Assembly: GCA_030599585.1 (NCBI GenBank)
Contig: JAUVNS010000002.1
Span: 224,001-288,000 of the forward strand
DNA: 64,000 bases
Source of the DNA: Promethearchaeota archaeon
Lineage (GTDB): Archaea; Asgardarchaeota; Lokiarchaeia; Sigyniarchaeales; SOKP01
Reading direction: 5' to 3'
Positions 1 to 64,000 of the stretch are shown here, piece after piece; the stretch's first letter is position 1; every line of letters starts with the position of its first letter. The position numbers and the translations under genes are program-made. Under the pieces are notes generated by a model. The model did no database searches. It saw nothing but the letters and a program-made list of their open reading frames with translations, and was not told the origin of the DNA.

Positions 1-352
1 GATCGTCAGCAAAAACTAAAACACATCCTTTATTCAATCCAGTGTATCCTAAACTAAAGAATGTGTCAGAAGCAACATTTAACCCTACACTCTTCATTGC
101 GATTAATGACCGCTGTCCTCCCATAGAAGCGCCTGCTACAATTTCAAGAGCAACTTTTTCATTTGTAGCGATCTCCATTTTTATTCCAAATTTATCCGAA
201 ATTTGGTAAAAAGTATCTAAGATTTCAGATACAGGAGAACCAGGATAAAAAGCTACGATTTTAACATCAGACTCTAAGGCCCCTCGTACTATAGCCTCGT
301 TACAAAAAAGAAAGGCATGTTTTTTATCAGTCGAAATTACATCGGATAACAT
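1..352 (-). CDS. iorA: Indolepyruvate:ferredoxin oxidoreductase alpha subunit, N-terminal part (runs off window start)
   Basis: Manual translation from ATG at 352: MLSDVISTDKKHAFLFCNEAIVRGALESDVKIVAFYPGSPVSEI...NEKVALEIVAGASMGGQRSLIAMKSVGLNVASD, matching the IorA motifs YPGxPxxEI, NEKVA and MKxVGLNVA; not in ORF track. Confidence 0.85.
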   Translation of the reverse strand, partial: MLSDVISTDKKHAFLFCNEAIVRGALESDVKIVAFYPGSPVSEILDTFYQISDKFGIKMEIATNEKVALEIVAGASMGGQRSLIAMKSVGLNVASDTFFSLGYTGLNKGCVLVFADD

Positions 353-475
353 GATTTTGATTCTAATCTCTCATTTAGTAGTATTTAAGAAGTGACAGAA
401 ATTCACTTCTTTGAATGTTATTCTGAAAATTCTCTTAAAATTATTTTCATTATGTTTTATAATATAGTTTGATTC

Positions 476-573
476 ATTCTTGTTTGCAATATATCTGAAA
501 TCGAATACATTTATAAGGGTGTTCTTCTTCCATTATATTAATGTTCGATTTCAAATATATTAGAGATCGAACA
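476..573 (+). promoter_or_regulatory. Promoter of padR-hsp20 with palindromic operator(s)
   Basis: TATA-like TTTATAAG at 510-517; imperfect 32-bp palindrome TGTTCGAT-N16-ATCGAACA at 542-573; degenerate second copy at ~476-507. Confidence 0.5.
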
Positions 574-588
574 CAAATTTGGTGAAAA

Positions 589-1251
589 TTGAAAATGTTT
601 TTTGGTAAAAGATTTAGTGGACATGAAGGCGAAATCTTCTCAGGGTTGGATATCTTAGTACTTTCTCTTATAGAAAACTACGACGGTATCTCTGGATACG
701 ATCTCGCTCGGAAAATAAACAAGAAATTCAATAAACTTTGGCACGCATCTCCTGGCACAATTTATCCTTTACTAAACAGATTAGCTAAGAAAGGCTTTAT
801 TGCAATGGAAGTAGTAACCAGAAACAATCGAAATATTAAATTGTATAGAATTACGAAATCAGGACAAATAAGATTAAAAGAAGTTCTCAAAAGCAATTTA
901 GAACCAAGTATAGACACGCTTGGAGAATATCTTAGAACTATAGTTCAAACTTGGATTCCTGATGAAGATCGCATACATAGTATGATGTCTTGCTTTCCAT
1001 TTCACCGAGAGCAATCACATAGAAACATAGATAAGGAAGATTACTCTATAGCGAACATTGAACGTGTAAAAAGAAGATTAGATGAACTGAATTTTTCTAA
1101 AACCAAGATATCTAAAAGATTGGATCATATTGGTAAAAAAATCTCTCATTACGAAATATTACTAAGTGATCTGAATGTTAAGCGAAAAGAGAATACAAAA
1201 ACTATAGAAATTGTTGACGATGACGAATATGAGGCTTCCAAAAAACCTTAG
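589..1251 (+). CDS. PadR-family transcriptional regulator
   Basis: wHTH motifs SGYDL, SPGTIYPLLNRL, KLYRITKSG; C-terminal coiled coil; SD GGTGA upstream. Confidence 0.9.
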   Translation: MKMFFGKRFSGHEGEIFSGLDILVLSLIENYDGISGYDLARKINKKFNKLWHASPGTIYPLLNRLAKKGFIAMEVVTRNNRNIKLYRITKSGQIRLKEVLKSNLEPSIDTLGEYLRTIVQTWIPDEDRIHSMMSCFPFHREQSHRNIDKEDYSIANIERVKRRLDELNFSKTKISKRLDHIGKKISHYEILLSDLNVKRKENTKTIEIVDDDEYEASKKP

Positions 1252-1295
1252 TTTTCACCACCCAAATTAAAAATTAAAGAAAAGAGGTAAAATAT

Positions 1296-1796
1296 ATGCA
1301 TAATGACAAAAATTGTGGACCAAGGCACCATGACAGAAATTATGGGCAAATGCATGGCATGCATGGTTGTATGCCTTTTAATCCGAGGGACATAGCAAAA
1401 ATGAAACACATGGCTCACCAGTTTATGGGAGGTTTCATGGGTGATTACATTCATCACAATATGGAAGATTTAGGAAGTGAATACTTGATTACAGTACCAT
1501 TACCCGGTCGTACTAAAGATGATGTTACAGTATCGCTTATTAATAAACACTTGAACATTAAAGCAAATAAACCAAAAGTACCTGAACATGAAAAAGTCTC
1601 TGAAGAACCTAAAAAACAAGGATTTCCATTTATGTTTAAAGGTTTTAGGTTTATCGACGTAAACATGGATGTTCCACTTCCTGCGGATGCTGACGAAACC
1701 AAGATAACTTCTAGAATGACAAACGGCCTTTTAAGAGTTATAATCAGAAAGAAACCTGCAAAACCTATAGATATTAGTGAAGAACCAAATAATTAG
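1296..1796 (+). CDS. Small heat-shock protein (Hsp20/alpha-crystallin) with His/Met-rich N-terminus
   Basis: YLITVPLPGRTKDDVTV...VPLPADADETKITSRMTNGLLRVIIRK alpha-crystallin signature. Confidence 0.85.
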   Translation: MHNDKNCGPRHHDRNYGQMHGMHGCMPFNPRDIAKMKHMAHQFMGGFMGDYIHHNMEDLGSEYLITVPLPGRTKDDVTVSLINKHLNIKANKPKVPEHEKVSEEPKKQGFPFMFKGFRFIDVNMDVPLPADADETKITSRMTNGLLRVIIRKKPAKPIDISEEPNN

Positions 1797-1820
1797 GACC
1801 TAATATCACATTGAAAAGGC

Positions 1821-1915
1821 GGAGCACTTTAGAATTTATTACTTATCGACTCGGAGAGAGTATAAAAGTAGTAGTAAAACTCTAAAGCACTCCATTTATT
1901 TATTTTTTTTTATAT
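1821..1915 (+). terminator. Long 3' hairpin followed by T-rich tract after hsp20
   Basis: Nested pairings GGAG/CTCC, CTTTAGA/TCTAAAG, TTTATTACT/AGTAGTAAA, ACTC/GAGT, then a T-run. Confidence 0.5.
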
Positions 1916-2075
1916 TTATACTTATAGAATGTTTACTGACTTATTTTAACACTGCTTTTTAGAAGTTATTTAATCTGAATCAGAGGCAATATTTTTGATT
2001 AATTTTTACTTAAGATTTATAATTTTGAAAGGTTAAATAATAATAATAATTAAATCAAATTTAACCTTAGAAATT

Positions 2076-4652
2076 ATGAATGAACAAAAAAGTAAAAAAA
2101 TGCGAACACATCCAGTTAATTATGTCCTCTTAGCTGCATCCTTCATCGTTTTCGGTAGCCTTGGATTAGTGTTTATAACCCAAATGGAAATTCAACCCGG
2201 ATGGGTTTGGGAAGAGTATAGTGAAGAAAATTCTATGGAATTGTCTATCATAGCTGCTGACGACTTTAATAAGGATGGTATCAACGATATTATTACTTAC
2301 GCCGATGTTAGATGGCAGGAATCTGAGAATGAAGGAAATCCGGATGATTTAACTAATTATGGTAAAATACTCGGATTAAATGGCTTGAGTGGAGCAAAGC
2401 TATGGGAAAAAAACACCAATAATCCGGTGAAGAGAGTGTTTGAGCTGGGGGATATAAACGGTGATGATATAAAGGATTATTTCGCTGTGATTGCTTCCGT
2501 AACTCCAGATTGGGTCAAACCTAACAATCAATCTAATTTTCAACCAGAAATAATTCCAGATGCTTATACTAATATCATGATCTCAGGTAATAACGGCACT
2601 GACATTCCGATTCTAACAGGGGATCTCCGAAATTTTACTAATCTTTTCATGCACGATGCTGTTTATCTGAACAATAGCTTAGTTGATCTTGTATTTATTG
2701 AGTGTATATCAAAAGTAAACGCGTCGAACGAGTATTATTGCAACATTTCCAGTTATTTCGTAAATGGAACTCAATATGACACATTCTACATGGATTTTAC
2801 GTGGATTAGTGAAAATGATATAATTCCAGCCATAGATTTATTTCCCTACGGTTCTAAAGATGAGCTGCTTTTTATAAATCAAAATTCAATTATATTATTC
2901 AATACCAGTGCGTCTAACTTCATGAATCCAATTTTCAACGAAACGCTTACCGAACATAGTACTCGTTATACTTTTATTGAAGACCTAAATGGCGACGATA
3001 TTAACGAGATAGCGCTACTATCAACCGAGGGGAATGTAACAATTGTTAATGGTATTGATGGGAGTACAATTCGGATTTTTAGTATTCCAGGAGAATACAA
3101 TAATTTTGATATTAATCTACTCGGTTCTGACGAAAGCGATATGGAAGCCTACATTTTAATTAATTGTGATATATATGAAGAGAGTTCTGGAACAAGAGAT
3201 AGTCTTATGATAATTTATAAAGTTGAAGAGACTTCTGAAGAAATTTATTGGCAATTATCTACCTATTCAACTGAAGAAGCAACGAATGCCTATGCCTTAG
3301 GAGAAGATATGAATGGAGATAACATTGATGAAATAGTTCTTTCCGAAAGAATTAGACTTGTTTATTCCCCTCAAGAAGTTCGCCGTTTAACGATAATAAA
3401 CCCGTCAGATAATTCAGTTCTTGGTATTATAAATAACGAATATGGTACTCAGGAATTGCTTCCATTTCAAGATTTTAGCGGTGATGGTAAAGGTGATTAT
3501 GTTTTTTCAGCTCACGATAGGGTTATTGCGTTTGCTTCTTCAAAACCACTCGCAATATGGTTGTCTCCACATTTCTCTTTTGGAACTCCACTTTTTGCCA
3601 CTCTTGTAGCTTTATTAATCGTAGGAATAGTATTAGTTATATTAAAGAGTAGGAAGCTGAGCTTTAGTAGAGGAGGTGTCAAGGAACATAAACTTACGGT
3701 CGCTGTGAATGCGCTTGCCATAACTTTAATGTCCGTCACTTTCTTGTTGTTTCTAATACAGCTAAATATCTTTAACAAGACGCTAATACCTAACCAAAAT
3801 ATGACTTCGATTATTGTGAGCTTCCTTACAGTAATAATTACTTGGTATGGAGCATTACCCTTAACCGCTGCGTTATACAATAGATTTGCCTCGAGATTTG
3901 CTTATTTCTTCATAAAACTTCGATCACTCTTTTTTAAGATATCTAAAAGCTATGAAACAGATATACTTGTGCTTGATATGGAGGATAGGAAAGAAATTGG
4001 GACGGTGATCCAGATGAAACGGATTCTTCTCCCGTTACTCCTTTCGATTGCAATTGGATTCTATACGTACGGAGCTATTACACCTATTCTTGGTTACCCT
4101 CAAGATTTTGATGTTTTTGGGTCAACTGAGTTCTTTCAATTTATGAACGGTTATATGCTTTGTTGTATATTTCCAATGATTTTGACCTTTCTCGTATTTT
4201 CGTTTTTTATTGCCGGAAATTTCCTTTTAGATGACGCTGGTGTCGTCTACTTTCGTCAATCCAAAAAATATCGAGGTCCAGGAGATATAGAACCGATAAG
4301 CGTATGGGCTCAATCACTCGTAAAGGGGATGGCAGGTCTTTCTGCGATAGTGACTTTAATAGGTTTCTTAACAACGGTAGATCTTTCAGGATTCTTCGCC
4401 GATAGCAATGATATTGCGAGCATGGTATTTGGAGTCTTAGTAATCGTGGTTTTCTTTGCGGGGATTCCATTTTTAACCGCTTTTTCATATATATTATTAG
4501 CGGGAGAAATAATGGAATTCTCAATGGATTTCAACACCCAAAAATTATATTCTTTAATGGAAAAGAAAGGATATGACCCGACCCCGCGCGATGTAACCAA
4601 TATTTACCCCGATGGAAAACCTTCTTCACGCAATTCTATAATAGAGGAATAA
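2076..4652 (+). CDS. FG-GAP/VCBS-like repeat (beta-propeller) membrane protein with C-terminal multi-TM domain
   Basis: N-terminal TM; five DxNxDG/DD-type motifs (DFNKDGINDI, DINGDDIKDY, DLNGDDINEI, DMNGDNIDEI, DFSGDGKGDY); about 7 hydrophobic helices after residue 500. Confidence 0.7.
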   Translation: MNEQKSKKMRTHPVNYVLLAASFIVFGSLGLVFITQMEIQPGWVWEEYSEENSMELSIIAADDFNKDGINDIITYADVRWQESENEGNPDDLTNYGKILGLNGLSGAKLWEKNTNNPVKRVFELGDINGDDIKDYFAVIASVTPDWVKPNNQSNFQPEIIPDAYTNIMISGNNGTDIPILTGDLRNFTNLFMHDAVYLNNSLVDLVFIECISKVNASNEYYCNISSYFVNGTQYDTFYMDFTWISENDIIPAIDLFPYGSKDELLFINQNSIILFNTSASNFMNPIFNETLTEHSTRYTFIEDLNGDDINEIALLSTEGNVTIVNGIDGSTIRIFSIPGEYNNFDINLLGSDESDMEAYILINCDIYEESSGTRDSLMIIYKVEETSEEIYWQLSTYSTEEATNAYALGEDMNGDNIDEIVLSERIRLVYSPQEVRRLTIINPSDNSVLGIINNEYGTQELLPFQDFSGDGKGDYVFSAHDRVIAFASSKPLAIWLSPHFSFGTPLFATLVALLIVGIVLVILKSRKLSFSRGGVKEHKLTVAVNALAITLMSVTFLLFLIQLNIFNKTLIPNQNMTSIIVSFLTVIITWYGALPLTAALYNRFASRFAYFFIKLRSLFFKISKSYETDILVLDMEDRKEIGTVIQMKRILLPLLLSIAIGFYTYGAITPILGYPQDFDVFGSTEFFQFMNGYMLCCIFPMILTFLVFSFFIAGNFLLDDAGVVYFRQSKKYRGPGDIEPISVWAQSLVKGMAGLSAIVTLIGFLTTVDLSGFFADSNDIASMVFGVLVIVVFFAGIPFLTAFSYILLAGEIMEFSMDFNTQKLYSLMEKKGYDPTPRDVTNIYPDGKPSSRNSIIEE

Positions 4653-4778
4653 TTTAAATAGAATTTTCTCTTTTTATTTTTTTTTATTATCCTAATATGA
4701 ATAAAATAGTTGATTTTGGGAAGAATTAATAAGAAAAATAGTAAAAAAAAATAAATATATAAAAAAATCGTTTTAGAA

Positions 4779-5747
4779 TTATCTTTTGCGTATTCTACCT
4801 CTAACAACTACAAAAACAACTAAAGCAACGCTGACAGCTGAGACTATTATCAGAATTAGATAAAACAGCCATTCTGAATTGGAACTTGTTATCCGGTAAA
4901 TAATCGTATCACTTAAGTCTTTTACTGTGAAGGAAGACATCATCCCTCTCTCTCCGTAGGAAACTTCGACAGTATAATTTGTTATACCATAGCGCTCAAA
5001 TATAAGCGTTGACCCACTTACTGAAGTATTCTTGCATCCAAGTTCGCTAACTAGAGATTCTAAGTAACTTCCGTGTGGTCCTGCAGTTGCAAAACCACTG
5101 AAAATGAGGTTCCAGAGAAACTCATCTGCGCTTACATTTGGAAAGCTCAAGCCAGATGATTGAATAAAGAAGTTTCCGTTTAGATCTTCAGCAAGAGCAC
5201 TATAATCGTCTAACATTACTTTGAATTTTAAAGGGTCCGGAAAGATTATGATTCCTTCGGTACTGCTCGGGTTCTCCTCATATTCATTAGTTGTATAGTT
5301 CCAAACCGCGCGTAATCCGTACGATAAGGTATAATTAGTTGTATAGTTTGCATTGATCGTAGTTTTGTTGTATCCTTGAAAATCCATAATAGCTAAGAGT
5401 GCAAAAGTTTCTGTAGAGTTGAAGAATTCGCGCATAAAGATTGAGGTAAAAACATCCCAAGTGTCCCATGTGGAGGGTACCCATCCTCTTAGTGTTGCTT
5501 TGCTTTTTGCATTTGTAATATTTGCCTCTCCTTCAAACCAATCGCTCGGTGTTAAGGAAGGATCAACAGTGTTTTTCCATTCATCACCATCATAAAGTTC
5601 TACTACGAATTCATCAGTTCCTTTCGTTAAAGTATTTTGGTACGTTGTACTAGCTACTATCGATGTCGAAAGAATTCCTATAAGAAATAAGCTAAGTATA
5701 GTTAAACTCAATATACTTGTTCTGGTTTTACTTTTAATTAACCTCAT
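4779..5747 (-). CDS. Secreted, C-terminally membrane-anchored (glyco)protein
   Basis: Signal peptide, several NxT/S sequons, C-terminal TM plus basic tail RGRIRKR; translationally adjacent to ABC permease. Confidence 0.65.
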   Translation of the reverse strand: MRLIKSKTRTSILSLTILSLFLIGILSTSIVASTTYQNTLTKGTDEFVVELYDGDEWKNTVDPSLTPSDWFEGEANITNAKSKATLRGWVPSTWDTWDVFTSIFMREFFNSTETFALLAIMDFQGYNKTTINANYTTNYTLSYGLRAVWNYTTNEYEENPSSTEGIIIFPDPLKFKVMLDDYSALAEDLNGNFFIQSSGLSFPNVSADEFLWNLIFSGFATAGPHGSYLESLVSELGCKNTSVSGSTLIFERYGITNYTVEVSYGERGMMSSFTVKDLSDTIIYRITSSNSEWLFYLILIIVSAVSVALVVFVVVRGRIRKR

Positions 5748-5748
5748 C

Positions 5749-6618
5749 TTACAATTGCCTCCTTTTGAATAAAATTGCTGCTAGCAAGAAACAAGCAACG
5801 ATATATACGAGCAATAGCGTCGTTCCCATAAAAATACTAGGGGTTGCCCAAGAACCGAATGAAAAATCACCACCTCCCATTCCAGGAGGACCCATCCCTC
5901 CGAACGAAAACTCGGCATATCTAGGATCTGGAAATGGATTTAGCAATATTGAGGTAACTAAATTACCCAAATATGCTAATGAGTATAAGGGTTCAAATGC
6001 GTCTGCAAATATTAAATTAATAATCTGGTCAGCTATGTTAAATCCCATAAGAAGAATAACCAAGGTGATTATGATTGTAATATTTACATTTTTCATAAAA
6101 GAACTGAATAGGGTCACAAAGCTGCTTAACGCTATAACATATAATACAGCAAATCCGAACGAATAAAATATCCGAATGTTAATAGGTCCACCATAATATA
6201 AAAACCCAAAGAGTCCGAGTATAAAATAAAACACTGCAACAATGAATACCACAAGTATTAGATTTCCAAGATACTTTCCTATAATCAATTTGTATTTGTT
6301 TATTTTTGGAAAGACAATAAAACCAGTTCTTTTGTTGAACTCAGAACAGATGATACCCGAAAAGAATAAACACGCCGCAAATAATGTTATGAACGAGATA
6401 AAGTTCAAACCGCTACTAAAGAACTCTGCTTGTGTATCTGCTAAAAGAAAGTCCGGAAACAATTGCAAAATATAACCCGTTAACACTGCAATTAAGATTG
6501 AAATTAGTGTAAAAAAGTAGAGTTTTTTTCTCTGTTTTTTCATTTCAAAGATTATCGTGTGATATATTGGCGATAATCCAATAAAAGTCTTATCTTCATT
6601 ACGCATTTTAAGAATCAT
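5749..6618 (-). CDS. ABC-2 type transporter permease
   Basis: Six TM helices, ICSEFNKRT...IIGKYLG motif, ends FKRRQL; follows ABC ATPase. Confidence 0.8.
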   Translation of the reverse strand: MILKMRNEDKTFIGLSPIYHTIIFEMKKQRKKLYFFTLISILIAVLTGYILQLFPDFLLADTQAEFFSSGLNFISFITLFAACLFFSGIICSEFNKRTGFIVFPKINKYKLIIGKYLGNLILVVFIVAVFYFILGLFGFLYYGGPINIRIFYSFGFAVLYVIALSSFVTLFSSFMKNVNITIIITLVILLMGFNIADQIINLIFADAFEPLYSLAYLGNLVTSILLNPFPDPRYAEFSFGGMGPPGMGGGDFSFGSWATPSIFMGTTLLLVYIVACFLLAAILFKRRQL

Positions 6619-7654
6619 CTCCTGTTAATTTAATTGTTCCTTCTGGTGTATTATCCGTTACCATTTGGGAATATACTCTCTCAAGTTGAGTAGTCCTTGG
6701 TTGAATGAATGAGAGAATTGTGAAATCTGACTCAAATTCTTTAACTAAAATTTTCAAGATTTCTCCTTTCGATTCTTTTTTTCCATCAAAATAAAATTTT
6801 AGTCCTTGATGTTCTATATTATATACTATAGGAATTTCTGCTGTGTTTGGATCTAAATTCTGATCTAAATAAGGATTAAGCCTATCAACCATTCGAATAA
6901 GTAAAGGAGCCCGTTTCTCAGAAGGAAGCGGATTCAGTAAAACACAATTTATCTCGCTGGTTTTTAGTGTAAGTGCTAAGTTGTCGACGGTGTCAAAGCC
7001 TATAATCTTCCCATAGTTAATGAGAGCAATTTTATCACATATTTCAGCAATCTCGTAGAGCATGTGTGATGCTACAAAAATAGTTTTTCCTAATTTTGAA
7101 AGTTTTCTGATATATTTCCGTATCTCTATTCTCGCAAGTGGGTCTAATCCCGTTTGTGGTTCGTCCAAAATTATAATATCGGGATCGTGGAGAATTGCTT
7201 GAATGATTCCTAATTTTTGCGTCATTCCTTTTGAGTAGTTCCTAACTCTTTCATGTTTCCAGTCTGAAAGCTTGAAGAGCTCTAAAAGCTCGTCGATTCT
7301 ATTCTCTAATTTATCTTTTGGATATCTCTGAATTTTTGCAAAGTATTTGAGTAATTGATATCCCGTCATGTTGTAAAAATTAGGGATGTCTATTAAGAAG
7401 CCAATCTGGCTAACTGTTGAAGATACACGCGCCAAGTCTTTCAATTCGCTATCGTTCGTTCTAATTAGGATTTTCCCTGCATTTGGTCTTAAAATCTTTG
7501 CAATCATCTTTATCGTGGTTGTTTTTCCTGCGCCGTTTGGACCTACTAATCCTATAGTTTCTCCTCGTTTTACTTCTAAATTAATACTGTTGACCGCAGT
7601 AAAGTTTCCAAATTTTTTCGTTAAGTTTTCTAGTTTAATTACTGTTTCTGACAT
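6608..7654 (-). CDS. ABC transporter ATP-binding protein (exporter type)
   Basis: Walker A GPNGAGKTT, signature YSKGM, Walker B IIILDEP, SH motif. Confidence 0.95.
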   Translation of the reverse strand: MSETVIKLENLTKKFGNFTAVNSINLEVKRGETIGLVGPNGAGKTTTIKMIAKILRPNAGKILIRTNDSELKDLARVSSTVSQIGFLIDIPNFYNMTGYQLLKYFAKIQRYPKDKLENRIDELLELFKLSDWKHERVRNYSKGMTQKLGIIQAILHDPDIIILDEPQTGLDPLARIEIRKYIRKLSKLGKTIFVASHMLYEIAEICDKIALINYGKIIGFDTVDNLALTLKTSEINCVLLNPLPSEKRAPLLIRMVDRLNPYLDQNLDPNTAEIPIVYNIEHQGLKFYFDGKKESKGEILKILVKEFESDFTILSFIQPRTTQLERVYSQMVTDNTPEGTIKLTGDDS

Positions 7655-7678
7655 TATTTCTTCATTTTTGATTTAAAT

Positions 7679-8248
7679 TTATGATACATCTTCATTTCGA
7701 TTTTTATCGTCCAATTTTATAATTTTATCTTCAACCTTGTGAAGATTTTGGTTTAAAATTTCAATTCTTTTTTTGAGAAAAGTTCTCTGGAATTCTAAAA
7801 CTTGTCGTGTTTCAATTCCAGGTTTGTGAGTCATTGCTGCAAAAGGAGACCTCTGATCAAAAATGTCATTCAATTCAATACTAGTTAATTCGTCCTTAAT
7901 TCCAAATGTAGATGTGATAATAGATCTCATAGATTCTCTTATTTTTTGCTCCTTTTTAACCATTATTTCAAGCGTATTCTTACCGTCTTCTGTGATATCG
8001 TAAGTTATTGTTTTTTCATCTGTATCGGATGTTTTAATCGAGCTTATTAGATTTTTTTCTCGTAAGTCTTTTAGAATTGTATAAATTGTTGAGTCTGTGG
8101 GCTCCCAGCATCCAAATGTGCGTTCTTCTATAGCTTTTTTGATCTGACGACCGTGCATAGGTTCTTTCTCTAAAACCAATAAAGTTAGGGTACTAATAAA
8201 TCCCTTTTTCATTGCTTTTTCAAATTTCCCGACAATATCTTCAACCAA
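7679..8248 (-). CDS. PadR-family transcriptional regulator heading the ABC operon
   Basis: PMHGRQI...STIYTILKDL...TYDITEDG. Confidence 0.85.
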   Translation of the reverse strand: MVEDIVGKFEKAMKKGFISTLTLLVLEKEPMHGRQIKKAIEERTFGCWEPTDSTIYTILKDLREKNLISSIKTSDTDEKTITYDITEDGKNTLEIMVKKEQKIRESMRSIITSTFGIKDELTSIELNDIFDQRSPFAAMTHKPGIETRQVLEFQRTFLKKRIEILNQNLHKVEDKIIKLDDKNRNEDVS

Positions 8249-8270
8249 AAGGCGTCACTCTAAAAATTGT

Positions 8271-8341
8271 ATCGATTATTTTTATTAAAATCGAAATGTA
8301 TCAGTTATCGATATAATGGATATATCGGTTTCCGTTATAAA
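8271..8341 (-). promoter_or_regulatory. Promoter/operator array of second padR operon
   Basis: TATA-like TTTATAAC on minus strand at 8334-8341; ATCGAT-like hexamers at 8271, 8290, 8307 and 8324. Confidence 0.4.
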
Positions 8342-8729
8342 CTTTGATCTTCTAATTAATTAGAATTTCAATACCTCAACCGATTAATCCTAGCTTTATT
8401 AGCTTAATTAAGTTAAATGATTTAGCGTTACATAAATTCAATAGTAACGAGAAAAAATTTAGGATTTTGCCTCAAATTTAAAATTGTGGAAATTAATTTG
8501 TAGAAAAGAGAAAAGGGTTTTATTATGAATAGATAGAAATTTCTGAAAAGAATTTACGTAAAATCATTTGACTTCTTAAAACTAGTATAATACGCTTAGA
8601 TATATTGTTCGTGAAATCTATGAGTGTTTCGAGTATATTATTCTAGTATTATATTAATATATTATTCTGTTTTCTCGACTAAATATTAAAAATAACAGTT
8701 TTAACAATTCATAAGGTGGTTTGAAAAAG

Positions 8730-8923
8730 TTGAAGTTAATAACCTGTCATGTGCCCGAATTCATTTGAAATTTCTTCAAATTTGAAGGGAAGCTTATCTG
8801 GCAGGAATTGAAGATTTAGTAAATCTGAATATATACCCAAACCGATCTGAAGTTATCAGAGTTGCGATTCGAGATCTCTTAAAAACGGAGTTAAGCACAG
8901 TATTTCATAGGAAACAAGAATAA
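8730..8923 (+). pseudogene. Ribbon-helix-helix (CopG/Arc/MetJ) regulator interrupted by a 32-nt insertion (pseudogene or spliced/bypassed gene)
   Basis: TTG at 8730 reads MKLITCHVPE; frame resuming at 8792 reads AYLAGIEDLVNLNIYPNRSEVIRVAIRDLLKTELSTVFHRKQE*; the halves join into a typical archaeal RHH if 8760-8791 is removed. Confidence 0.8.
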
Positions 8924-9030
8924 TTTTTTTTTTCCTTTCTTTATTATTTTTATTCTTCTTCGAATATAGCCAATTGAAAATCTTATTTTACTGAACAGTT
9001 TTTTATGCTACACTGTGTTATATAATTTCA

Positions 9031-10008
9031 ATGTTAGGAATAACTTTGTGGATACTAGTTTTTATCGGAAGTTATTTTATTATATTTTTTGCTGCTGACA
9101 TTTTTTTAGATAATTTGAAAGATATATGTGTTATCTACAATTTATCACCTTTTATTATTGGAATGTTGGTTCTTGGAATTGATCCTGAAGAATCAATTGC
9201 GTCCATAATCGCTGCTATTAACGGGCTACCTTACGTTTCTATTGGAAATGTGGTTGGTAATTCTATAATTGCTATGACATTACCATTTTCCTTAGCTTTA
9301 CTATTCTACACTTTGAAATTTAAATCGCTTTCAAAATTTTACTTCATATTATTATATATTTTGATAATTAATCTTCTTTTTAGCTTCCTATTTAACAATT
9401 TTATGTTTATATCCGGTTTAATCGCTTTGTGTGTTTATATTATCTATTTTTTTAGGAACCTGAGACATTACTCCCAAGAAAAGGATAGAAATACAGGAGA
9501 TATCGAAGAAGACCTAAAATTTAACGAAAAAAAACCGATGGAATTACAAGGATCCTCTAAAGCGAAGAAGATCTTTTTAACATCTATTGGGTTGGTTTTT
9601 ATTTTTATAGGAGGTGAATTACTAATTTTATCTGCGGATCAAATTATTGATATCCTGCATATACCCGAAGCGTTTTTTGGATTTATCATAATAGGGTTCG
9701 TCACTAATGTAGAGGAATTAACCTTGATTTTAAAATCGATAAAGAAAAAGGCTGTAGAAATTGGTTTCGGAGGTATGGTTGGCAAATTAATTTGGAATTT
9801 AACAATAACTTTCGGAATTAGCGGGGTTATCATGACACATATACCTTTTAAATTAATATTAATATGGAATTGGATAATATTATTACTAGTTATAGTATAT
9901 TTCAACCTTTCTTCTAGAAGAGAAAAACTTACCAAAAAAGATGGGTTAATTTTGTTGGTCTTCTTTATAGTTTTTATCATAATTAATGTTTTTTTAGCGG
10001 AAATTTAA
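9031..10008 (+). CDS. Na+/Ca2+ antiporter (CaCA/YrbG-like)
   Basis: Two alpha-repeat-like segments (DPEESIAS...IGNVVGNS; TNVEEL...GGMVGK), about 10 TM. Confidence 0.75.
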   Translation: MLGITLWILVFIGSYFIIFFAADIFLDNLKDICVIYNLSPFIIGMLVLGIDPEESIASIIAAINGLPYVSIGNVVGNSIIAMTLPFSLALLFYTLKFKSLSKFYFILLYILIINLLFSFLFNNFMFISGLIALCVYIIYFFRNLRHYSQEKDRNTGDIEEDLKFNEKKPMELQGSSKAKKIFLTSIGLVFIFIGGELLILSADQIIDILHIPEAFFGFIIIGFVTNVEELTLILKSIKKKAVEIGFGGMVGKLIWNLTITFGISGVIMTHIPFKLILIWNWIILLLVIVYFNLSSRREKLTKKDGLILLVFFIVFIIINVFLAEI

Positions 10009-10057
10009 TTTTACGTTCTATTCAATATTTTTATGCGTTCAATAATTCATTGATTTA

Positions 10058-10924
10058 ATGAGTTATACACTTGAAGATTTCACTTATATTGATACCCACT
10101 GTCATTTCTTTCCTCCTCAAATATTTAAATCAATCTGGAATTTTTTTGAAAGTCCCGATGAAGAGGGTAATCAACGAGGTTGGGATATAAAATATAAATT
10201 AACTACAGATGCGCAAATAAATTTTCTCGTAAATCACAGAGTTAAATATTTTACAACATATAATTACGCACATAAGTCAGGGATGGCTGAAAATTTAAAT
10301 GATTGGACTTATGAACTGATAAGAAAAAACAAACATGCACTACCTTTCGGGTGTGTATGGCCTGAAGATGCTAATCGAGTCGAATATATCCAGAAACTTC
10401 TCGATGAGTATAAGTTTTTAGGAATCAAATTGCAGTTGCTAGTTCAAAATTTTTATCCCAACGATGAGCGTATGCATGATATATACAAAATCGTTGTAGA
10501 TAGGGGAAAATGGATAACATTTCACGTTGGAACTGCCCCATACCATAACCAATTTGTTGGATATAAGAATTTTATTAAATTTATTGAAAAATACCCCAAC
10601 ATAAATGTCATCGTTGCTCACTTAGGTATCTATGAGAATCGTAAGTTTTTTGACTTGCTTGATAAGTATAACAATCTTTATTTAGACACAGCGATGGTCT
10701 ATTTACCTAAAGTCTTCACAAAAAAATGGAAAGAAAAAATTGATTATCCCTCTGAAGAAGAATTATTATCTTACGAGGATAGAATATTATTTGGAAGTGA
10801 TTTCCCTCTTATCTCATACGACTACTCTTGTTCTACTGAAGGATTGTTAAATCTAAACTTACCTAAATCTTTTTACAAAAAAGTATTCTTTGAAAACGCA
10901 AAAAAAATCTTTGGAATAAATTAA
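10058..10924 (+). CDS. Amidohydrolase family 2 protein
   Basis: IDTHCH, FHVG, IVAHLG, ILFGSDFP motifs. Confidence 0.9.
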   Translation: MSYTLEDFTYIDTHCHFFPPQIFKSIWNFFESPDEEGNQRGWDIKYKLTTDAQINFLVNHRVKYFTTYNYAHKSGMAENLNDWTYELIRKNKHALPFGCVWPEDANRVEYIQKLLDEYKFLGIKLQLLVQNFYPNDERMHDIYKIVVDRGKWITFHVGTAPYHNQFVGYKNFIKFIEKYPNINVIVAHLGIYENRKFFDLLDKYNNLYLDTAMVYLPKVFTKKWKEKIDYPSEEELLSYEDRILFGSDFPLISYDYSCSTEGLLNLNLPKSFYKKVFFENAKKIFGIN

Positions 10925-10946
10925 AGGATGTGCCTGTATATTGCTC

Positions 10947-12233
10947 CTATAATAATTTAAACAATTGTCTTAATGCTGAACTCATAATATAGGATTGAAT
11001 TTGTCTCGTTCCTCCTCCAATCTCTTGTAATCGAGTGATCCCTAATAAATCTTGCATTAAGGTATTATCGCAAACTCCAGCACCCCCCATTAAATTAGCA
11101 GACTCATAAACTACGCGTTCACACAATTTGGCACTTAGAAATTTTAGTTGAGAAGCAGTCGTCCCAAGAGCTAAATTGAAGTCTTTAGGTAAGGTTCCAA
11201 ATTTCTCCATTTTTTCGTCTATCATCTGACACACATTTAGAGTTGATAACGTCATATTCATTGTTTGCGCCCATAGATCTGCTAAAGTAAATCCAACTCC
11301 TTGATATTTTAAGATTTCCTTATTAAATTGCTTTCTCATGTTAGCGTAAATAACAGCGTGACTAATAGCGTTCCATGCCTCTGCGGTGTTCATGCATACG
11401 ATCGTTAATCGCTCTAAATTAAGCCCTTCAAATAGGTGTGACTTTCCATCACCTGGTTTACCTAGCACGCAATCAAAAGGAACAGTTAAATTAGTAAGAG
11501 ATTCCTTGGCAACGTGCATCCTTGGTGTCCACGGTATGTTAAGTCGCTCAGCCGTCCATCCTTCGCTCGATGTATCGACTAAAAATTGAGCCATAGTATT
11601 TCCATTGTTCTTTTCTGTTACAGCGTAAACAACCGCCCAGTTTGCTTTACTTCCGTTAGTTTGATATGTTTTTTCTCCGTTGAGAACAAAACTTCCGTCG
11701 TCTTGTTCCTTACAAGTTGTTAGCATGTGGACTGCGTCAGAACCTCTTTCAGGCTCGGTTATACAAATACAACCTATTTTTTCCCCTGTTACTAATTCTT
11801 TTAGCGCTTTTAAACGCTTTTCAACATTTTCGTGGTGGAGTAAAATTGGATTTACAGAAATTGCGGTAGCTCCAGTAGCCATTGTTAATTGAGGATCGAA
11901 AAAATCCATGGCTAAGATTCTCATAAATTCAGTAGTCATTCCGTGTGGTTCATAATTTAAACCGATATCCTCAAATTTGTGTAACCGGGAAATATATCCG
12001 TTTTTGCCTATTTCTGGTATCCATTCGTAGAAATCTTCGTTATGCGTTATATGATTAGTTTTTTCAAAAGTCTCGAAAAACTTCTGAGCTTGTTTAAGGA
12101 AATTAAGATGTTTTGGTTTTAGATAACTCATTAAATTGAAATTTAAAAACTTATTCCGGGTCTTTAACGAGAGTTTTTCGAGAATCTCATCGTCAATACA
12201 TTGAACTTTACCTTTTTTGATACTCATTTTCAT
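10947..12233 (-). CDS. Acyl-CoA dehydrogenase
   Basis: CITEPERGSD, LNGEKTYQTNG, RKQFNK, MGGAG...EIGGGTRQIQ. Confidence 0.9.
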   Translation of the reverse strand: MKMSIKKGKVQCIDDEILEKLSLKTRNKFLNFNLMSYLKPKHLNFLKQAQKFFETFEKTNHITHNEDFYEWIPEIGKNGYISRLHKFEDIGLNYEPHGMTTEFMRILAMDFFDPQLTMATGATAISVNPILLHHENVEKRLKALKELVTGEKIGCICITEPERGSDAVHMLTTCKEQDDGSFVLNGEKTYQTNGSKANWAVVYAVTEKNNGNTMAQFLVDTSSEGWTAERLNIPWTPRMHVAKESLTNLTVPFDCVLGKPGDGKSHLFEGLNLERLTIVCMNTAEAWNAISHAVIYANMRKQFNKEILKYQGVGFTLADLWAQTMNMTLSTLNVCQMIDEKMEKFGTLPKDFNLALGTTASQLKFLSAKLCERVVYESANLMGGAGVCDNTLMQDLLGITRLQEIGGGTRQIQSYIMSSALRQLFKLL

Positions 12234-12259
12234 TCACTTTTTGATTTATTTTTTTAGTC

Positions 12260-13069
12260 TTAAATTCCTCGGTCTTTCCATTCTGGTTTTCTCTTCTGAA
12301 GAAATGCCTTAGCGCCTTCGGTGTGTTTGTCTCTTCTAGCAAACATAGACATGATACCTTCGGTTTCAATAAAAGTTCTTTCTTCAACGGTTCGACCAAC
12401 GCACCGTACTACAGTTTCTTTATCCGTGCGAATAGCCCCTTGGGGCAACTTACAAATAGATAAAGCCAATTCTCTAGCTCTTTCCATCAGTTGATCGTGA
12501 GGGACTACTTCGTTAACTAAACCGATACGATAGGCTTCTTGAGCGTCTATTACTCGCCCGGTGATAATGAGTTCCATGGCACGGGAGTAGCCAATTACAA
12601 GGGGTAACCTAACACATAATCCATCACCTGCGACTATGTTCCATCGTCTTTCTGTAGCTCCAAATTTAGCATTCTCTGATGCGATTCGAATGTCTGCTAA
12701 AAGACAATTTTCTAAACCAGCAGCGTAAGTGTAGCCATTAATAGCTGCTATTATTGGTTTAAAAATATCAAATTTTTTAGTATATCCACAGAAGCCATCA
12801 ATTCCATGGACTGCAATACGAAACTGATCGTAATCATCCATATTTTCAAGAGCTGCAGCATCGTTAAGATCCCATCCTGCTGAAAACGCTTTATCACCTG
12901 CCCCCGTAAAAATAGCAACTAAGGCATCTTCATCATCTCGAAAACATTTCCAAGCGTCCTGCAATTCTAAATTAGTTTCGTTGTTTATGCAATTACGAAC
13001 CTCTGGACGATTAATTGTTATCGTTACAACTTGATCTTCCTTTTCATACAAAATATTTTTAAAATCCAT
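12260..13069 (-). CDS. Enoyl-CoA hydratase/isomerase
   Basis: INRPEVRN, AFSAGWDL, KPIIAAING, DAQEAYRIGLVN. Confidence 0.92.
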   Translation of the reverse strand: MDFKNILYEKEDQVVTITINRPEVRNCINNETNLELQDAWKCFRDDEDALVAIFTGAGDKAFSAGWDLNDAAALENMDDYDQFRIAVHGIDGFCGYTKKFDIFKPIIAAINGYTYAAGLENCLLADIRIASENAKFGATERRWNIVAGDGLCVRLPLVIGYSRAMELIITGRVIDAQEAYRIGLVNEVVPHDQLMERARELALSICKLPQGAIRTDKETVVRCVGRTVEERTFIETEGIMSMFARRDKHTEGAKAFLQKRKPEWKDRGI

Positions 13070-13183
13070 CTTACTCTTCCCTTGGTAGAATTGTTTTTTT
13101 TTAATTAGTTTTTTTTATTGTTCATTGTTTAAAACTTTTTAATTTTGAAGCTTTTCTAATATTATTAAATCTTAAAAATACAA

Positions 13184-14332
13184 TTGATTATAATGTCTGA
13201 CGAAAAATATAAAAAAGCAGCTCACATAATTATTAAGGCTGGAGTTCTCCCAACTCCCGTTAACAAAACTTTAATAGAAATATTAAAATTGCTATTAACT
13301 GAGGAAGAATTGGATTTTATCGATGCGTTCAAGAGGAAAACTTCACAAACAATGGAACAGCTAAAGAAGAGTAGTAAATTACCAGAGGCTCAAATTTTAT
13401 CATTTGTTAAAGAATTAGCAAAGAAAGGATTTATATTTAATCAACCAAGTTCAAAAGGTTTGATGGTTTATAGGTTACTGCCTCTGCTAATGGTCGGTGC
13501 ATTTGAGTATCTTTACATGAAAAAAATTGAACACAATGAAATTAATAAGAAACTCGCAAAAATGTTTTTAGATTACTTCGAAGAAACTAAGGATTTCATC
13601 CAAGGTAATTACGAGCAAGTCTTGCCTATTTTTGAAAAAATGCTTCCAATAGATAGGACTATGCCAATTTTAGCTAAAACACTTCAAGGAGAAGAGATAA
13701 ATCTATCTATTAACGAGGAAATAGAAGTTCCCGAAGAAGTTATAATCCCAACTCAGAAAGTTGAAGAGTTAATAGAAAAATTCGAAGACATCTCTGTAGG
13801 ACATTGTTTTTGTCGCCATCACAGAGATATATTGGGCAAGCCATGTAAACACACTGATCTGAGAGAAAATTGTTTTACTTTTGGCAAATCTGCTAGATAT
13901 ATAGCAGAACAAGGTTTCGGACGTTCAGTATCAAAGGAAGAGGCCTTAGATATAATGAAGAAGTCTGAAGATGATGGATTAGTCCACAAAGCTTTTCATC
14001 CTCATTCTAATATTTCAAAAGTAGAAACGAGTATTTGTAATTGTTGTAAAGATTGTTGTGGCACTTTAGAATGGTGGAGAATGGGAATGGTCGCTTTAAT
14101 TAATTCAACGAATTTTCTATCGGAAATAAATCCGGATTTATGTAGCGGATGCGGTGTTTGCGTCGAAAAATGTCCCGTAGATGCAATAGAATTGAACGAT
14201 AGCGATATTGCCGAAGTCAATGCGGAATACTGTTTTGGTTGTGGGGTTTGTGCCCATTTCTGTCCTGAAAATGCAATAACTTTGCTTGAAGGTATGCGAA
14301 AAGTATATGTTCCGCCCCCTAAATTAAGATAA
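13184..14332 (+). CDS. 4Fe-4S dicluster protein with N-terminal HTH-like region (likely start ATG 13193)
   Basis: CFCR, CNCCKDCC and two CxxCxxCxxxCP motifs. Confidence 0.75.
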   Translation: MIIMSDEKYKKAAHIIIKAGVLPTPVNKTLIEILKLLLTEEELDFIDAFKRKTSQTMEQLKKSSKLPEAQILSFVKELAKKGFIFNQPSSKGLMVYRLLPLLMVGAFEYLYMKKIEHNEINKKLAKMFLDYFEETKDFIQGNYEQVLPIFEKMLPIDRTMPILAKTLQGEEINLSINEEIEVPEEVIIPTQKVEELIEKFEDISVGHCFCRHHRDILGKPCKHTDLRENCFTFGKSARYIAEQGFGRSVSKEEALDIMKKSEDDGLVHKAFHPHSNISKVETSICNCCKDCCGTLEWWRMGMVALINSTNFLSEINPDLCSGCGVCVEKCPVDAIELNDSDIAEVNAEYCFGCGVCAHFCPENAITLLEGMRKVYVPPPKLR

Positions 14333-14386
14333 TTAGCTTCTGTTAAATTGCTAATTTTCAACTTATTTTCTTTTTAATCCATTAAA

Positions 14387-15226
14387 TTAAAAAAGCGCTA
14401 AGCTGAAAGCCATTATTATCATTCCAGACATAATGCCTAAAATTGAATGATGTTCTTTACCAAGTGATCGAGAAGCAGGTAAAAGTTCGTCTAATGAAAT
14501 ATAAACCATGACGCCCCCTACAACACCTAACAAAGCACTTAAAAGAGCAGGGGTGATAAAAGGAAAAAGGATCACCCAAGTTATCAAAGCTCCGACTGGT
14601 TCGCTCATTCCTGAGATAAATGACCACTTAAACGCTTTCTTCCTACTACCAGTATAAGCGTAAATTGGCAAGGATACCGCTATTCCTTCTGGAATATTAT
14701 GCAGCGTAATAGCTAGAGTTAATAGAAGCCCAAGTTCTATTTCAGCTATTGTACCAATAAAGGTTGCCATGCCTTCGGGAAAATTATGAATGAATACGCC
14801 CAAAATAATGAATAATGTTGTTTTTTCGATTTTTAAATTCTTCTTTTCTCCGTTAAAATGTTTCCGATGTATATGGCCGTAATGAAGATGGGGTTTATAA
14901 CTACCATTATCATTAACAAGAATCTCGACTGAATCCTCAAATTCATATTTGTGCGAAACTAACACATCAATTAAAAACATACTTCCCATTCCCAAAAAGA
15001 AGAAAAAGACTCCCAGTCCATAGCCAATTGATGCTATACTACTTAGAAGCAATTCTACAAATGATATAAAAATCATAACACCTGCAGAAAATCCCATAAC
15101 AAAGGAAATAAATTTAGGATTAGGTTTTTTGACAATGAAGGCGATAACACTTCCAATTGTGGTTGATAACCCAGCAAATAAGCTTAATAAGAATGCAAAT
15201 AGAAAATCTTCCAATGCAGTATTCAC
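14387..15226 (-). CDS. zupT: ZIP-family metal transporter
   Basis: IHNFPEG and LHNIPEG motifs, His-rich loop. Confidence 0.9.
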   Translation of the reverse strand: MNTALEDFLFAFLLSLFAGLSTTIGSVIAFIVKKPNPKFISFVMGFSAGVMIFISFVELLLSSIASIGYGLGVFFFFLGMGSMFLIDVLVSHKYEFEDSVEILVNDNGSYKPHLHYGHIHRKHFNGEKKNLKIEKTTLFIILGVFIHNFPEGMATFIGTIAEIELGLLLTLAITLHNIPEGIAVSLPIYAYTGSRKKAFKWSFISGMSEPVGALITWVILFPFITPALLSALLGVVGGVMVYISLDELLPASRSLGKEHHSILGIMSGMIIMAFSLALF

Positions 15227-15476
15227 TAATTTAGGTAACTCTAAATTAATGAATTAATAGTCAATATTTATAAGTTTTGATATCTAAATCTTATAAAATT
15301 TCTATAATTGATTAAAATTCATAGATAGAGCGTTATGATATTTGTTAGGGCATCAAGATTATACGAAAGAAAAAGTTTTGAAAGATTTTACGATTATTTA
15401 TAATTTTCTTGAAATTATTATTAAGATTGATACATTTCACTATTTAAAGATTTAACATTTAATTTAGGATTTATAG

Positions 15477-16505
15477 ATGAGAGAAGTAAACCAAGACGAT
15501 AAGCTTTTCTTTTTTGAAAGAAGTTTTATTACGTTAGATGGGCTTTGGATGATTGAGACCGAAGAAATGACTAATTGGGAAGTTGCTTTAAAGATTGATC
15601 TAATTGTATGGAAAAAATTACTAAAGGTAATTATCCGAAGATTGAAAAAATATTTAAACTTAGAAAAGAACGATCTTACCAATTTAATCAAGATTCTTAC
15701 TTTCAGATGGTCTATAGAAGGCTGGAAGTATAACTTAATATCACAGAATGCCGCTAAAGTCAAAATTTTAGTAAAGCAATGTCCTTATAAATCTGCCATG
15801 GATCGTAATCCAGAACGAACTGAAAAACAATCTTTAATATGTAAAAACATGTGTATTCCTTTCTACAAAGCAATTACTAATGATTTTAATGAGAATTTAG
15901 ATTTAGAAAGGAACAATATCATGGGCTTAGGCGATGATTACTGCGATTTTACATTTTCCTTTGACAATAAATCTTTTGAAGAAGCAGAAAATGATGAGTC
16001 CTTTACAAAAATTATTGAACCTAATAATGCTGATAAGTTATTTTATTTTGAAAAGAATTTTAGAACACTCGACGGATTATGGGTAATAGAAACAGAGAAT
16101 GAATTAGGTTGGGACGCAACTCTAAAGCTTGATATAATAGTGTGGCAAAGGTTATATAAAATCGTATTTCGCAGGGTGAAAAAGTATTTGAACATCAAAG
16201 GAAACTCTCTAAGTGATTTAATTGAAATACTTTCTTTTGTATGGAATTGTGAAGGTAATGTCCACGACATTTTTCAAGCAGGGAAGGACTATTTTACAAT
16301 AAGTATCGTTGAATGCCCTTACATAGCAGCAATGGAAAGAAATCCAGATAGGCATAATAGAATCGAGTCTATATGTAAAGACATGTGTATTCCATATTTA
16401 CAACCTGTTATTAATGAATTTAATCCTAAAATTGAAATAACAAGAGATAAATTTATAGGTTTAGGCGATTCAGTTTGCAATATTATTCTAAATTTAAAAG
16501 ATTAA
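15477..16505 (+). CDS. Tandem two-domain protein of DUF6125/V4R-like (ATC-hydrolase-like) type
   Basis: Internal duplication: DKLFFFERSFITLDGLWMIETE / DKLFYFEKNFRTLDGLWVIETE; each half has CPY...C..MC...GDxxC. Confidence 0.6.
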   Translation: MREVNQDDKLFFFERSFITLDGLWMIETEEMTNWEVALKIDLIVWKKLLKVIIRRLKKYLNLEKNDLTNLIKILTFRWSIEGWKYNLISQNAAKVKILVKQCPYKSAMDRNPERTEKQSLICKNMCIPFYKAITNDFNENLDLERNNIMGLGDDYCDFTFSFDNKSFEEAENDESFTKIIEPNNADKLFYFEKNFRTLDGLWVIETENELGWDATLKLDIIVWQRLYKIVFRRVKKYLNIKGNSLSDLIEILSFVWNCEGNVHDIFQAGKDYFTISIVECPYIAAMERNPDRHNRIESICKDMCIPYLQPVINEFNPKIEITRDKFIGLGDSVCNIILNLKD

Positions 16506-16530
16506 ATTGATAATAAGATTCAATCAATAG

Positions 16531-18396
16531 TTAATCGTAAACTTTCTTATAAAAGTCTATTCGGTTTTTAATGTCTAAAACTACCATATCTCGTTCGTTA
16601 TTTTCTAAATCATAGAGATCAAAAATAATATCTTCAACTTCTCGAATATTGGATAAGTTATCTTCATTATAAATTCCATTACTTCTTTGAAGAGAGTTTG
16701 TTATATTTCGGACAAGTTCGCTTAATTTCTTTTTTCGGTCAGAGGGGGCATTCTTAACTGGCAAATGTCGGATCATATATTGGTTTAGATTTATTGTCGT
16801 ATTTTGCTGAGAGTTTATTCCGTACAGGCAATAATATTGCATAAGAGAAGAATTTAGGATTGCGCTAATGTACTTTAACTCTATATGATCATCGCTGATT
16901 ATTGAATAGATTGAAGATGTAAAACATACCTTATCTTTACAAAAAACGGATTGAGGAAAAATACTATTATGCTTAATTAATAGCTTTGGTTTGATATAAA
17001 ATTCGAAATTAGAGCCCTTTAAAATTCTTGGATCTGTTTTTTCGATGTCAAACGACTTATCTTTATTAAAATAGTAATAATTAAAATCCTCTTTTGCTTT
17101 TATGAAATAGCAACTATTGTTTGTATTTTCTTCGATGAGAGCTCTGATCTGTTGTAACCCTTTAGCTTCTTCTCCTCTAATCATGTTTGGGATTCGTTCG
17201 ATGTTGAGATAATTTACATCTCCGGATTTTTCAATTTTATTGATAAGATTCAATATTTTTCTACTTGGTTTAATCCTAATGCGATTTAAAGCTATAGTTT
17301 TAAAATTACAATATGGACAGTTCAAATCTGGTGTATAAATGTAAATTTTTTTAGAATGAGCACTTAAAGGGCAAGTTTTATTAAAGCAAACCCTTAAAGT
17401 ATCGACTTTTTGGGCGGTGTATTTAGCAATTTCGGTATTTGGATACTGAAAGACCTCTATATCTTTAATCGTATCACTTTTTTTTTCATAGAATAGAATT
17501 TGTACTTCATTTGTAGCTTTAGCAAATAAATTTGGACCAATATCGTATATTTTAAGTAAATTAGCTTTAGAAAACAGAATCTGCCTGAATTTAACATATC
17601 CTTGCCTAAGTAAAAAACTCTTAGGTACAAGGTACCCTATAATACCTTTTGTCCAATTCAGAGATTTTAATAAAAAAGCACAGTAAACATCGTTATAAAA
17701 AATATTTTCAGATTTTAATTGCATTTTCTGATTCTTATCAAGAATGTTTCCATAAGGGGGGTTTCCAATAATTAGATCAAATTTAAAATCTTTTTTTCTC
17801 ACTAAACTATCTTCAAGTGTGATATTAGAATTTAGAATTAATAAGAGCTTTGAATCATATGAATTGTTTTTATCATAATATTGGTTAAATAATTTTAAAA
17901 TACAGAGTTTCCTCGAATTTTGGTTAATTTCAGAACCATAAAGATTCTTATATATGTGAAATTTGATTTCTTCAGGGTTAGAGTCTAGTTCAAGAGTTTG
18001 TAATAACCCTAAGATAATTTTAAAGGCAGTAAGAAGAAAAACGCCTGTCCCACAAGCAGGGTCAAGTATACTAAAGTTTAACAACCTTTCCTTAATTTTT
18101 TCTCTTCCCTCTTTATTCAACTTGTGAATATCGTCGATTGATTTAATCTTGTAGTTTTCCAAATAGTTGTCGAAGAACAAAATTAAACCCTGAGTAATTA
18201 TAAAATCTGCTATTGAATGTCGAGTATAAAATGCCCCCTCTTTTTTCTTATTATGATATACTCTTAGAAAATTAGATTCAATATTAGGAATTGAGCTCAA
18301 ACACGCTGTTGTTTTCTCGTGATTTCCAGTTTCAATAGAATTTAGAAGATTCTCGTATAATGAGTCAACGCTTAGATCTTTTTCCTTGTCTTTCAT
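16531..18396 (-). CDS. N6-adenine DNA methyltransferase (Eco57I/TaqI-like, gamma order), orphan
   Basis: GAFYT, motif I ILDPACGTGVFL, motif IV IIGNPPY, C-terminal YISAILNS...LPV TRD region. Confidence 0.85.
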   Translation of the reverse strand: MKDKEKDLSVDSLYENLLNSIETGNHEKTTACLSSIPNIESNFLRVYHNKKKEGAFYTRHSIADFIITQGLILFFDNYLENYKIKSIDDIHKLNKEGREKIKERLLNFSILDPACGTGVFLLTAFKIILGLLQTLELDSNPEEIKFHIYKNLYGSEINQNSRKLCILKLFNQYYDKNNSYDSKLLLILNSNITLEDSLVRKKDFKFDLIIGNPPYGNILDKNQKMQLKSENIFYNDVYCAFLLKSLNWTKGIIGYLVPKSFLLRQGYVKFRQILFSKANLLKIYDIGPNLFAKATNEVQILFYEKKSDTIKDIEVFQYPNTEIAKYTAQKVDTLRVCFNKTCPLSAHSKKIYIYTPDLNCPYCNFKTIALNRIRIKPSRKILNLINKIEKSGDVNYLNIERIPNMIRGEEAKGLQQIRALIEENTNNSCYFIKAKEDFNYYYFNKDKSFDIEKTDPRILKGSNFEFYIKPKLLIKHNSIFPQSVFCKDKVCFTSSIYSIISDDHIELKYISAILNSSLMQYYCLYGINSQQNTTINLNQYMIRHLPVKNAPSDRKKKLSELVRNITNSLQRSNGIYNEDNLSNIREVEDIIFDLYDLENNERDMVVLDIKNRIDFYKKVYD

Positions 18397-18507
18397 TATA
18401 GCAACTTTTATCCTTCTTCAGTTCAAATTAATTTAGGTATTATGACTGAATATGATGTTTTAATTATATTTCAACTCTTATATGGTATATTCTTTATGTT
18501 TTTATAG

Positions 18508-19026
18508 TTGTATTTATTTATTAAGATCAGAAGCATGACAAATAACGAAGAAGAAAAAGACGGAGTTGCTCCAATCAAACCTATTATAAAAAAATTGAAA
18601 AAGGAATACGATAAAGACCCAAATGATTGGAGAGTGATTGGATCTAAAGACGAACATGGAAATACAGACACATTTATTACAAAAAAACCCAACGCTTATT
18701 GGCTTAAGTCAAAAATGTTAAGTCCTTATTCTTCTTTGAGTATGGGCTCGATTGTTCGTAACATTGACCGTGATATAGATGAATCTCTGGGAATTGGGAA
18801 AAACTTAAGTCCTGATGAAATGCTTCGCTTGTTTGGTATGGTTGTTCCTATTAAAAATAATCGGAATATAGTTGCTGCAGGGATCGAAAAATATTCTCAA
18901 ACAGATGGAGATTATTTAAAGAAGATAATAAGCGAAAGAGATGCGAACTTAGGCCCACAAATGGTAAAGAGGATCGACGAAGAATTCACTAAAAAACATC
19001 CTCAAAGAAAGAATTTATACATCTAA
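18508..19026 (+). CDS. Hypothetical protein (likely start ATG 18535)
   Basis: Open 172-aa ORF with protein-like composition. Confidence 0.6.
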   Translation: MYLFIKIRSMTNNEEEKDGVAPIKPIIKKLKKEYDKDPNDWRVIGSKDEHGNTDTFITKKPNAYWLKSKMLSPYSSLSMGSIVRNIDRDIDESLGIGKNLSPDEMLRLFGMVVPIKNNRNIVAAGIEKYSQTDGDYLKKIISERDANLGPQMVKRIDEEFTKKHPQRKNLYI

Positions 19027-19093
19027 AAACTAATTTCTTTCATGATCTAAAGAATTAAAGGTAAAGTTAGAATCTAAAATCTTGTAGAATAAT

Positions 19094-19507
19094 TTAAACT
19101 TTACTAAGTAATGTTCCAAGTTCGTCCTTATTTTTGATAATTGGTAAATTAGCTGAATATTTAGTGGAATTATTCACCAATTCAGTGATAATTGCATTCA
19201 TTTTTTCAGGACCATTTTTTCCTTCAAGAGTTATAGCAAATTCTTTAAACATAGGGATTTTAAGGTCCTCAACATAGAAAGACACTCCTTTCTCGACCTC
19301 TTCCATTAAAAATTGAAAGGATAAATCCGCTGATCTCTCGGTAACAAAAAAAGGATTATCAGGTTCTTCGAAAGTATAAGAAACCTCTTTCCAACGAGCT
19401 CCACCTGCATCCATAGGGACCATTCCAAAAATATAATCACTTGTAAAAATCCAAAATGGCGTTCCATTATCGTACGATGATTCCACAATTGCTTTGAAGT
19501 CAGTCAT
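19094..19507 (-). CDS. Hypothetical protein
   Basis: 137-aa ORF, protein-like composition. Confidence 0.6.
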   Translation of the reverse strand: MTDFKAIVESSYDNGTPFWIFTSDYIFGMVPMDAGGARWKEVSYTFEEPDNPFFVTERSADLSFQFLMEEVEKGVSFYVEDLKIPMFKEFAITLEGKNGPEKMNAIITELVNNSTKYSANLPIIKNKDELGTLLSKV

Positions 19508-19660
19508 TCTAGTTCAATTTGTTCTAATTTTCTTATAATATAGATATATGATAATAAAGAGTGTTTTTTTTAATTAATAATCTTAGAAATCTTATTTGAA
19601 TCTTTCTTTTTGGTTTACTTATAAATGAGTTTTTAATAAAAAAAAGATTAATAGAAATTA

Positions 19661-20422
19661 ATGCGAGAACTCAATTATGAAAAACTAGTTCTTGATATTC
19701 AGAATTGGATATATAATTATGTAAAGTCTGCAAATGCCGAGAATGTTATTGTAGGCCTTAGTGGCGGGATAGATAGCGCAGTTACTGCTGCTTTATGTAC
19801 AAAAGCGCTGGGGAATAAAAAGGTTTTTGGATTGGGTTTACCTTGTGGTTCTATATCTCAGGATCTAGAAGACGCTAAATTAGTAGCAAAATCCTTAGAA
19901 ATTGACTTTACAGTATTAGATTTAAATCAAATCTACGATAATTTCTTAAATATAATTGAGTTTAACCATAAAAAAAAAAACTTAGCTAACGCTAACCTCA
20001 AACCTAGAATACGTATGACAGCATTATATTTTTATGGTCAAACAAAGGGAAAAAGCTTGATTGCCGGAACAAGTAATCGAGCTGAATTAGCTATTGGATA
20101 TTTCACTAAATATGGGGATGGGGCCGCAGATTTTGAACTGTTGGCCTCTCTCTATAAACAAGAAGTTAGAAAGTTAGCAAAAATTTTGAGCGTTCCTAAA
20201 AGAATAATAACCAAGCCCCCTAGTGCAGGTCTCTGGGCAGGACAAACCGATGAAGGCGAGATAGGATTAACTTACGATATAATAGATGAAATTCTTTATA
20301 GAATTGATTATGATATTGATTTTAATGGTTTAATTGATAAAAATATTCAAAAAGTACGAGATTTAATGAGTTCAGCGAGACATAAGTTAAAGATGCCTCC
20401 AATGTTTAATGTAAGAGATTAG
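19661..20422 (+). CDS. nadE: NH3-dependent NAD+ synthetase
   Basis: GLSGGIDS, NLKPRIRM, GYFTKYGDG, PPSAGLW.GQTDE. Confidence 0.95.
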   Translation: MRELNYEKLVLDIQNWIYNYVKSANAENVIVGLSGGIDSAVTAALCTKALGNKKVFGLGLPCGSISQDLEDAKLVAKSLEIDFTVLDLNQIYDNFLNIIEFNHKKKNLANANLKPRIRMTALYFYGQTKGKSLIAGTSNRAELAIGYFTKYGDGAADFELLASLYKQEVRKLAKILSVPKRIITKPPSAGLWAGQTDEGEIGLTYDIIDEILYRIDYDIDFNGLIDKNIQKVRDLMSSARHKLKMPPMFNVRD

Positions 20423-20428
20423 TTTGTT

Positions 20429-21877
20429 CTATAAACTGGAAATTAACCTTCTAATTTTATTAATGCGGGAAGTGATTTCATTCATTCTAGTTTTTAAATC
20501 GTTATTTTGCTTTTTAAATTCTGATTCTGGTATTGAACCTTTATTAAATCCCTTCTCTAAATCTTTAAAACTTCGTTCTAACGAATATCGTTTTCCTTCG
20601 AGAGCGATCAATTCTTGGTACAGAGTGTCTTTGTCGTCTGAAATATTGTCTAAATTTGGAGAATCAAAATTCGATTCCATACTAACATCTACTTTATTAA
20701 AATCGATAAAAGGCATAACTTCTGGCTCTTGAGCATTTCTACTAATTTTTTTCTTCTTTTCTTCCTTCTTCTTTTCTTCCTTCTTCTTGACTTCTACTTT
20801 AGCGGGTATCTCCGTAAGGCCAGTTATTTCTTTTGGTTTTACTGAATTCTTATTTCCCATAGAAGAAAATACGTTAAATAAGTCAGATCCGCTAGAAACA
20901 ATTGATTCACTTTCAATCTCCTCAATCCTCATGGCAGAAATTTTTGGTTTCTCGTTTAAGAATGGCATTACATCAGAGGTTTGTGAAGTAGGTATTTTTT
21001 CGGGCTCTTCAGTTATTAGCGAAGTAATTTTCCTTTTTTCTGCCGCAAAAGGAATGACTTCGGATTCTTCTATCACCATAGGGGTAATTTTTGGTTTTTT
21101 TTTAGGAATGGGAGTTAAATTTGGTTTATCCGAGTCTATTGGTTTATCAATTGGTGCGAAAGGAATTGGAGTTAATTGTTCTTTCGAGGGCTCTAAATTT
21201 ACATTTTGAGGTTCTAAATCAACAGAATTTTCTTCGGGTTTGTCAGGCATAATTGGAGTTTTGGGAATTGACTGTTTTGAAGTGGGGGTTGGTTTTACTA
21301 GTTTCTTCATAACAGGAATCCTTATTTTAGGAGGAGCAAGTCTAACTTTTTTGTTGGGAGTTATTTTACGAACTTCCCGCTTGGTAGTCACACGACTAAC
21401 TCTATCATCTTTTTTCTCCAACTCTTTTTTGAGGTCATCTATTTTACCCTTTAAGTTTTCTATTTCGCCTTTGAACTGGTCTGAAACCATGCTAAATATG
21501 TCAGTCAAATCGATTTCTGAATCTCCGTTTTCAGGTGCAATTGTAGGTTCAGCAACAGTTTCTTGAGTTTGTTCTGTTTTTAATTTTACTTCGTCTGGAA
21601 TGTTTATTATGCTTTTTATAGCAACGGGTAAGGCTGTTTCTGAAAACCAAAGATCAAGAGTATCCCAATCATCCAATTTTTTAAGAATTTCCTCGATAGG
21701 GCCTTTTTGTTCTGAGGCTGTACTGGTATTTTTTAATTTGGTAAAATAATTAATAAGCTTATCTTTTGCTTCAATTTCATCATCAGGCGTTGGTTGTCCT
21801 TCTGTAAGAAACGAAAAAAGCTCACTAATTTCGCGTAAAGTATCATTAGAATGTTCTTGATCAGTCATAAAAGGCAC
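20429..21877 (-). CDS. Hypothetical protein: helical N-domain, coiled coil, long Pro/Lys/Glu-rich linker, C-terminal helical hairpin
   Basis: 482-aa ORF composition. Confidence 0.7.
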   Translation of the reverse strand: MPFMTDQEHSNDTLREISELFSFLTEGQPTPDDEIEAKDKLINYFTKLKNTSTASEQKGPIEEILKKLDDWDTLDLWFSETALPVAIKSIINIPDEVKLKTEQTQETVAEPTIAPENGDSEIDLTDIFSMVSDQFKGEIENLKGKIDDLKKELEKKDDRVSRVTTKREVRKITPNKKVRLAPPKIRIPVMKKLVKPTPTSKQSIPKTPIMPDKPEENSVDLEPQNVNLEPSKEQLTPIPFAPIDKPIDSDKPNLTPIPKKKPKITPMVIEESEVIPFAAEKRKITSLITEEPEKIPTSQTSDVMPFLNEKPKISAMRIEEIESESIVSSGSDLFNVFSSMGNKNSVKPKEITGLTEIPAKVEVKKKEEKKKEEKKKKISRNAQEPEVMPFIDFNKVDVSMESNFDSPNLDNISDDKDTLYQELIALEGKRYSLERSFKDLEKGFNKGSIPESEFKKQNNDLKTRMNEITSRINKIRRLISSL

Positions 21878-22129
21878 GAGGTTAATTTAATTTTAATTCT
21901 TCGCATTATCTTGGTATTTAAATATAAAAAAATTATACACTAATTTATTTTTATGTATTATATTTGCTATAAAGAATATAAACATAATATTTTCATAGAA
22001 ATACTCTCAATAGCACGGCTTCTATTGGATCTTCAATTTAAACCGCTTTTAATGATTATTGGTGGATACTTTTTACACCAAGAAAAACAATTAAGACCTT
22101 AATTTTTTGTTTCTCCAATTCTTATTTAA

Positions 22130-23377
22130 TTATTTTAACTCATCAAAATACTTGCGTAAATACCATATAAGAAATATAATACCTATAAAACTCAAAATAA
22201 ATGGGAAGATATAATTAATTTCTTCAGTCAAATAGCCCCCAATTATCCCTGTAGGTATAAATCCAAGCCCGATAAGAAAATCTGAAATCCCATAAGATTC
22301 CGCTCTTCTGGTTTCATCCAGATCTGTTAAGATCATTTGTGCAGAAGGAATGAACATTGATGCAGTAAGACCATTCAATATATTAGCAACACTAAGCAAA
22401 GGAATTAAGTAAAATTGAAATCCAAGAGACCAAACAATGAATGCTAATATATAGCAAAAATAACTTGCTAAACCAAATGACTCACTCAGAATTAAAGAGC
22501 GCTTTTTTCCAATTTTATCGGCTAAATGGCCTCCAGGGATTTGAAAAATCATGGTTGTAATGCTTAACCATATCGCTATGAGTGCCAACTCCTCATAGGT
22601 TAATCCATATTGAGTTCTCAAACCAGCATTAATAATTGACGAAGAAATTGAATAGATGAATGCGTCAAGCAGAAAAAAAATTAATACGGCTCTTTTCTTA
22701 GGTGATTTATAGATTTCACGCCACATGCTTTGTCTTTTAGCAGAATTTTCCGCCTTAATTGCAGAATTTTTATTATGCTCAGATTTAGGATTAGCAATAA
22801 CGAAAGTTATGATGAGATAATTACTTGCATCAAAAATCATATAAATAAGGAAATAAACTCGAATATCTTTGATGATGCCAAGAAGCACAAATATTTCTCC
22901 TCCAATATTACCAATGAATATACTAAAAAACATCAAACCAAACAAAATCCCTTTCTTAGCTTTATCACCACTCAGCGAAATAAACATGTTATAACTTATC
23001 CCTCCAAACACTGCACTTAAATGAAAGAAGATCGTTCCTATAACCAGGAACATTATGTTTTCTGCAAAAAATATGAAAATCATTCCAATAAAAAATAAGG
23101 GTGCTTCGAGAAGCCATACTTTTTTACGACTGAATTTATCTGATAATCTTCCTACCCAGGGTTTTGGTAAAAACATTACAATTCCTCCCAAAGTTACAAG
23201 AATACCCGTTATAAAGATTGAACCCGTAATTTCTAACAAAAACGGTTGATATACTAGAAAGAAGGGTCTCGAGGCGAAACCATAGATTAAACCTATAATA
23301 AATAAAGCCCACAGATTTCTTTTTTGAACTTTATTAATTTCCTCCGAATTACCTAATATATTCATTATTCTCTTCAC
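22130..23377 (-). CDS. MFS transporter
   Basis: GRLSDKFSRK and GHLADKIGKK motif-A repeats, 12 TM. Confidence 0.9.
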   Translation of the reverse strand: MKRIMNILGNSEEINKVQKRNLWALFIIGLIYGFASRPFFLVYQPFLLEITGSIFITGILVTLGGIVMFLPKPWVGRLSDKFSRKKVWLLEAPLFFIGMIFIFFAENIMFLVIGTIFFHLSAVFGGISYNMFISLSGDKAKKGILFGLMFFSIFIGNIGGEIFVLLGIIKDIRVYFLIYMIFDASNYLIITFVIANPKSEHNKNSAIKAENSAKRQSMWREIYKSPKKRAVLIFFLLDAFIYSISSSIINAGLRTQYGLTYEELALIAIWLSITTMIFQIPGGHLADKIGKKRSLILSESFGLASYFCYILAFIVWSLGFQFYLIPLLSVANILNGLTASMFIPSAQMILTDLDETRRAESYGISDFLIGLGFIPTGIIGGYLTEEINYIFPFILSFIGIIFLIWYLRKYFDELK

Positions 23378-23769
23378 CTTTTACCTTTTGCTAATTGTGG
23401 AACACTCTGTTAACATCGATTAATACCCCAACATAATCTCTATGAAGATATGAATAATAAATATGAGTCCATAGCGATAGTGTGATAGGGTAAGATGCAT
23501 AGTTAAAAGTAATTTAAATTAAATTACTCGCACATGTTATTTATCGCTATAAACTTTTTCCATTTTAAGTCACTATATAATAAAGGGCTTGGCTACTATT
23601 TAAGCTTTTCGACATATTTGTACTCAGAAAATCATTGGCAAAACGATTATATTAATATGTATTATGAAATGAAAGAAAAATTCGAAAAGAAGTTTTTAAA
23701 TAAAGGAAAGAAGATTAACAAAGATTAGCTCTGCCAGATTGGTGAGCTGAGTGAGCTCCTTGATGGAAA

Positions 23770-24168
23770 TTACACACGTCTTCCGCGATGTCCGCCTTTA
23801 CGCCTACAGTGGTCGTGAGATTTCGGGGTAACTTCTTCTATTCGTCCCACTCTGAGTCCCGAGCGAGCTAATGCCCGTATACAAGCTTGAGCCCCTGGAC
23901 CGGGAGTTTGACTTTTGTTCCCACCAGGCGCTCGGACTTTGATGTGAATACCTCTTACACCTTTATCTTTTAATCCGTTAGCTACACGAAAACCACATTG
24001 CATAGCAGCGTAAGGGTTAGATTCGTCTCGGTCAGCCTTGACGACCATACCACCTGTGCATTTAGCGAACGTTTCAGCACCGCTTAAATCTGTAGCGGTA
24101 ACAATTGTGTTGTTGTAACTGCTAAAGATGTGAACGATTGCCCATTTATCTTCTTGTTGTTTGCTCAT
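23770..24168 (-). CDS. rps11: 30S ribosomal protein uS11
   Basis: [39 protein letters not shown]. Confidence 0.97.
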
Positions 24169-24180
24169 GATTAATACCTA

Positions 24181-24684
24181 TTAGGTAGATTCCTTAACTG
24201 CGGAGAGTGGACTGCTAGGAGTGTATCCTATCATGTCTTCTTCCTCTTTTTTGACGATGTAAGAAGGAGCGTTAATTTTTTTGCCACGTACTTGAATATG
24301 GCCGTGCACAACGAATTGTCGTGCTTGATAGATAGATTTAGCGTAGCCTTTCTCAAAAACAAGTGTTTGCAGTCTTCTTCTTAGTATGTCTTCGACGGTG
24401 AGTAATAGTATATCTTCGAATCTAGCGTCAGGACCTAAAATTCCGAGTTTAACTAACTTATTGATTAAAGTTTGCTGAACCTCAGCAGCTCTTTCTTGAG
24501 ACATTGTTCTGGACTGTCTCGCAAGGCTCCGCCAATTTCCGAGCGTGGTACGCATTTTCCAAAATTCGCGTTTGTTTCTAAGACCGAATTTTCCAAGAAA
24601 CTCGAGTTCTTCGGCTTGTCTTTCTTTTTCAAAGGGGCGTTTCGGTTTTTTAAATTTTTTCTTTAACCTTCTTGGATCTCCGAT
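24181..24684 (-). CDS. rps4: 30S ribosomal protein uS4 (starts at ATC 24684; ORF track truncates it)
   Basis: Frame reads (ATC)GDPRRLKKKFKKPKRPFEKER...FGLRNKREFWK then RRLQT...QARQFVVHGHI; SD AGGTGA 6 nt before ATC. Confidence 0.92.
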   Translation of the reverse strand: MGDPRRLKKKFKKPKRPFEKERQAEELEFLGKFGLRNKREFWKMRTTLGNWRSLARQSRTMSQERAAEVQQTLINKLVKLGILGPDARFEDILLLTVEDILRRRLQTLVFEKGYAKSIYQARQFVVHGHIQVRGKKINAPSYIVKKEEEDMIGYTPSSPLSAVKEST

Positions 24685-24695
24685 TTCTAATCACC

Positions 24696-25178
24696 TTACT
24701 TTTGACTTTTCAATTTTCTTCTTATAACACCTACGACTAATCCGTGTCGTCCAGTGCTTTTAGTTCTTTGACCTCGAACTTTTAGACCTCGGTGGTGTCG
24801 AACGCCTTTATAACTTCTTATGCGTTTCATTCTATCGATATCCCGTCTAACCGATAATTCGAGTCGATTTCCGATTATGTGTAAGTTCTCCCCGGTAACT
24901 AGGTCTTTTTTACGATTTAGCATCCAAACTGGGATGCCGTTCGTAATTGGATCTAATATTATTTCTTCAATTCTATTTAGGTCCTTTTCGGGAATGGCAC
25001 CAATCCTCAGATTGTCGTCTATTTTTGCGACTCTTACGATCGCTTGAGCGAATCTCCTTCCAATTCCTCTTATTTGAGTTAATCCATGCTCTACTTTTGC
25101 GTTTCCATCAACTTGAGAGCGAAGTTTACGAAAAAACACTTTTTCCCGAAAGTTGCTTGGTCTACTAGTTAAACTCAT
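24696..25178 (-). CDS. rps13: 30S ribosomal protein uS13
   Basis: IRGIGRRFA, WMLNRKKD, SYKGVRH...VRGQRTKSTGR. Confidence 0.97.
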   Translation of the reverse strand: MSLTSRPSNFREKVFFRKLRSQVDGNAKVEHGLTQIRGIGRRFAQAIVRVAKIDDNLRIGAIPEKDLNRIEEIILDPITNGIPVWMLNRKKDLVTGENLHIIGNRLELSVRRDIDRMKRIRSYKGVRHHRGLKVRGQRTKSTGRHGLVVGVIRRKLKSQK

Positions 25179-25292
25179 TTTACCGATATTACGTTTCTTA
25201 TTCTTATAATTCTTAATATGAAATTTAATATTAATTTTTTGGTTTAGAACGAAAGAAGGTTTGTTTGAGAAAAGAGAGCGGAATTTTACTAC

Positions 25293-26786
25293 TTAATATC
25301 GAGGGAATCTTAGATTTTCTTCTTTTTTTTTATCGATATGCTTCTTACATTTATTTTTTTTTATTTTAGCGATTTTTTCAAGGAGGGGCAATCCTGGTTT
25401 AACTTCAGAAAGTTCTTTTGATTCAATTAAATCGTTTTCAATAAGTTTGTTATAGAGTTCCTTTCCAACTTCAGTTCTAATGAGAACGGTATTCCACCCC
25501 GAAGGTGACCCTATAGAACCAATTGAAATATCAGCGGCTTCAGAAGTTAGGTCAAAGCAAACTTCGCAATCTTCTCGAGCTAGATGCCCAATCTCTTTAA
25601 TCGGTATGGTTAATTCGTCATTGGACTTAGTATACACAAAGAACTTCCCTTTGTTTATATCCGTTTTCCTTACATCACTGACATCAACTTTTAGAAGTTC
25701 GAAAATCTTAAGCAGAGATTCGTAAGAGAATGATTCCATACAAAAAATGCCTATGCGATATTTTATTTGATTTAATACGGGAATGTTAATGTTGTAAATA
25801 TCTGATTTGAGTAAAGCTTGCATCATGCAAGGAACCCCAACCACCGCTAAGTTAGCTTTTCTTTTATTAAGTTCACTTAAACTTTTTAAATTGGGGTTGT
25901 TTACATATTTAGTTCCCGTGGTTTGAAGAATGTCTTCTTTATTCTGTAGGATAATTGGTTCAGGTCTCCACGGAGTTTTGCTCATTTTAGCGCCTAATGC
26001 TATATCAATAATTTTAGCATCAAATAAGTAATGCAGACAGGTGCTTGTTATTCCTCCATCTTGGCAAGATTTGGCAATTTCGTCAATTTTGGTTCTTGCT
26101 GAGTAAGCTTCTAAATATTGTCCTACTTTAGGATACGTTTTAATCTGTGAGGTCCCTTCTTGAACCATGCTTAAAACACTTACAGGTAAGTAAGTACGTG
26201 GACAAACATAATAACAGAGGCCACATCTTATGCATTTTTCTTCGTCAATTTTACCGAAACCATTGAAAACATCTAAACAGTTTACCGGGCAAATACCAAC
26301 GCATAAACCGCATCCAGAACAGTTATGTGTTTCAAAAATAGTTTCGACGGGTTCATAAATTGATTTTATTTTTGAAGGATTAACATCGAAGCTTTTTATA
26401 TCAAAATCCTTAAAAGTAGTCGAAGAGGGAGTGTTTTCATCTCCTTCAACTTCGTCATAGATTTCGTTCACTACAATTAGATTCTCATTTTTCAATAACT
26501 CCAACAGACTCAATGTTTTAGTGATTTCTATAGAATTATCGCTCGAAAATTTATTTAATGCCTCAAAATCGTTAGATTTTTGACGAGTTAGAAAATTGTA
26601 AAGCTTAAATTTAATAAGTTCCTCATCAAACATTTTGAATAAAATTGCATGGTATTGTTCCTCGTTATAGACGCCAGAATCTAGTATTTCTTGTTTAGCG
26701 TCAATTAACACGCGGATTCTATACGAATCTACGGTCACGGCTATATCTTTCAAGCCTTCCTTTGTCATTTTAAGCTTAGAACTCAT
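25293..26786 (-). CDS. FrhB/FdhB-family F420-interacting flavoprotein with ferredoxin domain and ~150-aa N-terminal extension
   Basis: Two CxxCxxCxxxCP motifs, QDGG, TGTKY, VGVPC, GIFCMESF, CxxCxD...ADISIGSIGS.SGW. Confidence 0.85.
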   Translation of the reverse strand: MSSKLKMTKEGLKDIAVTVDSYRIRVLIDAKQEILDSGVYNEEQYHAILFKMFDEELIKFKLYNFLTRQKSNDFEALNKFSSDNSIEITKTLSLLELLKNENLIVVNEIYDEVEGDENTPSSTTFKDFDIKSFDVNPSKIKSIYEPVETIFETHNCSGCGLCVGICPVNCLDVFNGFGKIDEEKCIRCGLCYYVCPRTYLPVSVLSMVQEGTSQIKTYPKVGQYLEAYSARTKIDEIAKSCQDGGITSTCLHYLFDAKIIDIALGAKMSKTPWRPEPIILQNKEDILQTTGTKYVNNPNLKSLSELNKRKANLAVVGVPCMMQALLKSDIYNINIPVLNQIKYRIGIFCMESFSYESLLKIFELLKVDVSDVRKTDINKGKFFVYTKSNDELTIPIKEIGHLAREDCEVCFDLTSEAADISIGSIGSPSGWNTVLIRTEVGKELYNKLIENDLIESKELSEVKPGLPLLEKIAKIKKNKCKKHIDKKKEENLRFPRY

Positions 26787-26824
26787 TTTAGTTAAACTTT
26801 AGTTGTTTTAATTAATACTTAATT

Positions 26825-26894
26825 TCCGAATACTCTCGCTGGGAGTCAGTTACCTTCTAACTAGATTTTTTTAGAAGGATCATTCTCATTCGGA
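26825..26894 (-). promoter_or_regulatory. Candidate SECIS-like element (K-turn core) overlapping vhuD stop
   Basis: UCCGAAU/AUUCGGA outer helix; GAG-AAU-GA-U ... U-GA-CUC K-turn pattern; 8-bp CCUUCUAA/UUAGAAGG helix; A-rich apical loop. Confidence 0.55.
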
Positions 26895-27313
26895 TTAATT
26901 TTTTATTTTGGTAGAGGAGGAAGTTTTTCAACTTTACTCGTGATATCTTCTACAGATTTAATGAATTTATCAACTTCCGCTGCCGAGCAAAAATATTGTT
27001 GAATCCTTTCTTCAGCTAGACCTAGATGGCTAAATAATCTTTTTAAAAATTTAACATGGTCATAAGTATTCATGTTTCCATTTCCAAATTCGCATTCACC
27101 CTCTTTTCAATAAATGATAGCGACTCCATCAGCTCCATTTAAGAAACTCTCCATAATTAGATGAATTCCTATTCTTCCCGTACACCTAACTCGTATTAAA
27201 TGGAAATTAGTGGAATAAGATTTTCTCGTAGTACCAGTTAAATCTGCTGCTGAATAACCTCATTTTTCGCATCCAAAACCTATTATTTTTCTTTCATTTG
27301 TAATTTCTGTCAT
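26861..27313 (-). CDS. vhuD: Selenoprotein MvhD/VhuD ([2Fe-2S] hydrogenase subunit D), 150 aa, Sec18 and Sec69
   Basis: MTEITNERKIIGFGCEK-U-GYSAADLTG...IRVRCTGRI...GADGVAIIY-U-KEGECEFGNGN...ERIQQYFCSAAE; TGA at 27260-27262 and 27107-27109 occupy conserved Cys/Sec sites; absent from ORF track. Confidence 0.92.
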
Positions 27314-27334
27314 CAATTATTACACCCTTCTTTT

Positions 27335-29335
27335 TTAGTTTTCAATTATTGTTGATTCTTTTTGATTACTATCTATTTCACTCTTTCCGATTCCTTTGAT
27401 TTCAGCTTCAAATTGACGATCTCGATAATATTTAAGATCAATCGCTCTTGCTGGGCAAGATGATATGCATACTCCGCATCCTTTACATTTTAATTCATCA
27501 ACTTGAGCAATTTCATTATCATCTATGCTGATTGCCTTATATTCGCATACTTTTTCACATCTATGACATCCTAAACATAAAGTCTCATCTACTTCAGCAA
27601 TGATTAATTCTTGTATAATAGTTTTATGAGAAAGTAAAGCAGCAGCTTTGCTAGCAGCAGCTAGGGCTGTAGAAACGGAATATGGAATGTTTTTTGGTCC
27701 GGCTGCGCATCCACAAATATAAATCCCAATGTTTTTTGTTTCTTGTGGTTTCAAACAGCCATGAATTTCAGATAGAAACCCGTTTGGGCCTTTTCCTAAA
27801 CCCAATACTTCAATTGCTTCAATAGTCCCTTTTGAAGGGTTCATCCCAGTAGATAATACAACCATATCAGCTTTAATTTTCGTAAGTTCCCCAGTTAAAG
27901 AGGAATAAGCGCGTACCATTAAATTATGGTCATCATCCTCGGTCAACTCCCCAACTTTTCCCCGTATCATTCTAACATCAGCTTCTCTAATTGTTCTATA
28001 ATATTCCTCGTTGCCCTTATCAGTTGTCCTAATGTCAATATAGTATATTATAACATCCATTTCGGGATACTCTTGTTTTAGCAATTGAGCATTTTTAAGA
28101 GCAACACTGCAGCAAACAAATGAACAATAAGGATTCGCTTTTAGCGATCTAGAACCTACGCATTGTATCATCACAACTGTTTTAGGTGTTTTTCCGTCAG
28201 ATATTCTATAAATGTGTCCCCCTGTTGGACCAATTGGGCTAAGCATACTCTCTAATTCGATCTGAGTAATAATATTTGGATATATGCCATAATTGTATTC
28301 ATTTGTCTCTATAATTGGGTATTCATCGTATCCTGTAGCAACGATAACAGCCCCTACTTTAACTTCAATAATTTCGGGTTCTTGTTCAAATTCTATTGCT
28401 TCTGCAGGACAAATTCGTTCTCAATTTTTACAATCTATGCACACACTTTTATCCATAACAGCATATTTCGGGACTGCTTGAGGAAAAGGGATAAAAATTG
28501 CACCTCTTTCGCCAATTCCGCTATAAAATTCATTAGGGACATTTATAGGGCATTTTGTAGTACACAAGCCGCATCCAGTACACAATTTTTCATTCACATA
28601 CCTTGGATTTTTACGTATCGTAACGTTGTAATCTCCTGTTATACCGCTAAACTTGATAATATCGCTATAGGTGAAAAGTTCGATATTGGGATGTTTTGAA
28701 GCGTTAACCATAATGGGGGCAAGAACTCATATACCACAATCATCTGTAGGGTAGATCCTATCTAATTGGGCCATCTTACCTCCAACAGTTGGTTGTTTTT
28801 CAACTAAGTAGACTTGTATCCCATGGTCTGCTAAATCTAAAGCTGCGTTCATTCCAGCAATTCCCGCACCTATTACTAATGCCGCTCTTTCTACAGATAT
28901 CTCCTTATAAGGGATGCTTTCTAATTCCCGAGCTCTATTTATACCAGCATGAACTAATCGTTTTGCTTTTTCGGTTGCGTTTTTAATATCACCTTGATGA
29001 ACAAACGAGCAGTGCTCCCTAAGATTTACCATTTCAAAGAAGTAAGGGCTTAAACCTGCTTCCCGTAAAACTGCACGGTAAGTAGGCTCGTGAATCTTAG
29101 GAGTGCAGGCTGCTACGACTATTCGATTCAAATCAAGCTCTAGAATGTCATTTTTGATGGTTTGTTGTCCAGGATCGCTACAAGTGAAATTGTTCGTCCT
29201 AGCGATAACCACATTAGGTAACGGTTCAACAAAATCTCTAACTGCATCACAATCAAGGTGAGCTCCAATATTTACACCTCATCTACACACATAAACTCCT
29301 ATTCTTATCTTGTCAATGGTCTGTTTTTCAGACAA
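27335..29335 (-). CDS. hdrA: Selenoprotein heterodisulfide reductase subunit A, 666 aa, Sec19, Sec203 and Sec305
   Basis: One frame from TTG 29335 (SD AGGTGA) to TAA 27335, broken only by TGA at 29279-81 (RIGVYVCR-U-GVNI), 28727-29 (PTDDCGI-U-VLAP) and 28421-23 (CIDCKN-U-ERICP); FAD motif GAGIAG, VMIQCVGSR, YCSFVCC. Confidence 0.93.
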
Positions 29336-29553
29336 TTAAATCACCTTTGGTTAAAACATCACCCAAATAATAAATTGCTTCTAGTTCTATTTTTAATTTT
29401 AATAAAACCTTTTTGTGTTTGGAAATTATTGCATTAATTTATTTTTTCTGGTTAAGCTGATAAATTCTAACCAATTTTATCAATATCTTATACAAATATC
29501 TAATTATAAATCTACGAGATTTAATTCAAGATTTTAATCACATTAAGTTTTTT

Positions 29554-29763
29554 ATGGATTTTTCATTGGATCTAATTATGGTGGAGCAAGAAGAAAACAA
29601 AAAAGAAGAATTTGCTCGAGAATTTATGACCGAGGAAGGTCTGAAAGGTAAAGCAAGGAGAATAAAAATCATGACCATTATCGATAAAGTAGGATACGAT
29701 AAAGCAAAAATAAAAGTTGCTTATCTCCGGTCAACTATAACTGAAAGAATTCACCATGAATAA
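29554..29763 (+). CDS. Small hypothetical protein (likely start ATG 29578)
   Basis: Charged, protein-like ORF upstream of serS. Confidence 0.55.
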   Translation: MDFSLDLIMVEQEENKKEEFAREFMTEEGLKGKARRIKIMTIIDKVGYDKAKIKVAYLRSTITERIHHE

Positions 29764-29856
29764 TTCTTTTATTTTTTAACACGCAAAAATTATTTGCATA
29801 AATTAATTTAATGATTGTTTATAATAGAACTTAGAAATTTTATATTATAATGAGAT

Positions 29857-31146
29857 TTGACTTTGAGAGACATAGAAGATTTTAGAGCTAATATAGATGC
29901 TATCATCGAAACTGAAAAAAAAAGATTTAAAGACCCACAAAATGCCAAGAAAGTTCTAGAATTCGATATATTGTGGAGAAATGTACTCCAAGAAATTCAA
30001 GATTTAAGAAAGCAAAGAAATGACTTCTCTAACGAGATAAGTCGGTTCAAAAAATCCGGTGAGCAGGAAAAAGCTAATACTGCAATCGAAAAATCAAAAC
30101 AAGTTAAAGAAACAATCGATGAACTTGAGAAAAAAAGGATTGTGTACCTTGAGGAACGAGAAAAATTTAGATATATAATCGGAAACGACTTACACAAATC
30201 CGTTCCAATTGGAGAAACAGAGGAAAACAATGTCATTATCAGGGAATATGGTGAGATACCCATATTTGACTTTAAACCATCCTCACATGTCAACATTATT
30301 CGTGATATAGGTGGTGCTGACACAAAGAAAGCTTCTGAAGTAGTAGGATCTCGATTTTACTACTTGAGAGGTGACATAGTTTTACTTAATTTGGCACTCA
30401 TTAGATTTGCTTTAGATAAATTAATTAGTAAAGGGTATGAACCTTTATGGACACCTTTTTTCATAAAACACGAAGTAATGAAGGCTGCAGCAGAATTAGG
30501 AGATTTTGAGGAATCCCTCTATAAAATACAAGACGAGGATCTCTATATGATTGCAACTTCAGAGCAAACTCTAGCTGCTTTTCATTACGATGAAATTTTA
30601 GATCCCGATTTACTCCCTTTAAAGTATGCCGGAATATCTTCTTGCTTCAGAAGAGAAGCAGGTTCCCATGGGAAAGACACATTAGGTATATTTCGAGTAC
30701 ACCAGTTTGAAAAGGTTGAGCAATATATTTTCTGTAAACCTGAAGACTCTTGGGACATTTTTACGGAGTTAATATCGAATGCAGAAGAAATCTATAAAGA
30801 GTTAGAAATACCATTTCGAATTGTTAACATCGCATCTGGTGAATTAAATGACAACGCTGCCCAAAAATACGATTTAGAAGCGTGGTTCCCATCATCCGGC
30901 AAATATCGAGAATTAGGTTCATGTAGTAATTGTTTAGATTATCAAGCAAGGAAGTTAAAAGTACGTATAGGTAAAGTAGGTGCTACTCAAAAGAAAGAAA
31001 TAGCACATACTCTTAATTGCACTGCGATTGCTACAGAGCGTACAATTTGTTGCATTTTAGAAAATTACCAAAACCAAGATGGGACAGTTTCAATACCTAC
31101 AGTCCTTCAAAAATATATGAATGGGAAAAAAATATTAAACTCATAA
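29857..31146 (+). CDS. serS: Seryl-tRNA synthetase
   Basis: N-terminal coiled coil, ATSEQ, CFRREAGSHG, FRVHQFEKVEQ, SCSNC.DYQAR, HTLN. Confidence 0.97.
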   Translation: MTLRDIEDFRANIDAIIETEKKRFKDPQNAKKVLEFDILWRNVLQEIQDLRKQRNDFSNEISRFKKSGEQEKANTAIEKSKQVKETIDELEKKRIVYLEEREKFRYIIGNDLHKSVPIGETEENNVIIREYGEIPIFDFKPSSHVNIIRDIGGADTKKASEVVGSRFYYLRGDIVLLNLALIRFALDKLISKGYEPLWTPFFIKHEVMKAAAELGDFEESLYKIQDEDLYMIATSEQTLAAFHYDEILDPDLLPLKYAGISSCFRREAGSHGKDTLGIFRVHQFEKVEQYIFCKPEDSWDIFTELISNAEEIYKELEIPFRIVNIASGELNDNAAQKYDLEAWFPSSGKYRELGSCSNCLDYQARKLKVRIGKVGATQKKEIAHTLNCTAIATERTICCILENYQNQDGTVSIPTVLQKYMNGKKILNS

Positions 31147-31163
31147 ATTAAAATTGATCAACC

Positions 31164-32396
31164 ATGATTGAAGTTTTATTAGAAGAATTTGAAGATTATT
31201 ATAAAGAACAGCTCGAATCACAATTTTTTAAGGTAAAAAAAGCGGTTAAAAAGCTATTATCTGATATCAACGCAAGTTTACTTGAAATTAAGGTGTGTAC
31301 CGATCATTTCATAGAAGCTGGAGAAGGTAATATAGATGATAAAGCTCTTAAATCATTACACCTATTTTCTGATAAAATAAGAAAGGAAATCGATGAAGTT
31401 GGAGTACCAGAAGAAGAGATCACATACGACGCGATGTATAATCTTTTAAACTCGATTAAAAAACTGTTTACTAACATTAACGATATAGCAAAAAAATCGA
31501 TCCCTAAATTTCAAAAAGAGTTACAGTCTGAAATTAAGGAATTAAGTTATATCACTCGCAAATTAGGTAACAAGCAAAAGGTTTTAGACGAATTTCTAAG
31601 AAAAAAATATACGGATGTAAAAGATGCAGAATATCTACTGAAAAAGTTACCGAAATTGTTTGCTCTGAAAGAAAATATTGAAAACGCTAAATCTGACTTA
31701 GATGGGTTCGAAAAAGAGTTAGAAGAGCGACAATCGGAGCAAGAAAATTTAACAGAAGCTCTCAAAAAAATCGAAAAAAATGAGCTTTTTAAAGAACAAG
31801 ATCAGCTGGAAGCTAAGTTAGCTCGTTTAAGAATGGATATTAACAATCAGTTTGGATTTAAAAAAGCTCTTAAAAAGTTGAAATTTGAATTAGAAAAAGA
31901 TACAATGCACATTCCAAATATCAACATTTATTTCTTGAGAGACTTTTTAAAGAACCCAATTAATACGTTAGTTAATGATAGCAGAGATTTACCTAAATTT
32001 TCAGCATTACTCATCCAATTACGGCATATATTAGAAGACAATAAACTTAACCTTAAATCTGATGTAAAAGATAAAACTATTCAGCAAATTAATACTATTT
32101 TTAATGAGAAAAATATTCAAAATGAAATAGACAATTTAAAACTACTCCGCTCTGAAATTAATGATATTAAGAAAAAGATAGAACATGAAGGATTAGCAGT
32201 TAAGAGAGATGAAATTAAAAATAAGATTTCGTTGAATACCGTAAAATTAGAACACTTAGAAAGCGATCTCGATAGGAAAAACAAGGATTATCTAAGATAT
32301 TTATCTTCTCTTAAAAATGAAAGAGAAGAGATTCAAAAGTCAATAAAAGATCATATAAATCAGGAAGTTAAATTAAGTATTACCTTTAACTTCTAA
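31164..32396 (+). CDS. Coiled-coil hypothetical protein
   Basis: 410-aa K/E/L-rich heptad ORF. Confidence 0.7.
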   Translation: MIEVLLEEFEDYYKEQLESQFFKVKKAVKKLLSDINASLLEIKVCTDHFIEAGEGNIDDKALKSLHLFSDKIRKEIDEVGVPEEEITYDAMYNLLNSIKKLFTNINDIAKKSIPKFQKELQSEIKELSYITRKLGNKQKVLDEFLRKKYTDVKDAEYLLKKLPKLFALKENIENAKSDLDGFEKELEERQSEQENLTEALKKIEKNELFKEQDQLEAKLARLRMDINNQFGFKKALKKLKFELEKDTMHIPNINIYFLRDFLKNPINTLVNDSRDLPKFSALLIQLRHILEDNKLNLKSDVKDKTIQQINTIFNEKNIQNEIDNLKLLRSEINDIKKKIEHEGLAVKRDEIKNKISLNTVKLEHLESDLDRKNKDYLRYLSSLKNEREEIQKSIKDHINQEVKLSITFNF

Positions 32397-32436
32397 TAAT
32401 ACTTCACTTTGTTTTACTAATCTGCTTCTGTAATTT

Positions 32437-32601
32437 CTAAACCCTTTTTTTCTTATCTTTTCTTTTCTTCTTATGTAGACCTCTTTCAAAACGGTATCCC
32501 AAAAGTTCTTCTGATTCTTGACCTTGACGAATACCCTCTACTTTCTTTTTTTTAAAAATTCTTAATTTAGATTTTTTTGAATCGGATTGTTTATAATTCA
32601 T
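32437..32601 (-). CDS. Small very basic protein (54 aa)
   Basis: MNYKQSDSKKSKLRIFKKKKVEGIRQGQESEELLGYRFERGLHKKKRKDKKKRV*; purine-rich SD-like AAGGGA upstream; below ORF-track cutoff. Confidence 0.5.
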   Translation of the reverse strand: MNYKQSDSKKSKLRIFKKKKVEGIRQGQESEELLGYRFERGLHKKKRKDKKKRV

Positions 32602-32699
32602 TTTATCATTCCCTTTTGTATTTATTCATTCATATTTTACAATTTTAATATGTAAATATACGCTCTGTTTTTTAGTTTTATTACTAATACAAAGGTTAG

Positions 32700-33428
32700 T
32701 TATTTTTTCTTTATAATCTTAAATTCTCTGTTATTCTTTAAACTTCTTTTCTGTAGCACTAATTTCAAATTATGCTTTAAAAATTTAAAGGTCTCAGTTT
32801 CAATTAAGTCAAAAATTTTAAGATACTCGAATCCTAACAATAAATCTTGTTTAATATCAATATCGAATCCCGCCCGAAAAGAATCATATACTGATATATT
32901 TAAGTTCCGACTTTGAGCATCTTTTAATAAGGCAACAAAAGAAGGAATGTTTGGGTCTGAAAAATAGGTGGGGAGAATATCGGGGGGGTTTCTTCCGAAT
33001 ATGGAGATTCCAGCAGAGTGAATTGCGGGGCAAACTACAAGCTGGTTTGATTTCATTAAATTACTGATTTCCATCAAATTATTTTCGGATAATAATATTA
33101 CATCCAAAAAAGTAAAAATAGTACTAACCGCATCGTATTCTTTTATTGCAATATTGTTCAGGTCATTGATCACTAAATCAAACGATTTACGAGGATGTGT
33201 GAGTTTTTCTTTAATTCCAATTAATCCAAACTCTTCTGCTAATTCTAAAATCTCTTCGTTATGGCAATACACGATCTTATTGTCAAAACTATCAACATTC
33301 TGGACTTTTTTTGCCAAGTCTTTAAACATGGCTATAGTTAAATCCTTGAGTAATTCTTTGGGAAAACAATCTCTAAGACGAGATTTTGTCCGTGATAATG
33401 GAGCAATAGGAATTAAAAGAACGCTCAT
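32700..33428 (-). CDS. cofC: 2-phospho-L-lactate guanylyltransferase-like protein (F420 biosynthesis)
   Basis: LIPIAPLSRTKSRL at N-terminus, FDIDIKQDL near C-terminus. Confidence 0.7.
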   Translation of the reverse strand: MSVLLIPIAPLSRTKSRLRDCFPKELLKDLTIAMFKDLAKKVQNVDSFDNKIVYCHNEEILELAEEFGLIGIKEKLTHPRKSFDLVINDLNNIAIKEYDAVSTIFTFLDVILLSENNLMEISNLMKSNQLVVCPAIHSAGISIFGRNPPDILPTYFSDPNIPSFVALLKDAQSRNLNISVYDSFRAGFDIDIKQDLLLGFEYLKIFDLIETETFKFLKHNLKLVLQKRSLKNNREFKIIKKK

Positions 33429-33485
33429 TATGAAATTTAGGAAAAGTTATAATTTAAAATATACCAAAATTAGTTGTTTAAAAAA

Positions 33486-34049
33486 TTACTTTAAATTATT
33501 TAAAATTTGAATAGATAAACTTTCAAAAGCCAAATCAACATTTTCATTAAGTTTAGCAGATGTTTCAAAATATTGGATACCAAGTTTCTCTACTTCAGCT
33601 TCAATTAGCGAATTGTCTACATTTCTGTCTAAGTCTTTTTTATTTCCAACTAAAACATAAGGCACATCCCCGCTTAAATCTTTTAGCGTAGAAAGCCAAA
33701 AGTCAATATTTTGGAACGTTTGTAAATCGTTTAAGCTAAAAACAATCATAGCTCCAACAGCTTGAACAAAATAGTATTCTGTGCTGAAGAGCTTGTCCTC
33801 TTGACCTCCAATGTCCCAGAAAAACAATTTAAATCCCTTTTCCTTAATATCCTGCTTCAATTCAGGTTTTTCTAAGTCTAATTTATCAACTATCTTACTT
33901 AAATCAATTTCTTTTATCAGGAAATTAGCGCCTATCGTTGGCGTATAATCCTCGTGAAATTTACCATCTACGTATCGAGCTAATAACGAGGTTTTTCCGA
34001 CTGAGGGATTACCACAAAGTATAACTTTACCACGGTATGAAATTGCTAT
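33486..34049 (-). CDS. Rab/Ras-like small GTPase (non-AUG start; ORF track misses the P-loop)
   Basis: Frame extends to GNPSVGKTS (G1), YTPTIGANF (G2), WDIGGQ (G3), NKKD (G4), ETSAK (G5). Confidence 0.9.
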   Translation of the reverse strand: MAISYRGKVILCGNPSVGKTSLLARYVDGKFHEDYTPTIGANFLIKEIDLSKIVDKLDLEKPELKQDIKEKGFKLFFWDIGGQEDKLFSTEYYFVQAVGAMIVFSLNDLQTFQNIDFWLSTLKDLSGDVPYVLVGNKKDLDRNVDNSLIEAEVEKLGIQYFETSAKLNENVDLAFESLSIQILNNLK

Positions 34050-34232
34050 CAGCCTCCTCTAACTTTCACTAAAAAATTATAATACCACATAGTTTTTATC
34101 CCCTATGATTTTTTATCAATATGTTTATCATTAAACACTTTAATTTAAACTTAATTTTATTTTTGTTTTTCCGTTCTAATTCTATTAAACTAACGTAACC
34201 TTTGTTTGAGTATGCGATTTATTTAAAATAGA

Positions 34233-35087
34233 TTAAACTGGATATGGTACTTTTACTGGAGTTAACTTTATCTCTTTCGTTTCTGAGCTAATAAAGTGTC
34301 TAAATAAATGCTCGTAGCCTATTATTTGACTCTGCTTTCCGTTTTCCAACCATAAACCAGATGTGTATTCCGGAGCTTCTTTTACCTGATCTAAAGTAGT
34401 TAACAAAAATCCATAATCTGCGATTAACAATCCGAACGGAATGACGTTTTCACCCTCGATTGAATGGATCTTTACAGAAATTTTTAATAATTTCTTGATC
34501 TCTTCCTTAAGTTCTTCAAAGTATTTAAAGGCAATTACGATTTCCATATCTGATGAGAATTTCTTACTCCAGATTTCCTTTAATATCCACTCGTGACCTC
34601 CTAATTCTTTAATCAATAAATCAGGGGTCATTATGAAATATATTCTGTTTTGAGAAGTGCTAATTAAATCTTTTATTTTCTTTCTAATTTTATCCCTTGA
34701 ATTTATCGCCCATACCCTTGGCTCGACTTCTTCTTTATCAATTTCCAATTCAGCAATCGCTTTTTCGATCGTTATAGTATCGTCAATTTTTTTCTTGAAA
34801 TTGTCTCTAAGCGTTTTAAAAACCCGACTAATGGGGATCACTTGATAATTTGCACCCCTTTTTACTGGTTCTTTTTGGATAAACCCTTTTTCAATTAACC
34901 GATTAAGACTATCATATACCCTAGCACGGTCAACATCAGAAAATTTTGCTATATCTGCCGGACTCAATATTTTATATTTTGCAAGAGCTAACAAAACCTT
35001 TGAATCATTTTTCGTAAATCCTAATGACTGTAAGGCAAATTCAATATCAGATTCTTCAAGTTTTATGTTTTCGCGACTATACGACAA
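34233..35087 (-). CDS. TrmB-family transcriptional regulator
   Basis: LQSLGFTKND...SPADIAKFSDVDRARVYDSLNRLIEKGFI HTH plus C-terminal effector domain. Confidence 0.85.
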   Translation of the reverse strand: MSYSRENIKLEESDIEFALQSLGFTKNDSKVLLALAKYKILSPADIAKFSDVDRARVYDSLNRLIEKGFIQKEPVKRGANYQVIPISRVFKTLRDNFKKKIDDTITIEKAIAELEIDKEEVEPRVWAINSRDKIRKKIKDLISTSQNRIYFIMTPDLLIKELGGHEWILKEIWSKKFSSDMEIVIAFKYFEELKEEIKKLLKISVKIHSIEGENVIPFGLLIADYGFLLTTLDQVKEAPEYTSGLWLENGKQSQIIGYEHLFRHFISSETKEIKLTPVKVPYPV

Positions 35088-35502
35088 GAGCTAAATCTTG
35101 ATCCTTTTTTATTCGTATTACATAACTAATTCTAAAACTGTTATTTTAATTTATACATTTAAAAAAAAAAAAAAAAAATAATCGCAAATAAATTAGTAAA
35201 ACTCCAATAGAGGCGAATTGACAAAATTCTTTAATAAAATAGCCGTCAAAGTTTAAGAAACGCTTGTGTAAAATTCAAGTGTCAATATTATAATAAAAAC
35301 CGAGTTTCATTTTTTTCATTATATTAAAACTTTAATAATGGTTTTATTTTTTGCGTAAAAAATAGGCGAATTATGTGAGAATGACTTTCGAGTGAATTTT
35401 AACAATCAAAGATTTTTTATTTCCTATTTAATAAAAAATAAAAATTTTATTCAAAAGGGGTATTTTGTCGCTCAGAAAATTTTGCTATATCTGCCGGACT
35501 CA
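34936..35502 (+). repeat. Exact 31-bp direct repeat (34936-34966 inside trmB; 35472-35502 intergenic)
   Basis: TCAGAAAATTTTGCTATATCTGCCGGACTCA present at both positions. Confidence 0.95.
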
Positions 35503-35643
35503 CGATAATTAGTTAATTTCATTTCCAAAAACTATTGTTCCGAACCATAATATTTATATAATAGAAATTCGTAGTTATTATTAATTATAAATCTATATTA
35601 AAACATTTAAAATACCAAAAAAAAAATAGTGGAGGAATAAAAA

Positions 35644-35874
35644 ATGGCCAAAAAAGCTCCTGCAAAAAAATCTGACGGTTATATCGCTAAAGCACCAATT
35701 CGAAGATTAATGAAAAAGGAAGGTGCTGATTTAGTAGCTGCTGACGCCCTTGATAAATTAATAGGGTATTTAGAGAAACAAGCAGCAAATGCGACGAAAG
35801 AAGCAATTAAAATAACCAAAGCAGACAAGCGTAAGCGTGTAACTGCTGCAGATATTCGTAAAGCTACTCGATAG
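35644..35874 (+). CDS. Archaeal histone (HMf-like) with short Lys-rich N-terminal extension
   Basis: IAKAPIRRLMK..GA..VA.DA...KRKRVTAADI; SD GGAGG; TATA TTTATATA at 35553. Confidence 0.92.
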   Translation: MAKKAPAKKSDGYIAKAPIRRLMKKEGADLVAADALDKLIGYLEKQAANATKEAIKITKADKRKRVTAADIRKATR

Positions 35875-35949
35875 AAAGTTTGAGTTAAATTTTCAAATTT
35901 TTTTTCTTATTTTTGTTTTAAGCTTCTAATTTGTTTTAAAGAGCGCTCT

Positions 35950-36483
35950 TTACTTGAAATTTTCAAAAAATTCTTTGTTTAAAAATTTGTTAATATTTTG
36001 AGTTAGCTTTTGCTTCACGGAATCTAAACCTTCGGGGAGAACTCTTGTGTTTCCGATTATATCAATAAATCCTAACTCTGTGCCATATCTTGGAACTACA
36101 TGGATATGTAGGTGGTCTATACTTGCCCCAGCATAATTTCCTTGATTTATTCCAATATTATAGCCTTTTGGATTATATAAATCATCGAGTAATAGTTGCA
36201 AACCCTGAATCGTTCTATTCAAATGCAAAAGTTCCTTTTTCGTTAACTCGGTATATTTTGTAATGTGTCTGTTTGGAACGCACATGAGATGTCCAGGATT
36301 GAATGGATAAAGATTTAACAGCACAAAACAGATATTATCCTCATAAATTTTTAAAGAGACTACTTTCTCGTCGTTTTTTTTAACTGAGCAAAAAATGCAA
36401 TCAACATCTGGTCTTTTTTTACCTTGAACATAGTCTAGTTTTCCTAAGGCTTGTAGCCATTTGTCAAAAATTATTCTACTCAC
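35950..36483 (-). CDS. HIT-family nucleotide hydrolase (Ap4A phosphorylase-like)
   Basis: CIFC, NLYPFNPGH, AGASIDHLHIHVVPR. Confidence 0.92.
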   Translation of the reverse strand: MSRIIFDKWLQALGKLDYVQGKKRPDVDCIFCSVKKNDEKVVSLKIYEDNICFVLLNLYPFNPGHLMCVPNRHITKYTELTKKELLHLNRTIQGLQLLLDDLYNPKGYNIGINQGNYAGASIDHLHIHVVPRYGTELGFIDIIGNTRVLPEGLDSVKQKLTQNINKFLNKEFFENFK

Positions 36484-36499
36484 TTTTTGAACTTAATTG

Positions 36500-37036
36500 T
36501 TATGAATATAATGAAAAGTCGGCAGTAAAATCTTTAGATTTAGTTATATCTCCTGGTTTTATCTTTCCTAAGCAATGTTCGTTAAGGAGCATATTAGAAT
36601 AAGCAGAACACGTAAAAACCTTTCTAACACTCTTGAAAAAAGAATTTTTCGAGATAGTTCCATCTTTTTTGAGAAACATCTGTTCACTTATTTCATACCT
36701 GAATTTCTGAGTATCTATTCTAAAAAAAACATCTTTTATGAGGAAAAACTTTCTGATATCCATGAAAAAGAAGATTTTTCCATTATCTTCTAACGAGTTC
36801 AAAGCATCAACTTGTTGGGGAGCTATTTGAATTGGATTTGATATAATAATTAAATCCTTATTTTTTGGTTTTATTACTACCATTTTTTGCGCAATAGGAC
36901 CTTTTGTATTTGGGAATACAAATTGAAAACCAAACTCAAGTTTTTTTTCATCGATCGGAAGTTTGTTTCTTAAAAGCCCTTCGTCAAGCAAATAATCTTG
37001 AATTAGGTTTTTTATATTATTAGCGTTATCTGTCAT
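36500..37036 (-). CDS. Hypothetical protein (DUF2299-like)
   Basis: IQDYLLDEGL N-terminus and overall pattern recalled for DUF2299. Confidence 0.5.
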   Translation of the reverse strand: MTDNANNIKNLIQDYLLDEGLLRNKLPIDEKKLEFGFQFVFPNTKGPIAQKMVVIKPKNKDLIIISNPIQIAPQQVDALNSLEDNGKIFFFMDIRKFFLIKDVFFRIDTQKFRYEISEQMFLKKDGTISKNSFFKSVRKVFTCSAYSNMLLNEHCLGKIKPGDITKSKDFTADFSLYS

Positions 37037-37158
37037 TATGATTCTTATTCAATGTTTATATACAAACCATTTATTTTTTGTGGATTTGATTGTTTTATTG
37101 AAAAAACTTAATTCATGAAGTTTAAGCGAGAAAAAAGAATTAATAATTGCGGAAAATC

Positions 37159-37521
37159 TTAATATTTGCCTTTCGGTCTAGCTTGGGGCTGAATCCCAGC
37201 GTCCTTTAATTTTTCTATGTTTTTATTAAGTTCTTCCGATGAGGAACAATACATTATTTGGAGAGATTTAACATCTATGAAAAGCGTTCCCACAATCCCC
37301 AATCCCATAAGTTTATTATCCTTATTGATAAAAGTATTATCAAGATTCATTTTAATTGCTTGTTTACTGTTCTCGAGTTCAACAAGTTTGGGCTGACAAG
37401 CGGTATATCCAGGTCCTCTATTGGTAATCAAATAACTCATTAACGCATAATCTAATTCATCGTTTATTTCTCCCTCCTCTTGGAGGACTTTTATCACATT
37501 TGGAGCATCTGGCAACGACAT
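37159..37521 (-). CDS. Hypothetical protein
   Basis: 120-aa ORF in co-directional run. Confidence 0.6.
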   Translation of the reverse strand: MSLPDAPNVIKVLQEEGEINDELDYALMSYLITNRGPGYTACQPKLVELENSKQAIKMNLDNTFINKDNKLMGLGIVGTLFIDVKSLQIMYCSSSEELNKNIEKLKDAGIQPQARPKGKY

Positions 37522-37572
37522 TTTCGCTAATTGACTTTAATGGGATAAAATAAAAAAAATTGTAATAAATAA

Positions 37573-37842
37573 TTAGGTACGTTTATCAATCTGTACACGA
37601 TCGACGCTATGCAAAGCACAATTCATACTTTCTAACATCTCTTTAATTGATTCAAGTGAGAGTTCTTCAGTGCCTTTAATTGTTATAAATATCGATGTAG
37701 TTTTTTGATCTATCTCATCTGTTTTAATCTGGACAAACAAAACGCCGGGAACCTCCTCTAACGCTTGCGCAAGTCCGTAATTTGATGGAATGTGTGGCTT
37801 TAAGACATCTAAGTCAAATTCTATTCGACCCATTATTTGCAT
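37573..37842 (-). CDS. DUF211-family archaeal protein
   Basis: LDVLKPH.P...EID..T...ITIKG...ALHSVD. Confidence 0.75.
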   Translation of the reverse strand: MQIMGRIEFDLDVLKPHIPSNYGLAQALEEVPGVLFVQIKTDEIDQKTTSIFITIKGTEELSLESIKEMLESMNCALHSVDRVQIDKRT

Positions 37843-37927
37843 TTAAACCTTTTTTGAAGTATATTTTAAATATTTGATGGAAATTATTTCATTAATAGAT
37901 TAAATGGTATTTATAATTTATTTTTAT

Positions 37928-38626
37928 TTAGTTCATAAATTTTTCAAGGGTTTCAATTAATTTAAGTGGAATTTCTTCTGGTTCGATAATTTTATTAGCT
38001 TTCTTGAAAAATTCCCTTTTCAAGTAAATTGGAATTTTAGTGTTTAAAGCGATAGAGCGAGAACCTATGTTAACCGCTGCTTCAATATCTCTCCCGGTAT
38101 CTCCTATTACAACAATTTGATCAGGTTTTACATTTATTTTCTCACATATGAGTTTTAAATGATCTGGATGCGGTTTTAGATTTTCAGTATCGTCACGGCC
38201 TATTATGACTTCAAAGTAGTGAAAGATACCTACTGTCTCTAGTGAAATTCTTGCGTTGTTATGAGTATTATACGTGAAAATAGCTTGTTTAAGTTTTTTC
38301 TTTTTGGCAAACTCTAAAACTTGGTCGATACCATGAGTTAAACTTGCTTTAATGGCAGCATCGTGTTCGACTTGAATTACGACATTATTCACTTCGATAA
38401 TAATTTCTTTAATTTTTTCGGAAGAAAACCCTAACTCACTAAATATTACTCTGGAGTTTTTAACATTTTCTAAAATAGGTTTTTCAACTGAAAGGTTTTC
38501 TTTTGGTATCCCCGAATCTCTTAATACTCTAATAGCCTTCCTTCGAGCTTTAACCGAGTTAATTTTAAAACGTATTAAGGTACCGTCCAAATCCCATATA
38601 ATTGCTTTAATAGGTTTTTCGTTCAT
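37928..38626 (-). CDS. HAD-superfamily phosphatase
   Basis: WDLDGTL, KPHPD, IGDTGRDI. Confidence 0.9.
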   Translation of the reverse strand: MNEKPIKAIIWDLDGTLIRFKINSVKARRKAIRVLRDSGIPKENLSVEKPILENVKNSRVIFSELGFSSEKIKEIIIEVNNVVIQVEHDAAIKASLTHGIDQVLEFAKKKKLKQAIFTYNTHNNARISLETVGIFHYFEVIIGRDDTENLKPHPDHLKLICEKINVKPDQIVVIGDTGRDIEAAVNIGSRSIALNTKIPIYLKREFFKKANKIIEPEEIPLKLIETLEKFMN

Positions 38627-39211
38627 TTAATATACCAAATCGGAATATATCGGCCCTGTAGGGGTCAAAATAGATTTTTTTAGTTTTACCTGGCTTACGA
38701 TGAAAGATCCAAATTCGAAATTTTTGTTCTCGTTAATTAGTTTTTTTAGCGCATCAAAAGTTTTATAATTTACCTTATCCTTTCTCAATCTTCCTATCGT
38801 CAGATGTGGTTTAAATCCAGTTCTTTTATCTTTTTGAATTTTCAATCGCTCAAATAAGAGTTGCTCAATAGTGTTTTTAATTTGTTGCAAAAATTGAACA
38901 TCTCCAATAAGTTTTACCCATAAAACAGAGAATTTATTAAATTGACCAACCCCTCTTAGATTATATTCAATATTCTTTCCTTGAAACATGTTTTTGTTTA
39001 TATCTTCCTTCAAAATTTTATAAATTTTTGGTGCTATGGATTCAGAAATGTCTCCCAAAAATTTTACAGTTAAGTGAAGGTTTTCTGGTTCTACTACTTT
39101 AAGTTTAGACTGATTTTGTTTTAATCGAGATGAAAAAGCTTGAATTTTTTCAATCGTATTTTTGTCTTTTAACTCAATTGCTATAAATGCTCTAATCATG
39201 ATACCATCCAA
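38627..39211 (-). CDS. thpR: RNA 2',3'-cyclic phosphodiesterase (2H family)
   Basis: RAFIAI, two HxT motifs (LHLTVKFLG, PHLTIGR), SILTPTGPIY. Confidence 0.92.
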   Translation of the reverse strand: MDGIMIRAFIAIELKDKNTIEKIQAFSSRLKQNQSKLKVVEPENLHLTVKFLGDISESIAPKIYKILKEDINKNMFQGKNIEYNLRGVGQFNKFSVLWVKLIGDVQFLQQIKNTIEQLLFERLKIQKDKRTGFKPHLTIGRLRKDKVNYKTFDALKKLINENKNFEFGSFIVSQVKLKKSILTPTGPIYSDLVY

Positions 39212-39243
39212 ATTAAAGTTAAAAATCCAAGTGCTTTGACGCT

Positions 39244-40206
39244 TTACCTCTCAATTTTGCCGGGAAGAAAGAAGTCATATTTTTTCTTAAAGATTTTAGT
39301 TTTAAGAAATCTATCAAAGTGTCTAACCTTTTGAAAAATAACCCACATTCTACTGTCGCTTTTGTAATATTTTTCAATTTCTTCTAATGTTAACGGTTCA
39401 ATCTTGAAATCCTTAGCTTCTTCTTGGAAGAATTTATTGACAAGGTTAATCAATTCAGGGATGAGTTCTGATTTTTGTTCCTTAAAGAAATTTGCTACTA
39501 AATCAATTGTAACCTTCCTCCAATCGTAATATCTCCCTATCGTTTCTTCAAGAAATAAAGCTTTTAACAACCACCGTAGAAATGAAGGGGCACTTTTCAA
39601 AAAAAGGACTGCCTCCATCGCTTCATTACCATCAACTCTAAACATTGGTGTACTCGTATCGAAATAGATTAGTTTTGAATCAAGATCAACTTTAGGACTG
39701 TTCGGATCGAAACCAACAATGGCAAAATTAGATATTTGACCATCTAATCCTAAATCTATAGTATTATGGTTTTTACTGTAATCCCACACTTTCTTCATTT
39801 CTCTCATTACAAGTAGAATTAAAGTTTTAATATCTTGATCGCTCAATTTATGAATTACTTTATTCCCTACTGATTCTGCAGGGAATTTTTCTTGAACGCA
39901 ATAGAATTGAATTTTCCCCTCTTCGTCTTTGAACCATGCTACATCGTATTCAGGCAGATTTATCCCCACATCTTCTTTTAAAAGCCTATTATATTCGTTA
40001 TAGGCCCAAATATGCCTTTCGACTTGCATTTCATTATCAAAAATTGGAATCCTTTTATAGGCTATTTGTTCTGAGCTGTTCAAAAGCTCAAAAACAAGGC
40101 TTATTTCACCGTAACCTAAAATTTTTATCGGTACTTCTCCATTTTCGGGATTATAAATATCGATTGACCGCTCTAACTTCTTCAAAATCTCAATATCAAT
40201 TTTCAC
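39244..40206 (-). CDS. Hypothetical protein (DUF6206-like)
   Basis: LGYGEISLV, GLDGQISN, YFDTSTP motifs. Confidence 0.5.
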   Translation of the reverse strand: MKIDIEILKKLERSIDIYNPENGEVPIKILGYGEISLVFELLNSSEQIAYKRIPIFDNEMQVERHIWAYNEYNRLLKEDVGINLPEYDVAWFKDEEGKIQFYCVQEKFPAESVGNKVIHKLSDQDIKTLILLVMREMKKVWDYSKNHNTIDLGLDGQISNFAIVGFDPNSPKVDLDSKLIYFDTSTPMFRVDGNEAMEAVLFLKSAPSFLRWLLKALFLEETIGRYYDWRKVTIDLVANFFKEQKSELIPELINLVNKFFQEEAKDFKIEPLTLEEIEKYYKSDSRMWVIFQKVRHFDRFLKTKIFKKKYDFFLPGKIER

Positions 40207-40281
40207 ATTTAATCAATTCACTTGTGTAATATTTAAAAAAATTAACTTAAATCTTTATAAAATTAACTCAAAAGTTCAATA

Positions 40282-41325
40282 TTAATATTTTCCAAATTTT
40301 TCTACTAAGGTTTTTGCAACTCCTAAATTTCTGCTTGCCATAGCAAATGGTTCCCAGGGCCACTCACATCCTGCGGCATACATAAACATCCCACTTGGTT
40401 TTCCAAATTCGATTGTTTTTTCCACTTCGCTAATAACATCACTAATTGAATAAGTTGTGCTTCCCAATATCTGCGTGTTAGTATTCCCTCTAATACAATT
40501 ATTTGTCCCGATCTTCTCTTTAGCTAATTTTAAGTCTATTTGATAATCTAAATCTAAAATTGCCGCGTTTGTATGTGATATTAACTTAAGCATGTCTCTC
40601 CCTTCCTTATCTATCACCGAATTATCGCCACACACATGGTATAACACCGGAACTTTACCTTGAATATTGTCGAATAGTTCTTTTGTTGCCTTCAAACAGC
40701 ATTTTTCATACCGCATTGGACCAATCTGAGATATTGCAGAATCACCAGCTCCAATAATATCCGCTCCAACTTCGATCTGCATTTTAGCGAACTCTTTTTG
40801 TATTGGTAGTATTCGATTTATGAGATCTTTTATTTTTTTTTCCCAATCATGATGTTTACATAACATCAGAACATTTACCATATCGAATAGGCAACAAATT
40901 TCAGCAAATGGGGCTTCTATCCATCCGACAATGCATTGTTCATCTCCAGCTTTTTCGCTCAATATTTTGACAGCGTTAACCCTATTCATTATTCTCTTGT
41001 TTGAATTTAAATCAGGTATTTCGAGCGAGTCAAATTCAGAAATTTTTAAATGTGATCTAGCTACAGGAGTATGACTGGACCAATCAATTTCTACACCCCA
41101 AGCGTTAGCTTCACGATACGCGTCTGTTGAGACATTAACATGGTCAATTCCAAAAAATTTAGCGCATTTTATTTGGGCACTAGCTAAAATTTCTGGGTTT
41201 TGACAATATTCGCGGTTATAATCAACATCCAAAAAAGATGCAGCTAAATGCATAATGAAGGGATTGAATGGTATTTTTTCCGGAATGCCTTTTATCGCTG
41301 AAAGGGTTAAATCTAATGAATTCAT
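40282..41325 (-). CDS. Uroporphyrinogen decarboxylase / MtaA-CmuA-like methyltransferase family protein
   Basis: Zn motif LYHVCG and C-terminal AGCE; GADII. Confidence 0.8.
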   Translation of the reverse strand: MNSLDLTLSAIKGIPEKIPFNPFIMHLAASFLDVDYNREYCQNPEILASAQIKCAKFFGIDHVNVSTDAYREANAWGVEIDWSSHTPVARSHLKISEFDSLEIPDLNSNKRIMNRVNAVKILSEKAGDEQCIVGWIEAPFAEICCLFDMVNVLMLCKHHDWEKKIKDLINRILPIQKEFAKMQIEVGADIIGAGDSAISQIGPMRYEKCCLKATKELFDNIQGKVPVLYHVCGDNSVIDKEGRDMLKLISHTNAAILDLDYQIDLKLAKEKIGTNNCIRGNTNTQILGSTTYSISDVISEVEKTIEFGKPSGMFMYAAGCEWPWEPFAMASRNLGVAKTLVEKFGKY

Positions 41326-41333
41326 ATCAACTT

Positions 41334-41813
41334 TTAACTTGTAGAAATTTGTTTTTTAATTCTTTTTTTTCTTGTTTGTTGGAATTCAAGATATGCTCCA
41401 AAATCGTCATATGTGTCGATATACGCGACTTTTTGTACACCAGCAGTAATTCCTTCATGAACGACTAAATATCCTCGTTCTATATATTTTTTTACTAAGG
41501 CATCAACATCTTCAACAAATATACCAAAATGATGGAGGCCTTCTTTACCTGCATCAATAAACTCTTTAAAAATACATTCGCCCGCTATAAGTTGTATTAA
41601 TTCGATTTGAACGTTTAATGATCTACTAAAGCCAATCGTAGTTTGGATAATTGTTTCTTTACCTCGATAGTTATACGTAGTTGGTTTATTTTCCAGAAAA
41701 GCAAATTTAGGCAATCCGAAATTCTCTTCTAAAATGCGCGCTTGTTTTTTAATATCTCTATATACATATCCTAACTGATTAATTTTTAAATTTCCTAAAT
41801 TTAGTTCACTCAT
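41334..41813 (-). CDS. VOC/glyoxalase family protein (methylmalonyl-CoA epimerase-like)
   Basis: QLGYVYRD, IELIQ, EGLHHFG, AYIDT. Confidence 0.8.
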   Translation of the reverse strand: MSELNLGNLKINQLGYVYRDIKKQARILEENFGLPKFAFLENKPTTYNYRGKETIIQTTIGFSRSLNVQIELIQLIAGECIFKEFIDAGKEGLHHFGIFVEDVDALVKKYIERGYLVVHEGITAGVQKVAYIDTYDDFGAYLEFQQTRKKRIKKQISTS

Positions 41814-41904
41814 TAATTCATAACCTATATCATAGTTTCTTCCAAAATTTATATTATATATTAAATTTGGATAACTTTTTATTTATAACAAATTTTTTTT
41901 TCTC

Positions 41905-43785
41905 ATGGAGAATTTAAGAGAAGCTAACATACCAAGACCAGAATACCCTAGACCTCAATTTGTAAGGGAAGGCAATTGGATTAACCTTAACGGAGAGTGG
42001 GATTTTAGTTTTGACGATGCAGATATAGGATTAAAAGAACGATGGTATAAAAAAGAAAACTCAAAGAATTTTGATAGAAAAATAATGGTTCCTTTTTGTT
42101 TTCAAAGCAAATTAAGTGGAATCGAAGATAATTCCTTTCATGATATAATATGGTATAGAAGAGTATTTGATATCCCTAAAAAATTCAATGATAAGAAAGT
42201 GTTACTTCATTTTGGAGCGGTTGATTATAGATGTTTGATATATTTAAATGGGGAATGTGTAGGCTCTCACGAAGGAGGATTTGTTGGATTTTCGCTGAAT
42301 ATAACACAATTTCTTGAAGGTCCAAATGTTTTAGTTGTTAGAGTAGAAGATCCTTCTGAAGATCTTGAGATTCCGAGAGGAAAACAGTTTTGGAAAACTG
42401 AAATTGAGACGATCTTTTATCCGAGAGTATCAGGTATTTGGCAAACGGTTTGGGTGGAATTTTTATCACCAGATTTTAGTATTGATAATGTTAAAATTAC
42501 TCCTGATATCGAAAAATCTGAAGTTATATTTGAAGTTAATATAGAGGGGCAAGGTTTTCCAAAGTTATCTTTAGGCATTAATATTTTGTCTGGTAATCAA
42601 TCCATTGCTCAAGATAGTATTAATTTAGATTTCATAGGAAAAATCGGTAGTAGAAAGAATAAGAAAGTCTTGAAAGAAAAGATTGAACTGTTCAGCAAAA
42701 AAATGTTCTATGATAATCTATTTCGCTTTAGATTCATGGTCAAAATACCCGAAGATCAATTAGTTCTTTGGGATATTAATAGCCCATATTTGTATGACTT
42801 CTCACTAAAAATTCAAAATGATGAAACAGGTGAAATTTATGACGAGATATCAAGTTATTTCGGCATGAGGAAGATATCATTGGGGGATGGAAATAATCAA
42901 AAAAGAATTTTTCTAAATGATAAACCTTTATATCAAAAATTGTTTCTGGTGCAAGGATATTGGCCTGATAGTTTATATACTCCCCCCTCTGATGAACACA
43001 TAAAAAGAGATATTCAATTTGTTATCGATTTTGGATTTAACGGTTTAAGAACACATCAAAAAACCTTTGATCCCCGATTTTTATATTGGTGTGATAAAAT
43101 GGGCGTATTAGTGTGGGGCGAAATCGGAAATTGTTACCGATTCTCTGTGAAATCACAACTACGACTTATTAACGAATTTGTAGCTGAAATTGAGCGAGAT
43201 TATAACCACCCTTCAATTATTGCCTGGGTACCCTTAAACGAAGGTTGGGGGGTTTCTGGAGCAGAAAAAGATCCAAAAAGAGGTTATTATACATCTTCCT
43301 TATATTTCTTAATAAAATCCATTGATTCCACTCGATTAATAATAGATGACGATGGGTGGTGGCATACGGAGCATAACGATATATGTACCCGACACTTTTA
43401 TTCTACATCTGATTTATTACCAGCAACATTAGATGAAGAAATTAGTAGTCATAAAACCTCGGCTCCTAAACCATATCTAAAACCCTCTGAATACAAAGGT
43501 GAACCTATAATTTACAGTGAAATAGGAGGATTTGGTTTTGATTTCAAAGAAGATATTAGTAAAAAATGGGGATATGGAGGACTTATTGAAGATCCTGAAG
43601 AATTATTTGAAAGGGTATTAACATTACTTAAGGAATTCGATGTTAGAAAAGAGTGGATTCAAGGATTTTGTTATACTGAACTTTACGACCAATTTCAGGA
43701 AATTAATGGTTTACTAACATTTGACCGAGAACCTAAATTTCCACCTAAAAAATTAAAAGAAAAACTAGATGCTATGTTTTACTAA
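41905..43785 (+). CDS. Glycoside hydrolase family 2
   Basis: PRPEYPRPQ, LHFGAVDY, NHPSIIAWVPLNEGWG, SEIGG, GFCYTELYDQFQEING. Confidence 0.9.
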   Translation: MENLREANIPRPEYPRPQFVREGNWINLNGEWDFSFDDADIGLKERWYKKENSKNFDRKIMVPFCFQSKLSGIEDNSFHDIIWYRRVFDIPKKFNDKKVLLHFGAVDYRCLIYLNGECVGSHEGGFVGFSLNITQFLEGPNVLVVRVEDPSEDLEIPRGKQFWKTEIETIFYPRVSGIWQTVWVEFLSPDFSIDNVKITPDIEKSEVIFEVNIEGQGFPKLSLGINILSGNQSIAQDSINLDFIGKIGSRKNKKVLKEKIELFSKKMFYDNLFRFRFMVKIPEDQLVLWDINSPYLYDFSLKIQNDETGEIYDEISSYFGMRKISLGDGNNQKRIFLNDKPLYQKLFLVQGYWPDSLYTPPSDEHIKRDIQFVIDFGFNGLRTHQKTFDPRFLYWCDKMGVLVWGEIGNCYRFSVKSQLRLINEFVAEIERDYNHPSIIAWVPLNEGWGVSGAEKDPKRGYYTSSLYFLIKSIDSTRLIIDDDGWWHTEHNDICTRHFYSTSDLLPATLDEEISSHKTSAPKPYLKPSEYKGEPIIYSEIGGFGFDFKEDISKKWGYGGLIEDPEELFERVLTLLKEFDVRKEWIQGFCYTELYDQFQEINGLLTFDREPKFPPKKLKEKLDAMFY

Positions 43786-43860
43786 CCTAGTTTTATATTT
43801 CTTCCAGAATATTACATATTAAAGTTAGACTAGAATAGAATTAGTGGGATTGAAAATATT

Positions 43861-44676
43861 ATGGCCCGCCCTTTATGGTTTGTAAATTTATTGAAATTTA
43901 CGTTTCCAAATATAAAATTAATTGCAAAATTGACAAGGATTCCTATTATAGGAAAAGTTTTTGATTTATTACTTTTTGAAGGAGACGAAATCATTTACTT
44001 AACGAAAGATCGAATTATTTCAATCAATAAAGAAATTGAGAAACAAGGGGAAATGGTGTTGCCCTCAAAAGTTTTGGAACACTTCATAGAAAAAGCTAAC
44101 TATCATTGGGTAATGAATTTCTGTATATGTAGAGATTCAATGCAGTGTAATGACTATCCAATTGATTTAGGATGTTTATTTCTGGGAGAAGCTGTTTTAG
44201 GAATTAACCCTCAATTGGGACACCTTGTATCAAAGGAAGAAGCCCTTGATCACCTAAGAAAATGTAAGGAAGCGGGATTAGTTCATATGATAGGCAGAAA
44301 TCGATTAGATAAGCAATGGCTTGGAGTAAAGCCAGGACATAAACTTCTTAGTATATGTAATTGCGATCCTTGTTGTTGTTTATGGCGTATATCTCCCGTA
44401 TTAGCCTCTAAGATTGGTGTTAAAATACAAAAAATGCCTGGAGTAGCCCTAAAGGTGACGGAAAAATGTATAGGGTGTGGAACTTGCATGCAAGGAATTT
44501 GTTTTGTCGATGCGATTCACATGGTTGACAACCATGCTAGTATAAGTAAAGAATGTAGAGGTTGTGGTCGATGTGTTGAGATTTGCCCTCAAAAAGCAAT
44601 TGAAATAACTATAAATGATATTGAGTTTGTCGAGAAATCAATCAAACAAATTGAAAGAATTATTGACGTTACCTAG
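43861..44676 (+). CDS. 4Fe-4S ferredoxin-domain protein
   Basis: CICR, CNCDPCCC and two ferredoxin motifs; same family pattern as 13184-14332. Confidence 0.75.
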   Translation: MARPLWFVNLLKFTFPNIKLIAKLTRIPIIGKVFDLLLFEGDEIIYLTKDRIISINKEIEKQGEMVLPSKVLEHFIEKANYHWVMNFCICRDSMQCNDYPIDLGCLFLGEAVLGINPQLGHLVSKEEALDHLRKCKEAGLVHMIGRNRLDKQWLGVKPGHKLLSICNCDPCCCLWRISPVLASKIGVKIQKMPGVALKVTEKCIGCGTCMQGICFVDAIHMVDNHASISKECRGCGRCVEICPQKAIEITINDIEFVEKSIKQIERIIDVT

Positions 44677-44710
44677 TTTTATATCTTACCAATCTTAATT
44701 CATTAATGAA

Positions 44711-45829
44711 ATGAGGATTAAGGACTTCAAATTGGAAGATTATTTCGCAAAGTATGAATTTAACGTTAAATATACACTTTGTTCTTCGGATTGCGAATCA
44801 TTTAGCGTAGACGAATTGTTAAATATAGAAAAGGGTTCCTTAGAAGATTTTAAAAAAGTTTGGTTAGGGTATACTGAATCTTTAGGCAATCCGATATTGA
44901 GAGAAGAAATATCGAAATTGTATCGAAATATTAATCCTGAAGAAGTTATTGTATTTTCCGGGGCTGAAGAGGCTATTTTTATATTTATGAATGTTTTATT
45001 GAAAAAGGACGACCATATAATTGTTCAGTATCCAGCATACCAATCTCTCTACGAAATAGCTAATGCGATTGGATGTAAAGTTACGAAGTGGTTAATGGAC
45101 GATGAGACTGATTGGGAACTTGATTTACAATTTTTAGAATCTAACCTAACTCAATCTACAAAATGTATTGTTGTTAACTTCCCTCATAATCCTACTGGTT
45201 ACCTTCCTACTGAAGATTTTTATAAAAGAATAATTAATATCGCAAAAAAAAATAACATTTATGTGCTTTCTGATGAAGTATATAGACTCTTAGAGTATAG
45301 TAGAGCCGAAAGATTGCCTCCTGCTTGCGATCTTTACGATAAAGGAATTTCCATTGGTGTAATGTCCAAATCTTTTGGTTTAGCGGGATTAAGAATTGGG
45401 TGGATTGCATCAAAAGACAGAGAGCTATATGAAGCAATGGCCTCTTTTAAGAATTATACGACTATTTGTAATAGTGCTCCAAGTGAGTTCTTTTCGATAT
45501 TAGCTCTGAGAAATAAGGATATTATAATTAAGAGGAATTTAGAGATTATTAAAAATAACCTCAAATTTTTAGACGAATTCTTTAGTAAATTTGATAAATT
45601 TTTTACTTGGGTAAGGCCTAAAGCGGGTTCGGTTGCTTTTCCAGGGTTGCTAATTGAACAGGATACTGAAAAATTTTGTCTTGATTTATTAGAAAAGAAA
45701 GGAGTGTTATTAATGCCAAGCACTCAATTCAATTATGGAACCTCCCACTTTAGAATTGGATTTGGTCGGAAGAACTTACCTGATGCCTTACAGCATTTTG
45801 ATAACTTTATGACTGAAAATTATGGCTAA
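44711..45829 (+). CDS. PLP-dependent aminotransferase class I/II
   Basis: NFPHNPTG, SDEVY, MSKSFGLAGLRIGW. Confidence 0.92.
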   Translation: MRIKDFKLEDYFAKYEFNVKYTLCSSDCESFSVDELLNIEKGSLEDFKKVWLGYTESLGNPILREEISKLYRNINPEEVIVFSGAEEAIFIFMNVLLKKDDHIIVQYPAYQSLYEIANAIGCKVTKWLMDDETDWELDLQFLESNLTQSTKCIVVNFPHNPTGYLPTEDFYKRIINIAKKNNIYVLSDEVYRLLEYSRAERLPPACDLYDKGISIGVMSKSFGLAGLRIGWIASKDRELYEAMASFKNYTTICNSAPSEFFSILALRNKDIIIKRNLEIIKNNLKFLDEFFSKFDKFFTWVRPKAGSVAFPGLLIEQDTEKFCLDLLEKKGVLLMPSTQFNYGTSHFRIGFGRKNLPDALQHFDNFMTENYG

Positions 45830-46158
45830 TAATAATTGTAGAACATTTTCAATGGTTATCTGGGAGAAATTCTGAAATATTTACTATTGAATTTTTGAAT
45901 ACTTAAACTATAAAGGCAATGTAACTCTCTTTTACTAAATATTGGGTTATTTTTTAGTAATTATTACTTCTTAATATTGAAGATTTATTCATCGATTTAA
46001 ATGATGCTTTTTTGATAAATGCATCAATTCTAATTTCTTCCTTTGAGATGGGGTAGTTAATTATTTTAGTGAATATTCCCGCTCATAGATTTATCCATAA
46101 TAAAACAATGATATATGAGTAGGTTATACCCATAAAAGAAAGAATAATATGAATAAAA

Positions 46159-47580
46159 ATGTTAAAAGAAACACAAAGAATGACCGGAACGGTCAAATGG
46201 TATAATGAGAAGAAAGGGTTTGGATTTATAACCCTTGATAGGGATGGTAAGGATATTTTTTTACACCATACTGCCCTGCAACCAAATGAAGATAATAATA
46301 TCACTAGTGGTGATAGCCTTACTTTCACAATTAAACCACAAAAAAAAGGTCTTGCTGCTAAGGAAGTAACACGGTTAGACGAAGTTGTGCAATCTAAGAT
46401 ATCAAAAAAAAATAAACCATTACAATACAACCAAATTGATAGTGGTTTAAAATTTGCTGATCTTGATTTAGACTCTAAGATTTTAGAGGCAGTAAGAGAT
46501 TCGGGATATGAGGCTCCGACACCAATTCAAGCTCAAGCAATCCCTATTATATTGAATGGAAAAGATATACTAGGTTGTGCTCAGACAGGGACTGGAAAAA
46601 CTGCTGCTTTCGCTCTTCCTATCTTGCAACGATTAGTTAGTACAAAGAACAATAATAACATGAAAACCAAGCGTAAAATCAGTGTTTTAGTAGTTGCTCC
46701 TACAAGAGAGCTTGCAATCCAAATTAAAGACAGTTTTAATATTTATGGAAAATATACTGGACTTAGAAATACTGTTGTATATGGAGGGGTTGGACAAAAC
46801 CCACAAGTGAAAAAATTACAACAAGGAGTAGACATTTTGATTGCAACTCCTGGTAGACTTCTTGATTTGATCAGACAAGGTCATATTAACCTCGGTTATG
46901 TTGAATTTTTGATTCTAGACGAAGGTGATAGAATGCTTGATATGGGTTTCATCAAAGATATACGTACAATCATTAACTATATACCTAAGAACCGACAGAC
47001 CCTACTTTTTTCTGCTACGATACCACCTGAAGTTAAAAAGCTGGCCAATAGTATTCTAAATGCACCCATAAGAATAGATATATCACCAGAACAACCAACC
47101 TTGGAAAGTCTTAAACAATCTGTATTTTTAATATCCAAAAATAAAAAGCAAGCATTATTGCAAAAGTTACTCCTCGATAAATCGATTAAACGAGCATTAG
47201 TTTTTATGCGCACAAAACACGGCGCCAATCGAGTTGTTAAGAATTTAAAAAAGAAGGGAATACGCACTGATGCTATACACGGGAATAAATCACAAAGTGC
47301 ACGTCAAAAAGCGCTTCAAAGCTTTCGTACTGGAGCAATACGTGTTCTAGTAGCTACAGATGTCGCTTCTCGCGGAATCGATGTAGATGAAATCTCACAC
47401 GTCATACAATTTGATTTACCAAATGAACCGGAAACTTTTTTACATCGCATTGGGAGGACGGCAAGAGCAGGTGCTGGAGGGACAGCCTACGCTTTCTGCG
47501 AGGAGACTGAACTGCCCAAGTTAAAAAAAATCGAGAAGTTAATTCGAATGCGATTAAAAATAGTAAAAAATTATATCTAA
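46159..47580 (+). CDS. Cold-shock domain fused to RhlE-like DEAD-box RNA helicase
   Basis: GTVKWYNEKKGFGFI...DIFLHH (RNP1/RNP2), then Q motif, AQTGTGKT, PTRELA, DEGD, SAT, HRIGRTAR. Confidence 0.92.
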   Translation: MLKETQRMTGTVKWYNEKKGFGFITLDRDGKDIFLHHTALQPNEDNNITSGDSLTFTIKPQKKGLAAKEVTRLDEVVQSKISKKNKPLQYNQIDSGLKFADLDLDSKILEAVRDSGYEAPTPIQAQAIPIILNGKDILGCAQTGTGKTAAFALPILQRLVSTKNNNNMKTKRKISVLVVAPTRELAIQIKDSFNIYGKYTGLRNTVVYGGVGQNPQVKKLQQGVDILIATPGRLLDLIRQGHINLGYVEFLILDEGDRMLDMGFIKDIRTIINYIPKNRQTLLFSATIPPEVKKLANSILNAPIRIDISPEQPTLESLKQSVFLISKNKKQALLQKLLLDKSIKRALVFMRTKHGANRVVKNLKKKGIRTDAIHGNKSQSARQKALQSFRTGAIRVLVATDVASRGIDVDEISHVIQFDLPNEPETFLHRIGRTARAGAGGTAYAFCEETELPKLKKIEKLIRMRLKIVKNYI

Positions 47581-47786
47581 ATCGTTAAATTTACGAGTAG
47601 TCTATTTATTCTTACTATTCTTTCGGCTTTTATATTAAAAGCTGGATTAATAGAAATAAATTAACGCTGCCAAAGATTCCTAAGACGATCCAAGTATAAA
47701 AACCCACAACTGTCGAATCTTTCGTCTTTTTTTTCATGATAAATCCTACTGTATGGACAATAAAGCTTGCTGAAGATAGTGTGTAT

Positions 47787-47954
47787 GCTTTCTGTTTAGA
47801 CCTCTTGAAAGAAAAAAGTGTGTTGTTAATGCCAAGCACTTACTACGATTATGGTGATCGCCATTTCAGTATAGAATTTGGGAGAAAAAATATGCCAGAA
47901 GCATTACAAATGTTAGAACTATATATTAAAGAAAAATACAAAGACCTATTCTAG
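47787..47954 (+). pseudogene. C-terminal remnant of an aminotransferase paralog/allele
   Basis: FCLDLLKEKSVLLMPSTYYDYGDRHFSIEFGRKNMPEALQ parallels FCLDLLEKKGVLLMPSTQFNYGTSHFRIGFGRKNLPDALQ of 44711-45829. Confidence 0.85.
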
Positions 47955-47963
47955 ATGATCATG

Positions 47964-48848
47964 TTATATGTCTAATCCATTCATTTTCCCTAGAACTTTA
48001 TATAATCCTTGACTTCCTAAGTTCTCTAAACCTAAAGCCATAGCGTACATATAAAATTGATATGCGAGAGCAAGCCCGGGTAAAGACAAATTCATTAATT
48101 TTGCTTCTTTTAGTGCGATTCCCATATCTTTTACGAAGTGTTTAATAAAAAATCCAGGTTCAAAATTACTTTTGGCAATTCGAGGACCTAAATTGTTTAT
48201 TGACCAACATTCCGCAGCGCCCTTTCCAATTACGTTAATTACTTCGTTTAAGTCATTTCCAGCTTTATAGGCATATAAAAGGGATTCGATAGTGCCAATC
48301 ATTGTAGAAGCTATAAGAATTTGATTACTCATTTTAGTGTGTTGTCCTGCACCTTCTTTACCCATATACGAGATGTTTTTTCCCATTAAATTGAAGAAGG
48401 GTAATACTGTTTCATATGCTTCTTTATCACCACCAATCATAATAGCTAAAGTCCCGTTTTTTGCACCAACATCTCCACCCGAAACTGGCGCATCTAAAGA
48501 TGACACTCCCAATTTCTTCGCCTCGTTATAAATCCTTTGAGCGAGAGAAGGCTCAGAAGTAGTCATATCAACAATAATTGATTTTTTTTTTATTGTTTTT
48601 AAAATACCATTTTCTCCTAAATACACCTCCTCAACATCAAGAGGAAATCCTACAATCGTAAATAGAATGTCACTTTTTTCAGCAACTTCTTTAGGACTTG
48701 AGCACCAAATGGCACCTATTTGGACTAAATCATCAGCTTTTTCTTTTGTCCTATTATATACTGAAACAGAATATCCAGCGTTCAAGATATGAGCGCACAT
48801 CGATTTTCCCATTACACCTGTTCCTATCCAGCCAATATGTTTATCCAT
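47964..48848 (-). CDS. 3-hydroxyisobutyrate dehydrogenase / beta-hydroxyacid dehydrogenase family
   Basis: IGWIGTGVMG, LDAPVSGGDVGA, GAGQHTKMSNQ. Confidence 0.9.
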   Translation of the reverse strand: MDKHIGWIGTGVMGKSMCAHILNAGYSVSVYNRTKEKADDLVQIGAIWCSSPKEVAEKSDILFTIVGFPLDVEEVYLGENGILKTIKKKSIIVDMTTSEPSLAQRIYNEAKKLGVSSLDAPVSGGDVGAKNGTLAIMIGGDKEAYETVLPFFNLMGKNISYMGKEGAGQHTKMSNQILIASTMIGTIESLLYAYKAGNDLNEVINVIGKGAAECWSINNLGPRIAKSNFEPGFFIKHFVKDMGIALKEAKLMNLSLPGLALAYQFYMYAMALGLENLGSQGLYKVLGKMNGLDI

Positions 48849-48967
48849 ATATTATTAACACCATTTTTATTAAACTACTTTAGTAATTAAAGAAGAGATT
48901 AGTTTAAATAAATTAGTAAACTTTTTCATAAAAATATATATGAGATATTAAGAGTTATATGTAGAAT

Positions 48968-50416
48968 TTATACCCAAAACAGATTTCCTTTTTTGACATT
49001 TTCATTTCTTGTTCTATGTTTAAGCGCAGAAACCGCTTGAACTGTTTCTTTAATTGAATGAAACACGGGGATGTAAGCGAGTTCAAGAGATTCGATTATT
49101 ATTGAGTATTTTGGTACGTATGGAACAAAACACACTACAGGCTTATTTTTCGTTGAAACTATGTTTGCTATCCGTCTTCCTATTTGAAAAGAGATATTAG
49201 GAGGATATGGAAGCAATAACAAGATTATACATTCAATTCGCTCAATATCTGATAAATACCTTAGTACGTCTACAATATCAGTATCTACTACTGAGCCCGT
49301 CAAATCTATTGGATTATTAAATGAAGCGATTTCTCTTGCTGATGGGTTCATTAACTCTTTTAAATCTTTTTTCTCTTGTCTTTCAAGTTTCACTGCATTC
49401 AAACCATACTTTTTCAACATGTCTGAGGCAATTACGCCGTGTCCACCTGAAACTGACATAATTACGACATTTCCATATGTAATCACATTTTCCCCAAAAG
49501 GATTTTTTCGATGAGATAAAACATCGTAAACTTTTAGGCTCGTCAATAGCTCTCTCTCTGAGTTAGGCAGGATTATTTGATTCTGTCTAAACGCAGCACT
49601 AAGGATTTTGTAATTGCCTGCTAAACTAGCTGTGTGTGACTGAGTAGCAACTTTTCCTTCCCGCGTTTTTCCCCCCATAAATACGATAACGGTATCATCA
49701 GACTCTTTAGCAAGTTTTAGGAATTCTCTTGCTCGGCCCTCCTTAAATCCTTCTAAATAAAATGCAATATTTGATGTCTCAGTATCTACTTTACTGAAAT
49801 ACTCCAAGAGCATTACCTCATCAACGACCGCTCGATTACCAATGGAAACCGCTGTGGAAACACCGATATGTCTCTCAAAAAATTTATTGAAAAATTGATC
49901 AACAAGTACACCACCGCTTTGACTTATTAATGCCACAGATCCTTTTGGAGGTCTAGTTATTCTTTCTGTAGGGAGGAAAATCGTGTCAACCAAAGGAGGT
50001 GCGTAGACACCCAGGCAGTTTGGGCCAAGCACGGCGATATCGTTATCGAAAGCTATTTTTTCGAGTTGTTGTTGCCTTTTCTTCCCCTTTCCACCTATTT
50101 CAGCAAAACCACCACCTACTATGACGCAAGAAGGGATATTTAAATCAACACAATCTTGAATGTATCCTAAAGTATCGTCTGGTCCGACTGCAATAACCAC
50201 TAGGTCAGGAATTTCGGGTAATTTATCTAATTTTTCGTATAATTGAATTCCTTCAAGATCTCCACCCGTTGGATATATGCCATATACCTTTACATTCATT
50301 TCAAACTCGTTTTTTAACAGAACAATTCTTCCTGGGCTAAGGGGATTTTTTTTTGAAATCCCTACAACTGCCATTGATTTTGGTTTAAATAACTTCTCTA
50401 AGTCCATTTTTATCAT
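48968..50416 (-). CDS. Acyl-CoA synthetase (ADP-forming) alpha subunit-like
   Basis: LFKPKSMAVVG, GGFAE, LGPNCLG, ISQSGG, SHTASLAG, NPIDLTG. Confidence 0.85.
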   Translation of the reverse strand: MIKMDLEKLFKPKSMAVVGISKKNPLSPGRIVLLKNEFEMNVKVYGIYPTGGDLEGIQLYEKLDKLPEIPDLVVIAVGPDDTLGYIQDCVDLNIPSCVIVGGGFAEIGGKGKKRQQQLEKIAFDNDIAVLGPNCLGVYAPPLVDTIFLPTERITRPPKGSVALISQSGGVLVDQFFNKFFERHIGVSTAVSIGNRAVVDEVMLLEYFSKVDTETSNIAFYLEGFKEGRAREFLKLAKESDDTVIVFMGGKTREGKVATQSHTASLAGNYKILSAAFRQNQIILPNSERELLTSLKVYDVLSHRKNPFGENVITYGNVVIMSVSGGHGVIASDMLKKYGLNAVKLERQEKKDLKELMNPSAREIASFNNPIDLTGSVVDTDIVDVLRYLSDIERIECIILLLLPYPPNISFQIGRRIANIVSTKNKPVVCFVPYVPKYSIIIESLELAYIPVFHSIKETVQAVSALKHRTRNENVKKGNLFWV

Positions 50417-50612
50417 TTAGGAGATATTAATTAGTTTGTAGATCGAATTAATAGAATCTCGAATTATAAAAAAAACAATATTATTCTTTTAATGGGGTTT
50501 TTTCATAATAAAATTAATGGACTGTTTTAGGAGAAAAAAGAGAATTTCTCATCTAAATATTTATTAAGTGTAAAACTGAATATGATTAACAATAAAAAAT
50601 TTATAAAAAAAA

Positions 50613-52010
50613 GTGATGCTTACGAGCGAAACTGAAAAAAAAACGGGAAGAATTGCTGCTATCTTTAGCTTTGGACAGATAGCAGACATAACTGCTTATC
50701 AATCTTTTACTCTTTTGATTTTTACCTTCTACTATTCTGTTGTGGGGATTCGATTGGAGCTGATTACTGTAGGATTCGTTATTTGGTCAGTCTGGAATAT
50801 GTTTAATGACCCAATATTAGGTTATTTTTCTGACAGAACGCACACAAAATGGGGACGTAGAAGACCATGGATTATGATTTCTTTCATACCGTTATCAATA
50901 ATTATGGTCTTTTTATTCACACCCCTATTACCTATAGGGAGTGCTAACCAAATCGGTAATTTCGCGTATTTTTTGATAATAATTATCGTTTTTGAATTGT
51001 TTTACACAATGTATAGCTTAAATGTAACCTCCTTATTTCCAGAAATTTTCTTATCAAAGAAGGAACGCACTCAAGCAAATAATATTCGCGCAGTATATAC
51101 TATTATCGGGTTAATTGTAGCGTTCATTTTGCCGGGATTAATAATTCCTGATTTCACAGATTCAGCATATTTCACGGAATTTCAAATTTTTGGTATAATC
51201 GCAGGAATAGTTATAGCTGTTGCAGTGATCATTTTTTTAAGATTTGGTCCAAGAGAAAAGAAAGAATTTCAGAAAGATTACGAGCAAGCTTTTAGTCTGT
51301 TTAATTCTGTTAAGTATTGTGTAAAAAGCAAGTCTTTTAGATGGTATATAATTGCTGAAGTAGGTAATTGGTTTGTTTATGGAATGTTACCTATAATGGT
51401 ACCATTGTATGCAAAATATGTGCTTGGTACAATAGGATTTGGGACATCATTACTATTGGGATTAACATTTATATCAGCAGCAATCTTTATGACAGTGTTA
51501 TGGAAGCCTTTAGTTCGAAAAATGGGCAACAAAAAATCTTGGATAATATCTATGTCAATTTGGGGTGCCTCACTATTACCCTTGATGTTTATATCTGATT
51601 TTATTTCGGGTCTGATAGTATTCTTTTTAATTGGAGTAGGTTTATCTGGTTCATTATATATTATCGACCTGGTCGTTGCCGATATTGTAGATGAAGACGA
51701 AGTAGCAACAGGAATGCGAAGAGAGGCTGGCTATTATGGAGTAAATGCTTTATTTTTGAGATTTTCAAATGTATTAGTGATATTGGCTGTAGGTACAGTG
51801 TTGTCTACAGTAGGATGGGCGACATTTGAACCAGCAAGTGTAACCCCTGACGTACTATTTGGATTACGATCGCTTATGTTTATATTTCCGGGCATAGCCT
51901 TAGTAATATCAATCATTGCAATGACTCAATACCCACTTCACGGCGAAAATTTAAAAAATATCCAAGAAAAAGTCAAAGAGATTCATGAACAGAAAAAAGC
52001 AAGAGCGTAA
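50613..52010 (+). CDS. GPH/MelB-type MFS sugar-cation symporter
   Basis: NDPILGYFSDRTHTKWGRRRPW; DEDEVATGMRREAGYYG. Confidence 0.9.
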   Translation: MMLTSETEKKTGRIAAIFSFGQIADITAYQSFTLLIFTFYYSVVGIRLELITVGFVIWSVWNMFNDPILGYFSDRTHTKWGRRRPWIMISFIPLSIIMVFLFTPLLPIGSANQIGNFAYFLIIIIVFELFYTMYSLNVTSLFPEIFLSKKERTQANNIRAVYTIIGLIVAFILPGLIIPDFTDSAYFTEFQIFGIIAGIVIAVAVIIFLRFGPREKKEFQKDYEQAFSLFNSVKYCVKSKSFRWYIIAEVGNWFVYGMLPIMVPLYAKYVLGTIGFGTSLLLGLTFISAAIFMTVLWKPLVRKMGNKKSWIISMSIWGASLLPLMFISDFISGLIVFFLIGVGLSGSLYIIDLVVADIVDEDEVATGMRREAGYYGVNALFLRFSNVLVILAVGTVLSTVGWATFEPASVTPDVLFGLRSLMFIFPGIALVISIIAMTQYPLHGENLKNIQEKVKEIHEQKKARA

Positions 52011-52156
52011 TAATCCTATTTAATTAATATATTTCCTTTTTTTTCTAATTGATTTTCAATTTTAATTAACGATCTAATCATTTCAATTAGTTTAATTAAA
52101 GTTTAAGAATAGGTAGGGAAAGATTAGATAAGAAAAATAAAAGGATAATAAAAAAG

Positions 52157-53062
52157 TTAAAATTCGTAGCCACACTTCTTGCAGACATGTTTCTTAGCGT
52201 ACATTGGAATATGGCCCACGTACGATAAGACTTTTGTTTTATCTTCGATCTGCTTGATATTATGTCCAACGGCTCCACACATTGGGCATGTAGTTCGCTC
52301 TTCAGTAGCAAAACCGCCTGAACCTAACTCAGGAGGCTTTAATTCGCCTAATTCAGTTTCAACCTCCTCTAAGCGAGCTGTTTGTGCATCTACTAATTTT
52401 TCTTTGCTATCTATATTATCAGTTAACTCTTGAATTTTTGTGTCTTTTTGGAGTAAAATGTTGTTTAATTCCATCAATTGGCTATTTAGATTAGTATTCT
52501 CATCTTGAGTAGCCGAAACTTTATTATTTAATTCTTGAATTTCAGCGGTTAATTTGTCCGTTTGTTCTTTGCTATTAGAAGTAGTACCTTCCAAATCAGC
52601 TACTTTAGTTTCGAAACCTTGTATTTTAGATTTAGATGCTTCAAGTTCAGTTGAAAGTTCTGAGATAGTAACACCAAGTTCCTCTTTTCTGCTTTCTAAA
52701 GTACTTTCGAGCTCAGTTACCTTTGCGTTTGTACTATCAAGATTGCCTTTAAGCTCTTCGATTTCAGCGCTTAATGCCGCATTAGATTGAGTAGTTTCTT
52801 CAATTAGAGTAGTAGTTTGCTCCAATTTAGGTTTAATATCGCCTAGTTCAGCTTTAGCACTCCCTAATTCTTTCATTGTAGTTTCGAGACTATCGCCAGT
52901 AGTTTTAAGGCTATTTTGAGTTCTCGTTAACTCATTTCTTGTGTCTGTTAATTGCTTCTCTAAATCGTTTACCTTAGCTCTTAAATCTAATAGGAATCGC
53001 CCCTCTATCTTTTGGGACTTATCCGGGTTCTCTTCGGCTTTTGTCCAATCAACACTCATCAT
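52157..53062 (-). CDS. Long coiled-coil protein with C-terminal zinc ribbon
   Basis: ~220-aa heptad region; CPMCG...CKKCGYEF. Confidence 0.75.
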   Translation of the reverse strand: MMSVDWTKAEENPDKSQKIEGRFLLDLRAKVNDLEKQLTDTRNELTRTQNSLKTTGDSLETTMKELGSAKAELGDIKPKLEQTTTLIEETTQSNAALSAEIEELKGNLDSTNAKVTELESTLESRKEELGVTISELSTELEASKSKIQGFETKVADLEGTTSNSKEQTDKLTAEIQELNNKVSATQDENTNLNSQLMELNNILLQKDTKIQELTDNIDSKEKLVDAQTARLEEVETELGELKPPELGSGGFATEERTTCPMCGAVGHNIKQIEDKTKVLSYVGHIPMYAKKHVCKKCGYEF

Positions 53063-53226
53063 TAATCATTTTTAATTTTTTATTCTATTTAATATCATAT
53101 AATGGATTTGTTTTAAAAATCTATTTTATAATAAATTAGATTTTAGTATAACAATTGTGTAAAATTTATTTATCTTACGGTTGTTATAATATAATAATAG
53201 GGATTATTCAGATATTGTGAAATAAT

Positions 53227-54093
53227 GTGGAAGGAGAAGAAGAATCTCAATTTGATATGGAAGTAATATCAACTTCTGGCGTTTACAAAACTCCATTTTC
53301 TTTGATAATTTTAATTCAGTTATTCATTGGGGGATTAGTTTTATTTGTGGTGAATTTATGGTTCATTAATAGTTTATATTATCTTTTAACTGGTACTGAG
53401 TTTTATTCGTTTGGATTAAAAGCGGAATGGTATTATTGGTTATTGCTTCCACTAAATATCTATGGTAATATTTTTCTGTTTGTGTTTATAATTATCTTCT
53501 TTTCCGGAGGAATTTTTCGAATTTTGAATAAAATTTCACCTCCTCAAGAGGGTATCTTCGAGAGGGGGAGTAAAGATTGGAAATATATGCATAGAAGGTT
53601 TTGGACTGCTTTTTTTCCTATTTGGTTAGCTCGGGCAATGCCATTACCTTGGCTCGATATTATCGCTTACAGATCATTTGGAACTAAAGTTGGAAAAAGC
53701 GTTGTCTTATATGAAGGATACATAGACCCTTTATTTGTAGAAATCGATGATTTTACAATGACTTCACTAAACATATGCATTTTCTCACATTTAATATATC
53801 AAGACAGACTTCTTATCAAAAGAGTTAAAATTGGAAAAGCGTGTGTAGTAGGGCCTCACACAATTATATCACCAGGCACAACCATGGAAGATTTTGCTGT
53901 TTTGGGTGTAAACAGTTACACAGAGATCAATCAGAGATTAAAAGGAAATCTAATTCACGTAGGAACTCCCGTAAGTATAACGTTACCAATTCAATCTGTA
54001 GAAGAATCTCAACAAAAAGCAGCGAAAGTTAAGGATTCTACAAGCTCTAATGTTAACCAAAAAAAACCAGATTCAAATTTACAAGAGGATTAA
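53227..54093 (+). CDS. Membrane protein with left-handed beta-helix (hexapeptide acyltransferase-like) domain
   Basis: N-terminal TMs; FGTKVGKSV...VKIGKACVVGPHTIISPGT. Confidence 0.7.
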   Translation: MEGEEESQFDMEVISTSGVYKTPFSLIILIQLFIGGLVLFVVNLWFINSLYYLLTGTEFYSFGLKAEWYYWLLLPLNIYGNIFLFVFIIIFFSGGIFRILNKISPPQEGIFERGSKDWKYMHRRFWTAFFPIWLARAMPLPWLDIIAYRSFGTKVGKSVVLYEGYIDPLFVEIDDFTMTSLNICIFSHLIYQDRLLIKRVKIGKACVVGPHTIISPGTTMEDFAVLGVNSYTEINQRLKGNLIHVGTPVSITLPIQSVEESQQKAAKVKDSTSSNVNQKKPDSNLQED

Positions 54094-54096
54094 AAA

Positions 54097-54837
54097 ATGT
54101 TTCAACCCGTCAGCTTGAAAGGAGATTCTCCAACACCTATCGACGAGAGAATTAGAAAAAAGTTTCTTGTCTTGTATATTTTGATAATTATTCTAAGTCT
54201 AATTCCAATTTCGCTTTTCGAATATTGGTATATTACTTTATTCTGGAACGAGACATATTTCTGGGTTTTTTTTATTGTATTACCCTTCAATATCTTCCTT
54301 TCAATTTATTTAATCCAACTCAGTGCAATACTGATCTCAGTATTATTTTTGAAAATAATTAACCTTATACACAATCCAAAAGAAGGAATTTTTAAGCGTT
54401 CAATAGAAGATCGAGATTATTATTTTTGGACCGTCCGAAATATCGTTAAAAAATGGCCGCTTTATGTAGCATCGTCAAATCCTTTTCCTTGGCTTAAAAA
54501 TCGGTTTACGCTAAGATTTTTTGGTGTAAAGATTGGAAAAAAAGTAATTTGTGATAATAGTTGGATTTCCTCAGAATTCGTATCTATTGGGAAAAATGTT
54601 ATAATTGGGATGAACTCCACAATTTTAAGTTTTGCTATTGAGCAGGATAATTTTATATTGAAAAAAATAACAGTTGATGACAATGTGCTTATAGGAGCTA
54701 AATGTGTTCTCTTACCAGGTACGATAATTAAGCGAGATACGAAACTTTCAGCTCACTCTTATTCGAATCATAATCAAATATTAGAAGAGAATTCGATTTA
54801 TAGGGGGCATCCAGCAAAATTAAAGGAGAATAATTAA
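54097..54837 (+). CDS. Membrane protein with left-handed beta-helix domain (paralog of upstream gene)
   Basis: PKEGIF; FGVKIGKKV...IGKNVIIG...VDDNVLIGAKCVLLPGT...GHPAK. Confidence 0.7.
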   Translation: MFQPVSLKGDSPTPIDERIRKKFLVLYILIIILSLIPISLFEYWYITLFWNETYFWVFFIVLPFNIFLSIYLIQLSAILISVLFLKIINLIHNPKEGIFKRSIEDRDYYFWTVRNIVKKWPLYVASSNPFPWLKNRFTLRFFGVKIGKKVICDNSWISSEFVSIGKNVIIGMNSTILSFAIEQDNFILKKITVDDNVLIGAKCVLLPGTIIKRDTKLSAHSYSNHNQILEENSIYRGHPAKLKENN

Positions 54838-54838
54838 G

Positions 54839-56434
54839 ATGATTTCCGAAAAAAGCGTTAAGATCAACTCTCAGGAAAAAATTAAGTCAAAAAAACGAAT
54901 AGTGATCATTTCTGATACTCACATTACTCGTTCTGGGGGAGCATTTAACCTCCACGCTTTCAATGTTGGAATTGAAAAAGTAAATAAGATAAAGAACGCA
55001 TCGCTATATTTGAACTTGGGAGATATTACTCAGATGGGAACATTATTGGATTATGAGTATGCGTTAGAGCAATTTAAAAAGTTTGATCCAGTGACTAAAG
55101 CTCCTATTATGGTGTTGATTGGAAATCACGATGCTTTGAATGTGGGCTATTTATTATTTGAAGAAATGATAGGTAGAAGGCATTACGCTTATGAAGACGA
55201 CGATATTTATATTCTTGGTATAGATAGTACTAAACCTGATTTACCTGGAGGAATAATACATCATAGCGTAATTAATGATGTACGAACTGAGTTAGAGAAA
55301 CCTGAAAGAGAGAATAAATTCAAAATTGTTTGTTTTCATCATCAGCTTATTCCCATACCTAATACAGGAAAAGAACGATCCGCTATAGATGATTCTGGAG
55401 ATATGCTCAAAATGCTTTTAGAAGCAAAAGCAGATTTAGTTTTAAATGGTCATAGGCATACTTCAAATTTGTATACCGTGAGTAGTAGTGAAAAAGACTT
55501 ATTTATTTTTAACGCAGGGACTTTTTGCTGTAACAAGACAAGATATAGAGAACTTTTTACTTACTCTGTTATTGATATAGAGGGTAACGATCTTAGTTTT
55601 AAAGTGATCCCCGTTTTTGATCCGGAATCTAAACATGAAATCTTACGAGAAGTTAATTATTACATTCCTTTACAAATAGAAAAAGATCAAAAACCTATAG
55701 CTCGATTCATACAGCTGTCAAATTCGTTAGTTTCTGAGCAGAATAAGGGTTATATTTCTAATTTTGAGAAAGCTATCAATAGTATTAATAAGATAAATGA
55801 CATCGATTTGGTCGTACACGCCGGAAATCTTACTAAAAATGGTTATAAAGAAGAATTTAAAGCAGCGAAAGATACTCTTGGGCTGTTAAAACATCCTTAT
55901 ATAGCCGTTCCGGGATTTACAGATTCAAAACCTCATGCATGGGAGTATTGGAGGCAGCATTTTGGTGATTTTAATCCGCTTTACGAGAATGAGAAAATAT
56001 ATTTTCAGGGCATGAACTCCACAACTCTAGATTCTAAAGAAGGATTTATTGGGAGAAAGAAGTTAAATAACTTCATAGATAAAGTGTTATCACTTAGTCA
56101 TCAGAAAATTTTTGGTGTGTGTTGCTTTCATCCCTTAATACCGGCTCCTTTGAGCGTATGGAGGACTGAGCTCATCGATTCTGGAGATGTATTATCCCAA
56201 TTTGCTCGATCTCAAATAGATTTAGTATTGAATTCTTCCCCGAGTATTTCTTTTAACGTTAAAATTGAAAATACGGTATTTTCCAACGGGGGGAATCTCA
56301 TAGGGAAATATTTTGACGAAGTATTTGTCGAAATCGAAATCTACAGGAAAGGGCTTGTAGTATTAAAAGAACACAATTTGAGCACTGGTGAAGCAAAAGT
56401 TATTGGTAATTATTACTTAACAATTTTAATTTAA
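54839..56434 (+). CDS. Tandem calcineurin-like metallophosphoesterase (second domain degenerate)
   Basis: Domain 1 ISDTH, GDIT, GNHD, HH, GHRH; domain 2 LSNS, GNLT, GFTD, FH, NSSP. Confidence 0.85.
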   Translation: MISEKSVKINSQEKIKSKKRIVIISDTHITRSGGAFNLHAFNVGIEKVNKIKNASLYLNLGDITQMGTLLDYEYALEQFKKFDPVTKAPIMVLIGNHDALNVGYLLFEEMIGRRHYAYEDDDIYILGIDSTKPDLPGGIIHHSVINDVRTELEKPERENKFKIVCFHHQLIPIPNTGKERSAIDDSGDMLKMLLEAKADLVLNGHRHTSNLYTVSSSEKDLFIFNAGTFCCNKTRYRELFTYSVIDIEGNDLSFKVIPVFDPESKHEILREVNYYIPLQIEKDQKPIARFIQLSNSLVSEQNKGYISNFEKAINSINKINDIDLVVHAGNLTKNGYKEEFKAAKDTLGLLKHPYIAVPGFTDSKPHAWEYWRQHFGDFNPLYENEKIYFQGMNSTTLDSKEGFIGRKKLNNFIDKVLSLSHQKIFGVCCFHPLIPAPLSVWRTELIDSGDVLSQFARSQIDLVLNSSPSISFNVKIENTVFSNGGNLIGKYFDEVFVEIEIYRKGLVVLKEHNLSTGEAKVIGNYYLTILI

Positions 56435-56450
56435 GAAAAAACTGAATATT

Positions 56451-57671
56451 ATGGATCAAAACTTTCTTTTACCTCAATATAACCTAATTTTAATTAGGTA
56501 CGCTGAAATATGGTTAAAATCGCAAAAAATTAAAATTCGTATGCTGAAATACTTAATGGGTAACATAAAAAACATCCTTAAACGAAAGGGAATACCCTTT
56601 AACAAGTATCAAATGAGTAAGGATTCATCGAGAGTTTTTTTCTTTTTTAATAATAAAGACCTTCCTTCTGCTATTAATGTAATAAAAAACGCGTTTGGTG
56701 TACATTCCTTAAGTCCAGCAATTAGGACATCAGACAAGCTTAAAAATATTACTGAAAGAACAATTGAGGTTGCGAAAGATATTCTTGATCGGAAAGATAC
56801 ATTTGCGCTCAGGGTTAAAAGGTCTGGAAAACATGATTATACCTCAATGGAAGTGGCTCAAATTGTGGGTAAAGCGGTTATTGATAATTTTCCGAACTAT
56901 GAATTGAAAGTAAATCTTACCAAACCAAAAAAAAAAATTTTTATCGAAATAAGGGGGGAATTCACCTACATTTTCTCTCAGATTATCAGAAGTAAATGGG
57001 GTGGTTTACCTATAGAACCTCAGAAAAAAATATTGGTAATGGACATAGGTAGGTTAAACGATTTAATTTCAGGCTTTCTATTAATGAGAAGAGGTTCTGA
57101 AATTTACCCTATATTAATTGATCTCACTGAGGATGAATCCGATATCGAAGATAGGATTTCAAACTGGAAAGAAATTGGTGAATATATCCCAAAAAATAAT
57201 ATTCGATTAGCCAAATTTAGAATATACGACGTTCTAAAGAAAGTTTATTCTGAGTTGGATGAAAAACAATATTTCTGCGGTATGTGTAGATTAATTAGAT
57301 TTGATTTAATGTCTAAAATCCTTATAAATCCTAAATTTCAATTTTATGAAAAAATTAAAGCAGTCACCGATGGTATCAGCTTAAATAATTCGGATTACTG
57401 TCCTGATTCCATTGATTTAGAGACTTTAGCTATCAATACTCTTAACTTAAGCCATCCCGTATTTACACCTCTCATTGGTATTGGAGAAAATAGGATTCAA
57501 GATTTATCGAAGAAAATCTCTAAAATCCTTAAAAAAGTTAATTACTGCCCTTTCAAACCAGTAAATCAAGTATTCGATGCTGAAAAATTGAAAGAATTAT
57601 ATACCAGTTTGAATATTGATAATGACCTTCTGTTTATAGTGGAAAGTGGATTAGAGATTAATTTATTCTGA
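56451..57671 (+). CDS. ThiI-like THUMP protein with degenerate PP-loop
   Basis: LIRYAEIWLKS, TFALRVKRSGKHDYTS, VNLTKP, GGLP, LMRRG, CGMCR; SGGxDS replaced by DIGRLND. Confidence 0.75.
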   Translation: MDQNFLLPQYNLILIRYAEIWLKSQKIKIRMLKYLMGNIKNILKRKGIPFNKYQMSKDSSRVFFFFNNKDLPSAINVIKNAFGVHSLSPAIRTSDKLKNITERTIEVAKDILDRKDTFALRVKRSGKHDYTSMEVAQIVGKAVIDNFPNYELKVNLTKPKKKIFIEIRGEFTYIFSQIIRSKWGGLPIEPQKKILVMDIGRLNDLISGFLLMRRGSEIYPILIDLTEDESDIEDRISNWKEIGEYIPKNNIRLAKFRIYDVLKKVYSELDEKQYFCGMCRLIRFDLMSKILINPKFQFYEKIKAVTDGISLNNSDYCPDSIDLETLAINTLNLSHPVFTPLIGIGENRIQDLSKKISKILKKVNYCPFKPVNQVFDAEKLKELYTSLNIDNDLLFIVESGLEINLF

Positions 57672-57797
57672 TAACACAAACATATTCAATTAAGTCATTA
57701 AGCTTAAAAATTAGTCTAATTTATTTAAATTGAACTAAACTTGGAATAGATTTTAGTAAGATCTTATAATTTTCTAATTGAAACGAGCTGTAATGTT

Positions 57798-58079
57798 ATG
57801 GTTAAAGTTGATTTGAACTTATTAAACATTTTTGTTTTGAGAGTAAAAAAAAATAAGATAGTATACGAAGGAGATACTGTAGGCGATATTATCTCCCAAT
57901 TTCTCAAGGAATATAAAGATTTATTAGACGATAGTATTTTATCCAAAAACAAGAAGAAGTTAAACCCACAGATGGTCATTTTACTCAACGGTAGGAACAT
58001 TTCTTACATGAAAAATTATAAAACGAAATTAAATGAGGAAGACCAGCTTTATATATCTTTTCCTATCTCGGGAGGTTAA
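57798..58079 (+). CDS. MoaD/ThiS/SAMP-type ubiquitin-like sulfur carrier
   Basis: ILLNGRNI...TKL.EED...FPISGG C-terminal diglycine. Confidence 0.9.
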   Translation: MVKVDLNLLNIFVLRVKKNKIVYEGDTVGDIISQFLKEYKDLLDDSILSKNKKKLNPQMVILLNGRNISYMKNYKTKLNEEDQLYISFPISGG

Positions 58080-58242
58080 TCTTTTTTTAACTTTTAAGAA
58101 CTAACTTCAATTTCAGTATCGATTTTTCGTCGAAAAGTAAGGATTTATTAATTCCTTCTGCTATAAATAATTTGTATAGTTATTTCCGACATTTTCAAAA
58201 AGAAAGTTTTGGGAGCTAAGTAGTAAAATCTGGTGATATATA

Positions 58243-59175
58243 ATTAAGAAGATCGCTTTTATGGGGCTTGATTTTGCGGGTAAAACGAGTATAATTACAG
58301 CTATATCTAAAAAATTCGGTTTTGAAGAGGATATATTTAAATTAATGCCGACACGTAAAATAGCTAGAGATGCATTTAAATTTTTAGGTATAGAGTTTAT
58401 TCGGATGGACTTCGGGGGTCAGTTGCAATATCGCGAGGAATATTTGAAAAATCCAACAAAATATATTAGCGGAACAGATTTACTTTTCTATGTTATTGAT
58501 GCACAGGATTACGACCGCTACGTTGAAACTATCGATTATCTTGATAAGATTTTACTTTTTTTAAAGGAAAATCAGGAATATCCCCCCTTATGTATCCTTT
58601 TTCACAAGTTCGATCCTCAACTCACAAAAGAGAAAGTTATAAACCAGAGAGTATTGACGATTAAGCACGCATTAATCAGATATAGTAATGATTTTGACAT
58701 ATTTTTCTTTGAAACTTCGATTTACGATATCAAATCAATCATGGACGCGTTCTCTTCAGGTTTATCTTTACTATTTGAAAAAATGGAAATGGTATCTCGT
58801 TTATTTTCTAGAATTAGTAAGAATTATAATTCTATCATGATAGCGTTGTTTGATGCTAAGGGTATAACAATTGGAGAATATTACCGTCCACATCTACATT
58901 TAACAGAAAAAATCAGGATCTACGATAAATATTTAGAAGTTCAAAAAAAAATAATCGCAGAGAATAGGACTTTACTTGAGTTCTCAGATAAATTTGAAGA
59001 TGGCAGTCGCTATTCTGGGTTAGTGGAAATTTTAAAGTTTGGGAATTTGGATTTTTATTTGTTATTTATTATTGAAGAGGATGAGGAAGACTTAGAGAAA
59101 ACTGTAGAAGTTTTAAACAAGCTGGAATCTGCTAAGGCTCAAATGGAAACTTTGATTCTTCAATTAATACAATAA
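58243..59175 (+). CDS. Arf/Rag-like small GTPase fused to C-terminal alpha/beta (roadblock/longin-like) domain; probable non-AUG start
   Basis: (I)KKIAFMGLDFAGKTS, MPT, DFGGQ, HKFD, ETS; ~130-aa C-terminal domain. Confidence 0.8.
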   Translation: MKKIAFMGLDFAGKTSIITAISKKFGFEEDIFKLMPTRKIARDAFKFLGIEFIRMDFGGQLQYREEYLKNPTKYISGTDLLFYVIDAQDYDRYVETIDYLDKILLFLKENQEYPPLCILFHKFDPQLTKEKVINQRVLTIKHALIRYSNDFDIFFFETSIYDIKSIMDAFSSGLSLLFEKMEMVSRLFSRISKNYNSIMIALFDAKGITIGEYYRPHLHLTEKIRIYDKYLEVQKKIIAENRTLLEFSDKFEDGSRYSGLVEILKFGNLDFYLLFIIEEDEEDLEKTVEVLNKLESAKAQMETLILQLIQ

Positions 59176-59334
59176 CATTAACAATTGCTATTTTATTCCT
59201 TTAACAACTATTTTCTCTAAGATATTCTTGTTTAAATCATCAAGAGTATAATAGATATCTCTGTAAATATCACCTAGAACAATGATATAAGACGGCAATG
59301 TATCTTTTTTGTAATTAATATCGTGCTATAATAA

Positions 59335-59438
59335 CGCAGACGGAGGGATTCGAACCCCCGAGCGCTCACGCGCACCGGCTTTAATGGTAATTATTCTTAC
59401 TTTCGAAGCCGGCGTCTTACCAGCTAGGCTACATCTGC
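59335..59438 (-). tRNA. tRNA-Ser(CGA) with 21-nt intron at 37/38 (intron 59381-59401)
   Basis: Acceptor GCAGATG/CGTCTGC+G, anticodon stem CCGGC/GCCGG, long variable arm, GGTTCGAATCC T-loop; no encoded CCA. Confidence 0.92.
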
Positions 59439-59572
59439 TTTAAAAAATGAATCTTAATTGGATTAGTTCAGAGAGATATAAATTTTTTTCTAATATATTA
59501 TACCTTGGAAAATTGAAAATATAACGAGTAGTTTAGAGGTTTTTAAAGTGGGACAATCTAAATCTAATAAAT

Positions 59573-59881
59573 TTAAGAATTTGGAATGTATATTTTCAAA
59601 TTTAGATTAGGATTTAATAATTTTATTAATCCTTCTTCTTCATATTGCTTTAATAACACATTTACGGTCGAAATTCTTAAATCATACTTAAGAGCTATGT
59701 CAGAAGCCAATATTGATTTTCTTTTAGGAAGGGATTCTCTAATTTCTTTTTCTATAGATTTGGGAATAAAAGCATCGCGTTCTACGATAGTTATTTGCTT
59801 TGTTCTTCCATACTTTCTTCTTAAATTAAGAGTTGCCTTTCGTACTAGTAACTTTTCTTCCTTTTCGGACACTATTATCAC
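59573..59881 (-). CDS. Ribosomal protein eS25-like
   Basis: Basic N-terminus plus wHTH: ILASDIALKYDLRISTVNVLLKQYEEEGLIK. Confidence 0.65.
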   Translation of the reverse strand: MIIVSEKEEKLLVRKATLNLRRKYGRTKQITIVERDAFIPKSIEKEIRESLPKRKSILASDIALKYDLRISTVNVLLKQYEEEGLIKLLNPNLNLKIYIPNS

Positions 59882-60024
59882 TATATATAAAAATTAAAAT
59901 GTCAATAATTAAAGCTAATTGTTTTTTAAAATACTTAAAATCTAATAAAATTTTTGATTTAATAACCATTTTAAGAAATCTCTATTATTCTACATAAAAA
60001 AGCAATAATGAAGGCAAAGTCATT

Positions 60025-60660
60025 TTGAACAAAGAGTATTCATTTAATATCAAGCGAAAGAGACCTGAAGATTTATTCAAGAATGTTTCAGATTACTTTA
60101 ATGCAGAAACCCTTACAAATTATGCGGAATCAAAATCTATAATGCGAACGCAAAAAAAAATAGCAATTCGAGCGTTAGAGTTACTAGAACTTCAGAAGAA
60201 TCATTGTTTGATACTTGATGCAGGTTGCGGTCCAGGATTTGCGGCCTTTTATTTAAACCAATTAGGACACAAGACGGTAGCACTTGATTTCATATTAGAT
60301 TTTCTCAAATTTTACGATATTACAGATTTAAATCCAATTCTTGCAGATATGTCTTATACTCCATTCCAACCCAAAATATTTGACGCAATAATTTCCATTT
60401 CGGCTTTACAATGGATTTTTAAAGAAGTTGGTAATAAGATTATGCGTTCAAATCTAATTAGCTTATTTAGATCGTTCTATAATATTTTAAAGCCGAATTC
60501 GAGGGCTGTTATTCAATTTTACCCCAAAAGTAATGTTGTAATGGAAAATATTGGCAAAATTATTAGAGAAACTACTCAATTTAGCGGTACTTTTATTATC
60601 GATAACCCAAATAATCCAAAAAAAAGAAAGATATTTTTGTTATTAGAAAAAAAAATCTAA
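60025..60660 (+). CDS. Bud23/WBSCR22-like SSU rRNA m7G methyltransferase
   Basis: RPED, RALELL, ILDAGCGPG, FDAIISISALQW, AVIQFYPK, FSG..IID.P...K.RK.FL.L follow the Bud23 motif order. Confidence 0.8.
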   Translation: MNKEYSFNIKRKRPEDLFKNVSDYFNAETLTNYAESKSIMRTQKKIAIRALELLELQKNHCLILDAGCGPGFAAFYLNQLGHKTVALDFILDFLKFYDITDLNPILADMSYTPFQPKIFDAIISISALQWIFKEVGNKIMRSNLISLFRSFYNILKPNSRAVIQFYPKSNVVMENIGKIIRETTQFSGTFIIDNPNNPKKRKIFLLLEKKI

Positions 60661-60896
60661 TCACTTTCTTCAATATTCATTAATCTTTATGTGTTACTAC
60701 TATTTACAGAGTGTATGATTATGCTAAATATTATTTATCATAAAAATTATTAAATTATTCATTATTAATGGAAAACTAAACTTCAAGTTAGCTAAAATTT
60801 AAATAAATATAAAATAACTATTTTTTAAAAAAAATCTTTTTATTTTAAATAATATAGATTTAATCTAAAAAAAATATAACAATATTGGAATAAATT

Positions 60897-63800
60897 ATGA
60901 AAAAAATATCTTATTTCACAACAAAAAAATCGAAGAAAACAATCTTACTACTATTACTTGTTAGTTCAATTACTTTTCTATCTATTTTTTCAAACCATTT
61001 TAATAATCCAGGGTTTTATAACTCTGATCCTACAATTGAAAATGACAATATGTATAATCGAATTCCACAATCTAGTGATATTGGTAATGACGAGTGGTGG
61101 AATGTTGATTTTGAATATAGAACTCTTTTAAACATTACAAATCTCGGTTCTGATGTGTTTATTGATAATATCGGTGTTTCAATTAATTTTAATTACTCTA
61201 AATTAGTAAATGAAGGAAAGATGAATTCAAGCCTAAAAGATTTAAGAATAATTGAAAACGGTATTTTAAGGAATTATTACATACAAAAAGATTATCCTGT
61301 TGTAGGAAACGCAACCATTTGGTTTAAATGCAATGTTTCTGCTGAAGTTAGTGATTATGACACCTATATGTATTATGGAAATAATTCTGTTGACTTTGCC
61401 AATAAATATCTATTGGAACAGAACCCTATGGGGGTTATGTGGTTTAGCTTTGATGAAGGAATAGGAAATACTGTGACGGATTCAAATGATGGTGGAGGAT
61501 ATACAGTGACAAATGGAGCAAATTGGGTTTCTGGAAAAGTAGGCTCATATTGTCTTGATTTTCAACACGCTCAAGGCGATTGGATAAATCTTGGAGATCT
61601 TTCAAAACTTAAAATTACAGGAAATCAAACTATAGCTATGTGGATGGCTCCAGATACTTTATATAATCGTCAAAATCCATATGGAAAAGCTTATGGTGGA
61701 GAAGGTACTATAACTTTAGAAACTTCTGGTTCATTAAGTTATTATTATGGGCAAGGAGGGGGAAATACCAATCCATATCAAGGTTTTGGTTCAGGATCCG
61801 GGACAGTAAGTACTGGCGTCTGGCAACATGTAGCAATAGTTCGTGATCTAACTAATAATCAACTCTATTGGTATAAGGATGGAAATATTCAAAGTTCAGG
61901 AGCAGCAATTTATAGCCCTGCGTCGATATCTACTTTATCTGCAACAATTGGAGATAATTATGTCAATTATTTTGATGGTCGACTAGATGATATAAGAATT
62001 TTCGATAGAGCTCTTTCATATGATGATATGCAATGGATATATAACTTTAATTACTCCATTGATGCCTCTTTATTACAGGAAAATGAACAGGGCGCAAAAG
62101 TAGATATAGTTGTTAGGGATGTTGACGGAAGAGCTATTCCTAATGCAACAGTCTTTTTGCATAACGAAACCAGCATACTATATAATAAAACAACAAATCA
62201 CGTTGGAGTTGCTTCCTTTTCCATTATTCCTTATGATTTTTATAATATCACTGTTAATTTTTCATTATCTTTAGGTGCAGAAGCGATTGTATATAATAGC
62301 AGTATCACCGGCGAAATCATTGAATTTAAGGGATTACAGGAGACTAAGAATTTATATGTCAACCTTACAACTATAGATTTTGAAATAGATGATTATGATG
62401 AAGATCCTATGAATTTAGGACATGTAAATATAAGTTTAACCCCAAGTGGACAAGTTATAGAAACATTGACCCTTGATTCAGATGGGAAAGCAACTTTTCA
62501 ATGGTTGAATGGAAGTACCTATTATTACAAAGTGTTTTACGATAATGTCGAATATTTCAAACAATATACCTTATTAAACTCTAGTTCTATAGAACGGAAA
62601 GATTTATTCAATGAAACAATAATACTAGCAAATCAAACAGCTTCAGCTTTAGGAAATAATTTTATTATTGATGAAAAAGTGTATGGTTATGAATCGAGTC
62701 AAGGCTCCATAGGTAAAACTAGAATTGTCAAAGCAAATATTATACTTAGAAATATGACAGATTACATGACTGCTTTAAGCGTTTATTATGTTGATTCTCA
62801 AGGCGGTTATGAAGGTACGGATCATCTAATCTATAATAAAGATTATTCAGGTAATATCGAAGAGGATGATATACAACTATTTGTGTCTGATAATTATTCA
62901 GCCTATGGGCTAAGAATAATTGTTCAAGGATACGATGCCTCCCACATAAGTAACGGCACTATTACGGTAAATATGACTCAAACGACACATCAATATATTA
63001 AAACAGATATGAGTAAGATGTCAATTAAAGTAATTGATCAAAGTGCTGGCCACCCCCCTATCTCTGGAGTGTTTGTGCATATATACAATGGATCAACCAA
63101 AAATTCTAATTCTGTTGTAAATTTAACTACTTCTTCATACGGTTATGCTTATGACGATACATTCAACATGTCATTTTGGTATATTCAAGATGTTTATAAC
63201 TTTACATTTGAATTTTTCAGCGATATAAAAACATTTGATGTTAATTATACGGATCCTGTGCAATGGTATGCCACAAATGTAGAAGTATACAACTATACCC
63301 TCTATCAAGCATCAACAATTTTTATAGAGCTAAAAATTGATACGAGCAATTTTATGACCAATTTTTCCTATTATCAGGGGGATTTTGATGCAATATGGGG
63401 AGAAAACATTTCTTACCAGATTAATTTCACATATACTACTAATGGTATTAATTGGATTGATTTAACTGATCCAGATGAAGTTTTATGTGAGGTTTATTTA
63501 TGGAGTGCACAACCACAGTTGCTTTATTCAATGGATATGGTTCATCAAGGTAACGGTAATTTCGCAATAACAATAAATTCAAGCATTTTTTCCGCTGGAA
63601 CTGATAGTGTTTCATATATCGTAAAGATCTCAGGTCTTAAGAAAGGGTATAGCGATCCATTTCCTGTATATTTTCCTATAACTATAAACACACTTCCTAC
63701 GGCTTTAACTTTCCATAACTACTCGAATCCAACTCAAATTCTATCTCAGTTTTCAGAGTATTATAATGAAGTTTTTAATATAACAGTAAAGTATCGAGAT

Positions 63801-64000
63801 ACAGATAATGACAATCCCTTGTATGGAGTTGACATTACATACGTATGGGATTATGGGTTTGGAGCTGTATTACAAGACCCAAGAATGGGTTATGAGCAGT
63901 ACTATACAATTGAAATTAATTCGTCATTGGTAAGCAATACGGGATTATATAAATTTTATTTTTCAGCTGAACTAGAGAATCACACCAAGATTGATAATTT
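60897..64000 (+). CDS. Large secreted/surface protein with DUF2341-like, LamG/ConA-like and Ig/carboxypeptidase-regulatory-like domains (runs off window end)
   Basis: ATG 60897; signal peptide; WWNVDFEYR...DLRI...IWFK...YMYYGN; WFSFDEG...WQHVAIV...YFDGRLDDIRIFDRALS; many sequons; not in ORF track. Confidence 0.8.
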   Translation, partial: MKKISYFTTKKSKKTILLLLLVSSITFLSIFSNHFNNPGFYNSDPTIENDNMYNRIPQSSDIGNDEWWNVDFEYRTLLNITNLGSDVFIDNIGVSINFNYSKLVNEGKMNSSLKDLRIIENGILRNYYIQKDYPVVGNATIWFKCNVSAEVSDYDTYMYYGNNSVDFANKYLLEQNPMGVMWFSFDEGIGNTVTDSNDGGGYTVTNGANWVSGKVGSYCLDFQHAQGDWINLGDLSKLKITGNQTIAMWMAPDTLYNRQNPYGKAYGGEGTITLETSGSLSYYYGQGGGNTNPYQGFGSGSGTVSTGVWQHVAIVRDLTNNQLYWYKDGNIQSSGAAIYSPASISTLSATIGDNYVNYFDGRLDDIRIFDRALSYDDMQWIYNFNYSIDASLLQENEQGAKVDIVVRDVDGRAIPNATVFLHNETSILYNKTTNHVGVASFSIIPYDFYNITVNFSLSLGAEAIVYNSSITGEIIEFKGLQETKNLYVNLTTIDFEIDDYDEDPMNLGHVNISLTPSGQVIETLTLDSDGKATFQWLNGSTYYYKVFYDNVEYFKQYTLLNSSSIERKDLFNETIILANQTASALGNNFIIDEKVYGYESSQGSIGKTRIVKANIILRNMTDYMTALSVYYVDSQGGYEGTDHLIYNKDYSGNIEEDDIQLFVSDNYSAYGLRIIVQGYDASHISNGTITVNMTQTTHQYIKTDMSKMSIKVIDQSAGHPPISGVFVHIYNGSTKNSNSVVNLTTSSYGYAYDDTFNMSFWYIQDVYNFTFEFFSDIKTFDVNYTDPVQWYATNVEVYNYTLYQASTIFIELKIDTSNFMTNFSYYQGDFDAIWGENISYQINFTYTTNGINWIDLTDPDEVLCEVYLWSAQPQLLYSMDMVHQGNGNFAITINSSIFSAGTDSVSYIVKISGLKKGYSDPFPVYFPITINTLPTALTFHNYSNPTQILSQFSEYYNEVFNITVKYRDTDNDNPLYGVDITYVWDYGFGAVLQDPRMGYEQYYTIEINSSLVSNTGLYKFYFSAELENHTKIDN

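What the first reader, a model, noticed from the sequence alone, without database searches (positions are those of the whole stretch)
8730..8923. RHH regulator gene split by a 32-nt palindromic insert with GAA at both ends: mRNA intron, ribosomal hop or micro-element
Seen: exon-like halves MKLITCHVPE and AYLAGIEDLV...PNRSEVIRVAIRDLL are otherwise intact. Removing TTCATTTGAAATTTCTTCAAATTTGAAGGGAA (8760-8791) restores the family junction PEAY exactly. The insert carries TGA in both relevant frames and contains the perfect palindrome CTTCAAATTTGAAG. The region folds as CCTGTCA/TGGCAGG, an internal loop, CCC/GGG, a GAA bulge, TTCA/TGAA and TTTGAA/TTCAAA. Known: archaeal endonuclease-spliced mRNA introns exist (cbf5), and matched take-off/landing codons around a hairpin define translational bypassing (T4 gene 60). 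Caveat: strict BHB geometry would excise 33-34 nt, not 32, so canonical splicing does not fit. A 29-nt insertion with a 3-bp target duplication that inactivated the gene is equally possible.
Basis: partly seen in the sequence, partly recalled or inferred. Interest (0 to 1): 0.8.

Follow-up and report, generated by a model that had tools for sequence, protein, structure and literature searches.

The report
tRNA-type intron in Asgard regulator gene
A small gene-regulator gene of a Loki-type Asgard archaeon is interrupted by a 32-base insert shaped like the introns archaea cut out of tRNAs; relatives show it must be removed from the messenger RNA, which the papers I could search confirm inside an archaeal coding sequence only for cbf5.

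Summary
The 32-nt insert (8760-8791) is real and most likely an EndA-spliced bulge-helix-bulge (BHB) intron in an RHH regulator mRNA of a Promethearchaeia (Loki) archaeon.

With central helix CCCG/AGGG and bulges AA|U and AA|G, standard cuts remove exactly 32 nt. This copy is a relaxed BHB (3 of 4 central pairs).

Eighteen loci (17 distinct inserts, 30-40 nt) interrupt the same junction, and none can be read through. Exons stay under purifying selection (pN/pS 0.03-0.12). The Pro wobble base covaries with the intron (C-G, U-A, A-U; one copy breaks it). One copy sits 1 nt over, with the helix moved too. Hop, pseudogene and micro-element readings fail these tests.

The genome encodes two EndA subunits and RtcB. 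Its only uS3, uL11 and Elf1 genes carry similar frame-breaking inserts. The intron allele conflicts with the species tree, suggesting lateral allele replacement.

No RNA evidence was available, so splicing is inferred. This scan has noted such introns before on other DNA, including an ortholog of this gene.

The parts
8714..8720 (+). Shine-Dalgarno-like AAGGTGG upstream of the start
   Evidence: Seen in sequence; GGTG motif conserved in genus orthologs; function inferred
8730..8759 (+). Exon 1 (TTG start, 10 codons: the ribbon strand and Pro-Glu of the RHH protein)
   Evidence: pN/pS 0.028 among intron-bearing orthologs
8743..8753 (+). 5' arm of the exon-exon helix; 8743-8749 pairs with 8799-8805, and G8753 with C8793
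   Evidence: Pair probability 0.99-1.0 for the distal clamp, 0.22 for G8753-C8793; duplex -10.9 kcal/mol against -5.2 for synonymous shuffles
8754..8757 (+). Exon strand of the BHB central helix, CCCG (Pro codon plus first G of Glu)
   Evidence: Pairs with 8786-8789; third base covaries C-G 11, U-A 3, A-U 1
8758..8760 (+). 5' bulge AA|U; predicted cut between 8759 and 8760
   Evidence: BHB rule (cut inside each 3-nt bulge); register test; cut position inferred
8760..8791 (+). 32-nt intron with in-frame TGA at 8766-8768
   Evidence: homologous 30-40-nt inserts at the same junction in 17 other loci
8763..8781 (+). Intron hairpin, 7-bp stem (8763-69 with 8775-81) and 5-nt loop
   Evidence: 98% of cells paired across 15 inserts; pair probability 0.96
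8786..8789 (+). Intron strand of the central helix, AGGG (inner G.A mismatch in this copy)
   Evidence: Inner pair is G-U in 8, G-C in 2 and unpaired in 5 of 15
8790..8792 (+). 3' bulge AA|G; predicted cut between 8791 and 8792
   Evidence: cut position inferred
8792..8923 (+). Exon 2 (43 codons plus TAA: helix A and helix B of the RHH domain, PNRSE motif)
   Evidence: Pfam RHH_1; pN/pS 0.119 among intron-bearing orthologs

Best explanation
The gene is transcribed as a pre-mRNA in which exon 1, the insert and exon 2 fold into a relaxed bulge-helix-bulge. The host (alpha-beta)2-type tRNA splicing endonuclease EndA cuts after the second base of each bulge (8759|8760 and 8791|8792). RtcB joins the exons, and the spliced mRNA encodes a 53-aa CopG/CdrS-like RHH transcription regulator. 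Unspliced mRNA stops after 12 codons. Shown here: the insert, its fold and covariation, the need to remove it, selection on the exons, and the presence of the enzymes. Inferred: the cutting and ligation themselves, any regulatory role, and lateral spread of the intron-bearing allele.
For: (1) 18 loci, 17 distinct inserts of 30, 31, 32, 34, 35, 39 or 40 nt at one junction; every in-frame one has an in-frame stop. The metagenome pattern did not specify the intron ends. (2) The exact-excision register gives at least 3 of 4 central pairs in 15/15 and 4 of 4 in 9/15; other offsets give 0-4/15. (3) 94% of cells paired, slid controls 20-55%; both-sided change at the Pro wobble pair, about two independent events. 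(4) L266 has the insert shifted 1 nt with a new 4/4 helix CTGA/TCAG that still restores PEAY. (5) The exon-exon duplex is -7.4 to -12.8 kcal/mol in intron alleles and above -6 in 23 of 24 intron-less genus alleles. (6) pN/pS 0.03 and 0.12, like intron-less alleles; window against L044 has 18 synonymous and 0 amino-acid differences. (7) Two EndA paralogs and RtcB in the genome. (8) The single uS3, uL11 and Elf1 genes of the same genome have stop-containing or frameshifting inserts in BHB register.
Against: No spliced read, peptide or cleavage assay. The window's own copy is not a strict BHB: inner G.A mismatch, U.U in the outer helix, and the BHB conformer lies about 3 kcal/mol above the predicted minimum. 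L257 has an A.A mismatch at the covarying pair and L036 a C.A mismatch at another central pair. The inserts are related, so the shuffle statistics overstate independence. An ab initio genome-wide BHB scan showed no excess over controls, so BHB-like shape alone is weak evidence.
Confidence: 0.88

Rival explanations
1. Translational bypassing: the ribosome takes off at GAA (8757-59) and lands at GAA (8789-91), as in T4 gene 60.
For: Matched GAA codons flank a hairpin in this copy and in 11 of 15 aligned inserts; a stop lies 3 codons after take-off.
Against: L040, L044 and L046 end in GAT, and L266 is shifted 1 nt, yet all have intact, conserved exons. L036, L038 and L266 have no stop near the take-off codon. 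A hop does not explain exon-intron covariation at the Pro wobble base.
Confidence: 0.02
2. Inactivating insertion with a 3-bp target duplication; the gene is a pseudogene.
For: GAA direct repeat; patchy distribution; four RHH paralogs in the genome could cover the function.
Against: pN/pS is as low as in intact alleles, at synonymous divergence up to 0.85, with no decay in any exon. The inserts diverge in length and sequence while keeping the fold.
Confidence: 0.02
3. The insert is removed, but not by EndA: by DNA-level excision in part of the population, or by another RNA nuclease or ligase.
For: The window copy is only a relaxed BHB. An exact intron-less sister allele exists (L005 beside L007).
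Against: The geometry matches the EndA cut rule in all copies, including the shifted one. G-U pairs are used freely, which points to RNA-level pairing. No recombinase or nuclease gene lies next to it.
Confidence: 0.06
4. Assembly artefact or a multi-copy micro-element (MITE or REP-like).
For: Palindromic AT-rich core; the genome is a MAG with 8.9% estimated contamination.
Against: Homologous but different inserts occur in 17 other assemblies. The insert is single-copy in the genome, and its core occurs only at this locus in 4 of 42 genus genomes.
Confidence: 0.01

Closest known systems
BHB intron of cbf5 pre-mRNA in Desulfurococcales and Sulfolobales (Yokobori 2009, PMC2738675)
   Same: Short (16-44 nt there, 30-40 nt here), ORF-less intron inside a coding sequence; often a relaxed BHB; host has a hetero-oligomeric EndA; gained and lost among relatives.
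   Different: Here the host is an Asgard (Promethearchaeia) archaeon and the gene is a transcription regulator. The same genome has several other interrupted genes (uS3, uL11, Elf1, radA paralogs). The allele conflicts with the species tree, and one copy is shifted by 1 nt. cbf5 splicing is shown experimentally; this is not.
EndA-cut BHB intron in the 5' UTR of Haloferax HVO_1309 (PMC7714728)
   Same: mRNA substrate of the tRNA splicing endonuclease.
   Different: That intron is in an untranslated leader. This one breaks the reading frame, so removal must be base-exact.
Non-canonical tRNA introns of Asgard archaea (bioRxiv 10.64898/2026.10.13.758758)
   Same: Short BHB-bounded inserts, repeated gains, two-subunit EndA in Asgard genomes, relaxed motifs.
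   Different: That study covers tRNA genes only ('mRNA' and 'cbf5' do not occur in its text). [quoted passage not shown]
CdrS (PMC7439475) and aCcr1 RHH cell-cycle regulators
   Same: Small RHH protein with PNRSE motif; best NCBIfam hit is CdrS, E 1.5e-9.
   Different: 37.7 bits against a cut-off of 100, and not next to ftsZ; it lies between a divergent padR and a Na/Ca antiporter gene. Its targets are unknown.
T4 gene 60 translational bypassing (own knowledge)
   Same: Matched codons around a hairpin in this copy.
   Different: The matched codons are not conserved, and no stop directly follows the take-off codon.

Membership tests
Archaeal EndA-spliced BHB intron (cbf5 type) | Strict 4-bp central helix in this copy | tested here: not met
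   CCCG/AGGG has 3 pairs and an inner G.A mismatch; 9 of 15 homologous inserts have 4 of 4
Archaeal EndA-spliced BHB intron (cbf5 type) | Relaxed BHB (at least 3 of 4 central pairs) with two 3-nt bulges whose cuts excise the insert exactly | tested here: met
   15/15 at offset 0 against 0-4/15 at offsets -3 to +3; also L257 and L266
Archaeal EndA-spliced BHB intron (cbf5 type) | Flanking exon-exon and intron-intron helices | tested here: met
   92% and 98% of cells paired; exon-exon duplex stronger than synonymous shuffles in intron alleles and not in intron-less ones
Archaeal EndA-spliced BHB intron (cbf5 type) | Removal restores a conserved reading frame that is under selection | tested here: met
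Archaeal EndA-spliced BHB intron (cbf5 type) | Host encodes a hetero-oligomeric splicing endonuclease and an RNA ligase | tested here: met
   Two endA paralogs of about 200 aa above the TIGR00324 cut-off, and an intact RtcB; the subunit arrangement is inferred
Archaeal EndA-spliced BHB intron (cbf5 type) | Spliced mRNA in vivo or cleavage by EndA in vitro | not testable with these tools
   No RNA run covering the junction was available
Translational bypassing (T4 gene 60 type) | Conserved matched take-off and landing codons | tested here: not met
   GAA against GAT in L040, L044, L046; shifted site in L266
Translational bypassing (T4 gene 60 type) | Stop codon directly after the take-off codon | tested here: not met
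   The stop is the third codon in most, the first in two, and absent nearby in L036, L038 and L266
MITE / REP micro-element | Multiple copies at unrelated sites | tested here: not met
   One copy at up to 7 substitutions; core only at this locus in 42 genus genomes
Homing-endonuclease mobile intron | Endonuclease ORF inside or beside the intron | tested here: not met
   Inserts are 30-40 nt; no ORF of 40 aa or more between padR and the antiporter in the window. Longer inserts were not searched (gap limit 48 nt)
RHH_1 (CopG) family | Pfam PF01402 above gathering score | tested here: met
   34.4 bits for the intron-less ortholog, 21.4 for exon 2 alone; cut-off 20.5
CdrS | NF058555 score above the curated cut-off | tested here: not met
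   37.7 against 100 bits; the model is halophile-specific
CdrS | Synteny with ftsZ2 | tested here: not met
   Neighbours are padR and a Na/Ca antiporter; tubulin-signature genes lie on C3 and C28, not C24

The most novel reading that the evidence does not exclude
In this Promethearchaeia genus, endonuclease-type mRNA splicing is routine and obligatory (uS3, uL11, Elf1, this regulator). The short ORF-less introns turn over between species, spread by lateral replacement of the whole allele, and can slide by one base while rebuilding their splice helix. Close prokaryotic relatives of eukaryotes would then have a small, dynamic set of protein-gene introns.
Probability: 0.5. Interest if true: 0.85.

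Novelty: new variant of a known kind. Interest (0 to 1): 0.72.

Why it matters
The papers I could search confirm BHB splicing inside an archaeal coding sequence only for cbf5 (PMC2738675), plus one 5' UTR case (PMC7714728), and none reports it in Asgard archaea. This intron has unusually clean comparative evidence: covariation with a synonymous exon base, a shifted copy, and selection on both exons. It sits in a genome whose only uS3 gene also cannot be read without removing such an insert. If confirmed, Asgard archaea splice several mRNAs with the tRNA machinery, which bears on how interrupted protein genes arose before spliceosomes. Standard annotation would be missing or truncating such genes. 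A 70-nt substrate makes the claim directly testable in vitro.

Tried and rejected
RNA evidence: no RNA holder listed. The two 'probably DNA' runs had no cover of the junction, and no joint at 8759/8792 was seen in any run. This is uninformative either way.

Ab initio BHB plus coding-potential scan of the genome: 171 loci in the real register against 174-177 in control registers, and it missed the known positive, so it was discarded (one search timed out).

First structure count used a string off by one column and was redone.

Rfam: no match. PDB sequence search: no match. Promoter/terminator scan: nothing above shuffles. Viral contigs: no interrupted RHH gene (one search was a pattern slip).

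The RHH-only tree was too poorly resolved to count gains and losses. Candidate inserts at G000 C47:8751 and in G150 EF-2 were checked and rejected as a gene boundary and a lone stop codon.

Full report
Observation. The sequence is as described: TTG at 8730, ten codons, a 32-nt insert at 8760-8791, then 43 codons to TAA at 8923. Joining gives a 53-aa protein. Its intron-less ortholog scores as Pfam RHH_1 and is most like CdrS, but well below that family's cut-off and without a neighbouring ftsZ. The insert is single-copy in the genome. Close relatives are mostly labelled Promethearchaeia or Promethearchaeota, so the host is a Loki-type Asgard archaeon. The locus is syntenic across the genus, between padR or an ABC operon and a Na/Ca antiporter or amidohydrolase.

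Geometry. In archaeal introns the last exon bases form the central helix and two bases of the first bulge, and the last intron bases form the partner strand and two bases of the second bulge (established knowledge; motif described). Applied here, CCCG (8754-57) pairs with AGGG (8786-89), the bulges are AA|U and AA|G, and the cuts remove exactly 32 nt. This copy is relaxed: the inner pair is G.A, and the BHB conformer is about 3 kcal/mol above the minimum, although CCC/GGG pairs with probability 0.75 and the distal exon clamp with 0.99. Shape alone proves little. [quoted passage not shown] The case therefore rests on comparison.

Orthologs. Of 29 genus orthologs retrieved, 5 carry an insert at this junction and 24 do not. 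A strict pattern found no further case among 135 family genomes. A metagenome pattern that left the insert unspecified gave 11 more loci, and a protein search gave two more. In total there are 18 loci and 17 distinct inserts of 30, 31, 32, 34, 35, 39 and 40 nt. Every 30- and 39-nt insert has an in-frame stop, so none can be read through.

Covariation. At the exact-excision register 15 of 15 aligned inserts have at least three central pairs and 9 have four; at offsets -3 to +3 the counts are 0-4 and 0. Across the structure 94% of cells pair, against 20-55% for slid controls. The synonymous third base of the Pro codon pairs with the intron as C-G (11), U-A (3) or A-U (1). That is about two independent compensations, not four, and L257 breaks this pair. 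L266 carries a homologous hairpin one base further downstream, with a new complete helix CTGA/TCAG and bulges AG|A and AA|C, and again yields PEAY. Exon 1 and exon 2 also pair much more strongly in intron alleles (-7.4 to -12.8 kcal/mol; p 0.00-0.06 against synonymous shuffles) than in intron-less ones. The exception is L005 (-7.9), the sister of intron-bearing L007, which looks like a recent exact loss (inference).

Selection. Among intron-bearing alleles pN/pS is 0.028 for exon 1 and 0.119 for exon 2, against 0.083 and 0.141 for intron-less alleles. The window and L044 differ at 18 synonymous and no amino-acid positions in 44 codons. The protein is therefore still made, which rules out a dead gene. 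A ribosomal hop needs matched codons, but three alleles end in GAT, one is shifted, and three lack a nearby stop. The insert's core occurs only at this locus in 42 genomes, so it is not a dispersed element.

Machinery and other cases. The genome has two endA paralogs, one with the His and Lys of a catalytic subunit and one lacking the His (my reading), and an intact RtcB. Following leads from earlier scan notes, I confirmed by comparison with intron-less orthologs BHB-register inserts in the only uL11 gene (28 nt, frameshift; 29 and 28 nt in two relatives, none in a third), the only Elf1 gene (30 nt, stop) and two radA paralogs (31 nt). A homology scan against about 1.6 Mb of a sister genome recovered this RHH insert, uL11 and Elf1. 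It added a 30-nt insert with in-frame TAG and TAA in the only uS3 gene, whose BHB register restores the ortholog's EMPQ and which has an inner A.G mismatch like this one. That is four cases among roughly a thousand matched genes, a lower bound. The sister genome has its own inserts in other genes. Because uS3 is essential (established knowledge), exact removal of such inserts must work in this organism.

History. On an EF-2 tree the five intron-bearing genomes fall in five separate places. Synonymous divergence also conflicts with kinship. G005 and G013 differ by 0.09 in the RHH gene but by 0.40 in EF-2 and 0.51 in uS3, while G031 and G034 differ by 0.59 in RHH but 0.08 and 0.17 in the markers. 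In G005 identity to the window is about 0.9 over RHH and antiporter and 0.67 on both sides. Lateral replacement of the allele is the simplest reading. Repeated loss, transfer of the markers or mis-binning are not excluded, and the codon counts are small (29-44).

Comparison with the literature. The closest case is the 16-44-nt cbf5 intron; that paper says introns in other protein genes were only predicted. A 2020 study adds one 5' UTR case. Six searches found no report of mRNA introns in Asgard archaea, but the library lacks most subscription journals. This scan has noted similar introns in other Asgard and DPANN genomes and in an ortholog of this gene. Those notes are leads, not independent support.

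Verdict. A real feature, very probably an EndA-spliced mRNA intron (0.88), lacking only direct RNA proof (searches were uninformative). The mechanism is known; the lineage, the multiplicity in essential genes, the one-base shift and the apparent lateral spread are new. A regulatory role is possible but untested. Interest 0.72.

Noticed in passing
G000 C11:38119-38148 (minus strand), outside the window: The only uS3 gene has a 30-nt BHB-type insert with in-frame TAG and TAA. G014 has a homologous 30-nt insert at the same site (only 2 of 4 central pairs in that register) and a second 28-nt insert upstream (L222).
   Followed up: partly
G000 C28:32730-32757 (-), C32:69753-69782 (-), C12:53171-53201 (+), C49:50207-50237 (+), C32:105846-105878 (-): BHB-register inserts in uL11, Elf1, two radA paralogs and a putative alpha/beta hydrolase (the last checked by geometry only).
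   Followed up: partly
L006, L008-L029 (intron-less genus orthologs): 23 of 24 intron-less orthologs have ATA or ATT at the Met position, and 7 have no in-frame ATG/GTG/TTG upstream, so AUA/AUU initiation looks real. Most intron alleles start at TTG after an apparent 5-nt insertion. A paralog at G000 C40:168497 also begins with Ile.
   Followed up: partly
G017 C11, C17, C19 (loci L101-L108, L141-L147, L160, L150-L152): The sister genome, intron-less for RHH, uL11, uS3 and Elf1, has its own 30-34-nt BHB-like inserts, one in a gene whose motif resembles DnaG primase (motif recalled from memory, not tested).
   Followed up: no
L058 (G005) and L062 (G016) against window 5749-10924: Mosaic identity: RHH and/or antiporter genes are about 90% identical to the window while flanking genes are 66-67%, suggesting frequent gene exchange within the genus.
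   Followed up: partly
L260 and L257, just downstream of the RHH gene: Partial tandem duplications of the RHH coding sequence follow the gene.
   Followed up: no
G000 whole genome: ARAGORN found only 21 tRNA genes in a genome rated 100% complete, many with odd introns, consistent with heavily interrupted tRNA genes.
   Followed up: no
G023, G014, G015, G148 EF-2-like genes: In-frame stops inside EF-2-family matches may mark further introns; only G150 was checked, and it was a lone stop.
   Followed up: no

Follow-up and report, generated by a model that had tools for sequence, protein, structure and literature searches.

The window analysed here is a 64-kb stretch of DNA from a Promethearchaeota archaeon whose genome comprises 4.85 Mb at 32.6% G+C. 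The three genes that concern us are all encoded on the minus strand, at the following positions of the window.

27335-29335, minus strand: hdrA, 666 codons when the open reading frame is read with TGA as U, stop codon TAA
26903-27316, minus strand: vhuD (mvhD), 137 codons, stop codon TAA at 26905-26903
25293-26786, minus strand: FrhB-like gene downstream on the same strand, 497 aa, Pfam FrhB_FdhB_N/C

The identity of hdrA is given by a match to NCBIfam HdrA2 (E 5.6e-244) together with Pfam Fer4 and FAD domains, and that of vhuD by Pfam FlpD (PF02662, E 1.1e-37) and NCBIfam VhuD (E 4.4e-38). The reading frame of hdrA contains UGA (Sec) codons at three sites, 29281-29279, 28729-28727 and 28423-28421 (codons 19, 203 and 305), and that of vhuD at two more, 27262-27260 and 27109-27107 (codons 19 and 70). 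Both of the vhuD positions correspond to invariant Cys columns in an alignment with Cys-type paralogues from the same genome. The start of vhuD lies 18 nt beyond the hdrA stop, a spacer that a preliminary description of this DNA, made from the sequence alone, had put at 21 nt. The FrhB-like gene, which is possibly carried on the same transcript as hdrA and vhuD, has an N-terminal extension of ~150 aa ahead of its ferredoxin and FrhB domains, and genes for HdrBC or for hydrogenase subunits are absent from the neighbourhood of this cluster. In a relative 97.7% identical, one RNA-library contig extends over 26758-27013 and so takes in the end of vhuD, the entire element described below and the 5' end of the FrhB-like gene, although this is weak evidence: the metatranscriptome contigs are short pieces from relatives 88-99% alike, from which a single hdrA-vhuD transcript cannot be shown and in which gaps are meaningless.

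Between vhuD and the FrhB-like gene is an RNA element of 70 nt that starts 8 nt past the vhuD TAA and ends 38 nt short of the next start codon. Its parts, read 5' to 3' on the minus strand, are listed here.

26825-26894, minus strand: the whole lokiSECIS element, 70 nt, from the P1 5' strand to the P1 3' strand
26888-26894, minus strand: P1 lower stem, 5' strand UCCGAAU, partner of 26825-26831
26880-26886, minus strand: 5' side of the K-turn-like core, with C-stem AG (26886-26885), bulge AAU (26884-26882) and GA (26881-26880)
26871-26879, minus strand: P2 upper stem, 5' strand UCCUUCUAA, its first position a U.U mismatch with 26852
26861-26870, minus strand: apical loop AAAAAUCUAG, 10 nt, with five leading A residues and a terminal AG; the UAG within it is not a stop codon
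26852-26860, minus strand: P2 upper stem, 3' strand UUAGAAGGU, placed from the alignment of family elements
26848-26851, minus strand: 3' side of the core, AA (26851-26850; GA in most relatives) followed by C-stem CU (26849-26848)
26832-26846, minus strand: P3, the 3' hairpin ACUC-CCAGCGA-GAGU, a covarying helix and the predicted third arm of the junction
26825-26831, minus strand: P1 lower stem, 3' strand AUUCGGA, placed from conservation, covariation and RNAalifold

The RNA string quoted in the preliminary description is an exact minus-strand reading of 26894 to 26825, and four features named there can be confirmed, namely the outer stem UCCGAAU/AUUCGGA, the stem CCUUCUAA/UUAGAAGG, AUGA and a loop rich in A. 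That description had also let the element overlap vhuD, with a UAG stop codon of the gene in the apical loop. This placement is in error. The vhuD frame ends in ...LPPLPK-TAA at 26905-26903, and the UAG of the loop, which is in frame, follows 14 codons later. Because the in-frame TAA lies upstream, the element is entirely untranslated. Its layout is AUGA / UCCUUCUAA / AAAAAUCUAG / UUAGAAGGU / AA, in which the AUGA motif (26883-26880) is invariant among the family elements and the stem begins with the adjacent nucleotide, 26879. The nine positions of P2 consist of eight Watson-Crick pairs and the basal U.U, and P3 departs from the non-bulged strand 3 nt beyond the core AA, these three nucleotides being the C-stem CU and one G. 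When compared with shuffled sequences, neither the 116-nt spacer (z = -1.3) nor the 70 nt of the element (z = -1.8) is distinguished from chance by its single-sequence folding energy.

The element belongs to the lokiSECIS family as published and carries the AUGA_AA variant of its core. As described for Lokiarchaeota (Mariotti 2016, PMC4989117), lokiSECIS elements consist of AUGA, a 9-bp stem, an 11-nt loop and, immediately past the stem, GA or sometimes AA; the first five bases of the loop are A-rich, and its last base is an ultraconserved G that usually has an A before it. The elements reside near stop codons, with one copy after VhuD in HdrA-VhuD tandems (PMC4989117), and, for hdrA/frhD in Lokiarchaeia, AUGA_AA is a reported variant (Huang et al. 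2024, PMC11227280). In the window, AUGA is likewise next to a nine-position stem, the loop starts A-rich and ends in AG, the [G/A]A directly 3' of the stem is AA, and the element adjoins the end of a selenoprotein gene as the single copy after vhuD for the hdrA-vhuD pair. A minor departure is the loop of 10 nt in place of 11 nt. Here the run of A residues is one base shorter, as it is in the orthologues L052-L055; among 89 elements compared, the loop is 11 nt long in 78, 12 nt in 6 and 10 nt in 5. The shorter loop and the AA core are the only unusual features of the window copy. The preliminary identification as a Lokiarchaeal SECIS that is eukaryote-like and of the K-turn type is upheld, with the K-turn geometry predicted from sequence.

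Covariance models gave the same assignment. A model of the core (R1), built from 11 in-genome copies among which the window element is itself included, scores this element at 46.5 bits (E about 2e-8), and a full model (R2), which was built from 17 aligned elements and aligns 91 elements over their full length, scores it (L001) at 88.3 bits. R1 matches number 12 in the source genome and 4-12 per genome in the 12 genomes of the same genus first searched. They are present in 25 of 25 sampled genomes of the family, compared with 1 of 125 genomes from other families in the phylum. Scans with loose regular expressions had returned 193 and 266 matches per genome scan that were mostly spurious, for which reason they were dropped in favour of a strict pattern and the covariance models. 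A search with SECIS models, as proposed in the preliminary description, thus recovers the element with the in-genome core model but not with the SECIS families of Rfam, which were absent from the chance matches returned by an Rfam scan of 24000-31000 at E values up to 10. Standard tools likewise failed on Lokiarchaeal SECIS, according to the authors who described it (PMC4989117).

The distribution of the element in the source genome follows that of in-frame UGA codons. Exactly one R1 match is found behind each of the five UGA-containing hdrA genes; four of these matches come after a tandem vhuD, and the fifth comes directly after an hdrA gene that has no vhuD following. Each of the four Sec-type vhuD paralogues is then followed by the same motif, and none of the three Cys-type hdrA-vhuD pairs of this genome has an R1 match behind it. 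Upstream open reading frames were assigned for 10 of the 12 R1 matches: eight follow identified selenoprotein genes (hdrA-vhuD, hdrA, vhuU and prxL), and a further two follow open reading frames with in-frame UGA whose family is unassigned.

The hdrA gene without a vhuD is located on contig 20 (387124-389230, plus strand; L013:453-2564). It encodes 675 aa with two UGA codons, is 72% identical to the window HdrA, and has its own lokiSECIS 20 nt past the stop codon, beyond which the next gene lies on the opposite strand. The gene departs from the published rule under which hdrA and vhuD of Loki genomes are always paired in tandem. Apart from its own orthologues, the window element has no closer relative than the SECIS of this gene, and both carry AA-CUGAC.

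For the comparison, 96 distinct elements were collected from 13 genomes, and 89 distinct sequences were placed in a large alignment. In a MAFFT alignment of 27 elements a second subgroup was misregistered for P1 and P3, and the seed was therefore reduced to 17 elements, whose MAFFT alignment (A3) was not fitted to any structure. A four-helix model comprising P1, a 2-bp C-stem, P2 and P3 is 90.8% paired in this alignment, compared with 25-56% when the partners are slid. P1 is 89.9% and P3 89.4% paired, P3 carries the exchanges UA/CG (9:8) and AU/UA, and RNAalifold predicts P1, P2 and P3 de novo. Among the 89 sequences, 90.3% of cells are paired, as against 37-46% with slid partners, and all 23 pairs covary, including 7/7 in P1 (87.4% paired), 9/9 in P2 (93.4%) and 5/5 in P3 (90.6%); these covariation counts are inflated by the relatedness of the sequences and by the fitting of the large alignment to the model. 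For the 72 sequences outside the model seed the values are 86.2% for P1 and 90.9% for P3. With the upper stem constrained, the minimum-energy fold is a three-way junction in 71 of 96 elements, whereas shuffled flanks yield this fold in 11-26 of 96. Given a P3 hairpin and a covarying P1 below the K-turn-like core, the element as a whole is therefore modelled as a three-way junction, and other genera of the family have the same layout.

The core at the centre of this junction is strongly conserved. The pair that closes it, a G with the C at 26849, is GC in 84 of 86 elements and AU in the other two, and in an alignment of 11 in-genome sequences (A1) it is GC in nine, AU in one and UA in one. The dinucleotide on the 3' side is GA in 64/89 elements and AA in 25/89, and the basal pair of P2 is non-Watson-Crick in 44/89. 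The apical loop starts with AAAAA in 60/89 and ends with AG in 81/89. In the loop of P3, GC is found in 75 of the 89 elements, and G followed by C or U in 87. The resulting core signature is G / RAU / GA ... RA / C, with a 3-nt bulge and tandem G.A and A.R pairs. This is the standard K-turn pattern, and a kinked geometry is predicted on that basis.

The preliminary description had drawn the lower part of the element differently. It closed the K-turn with GAG/CUC, took the 3' side of the core from a UGA located 4 nt beyond the stem, and treated ACUC/GAGU as a competing hairpin that would destroy the K-turn. Such a mutually exclusive fold could switch the SECIS off. The pairing can indeed be drawn, as GAG/CUC and CUGA occur in the window element and in its three closest orthologues, but the nearest orthologues (L052-L054) are near-identical to the window copy, and the wider family does not retain these features. 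In the 17 elements most closely related, pairing of GAG/CUC reaches 54.9%; the outer pair forms in 3/17, the middle pair in 8/17, and no compensatory change is seen. Ten of these 17 have A or U in place of the G in the proposed UGA (CUAAC or CUUAC), and the orthologue L055 (genome G011), which also has a 10-nt loop, carries GA directly after the stem with CUAAC downstream, so that the homologous core dinucleotide in the window is the AA. Furthermore, the hairpin that this architecture excludes is ~90% paired, shows compensatory changes and is found in four families. We consider the architecture very unlikely to be correct. The expectation that the fold would be conserved among relatives holds for P1, P2 and P3, which covary, but not for the GAG/CUC pairing. 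ACUC/GAGU is instead best read as a conserved third arm that is compatible with the canonical core.

A comparable arrangement was found outside the family. In the Asgard families f10, f18 and f21, all 16 regions inspected downstream of Sec-type vhuD genes show the core and, after a C and a short linker, a G+C-rich hairpin; 12 of the cores were found by a simple pattern and four were read by eye. When the fold was constrained in those 12, the 3' hairpin formed in 11/12 and an enclosing lower stem in most. The loop of this hairpin is GUAAGCG in f10 and f21, and across the three families it is GUAAGCG or a related G-C-containing sequence. The main yield of the analysis is thus comparative, in that a single family supplies about 90 elements with P1 and P3 and the arrangement recurs behind Sec-type vhuD genes of three more Asgard families.

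The conserved third arm appears not to have been described before. The window element shares with the published lokiSECIS or 'type I eSECIS-like' elements (PMC4989117, PMC11227280) the core, the position after vhuD, the UAA stop of hdrA and a multi-Sec HdrA, and it differs from them in its 10-nt rather than 11-nt loop, in its AA core, and in that the 3' side of what those papers treat as an 'internal loop' is a conserved hairpin. Huang et al. (PMC11227280) define a pattern of core, upper stem and apical loop only, with an 'internal loop and lower stem' that lack conserved bases, and a 2026 review keeps their model. The 2016 paper (PMC4989117), in its main text, describes the Loki element with neither a junction nor a lower stem nor a hairpin of this kind. 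Within the accessible literature, SECIS, Asgard and 'three-way junction' were not found together, and the term 'lokiSECIS' was found only in the 2016 paper.

Several known RNA structures invite comparison. Eukaryotic SECIS elements of type I (Rfam SECIS_1, RF00031) also have an AUGA...GA K-turn-like core, unpaired apical A residues, a location in the 3'-UTR and a reach of kilobases; in contrast, the Loki element has a shorter upper helix and an extra 3' hairpin, resides in a polycistronic mRNA and gives no Rfam match. The SECIS elements of Methanococcales, which have a GAA_A bulge (the vhuD one carries AUGA/GAC), are similar in serving hdrA and vhuD from the 3'-UTR, with one element for two vhuD UGA codons. 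Their shape is different, since inspection of the 70 nt of the window element reveals no asymmetric GAA/A bulge with G-C clamps of the euryarchaeal type. With standard K-turns such as Kt-7 and box C/D, the element has in common a G-C pair in the C-stem, a 3-nt bulge, tandem sheared-type G.A and A.R pairs and an often non-Watson-Crick 3b.3n pair, although 2b.2n is A.A in the window copy and not A.G. Finally, in k-junctions such as those of the TPP riboswitch and DUF-3268, a K-turn carries a third helix on its non-bulged strand, and L7Ae does not fold these structures (PMC10573300). The third helix of the Loki element also leaves the non-bulged strand near the core, but there are 1-3 C-stem pairs between the G.A pairs and the junction, giving a K-turn-like core beside a three-way junction. 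Because of this short intervening C-stem we regard k-junctions as a topological analogue only and do not claim membership in that class.

Taken together, the data favour an explanation, to which we assign a probability of about 0.88, in which an untranslated lokiSECIS after vhuD, folded as a three-way junction with a K-turn-like core, would bring about recoding of five UGA codons. The core would form a K-turn from the G-C closing pair, the 3-nt bulge AAU, the tandem G.A and A.A pairs and then U.U, at the base of a nine-position stem capped by the 10-nt A-rich loop ending in AG. Below it, the 3' strand would form the P3 hairpin and then pair back to the 5' flank as P1. The folded element would recruit the archaeal Sec-specific elongation factor with Sec-tRNA(Sec), through a putative binding factor, to ribosomes on the mRNA, and the five UGA codons upstream in the two cistrons would be read as Sec while both genes stop at UAA. 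These codons lie 2398, 1846, 1540, 379 and 226 nt upstream of AUGA, the largest distance being in agreement with the earlier estimate of a reach of up to 2.4 kb. The preliminary description had also proposed that one SECIS serves all five codons and had called this unusual. The proposal stands as the most plausible reading, since this is the only R1 match in the operon; the qualifier does not, because one SECIS serving both genes is already published for Lokiarchaeota, where a lone lokiSECIS, according to the proposal, covers as many as six UGA codons across ~2 kb (PMC4989117). The main claim of that description, a single shared SECIS for hdrA-vhuD, is thus a re-discovery of published biology.

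The case for action across the cistron boundary is that no other element could be detected, and it is conceivable that the element acts on vhuD only, with the UGA codons of hdrA recoded by another signal or with hdrA terminated there. A covariance model of one shape is blind to unrelated signals, and one hdrA paralogue does have its own SECIS. Nevertheless, that self-equipped hdrA is the one that lacks a vhuD behind it, and in 4/4 tandem pairs the sole element follows vhuD. R1 finds only one match over the entire 64-kb window (the runner-up scoring 15.8 bits) and no second match in 25200-29600, where the next best score is 11.9 bits (E 3.5), in line with the earlier remark that hdrA showed no SECIS of its own, and a better canonical element was not found elsewhere in the operon. 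The 18-nt spacer is too short to hold an element, hdrA stops at UAA and not at UGA, as the published model expects, and RNAz found no other conserved structure (PMC4989117). We therefore judge a role confined to vhuD to be improbable. Still less credible, to the point that we scarcely entertain it, is a 3'-end structure with no part in recoding, for instance a stabilising structure, a terminator or an L7Ae site of the box C/D type. The resemblance of the K-turn signature to box C/D and the position at gene ends would suit such a function, but it does not account for the location of 8/12 R1 matches behind identified selenoprotein genes and of none behind the three Cys-type pairs, and neither a guide-like box C'/D' arrangement nor a U-tract common to the family is present. 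Recoding of the five UGA codons by the single lokiSECIS thus remains the preferred reading.

We know of no binding of archaeal EFSec to euryarchaeal SECIS elements, and the recogniser of archaeal SECIS elements is a long-standing question. P3 and its conserved loop dinucleotide provide a concrete target for pull-down, probing and mutagenesis, and the P1 and P3 architecture alters the design of Asgard SECIS search patterns and reporter constructs. We tentatively suggest, at slightly less than even odds, that the Asgard SECIS is a three-way junction whose G+C-rich P3 would be a functional determinant, for example as a docking site for a binding factor or the ribosome. This role of P3 may explain the inactivity of a Loki construct in a heterologous host. 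In the only such heterologous test, a Loki vhuU.2 SECIS had background activity in M. maripaludis (PMC11881835). The predicted minimum free energy of the construct, -6.9 kcal/mol, suggests that it comprised the minimal hairpin only.

Components for Sec synthesis and delivery were sought in the source genome. SepSecS (473 bits) and an EFSec-like factor are encoded 4 kb apart on contig 28 (12078-18306). An L7Ae-domain search of the genome returned two genes only, with no SBP2-like candidate, and SBP2 was not found in Asgard archaea in the earlier study (PMC4989117). A tRNA-Sec gene was not located in the assembly with Rfam RF01852 or ARAGORN. The best RF01852 match (30.3 bits) is in fact a tRNA-Leu, and the one tRNA-Sec call made by ARAGORN when introns were allowed is implausible, with an intron of 1245 nt. 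This search failure says little, because Loki tRNA-Sec is reported to carry an intron in the T-arm. ARAGORN identified only 18-21 tRNAs in the 4.85 Mb, a low count which suggests that many tRNA genes are intron-containing or unassembled.

The other elements of the genome lead to additional genes that may encode selenoproteins. On contig 40 (~116936-117367; L020:2136-2567), an open reading frame of 122 aa with two adjacent in-frame UGA codons (..IVHAD-U-U-ADNM..) is followed by a lokiSECIS with full P1 and P3. The UGA within the AUGA motif terminates this open reading frame, which has no Pfam match and is a candidate for a new selenoprotein with a Sec-Sec pair. Another open reading frame without a Pfam match, on contig 34 (~226586-226847; L019:2301-2562), precedes a lokiSECIS and has 63 aa, one predicted membrane helix and the C-terminal sequence GGG-U-PSTC, making its product a candidate small membrane selenoprotein. 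Similar elements reside behind short open reading frames of unassigned family on contig 21 (L014) and contig 26 (L016). Contig 26 also carries the twelfth R1 match (110505-110550, plus strand), which is weaker at 38.5 bits and was missed by the strict pattern. Elsewhere on this contig (~120325-120910; L017:442-1027), a Prx-like (AhpC/TSA) gene with a U-x-x-U motif (AW-U-HY-U) is followed by a lokiSECIS, in agreement with the two-Sec PrxL described in 2016.
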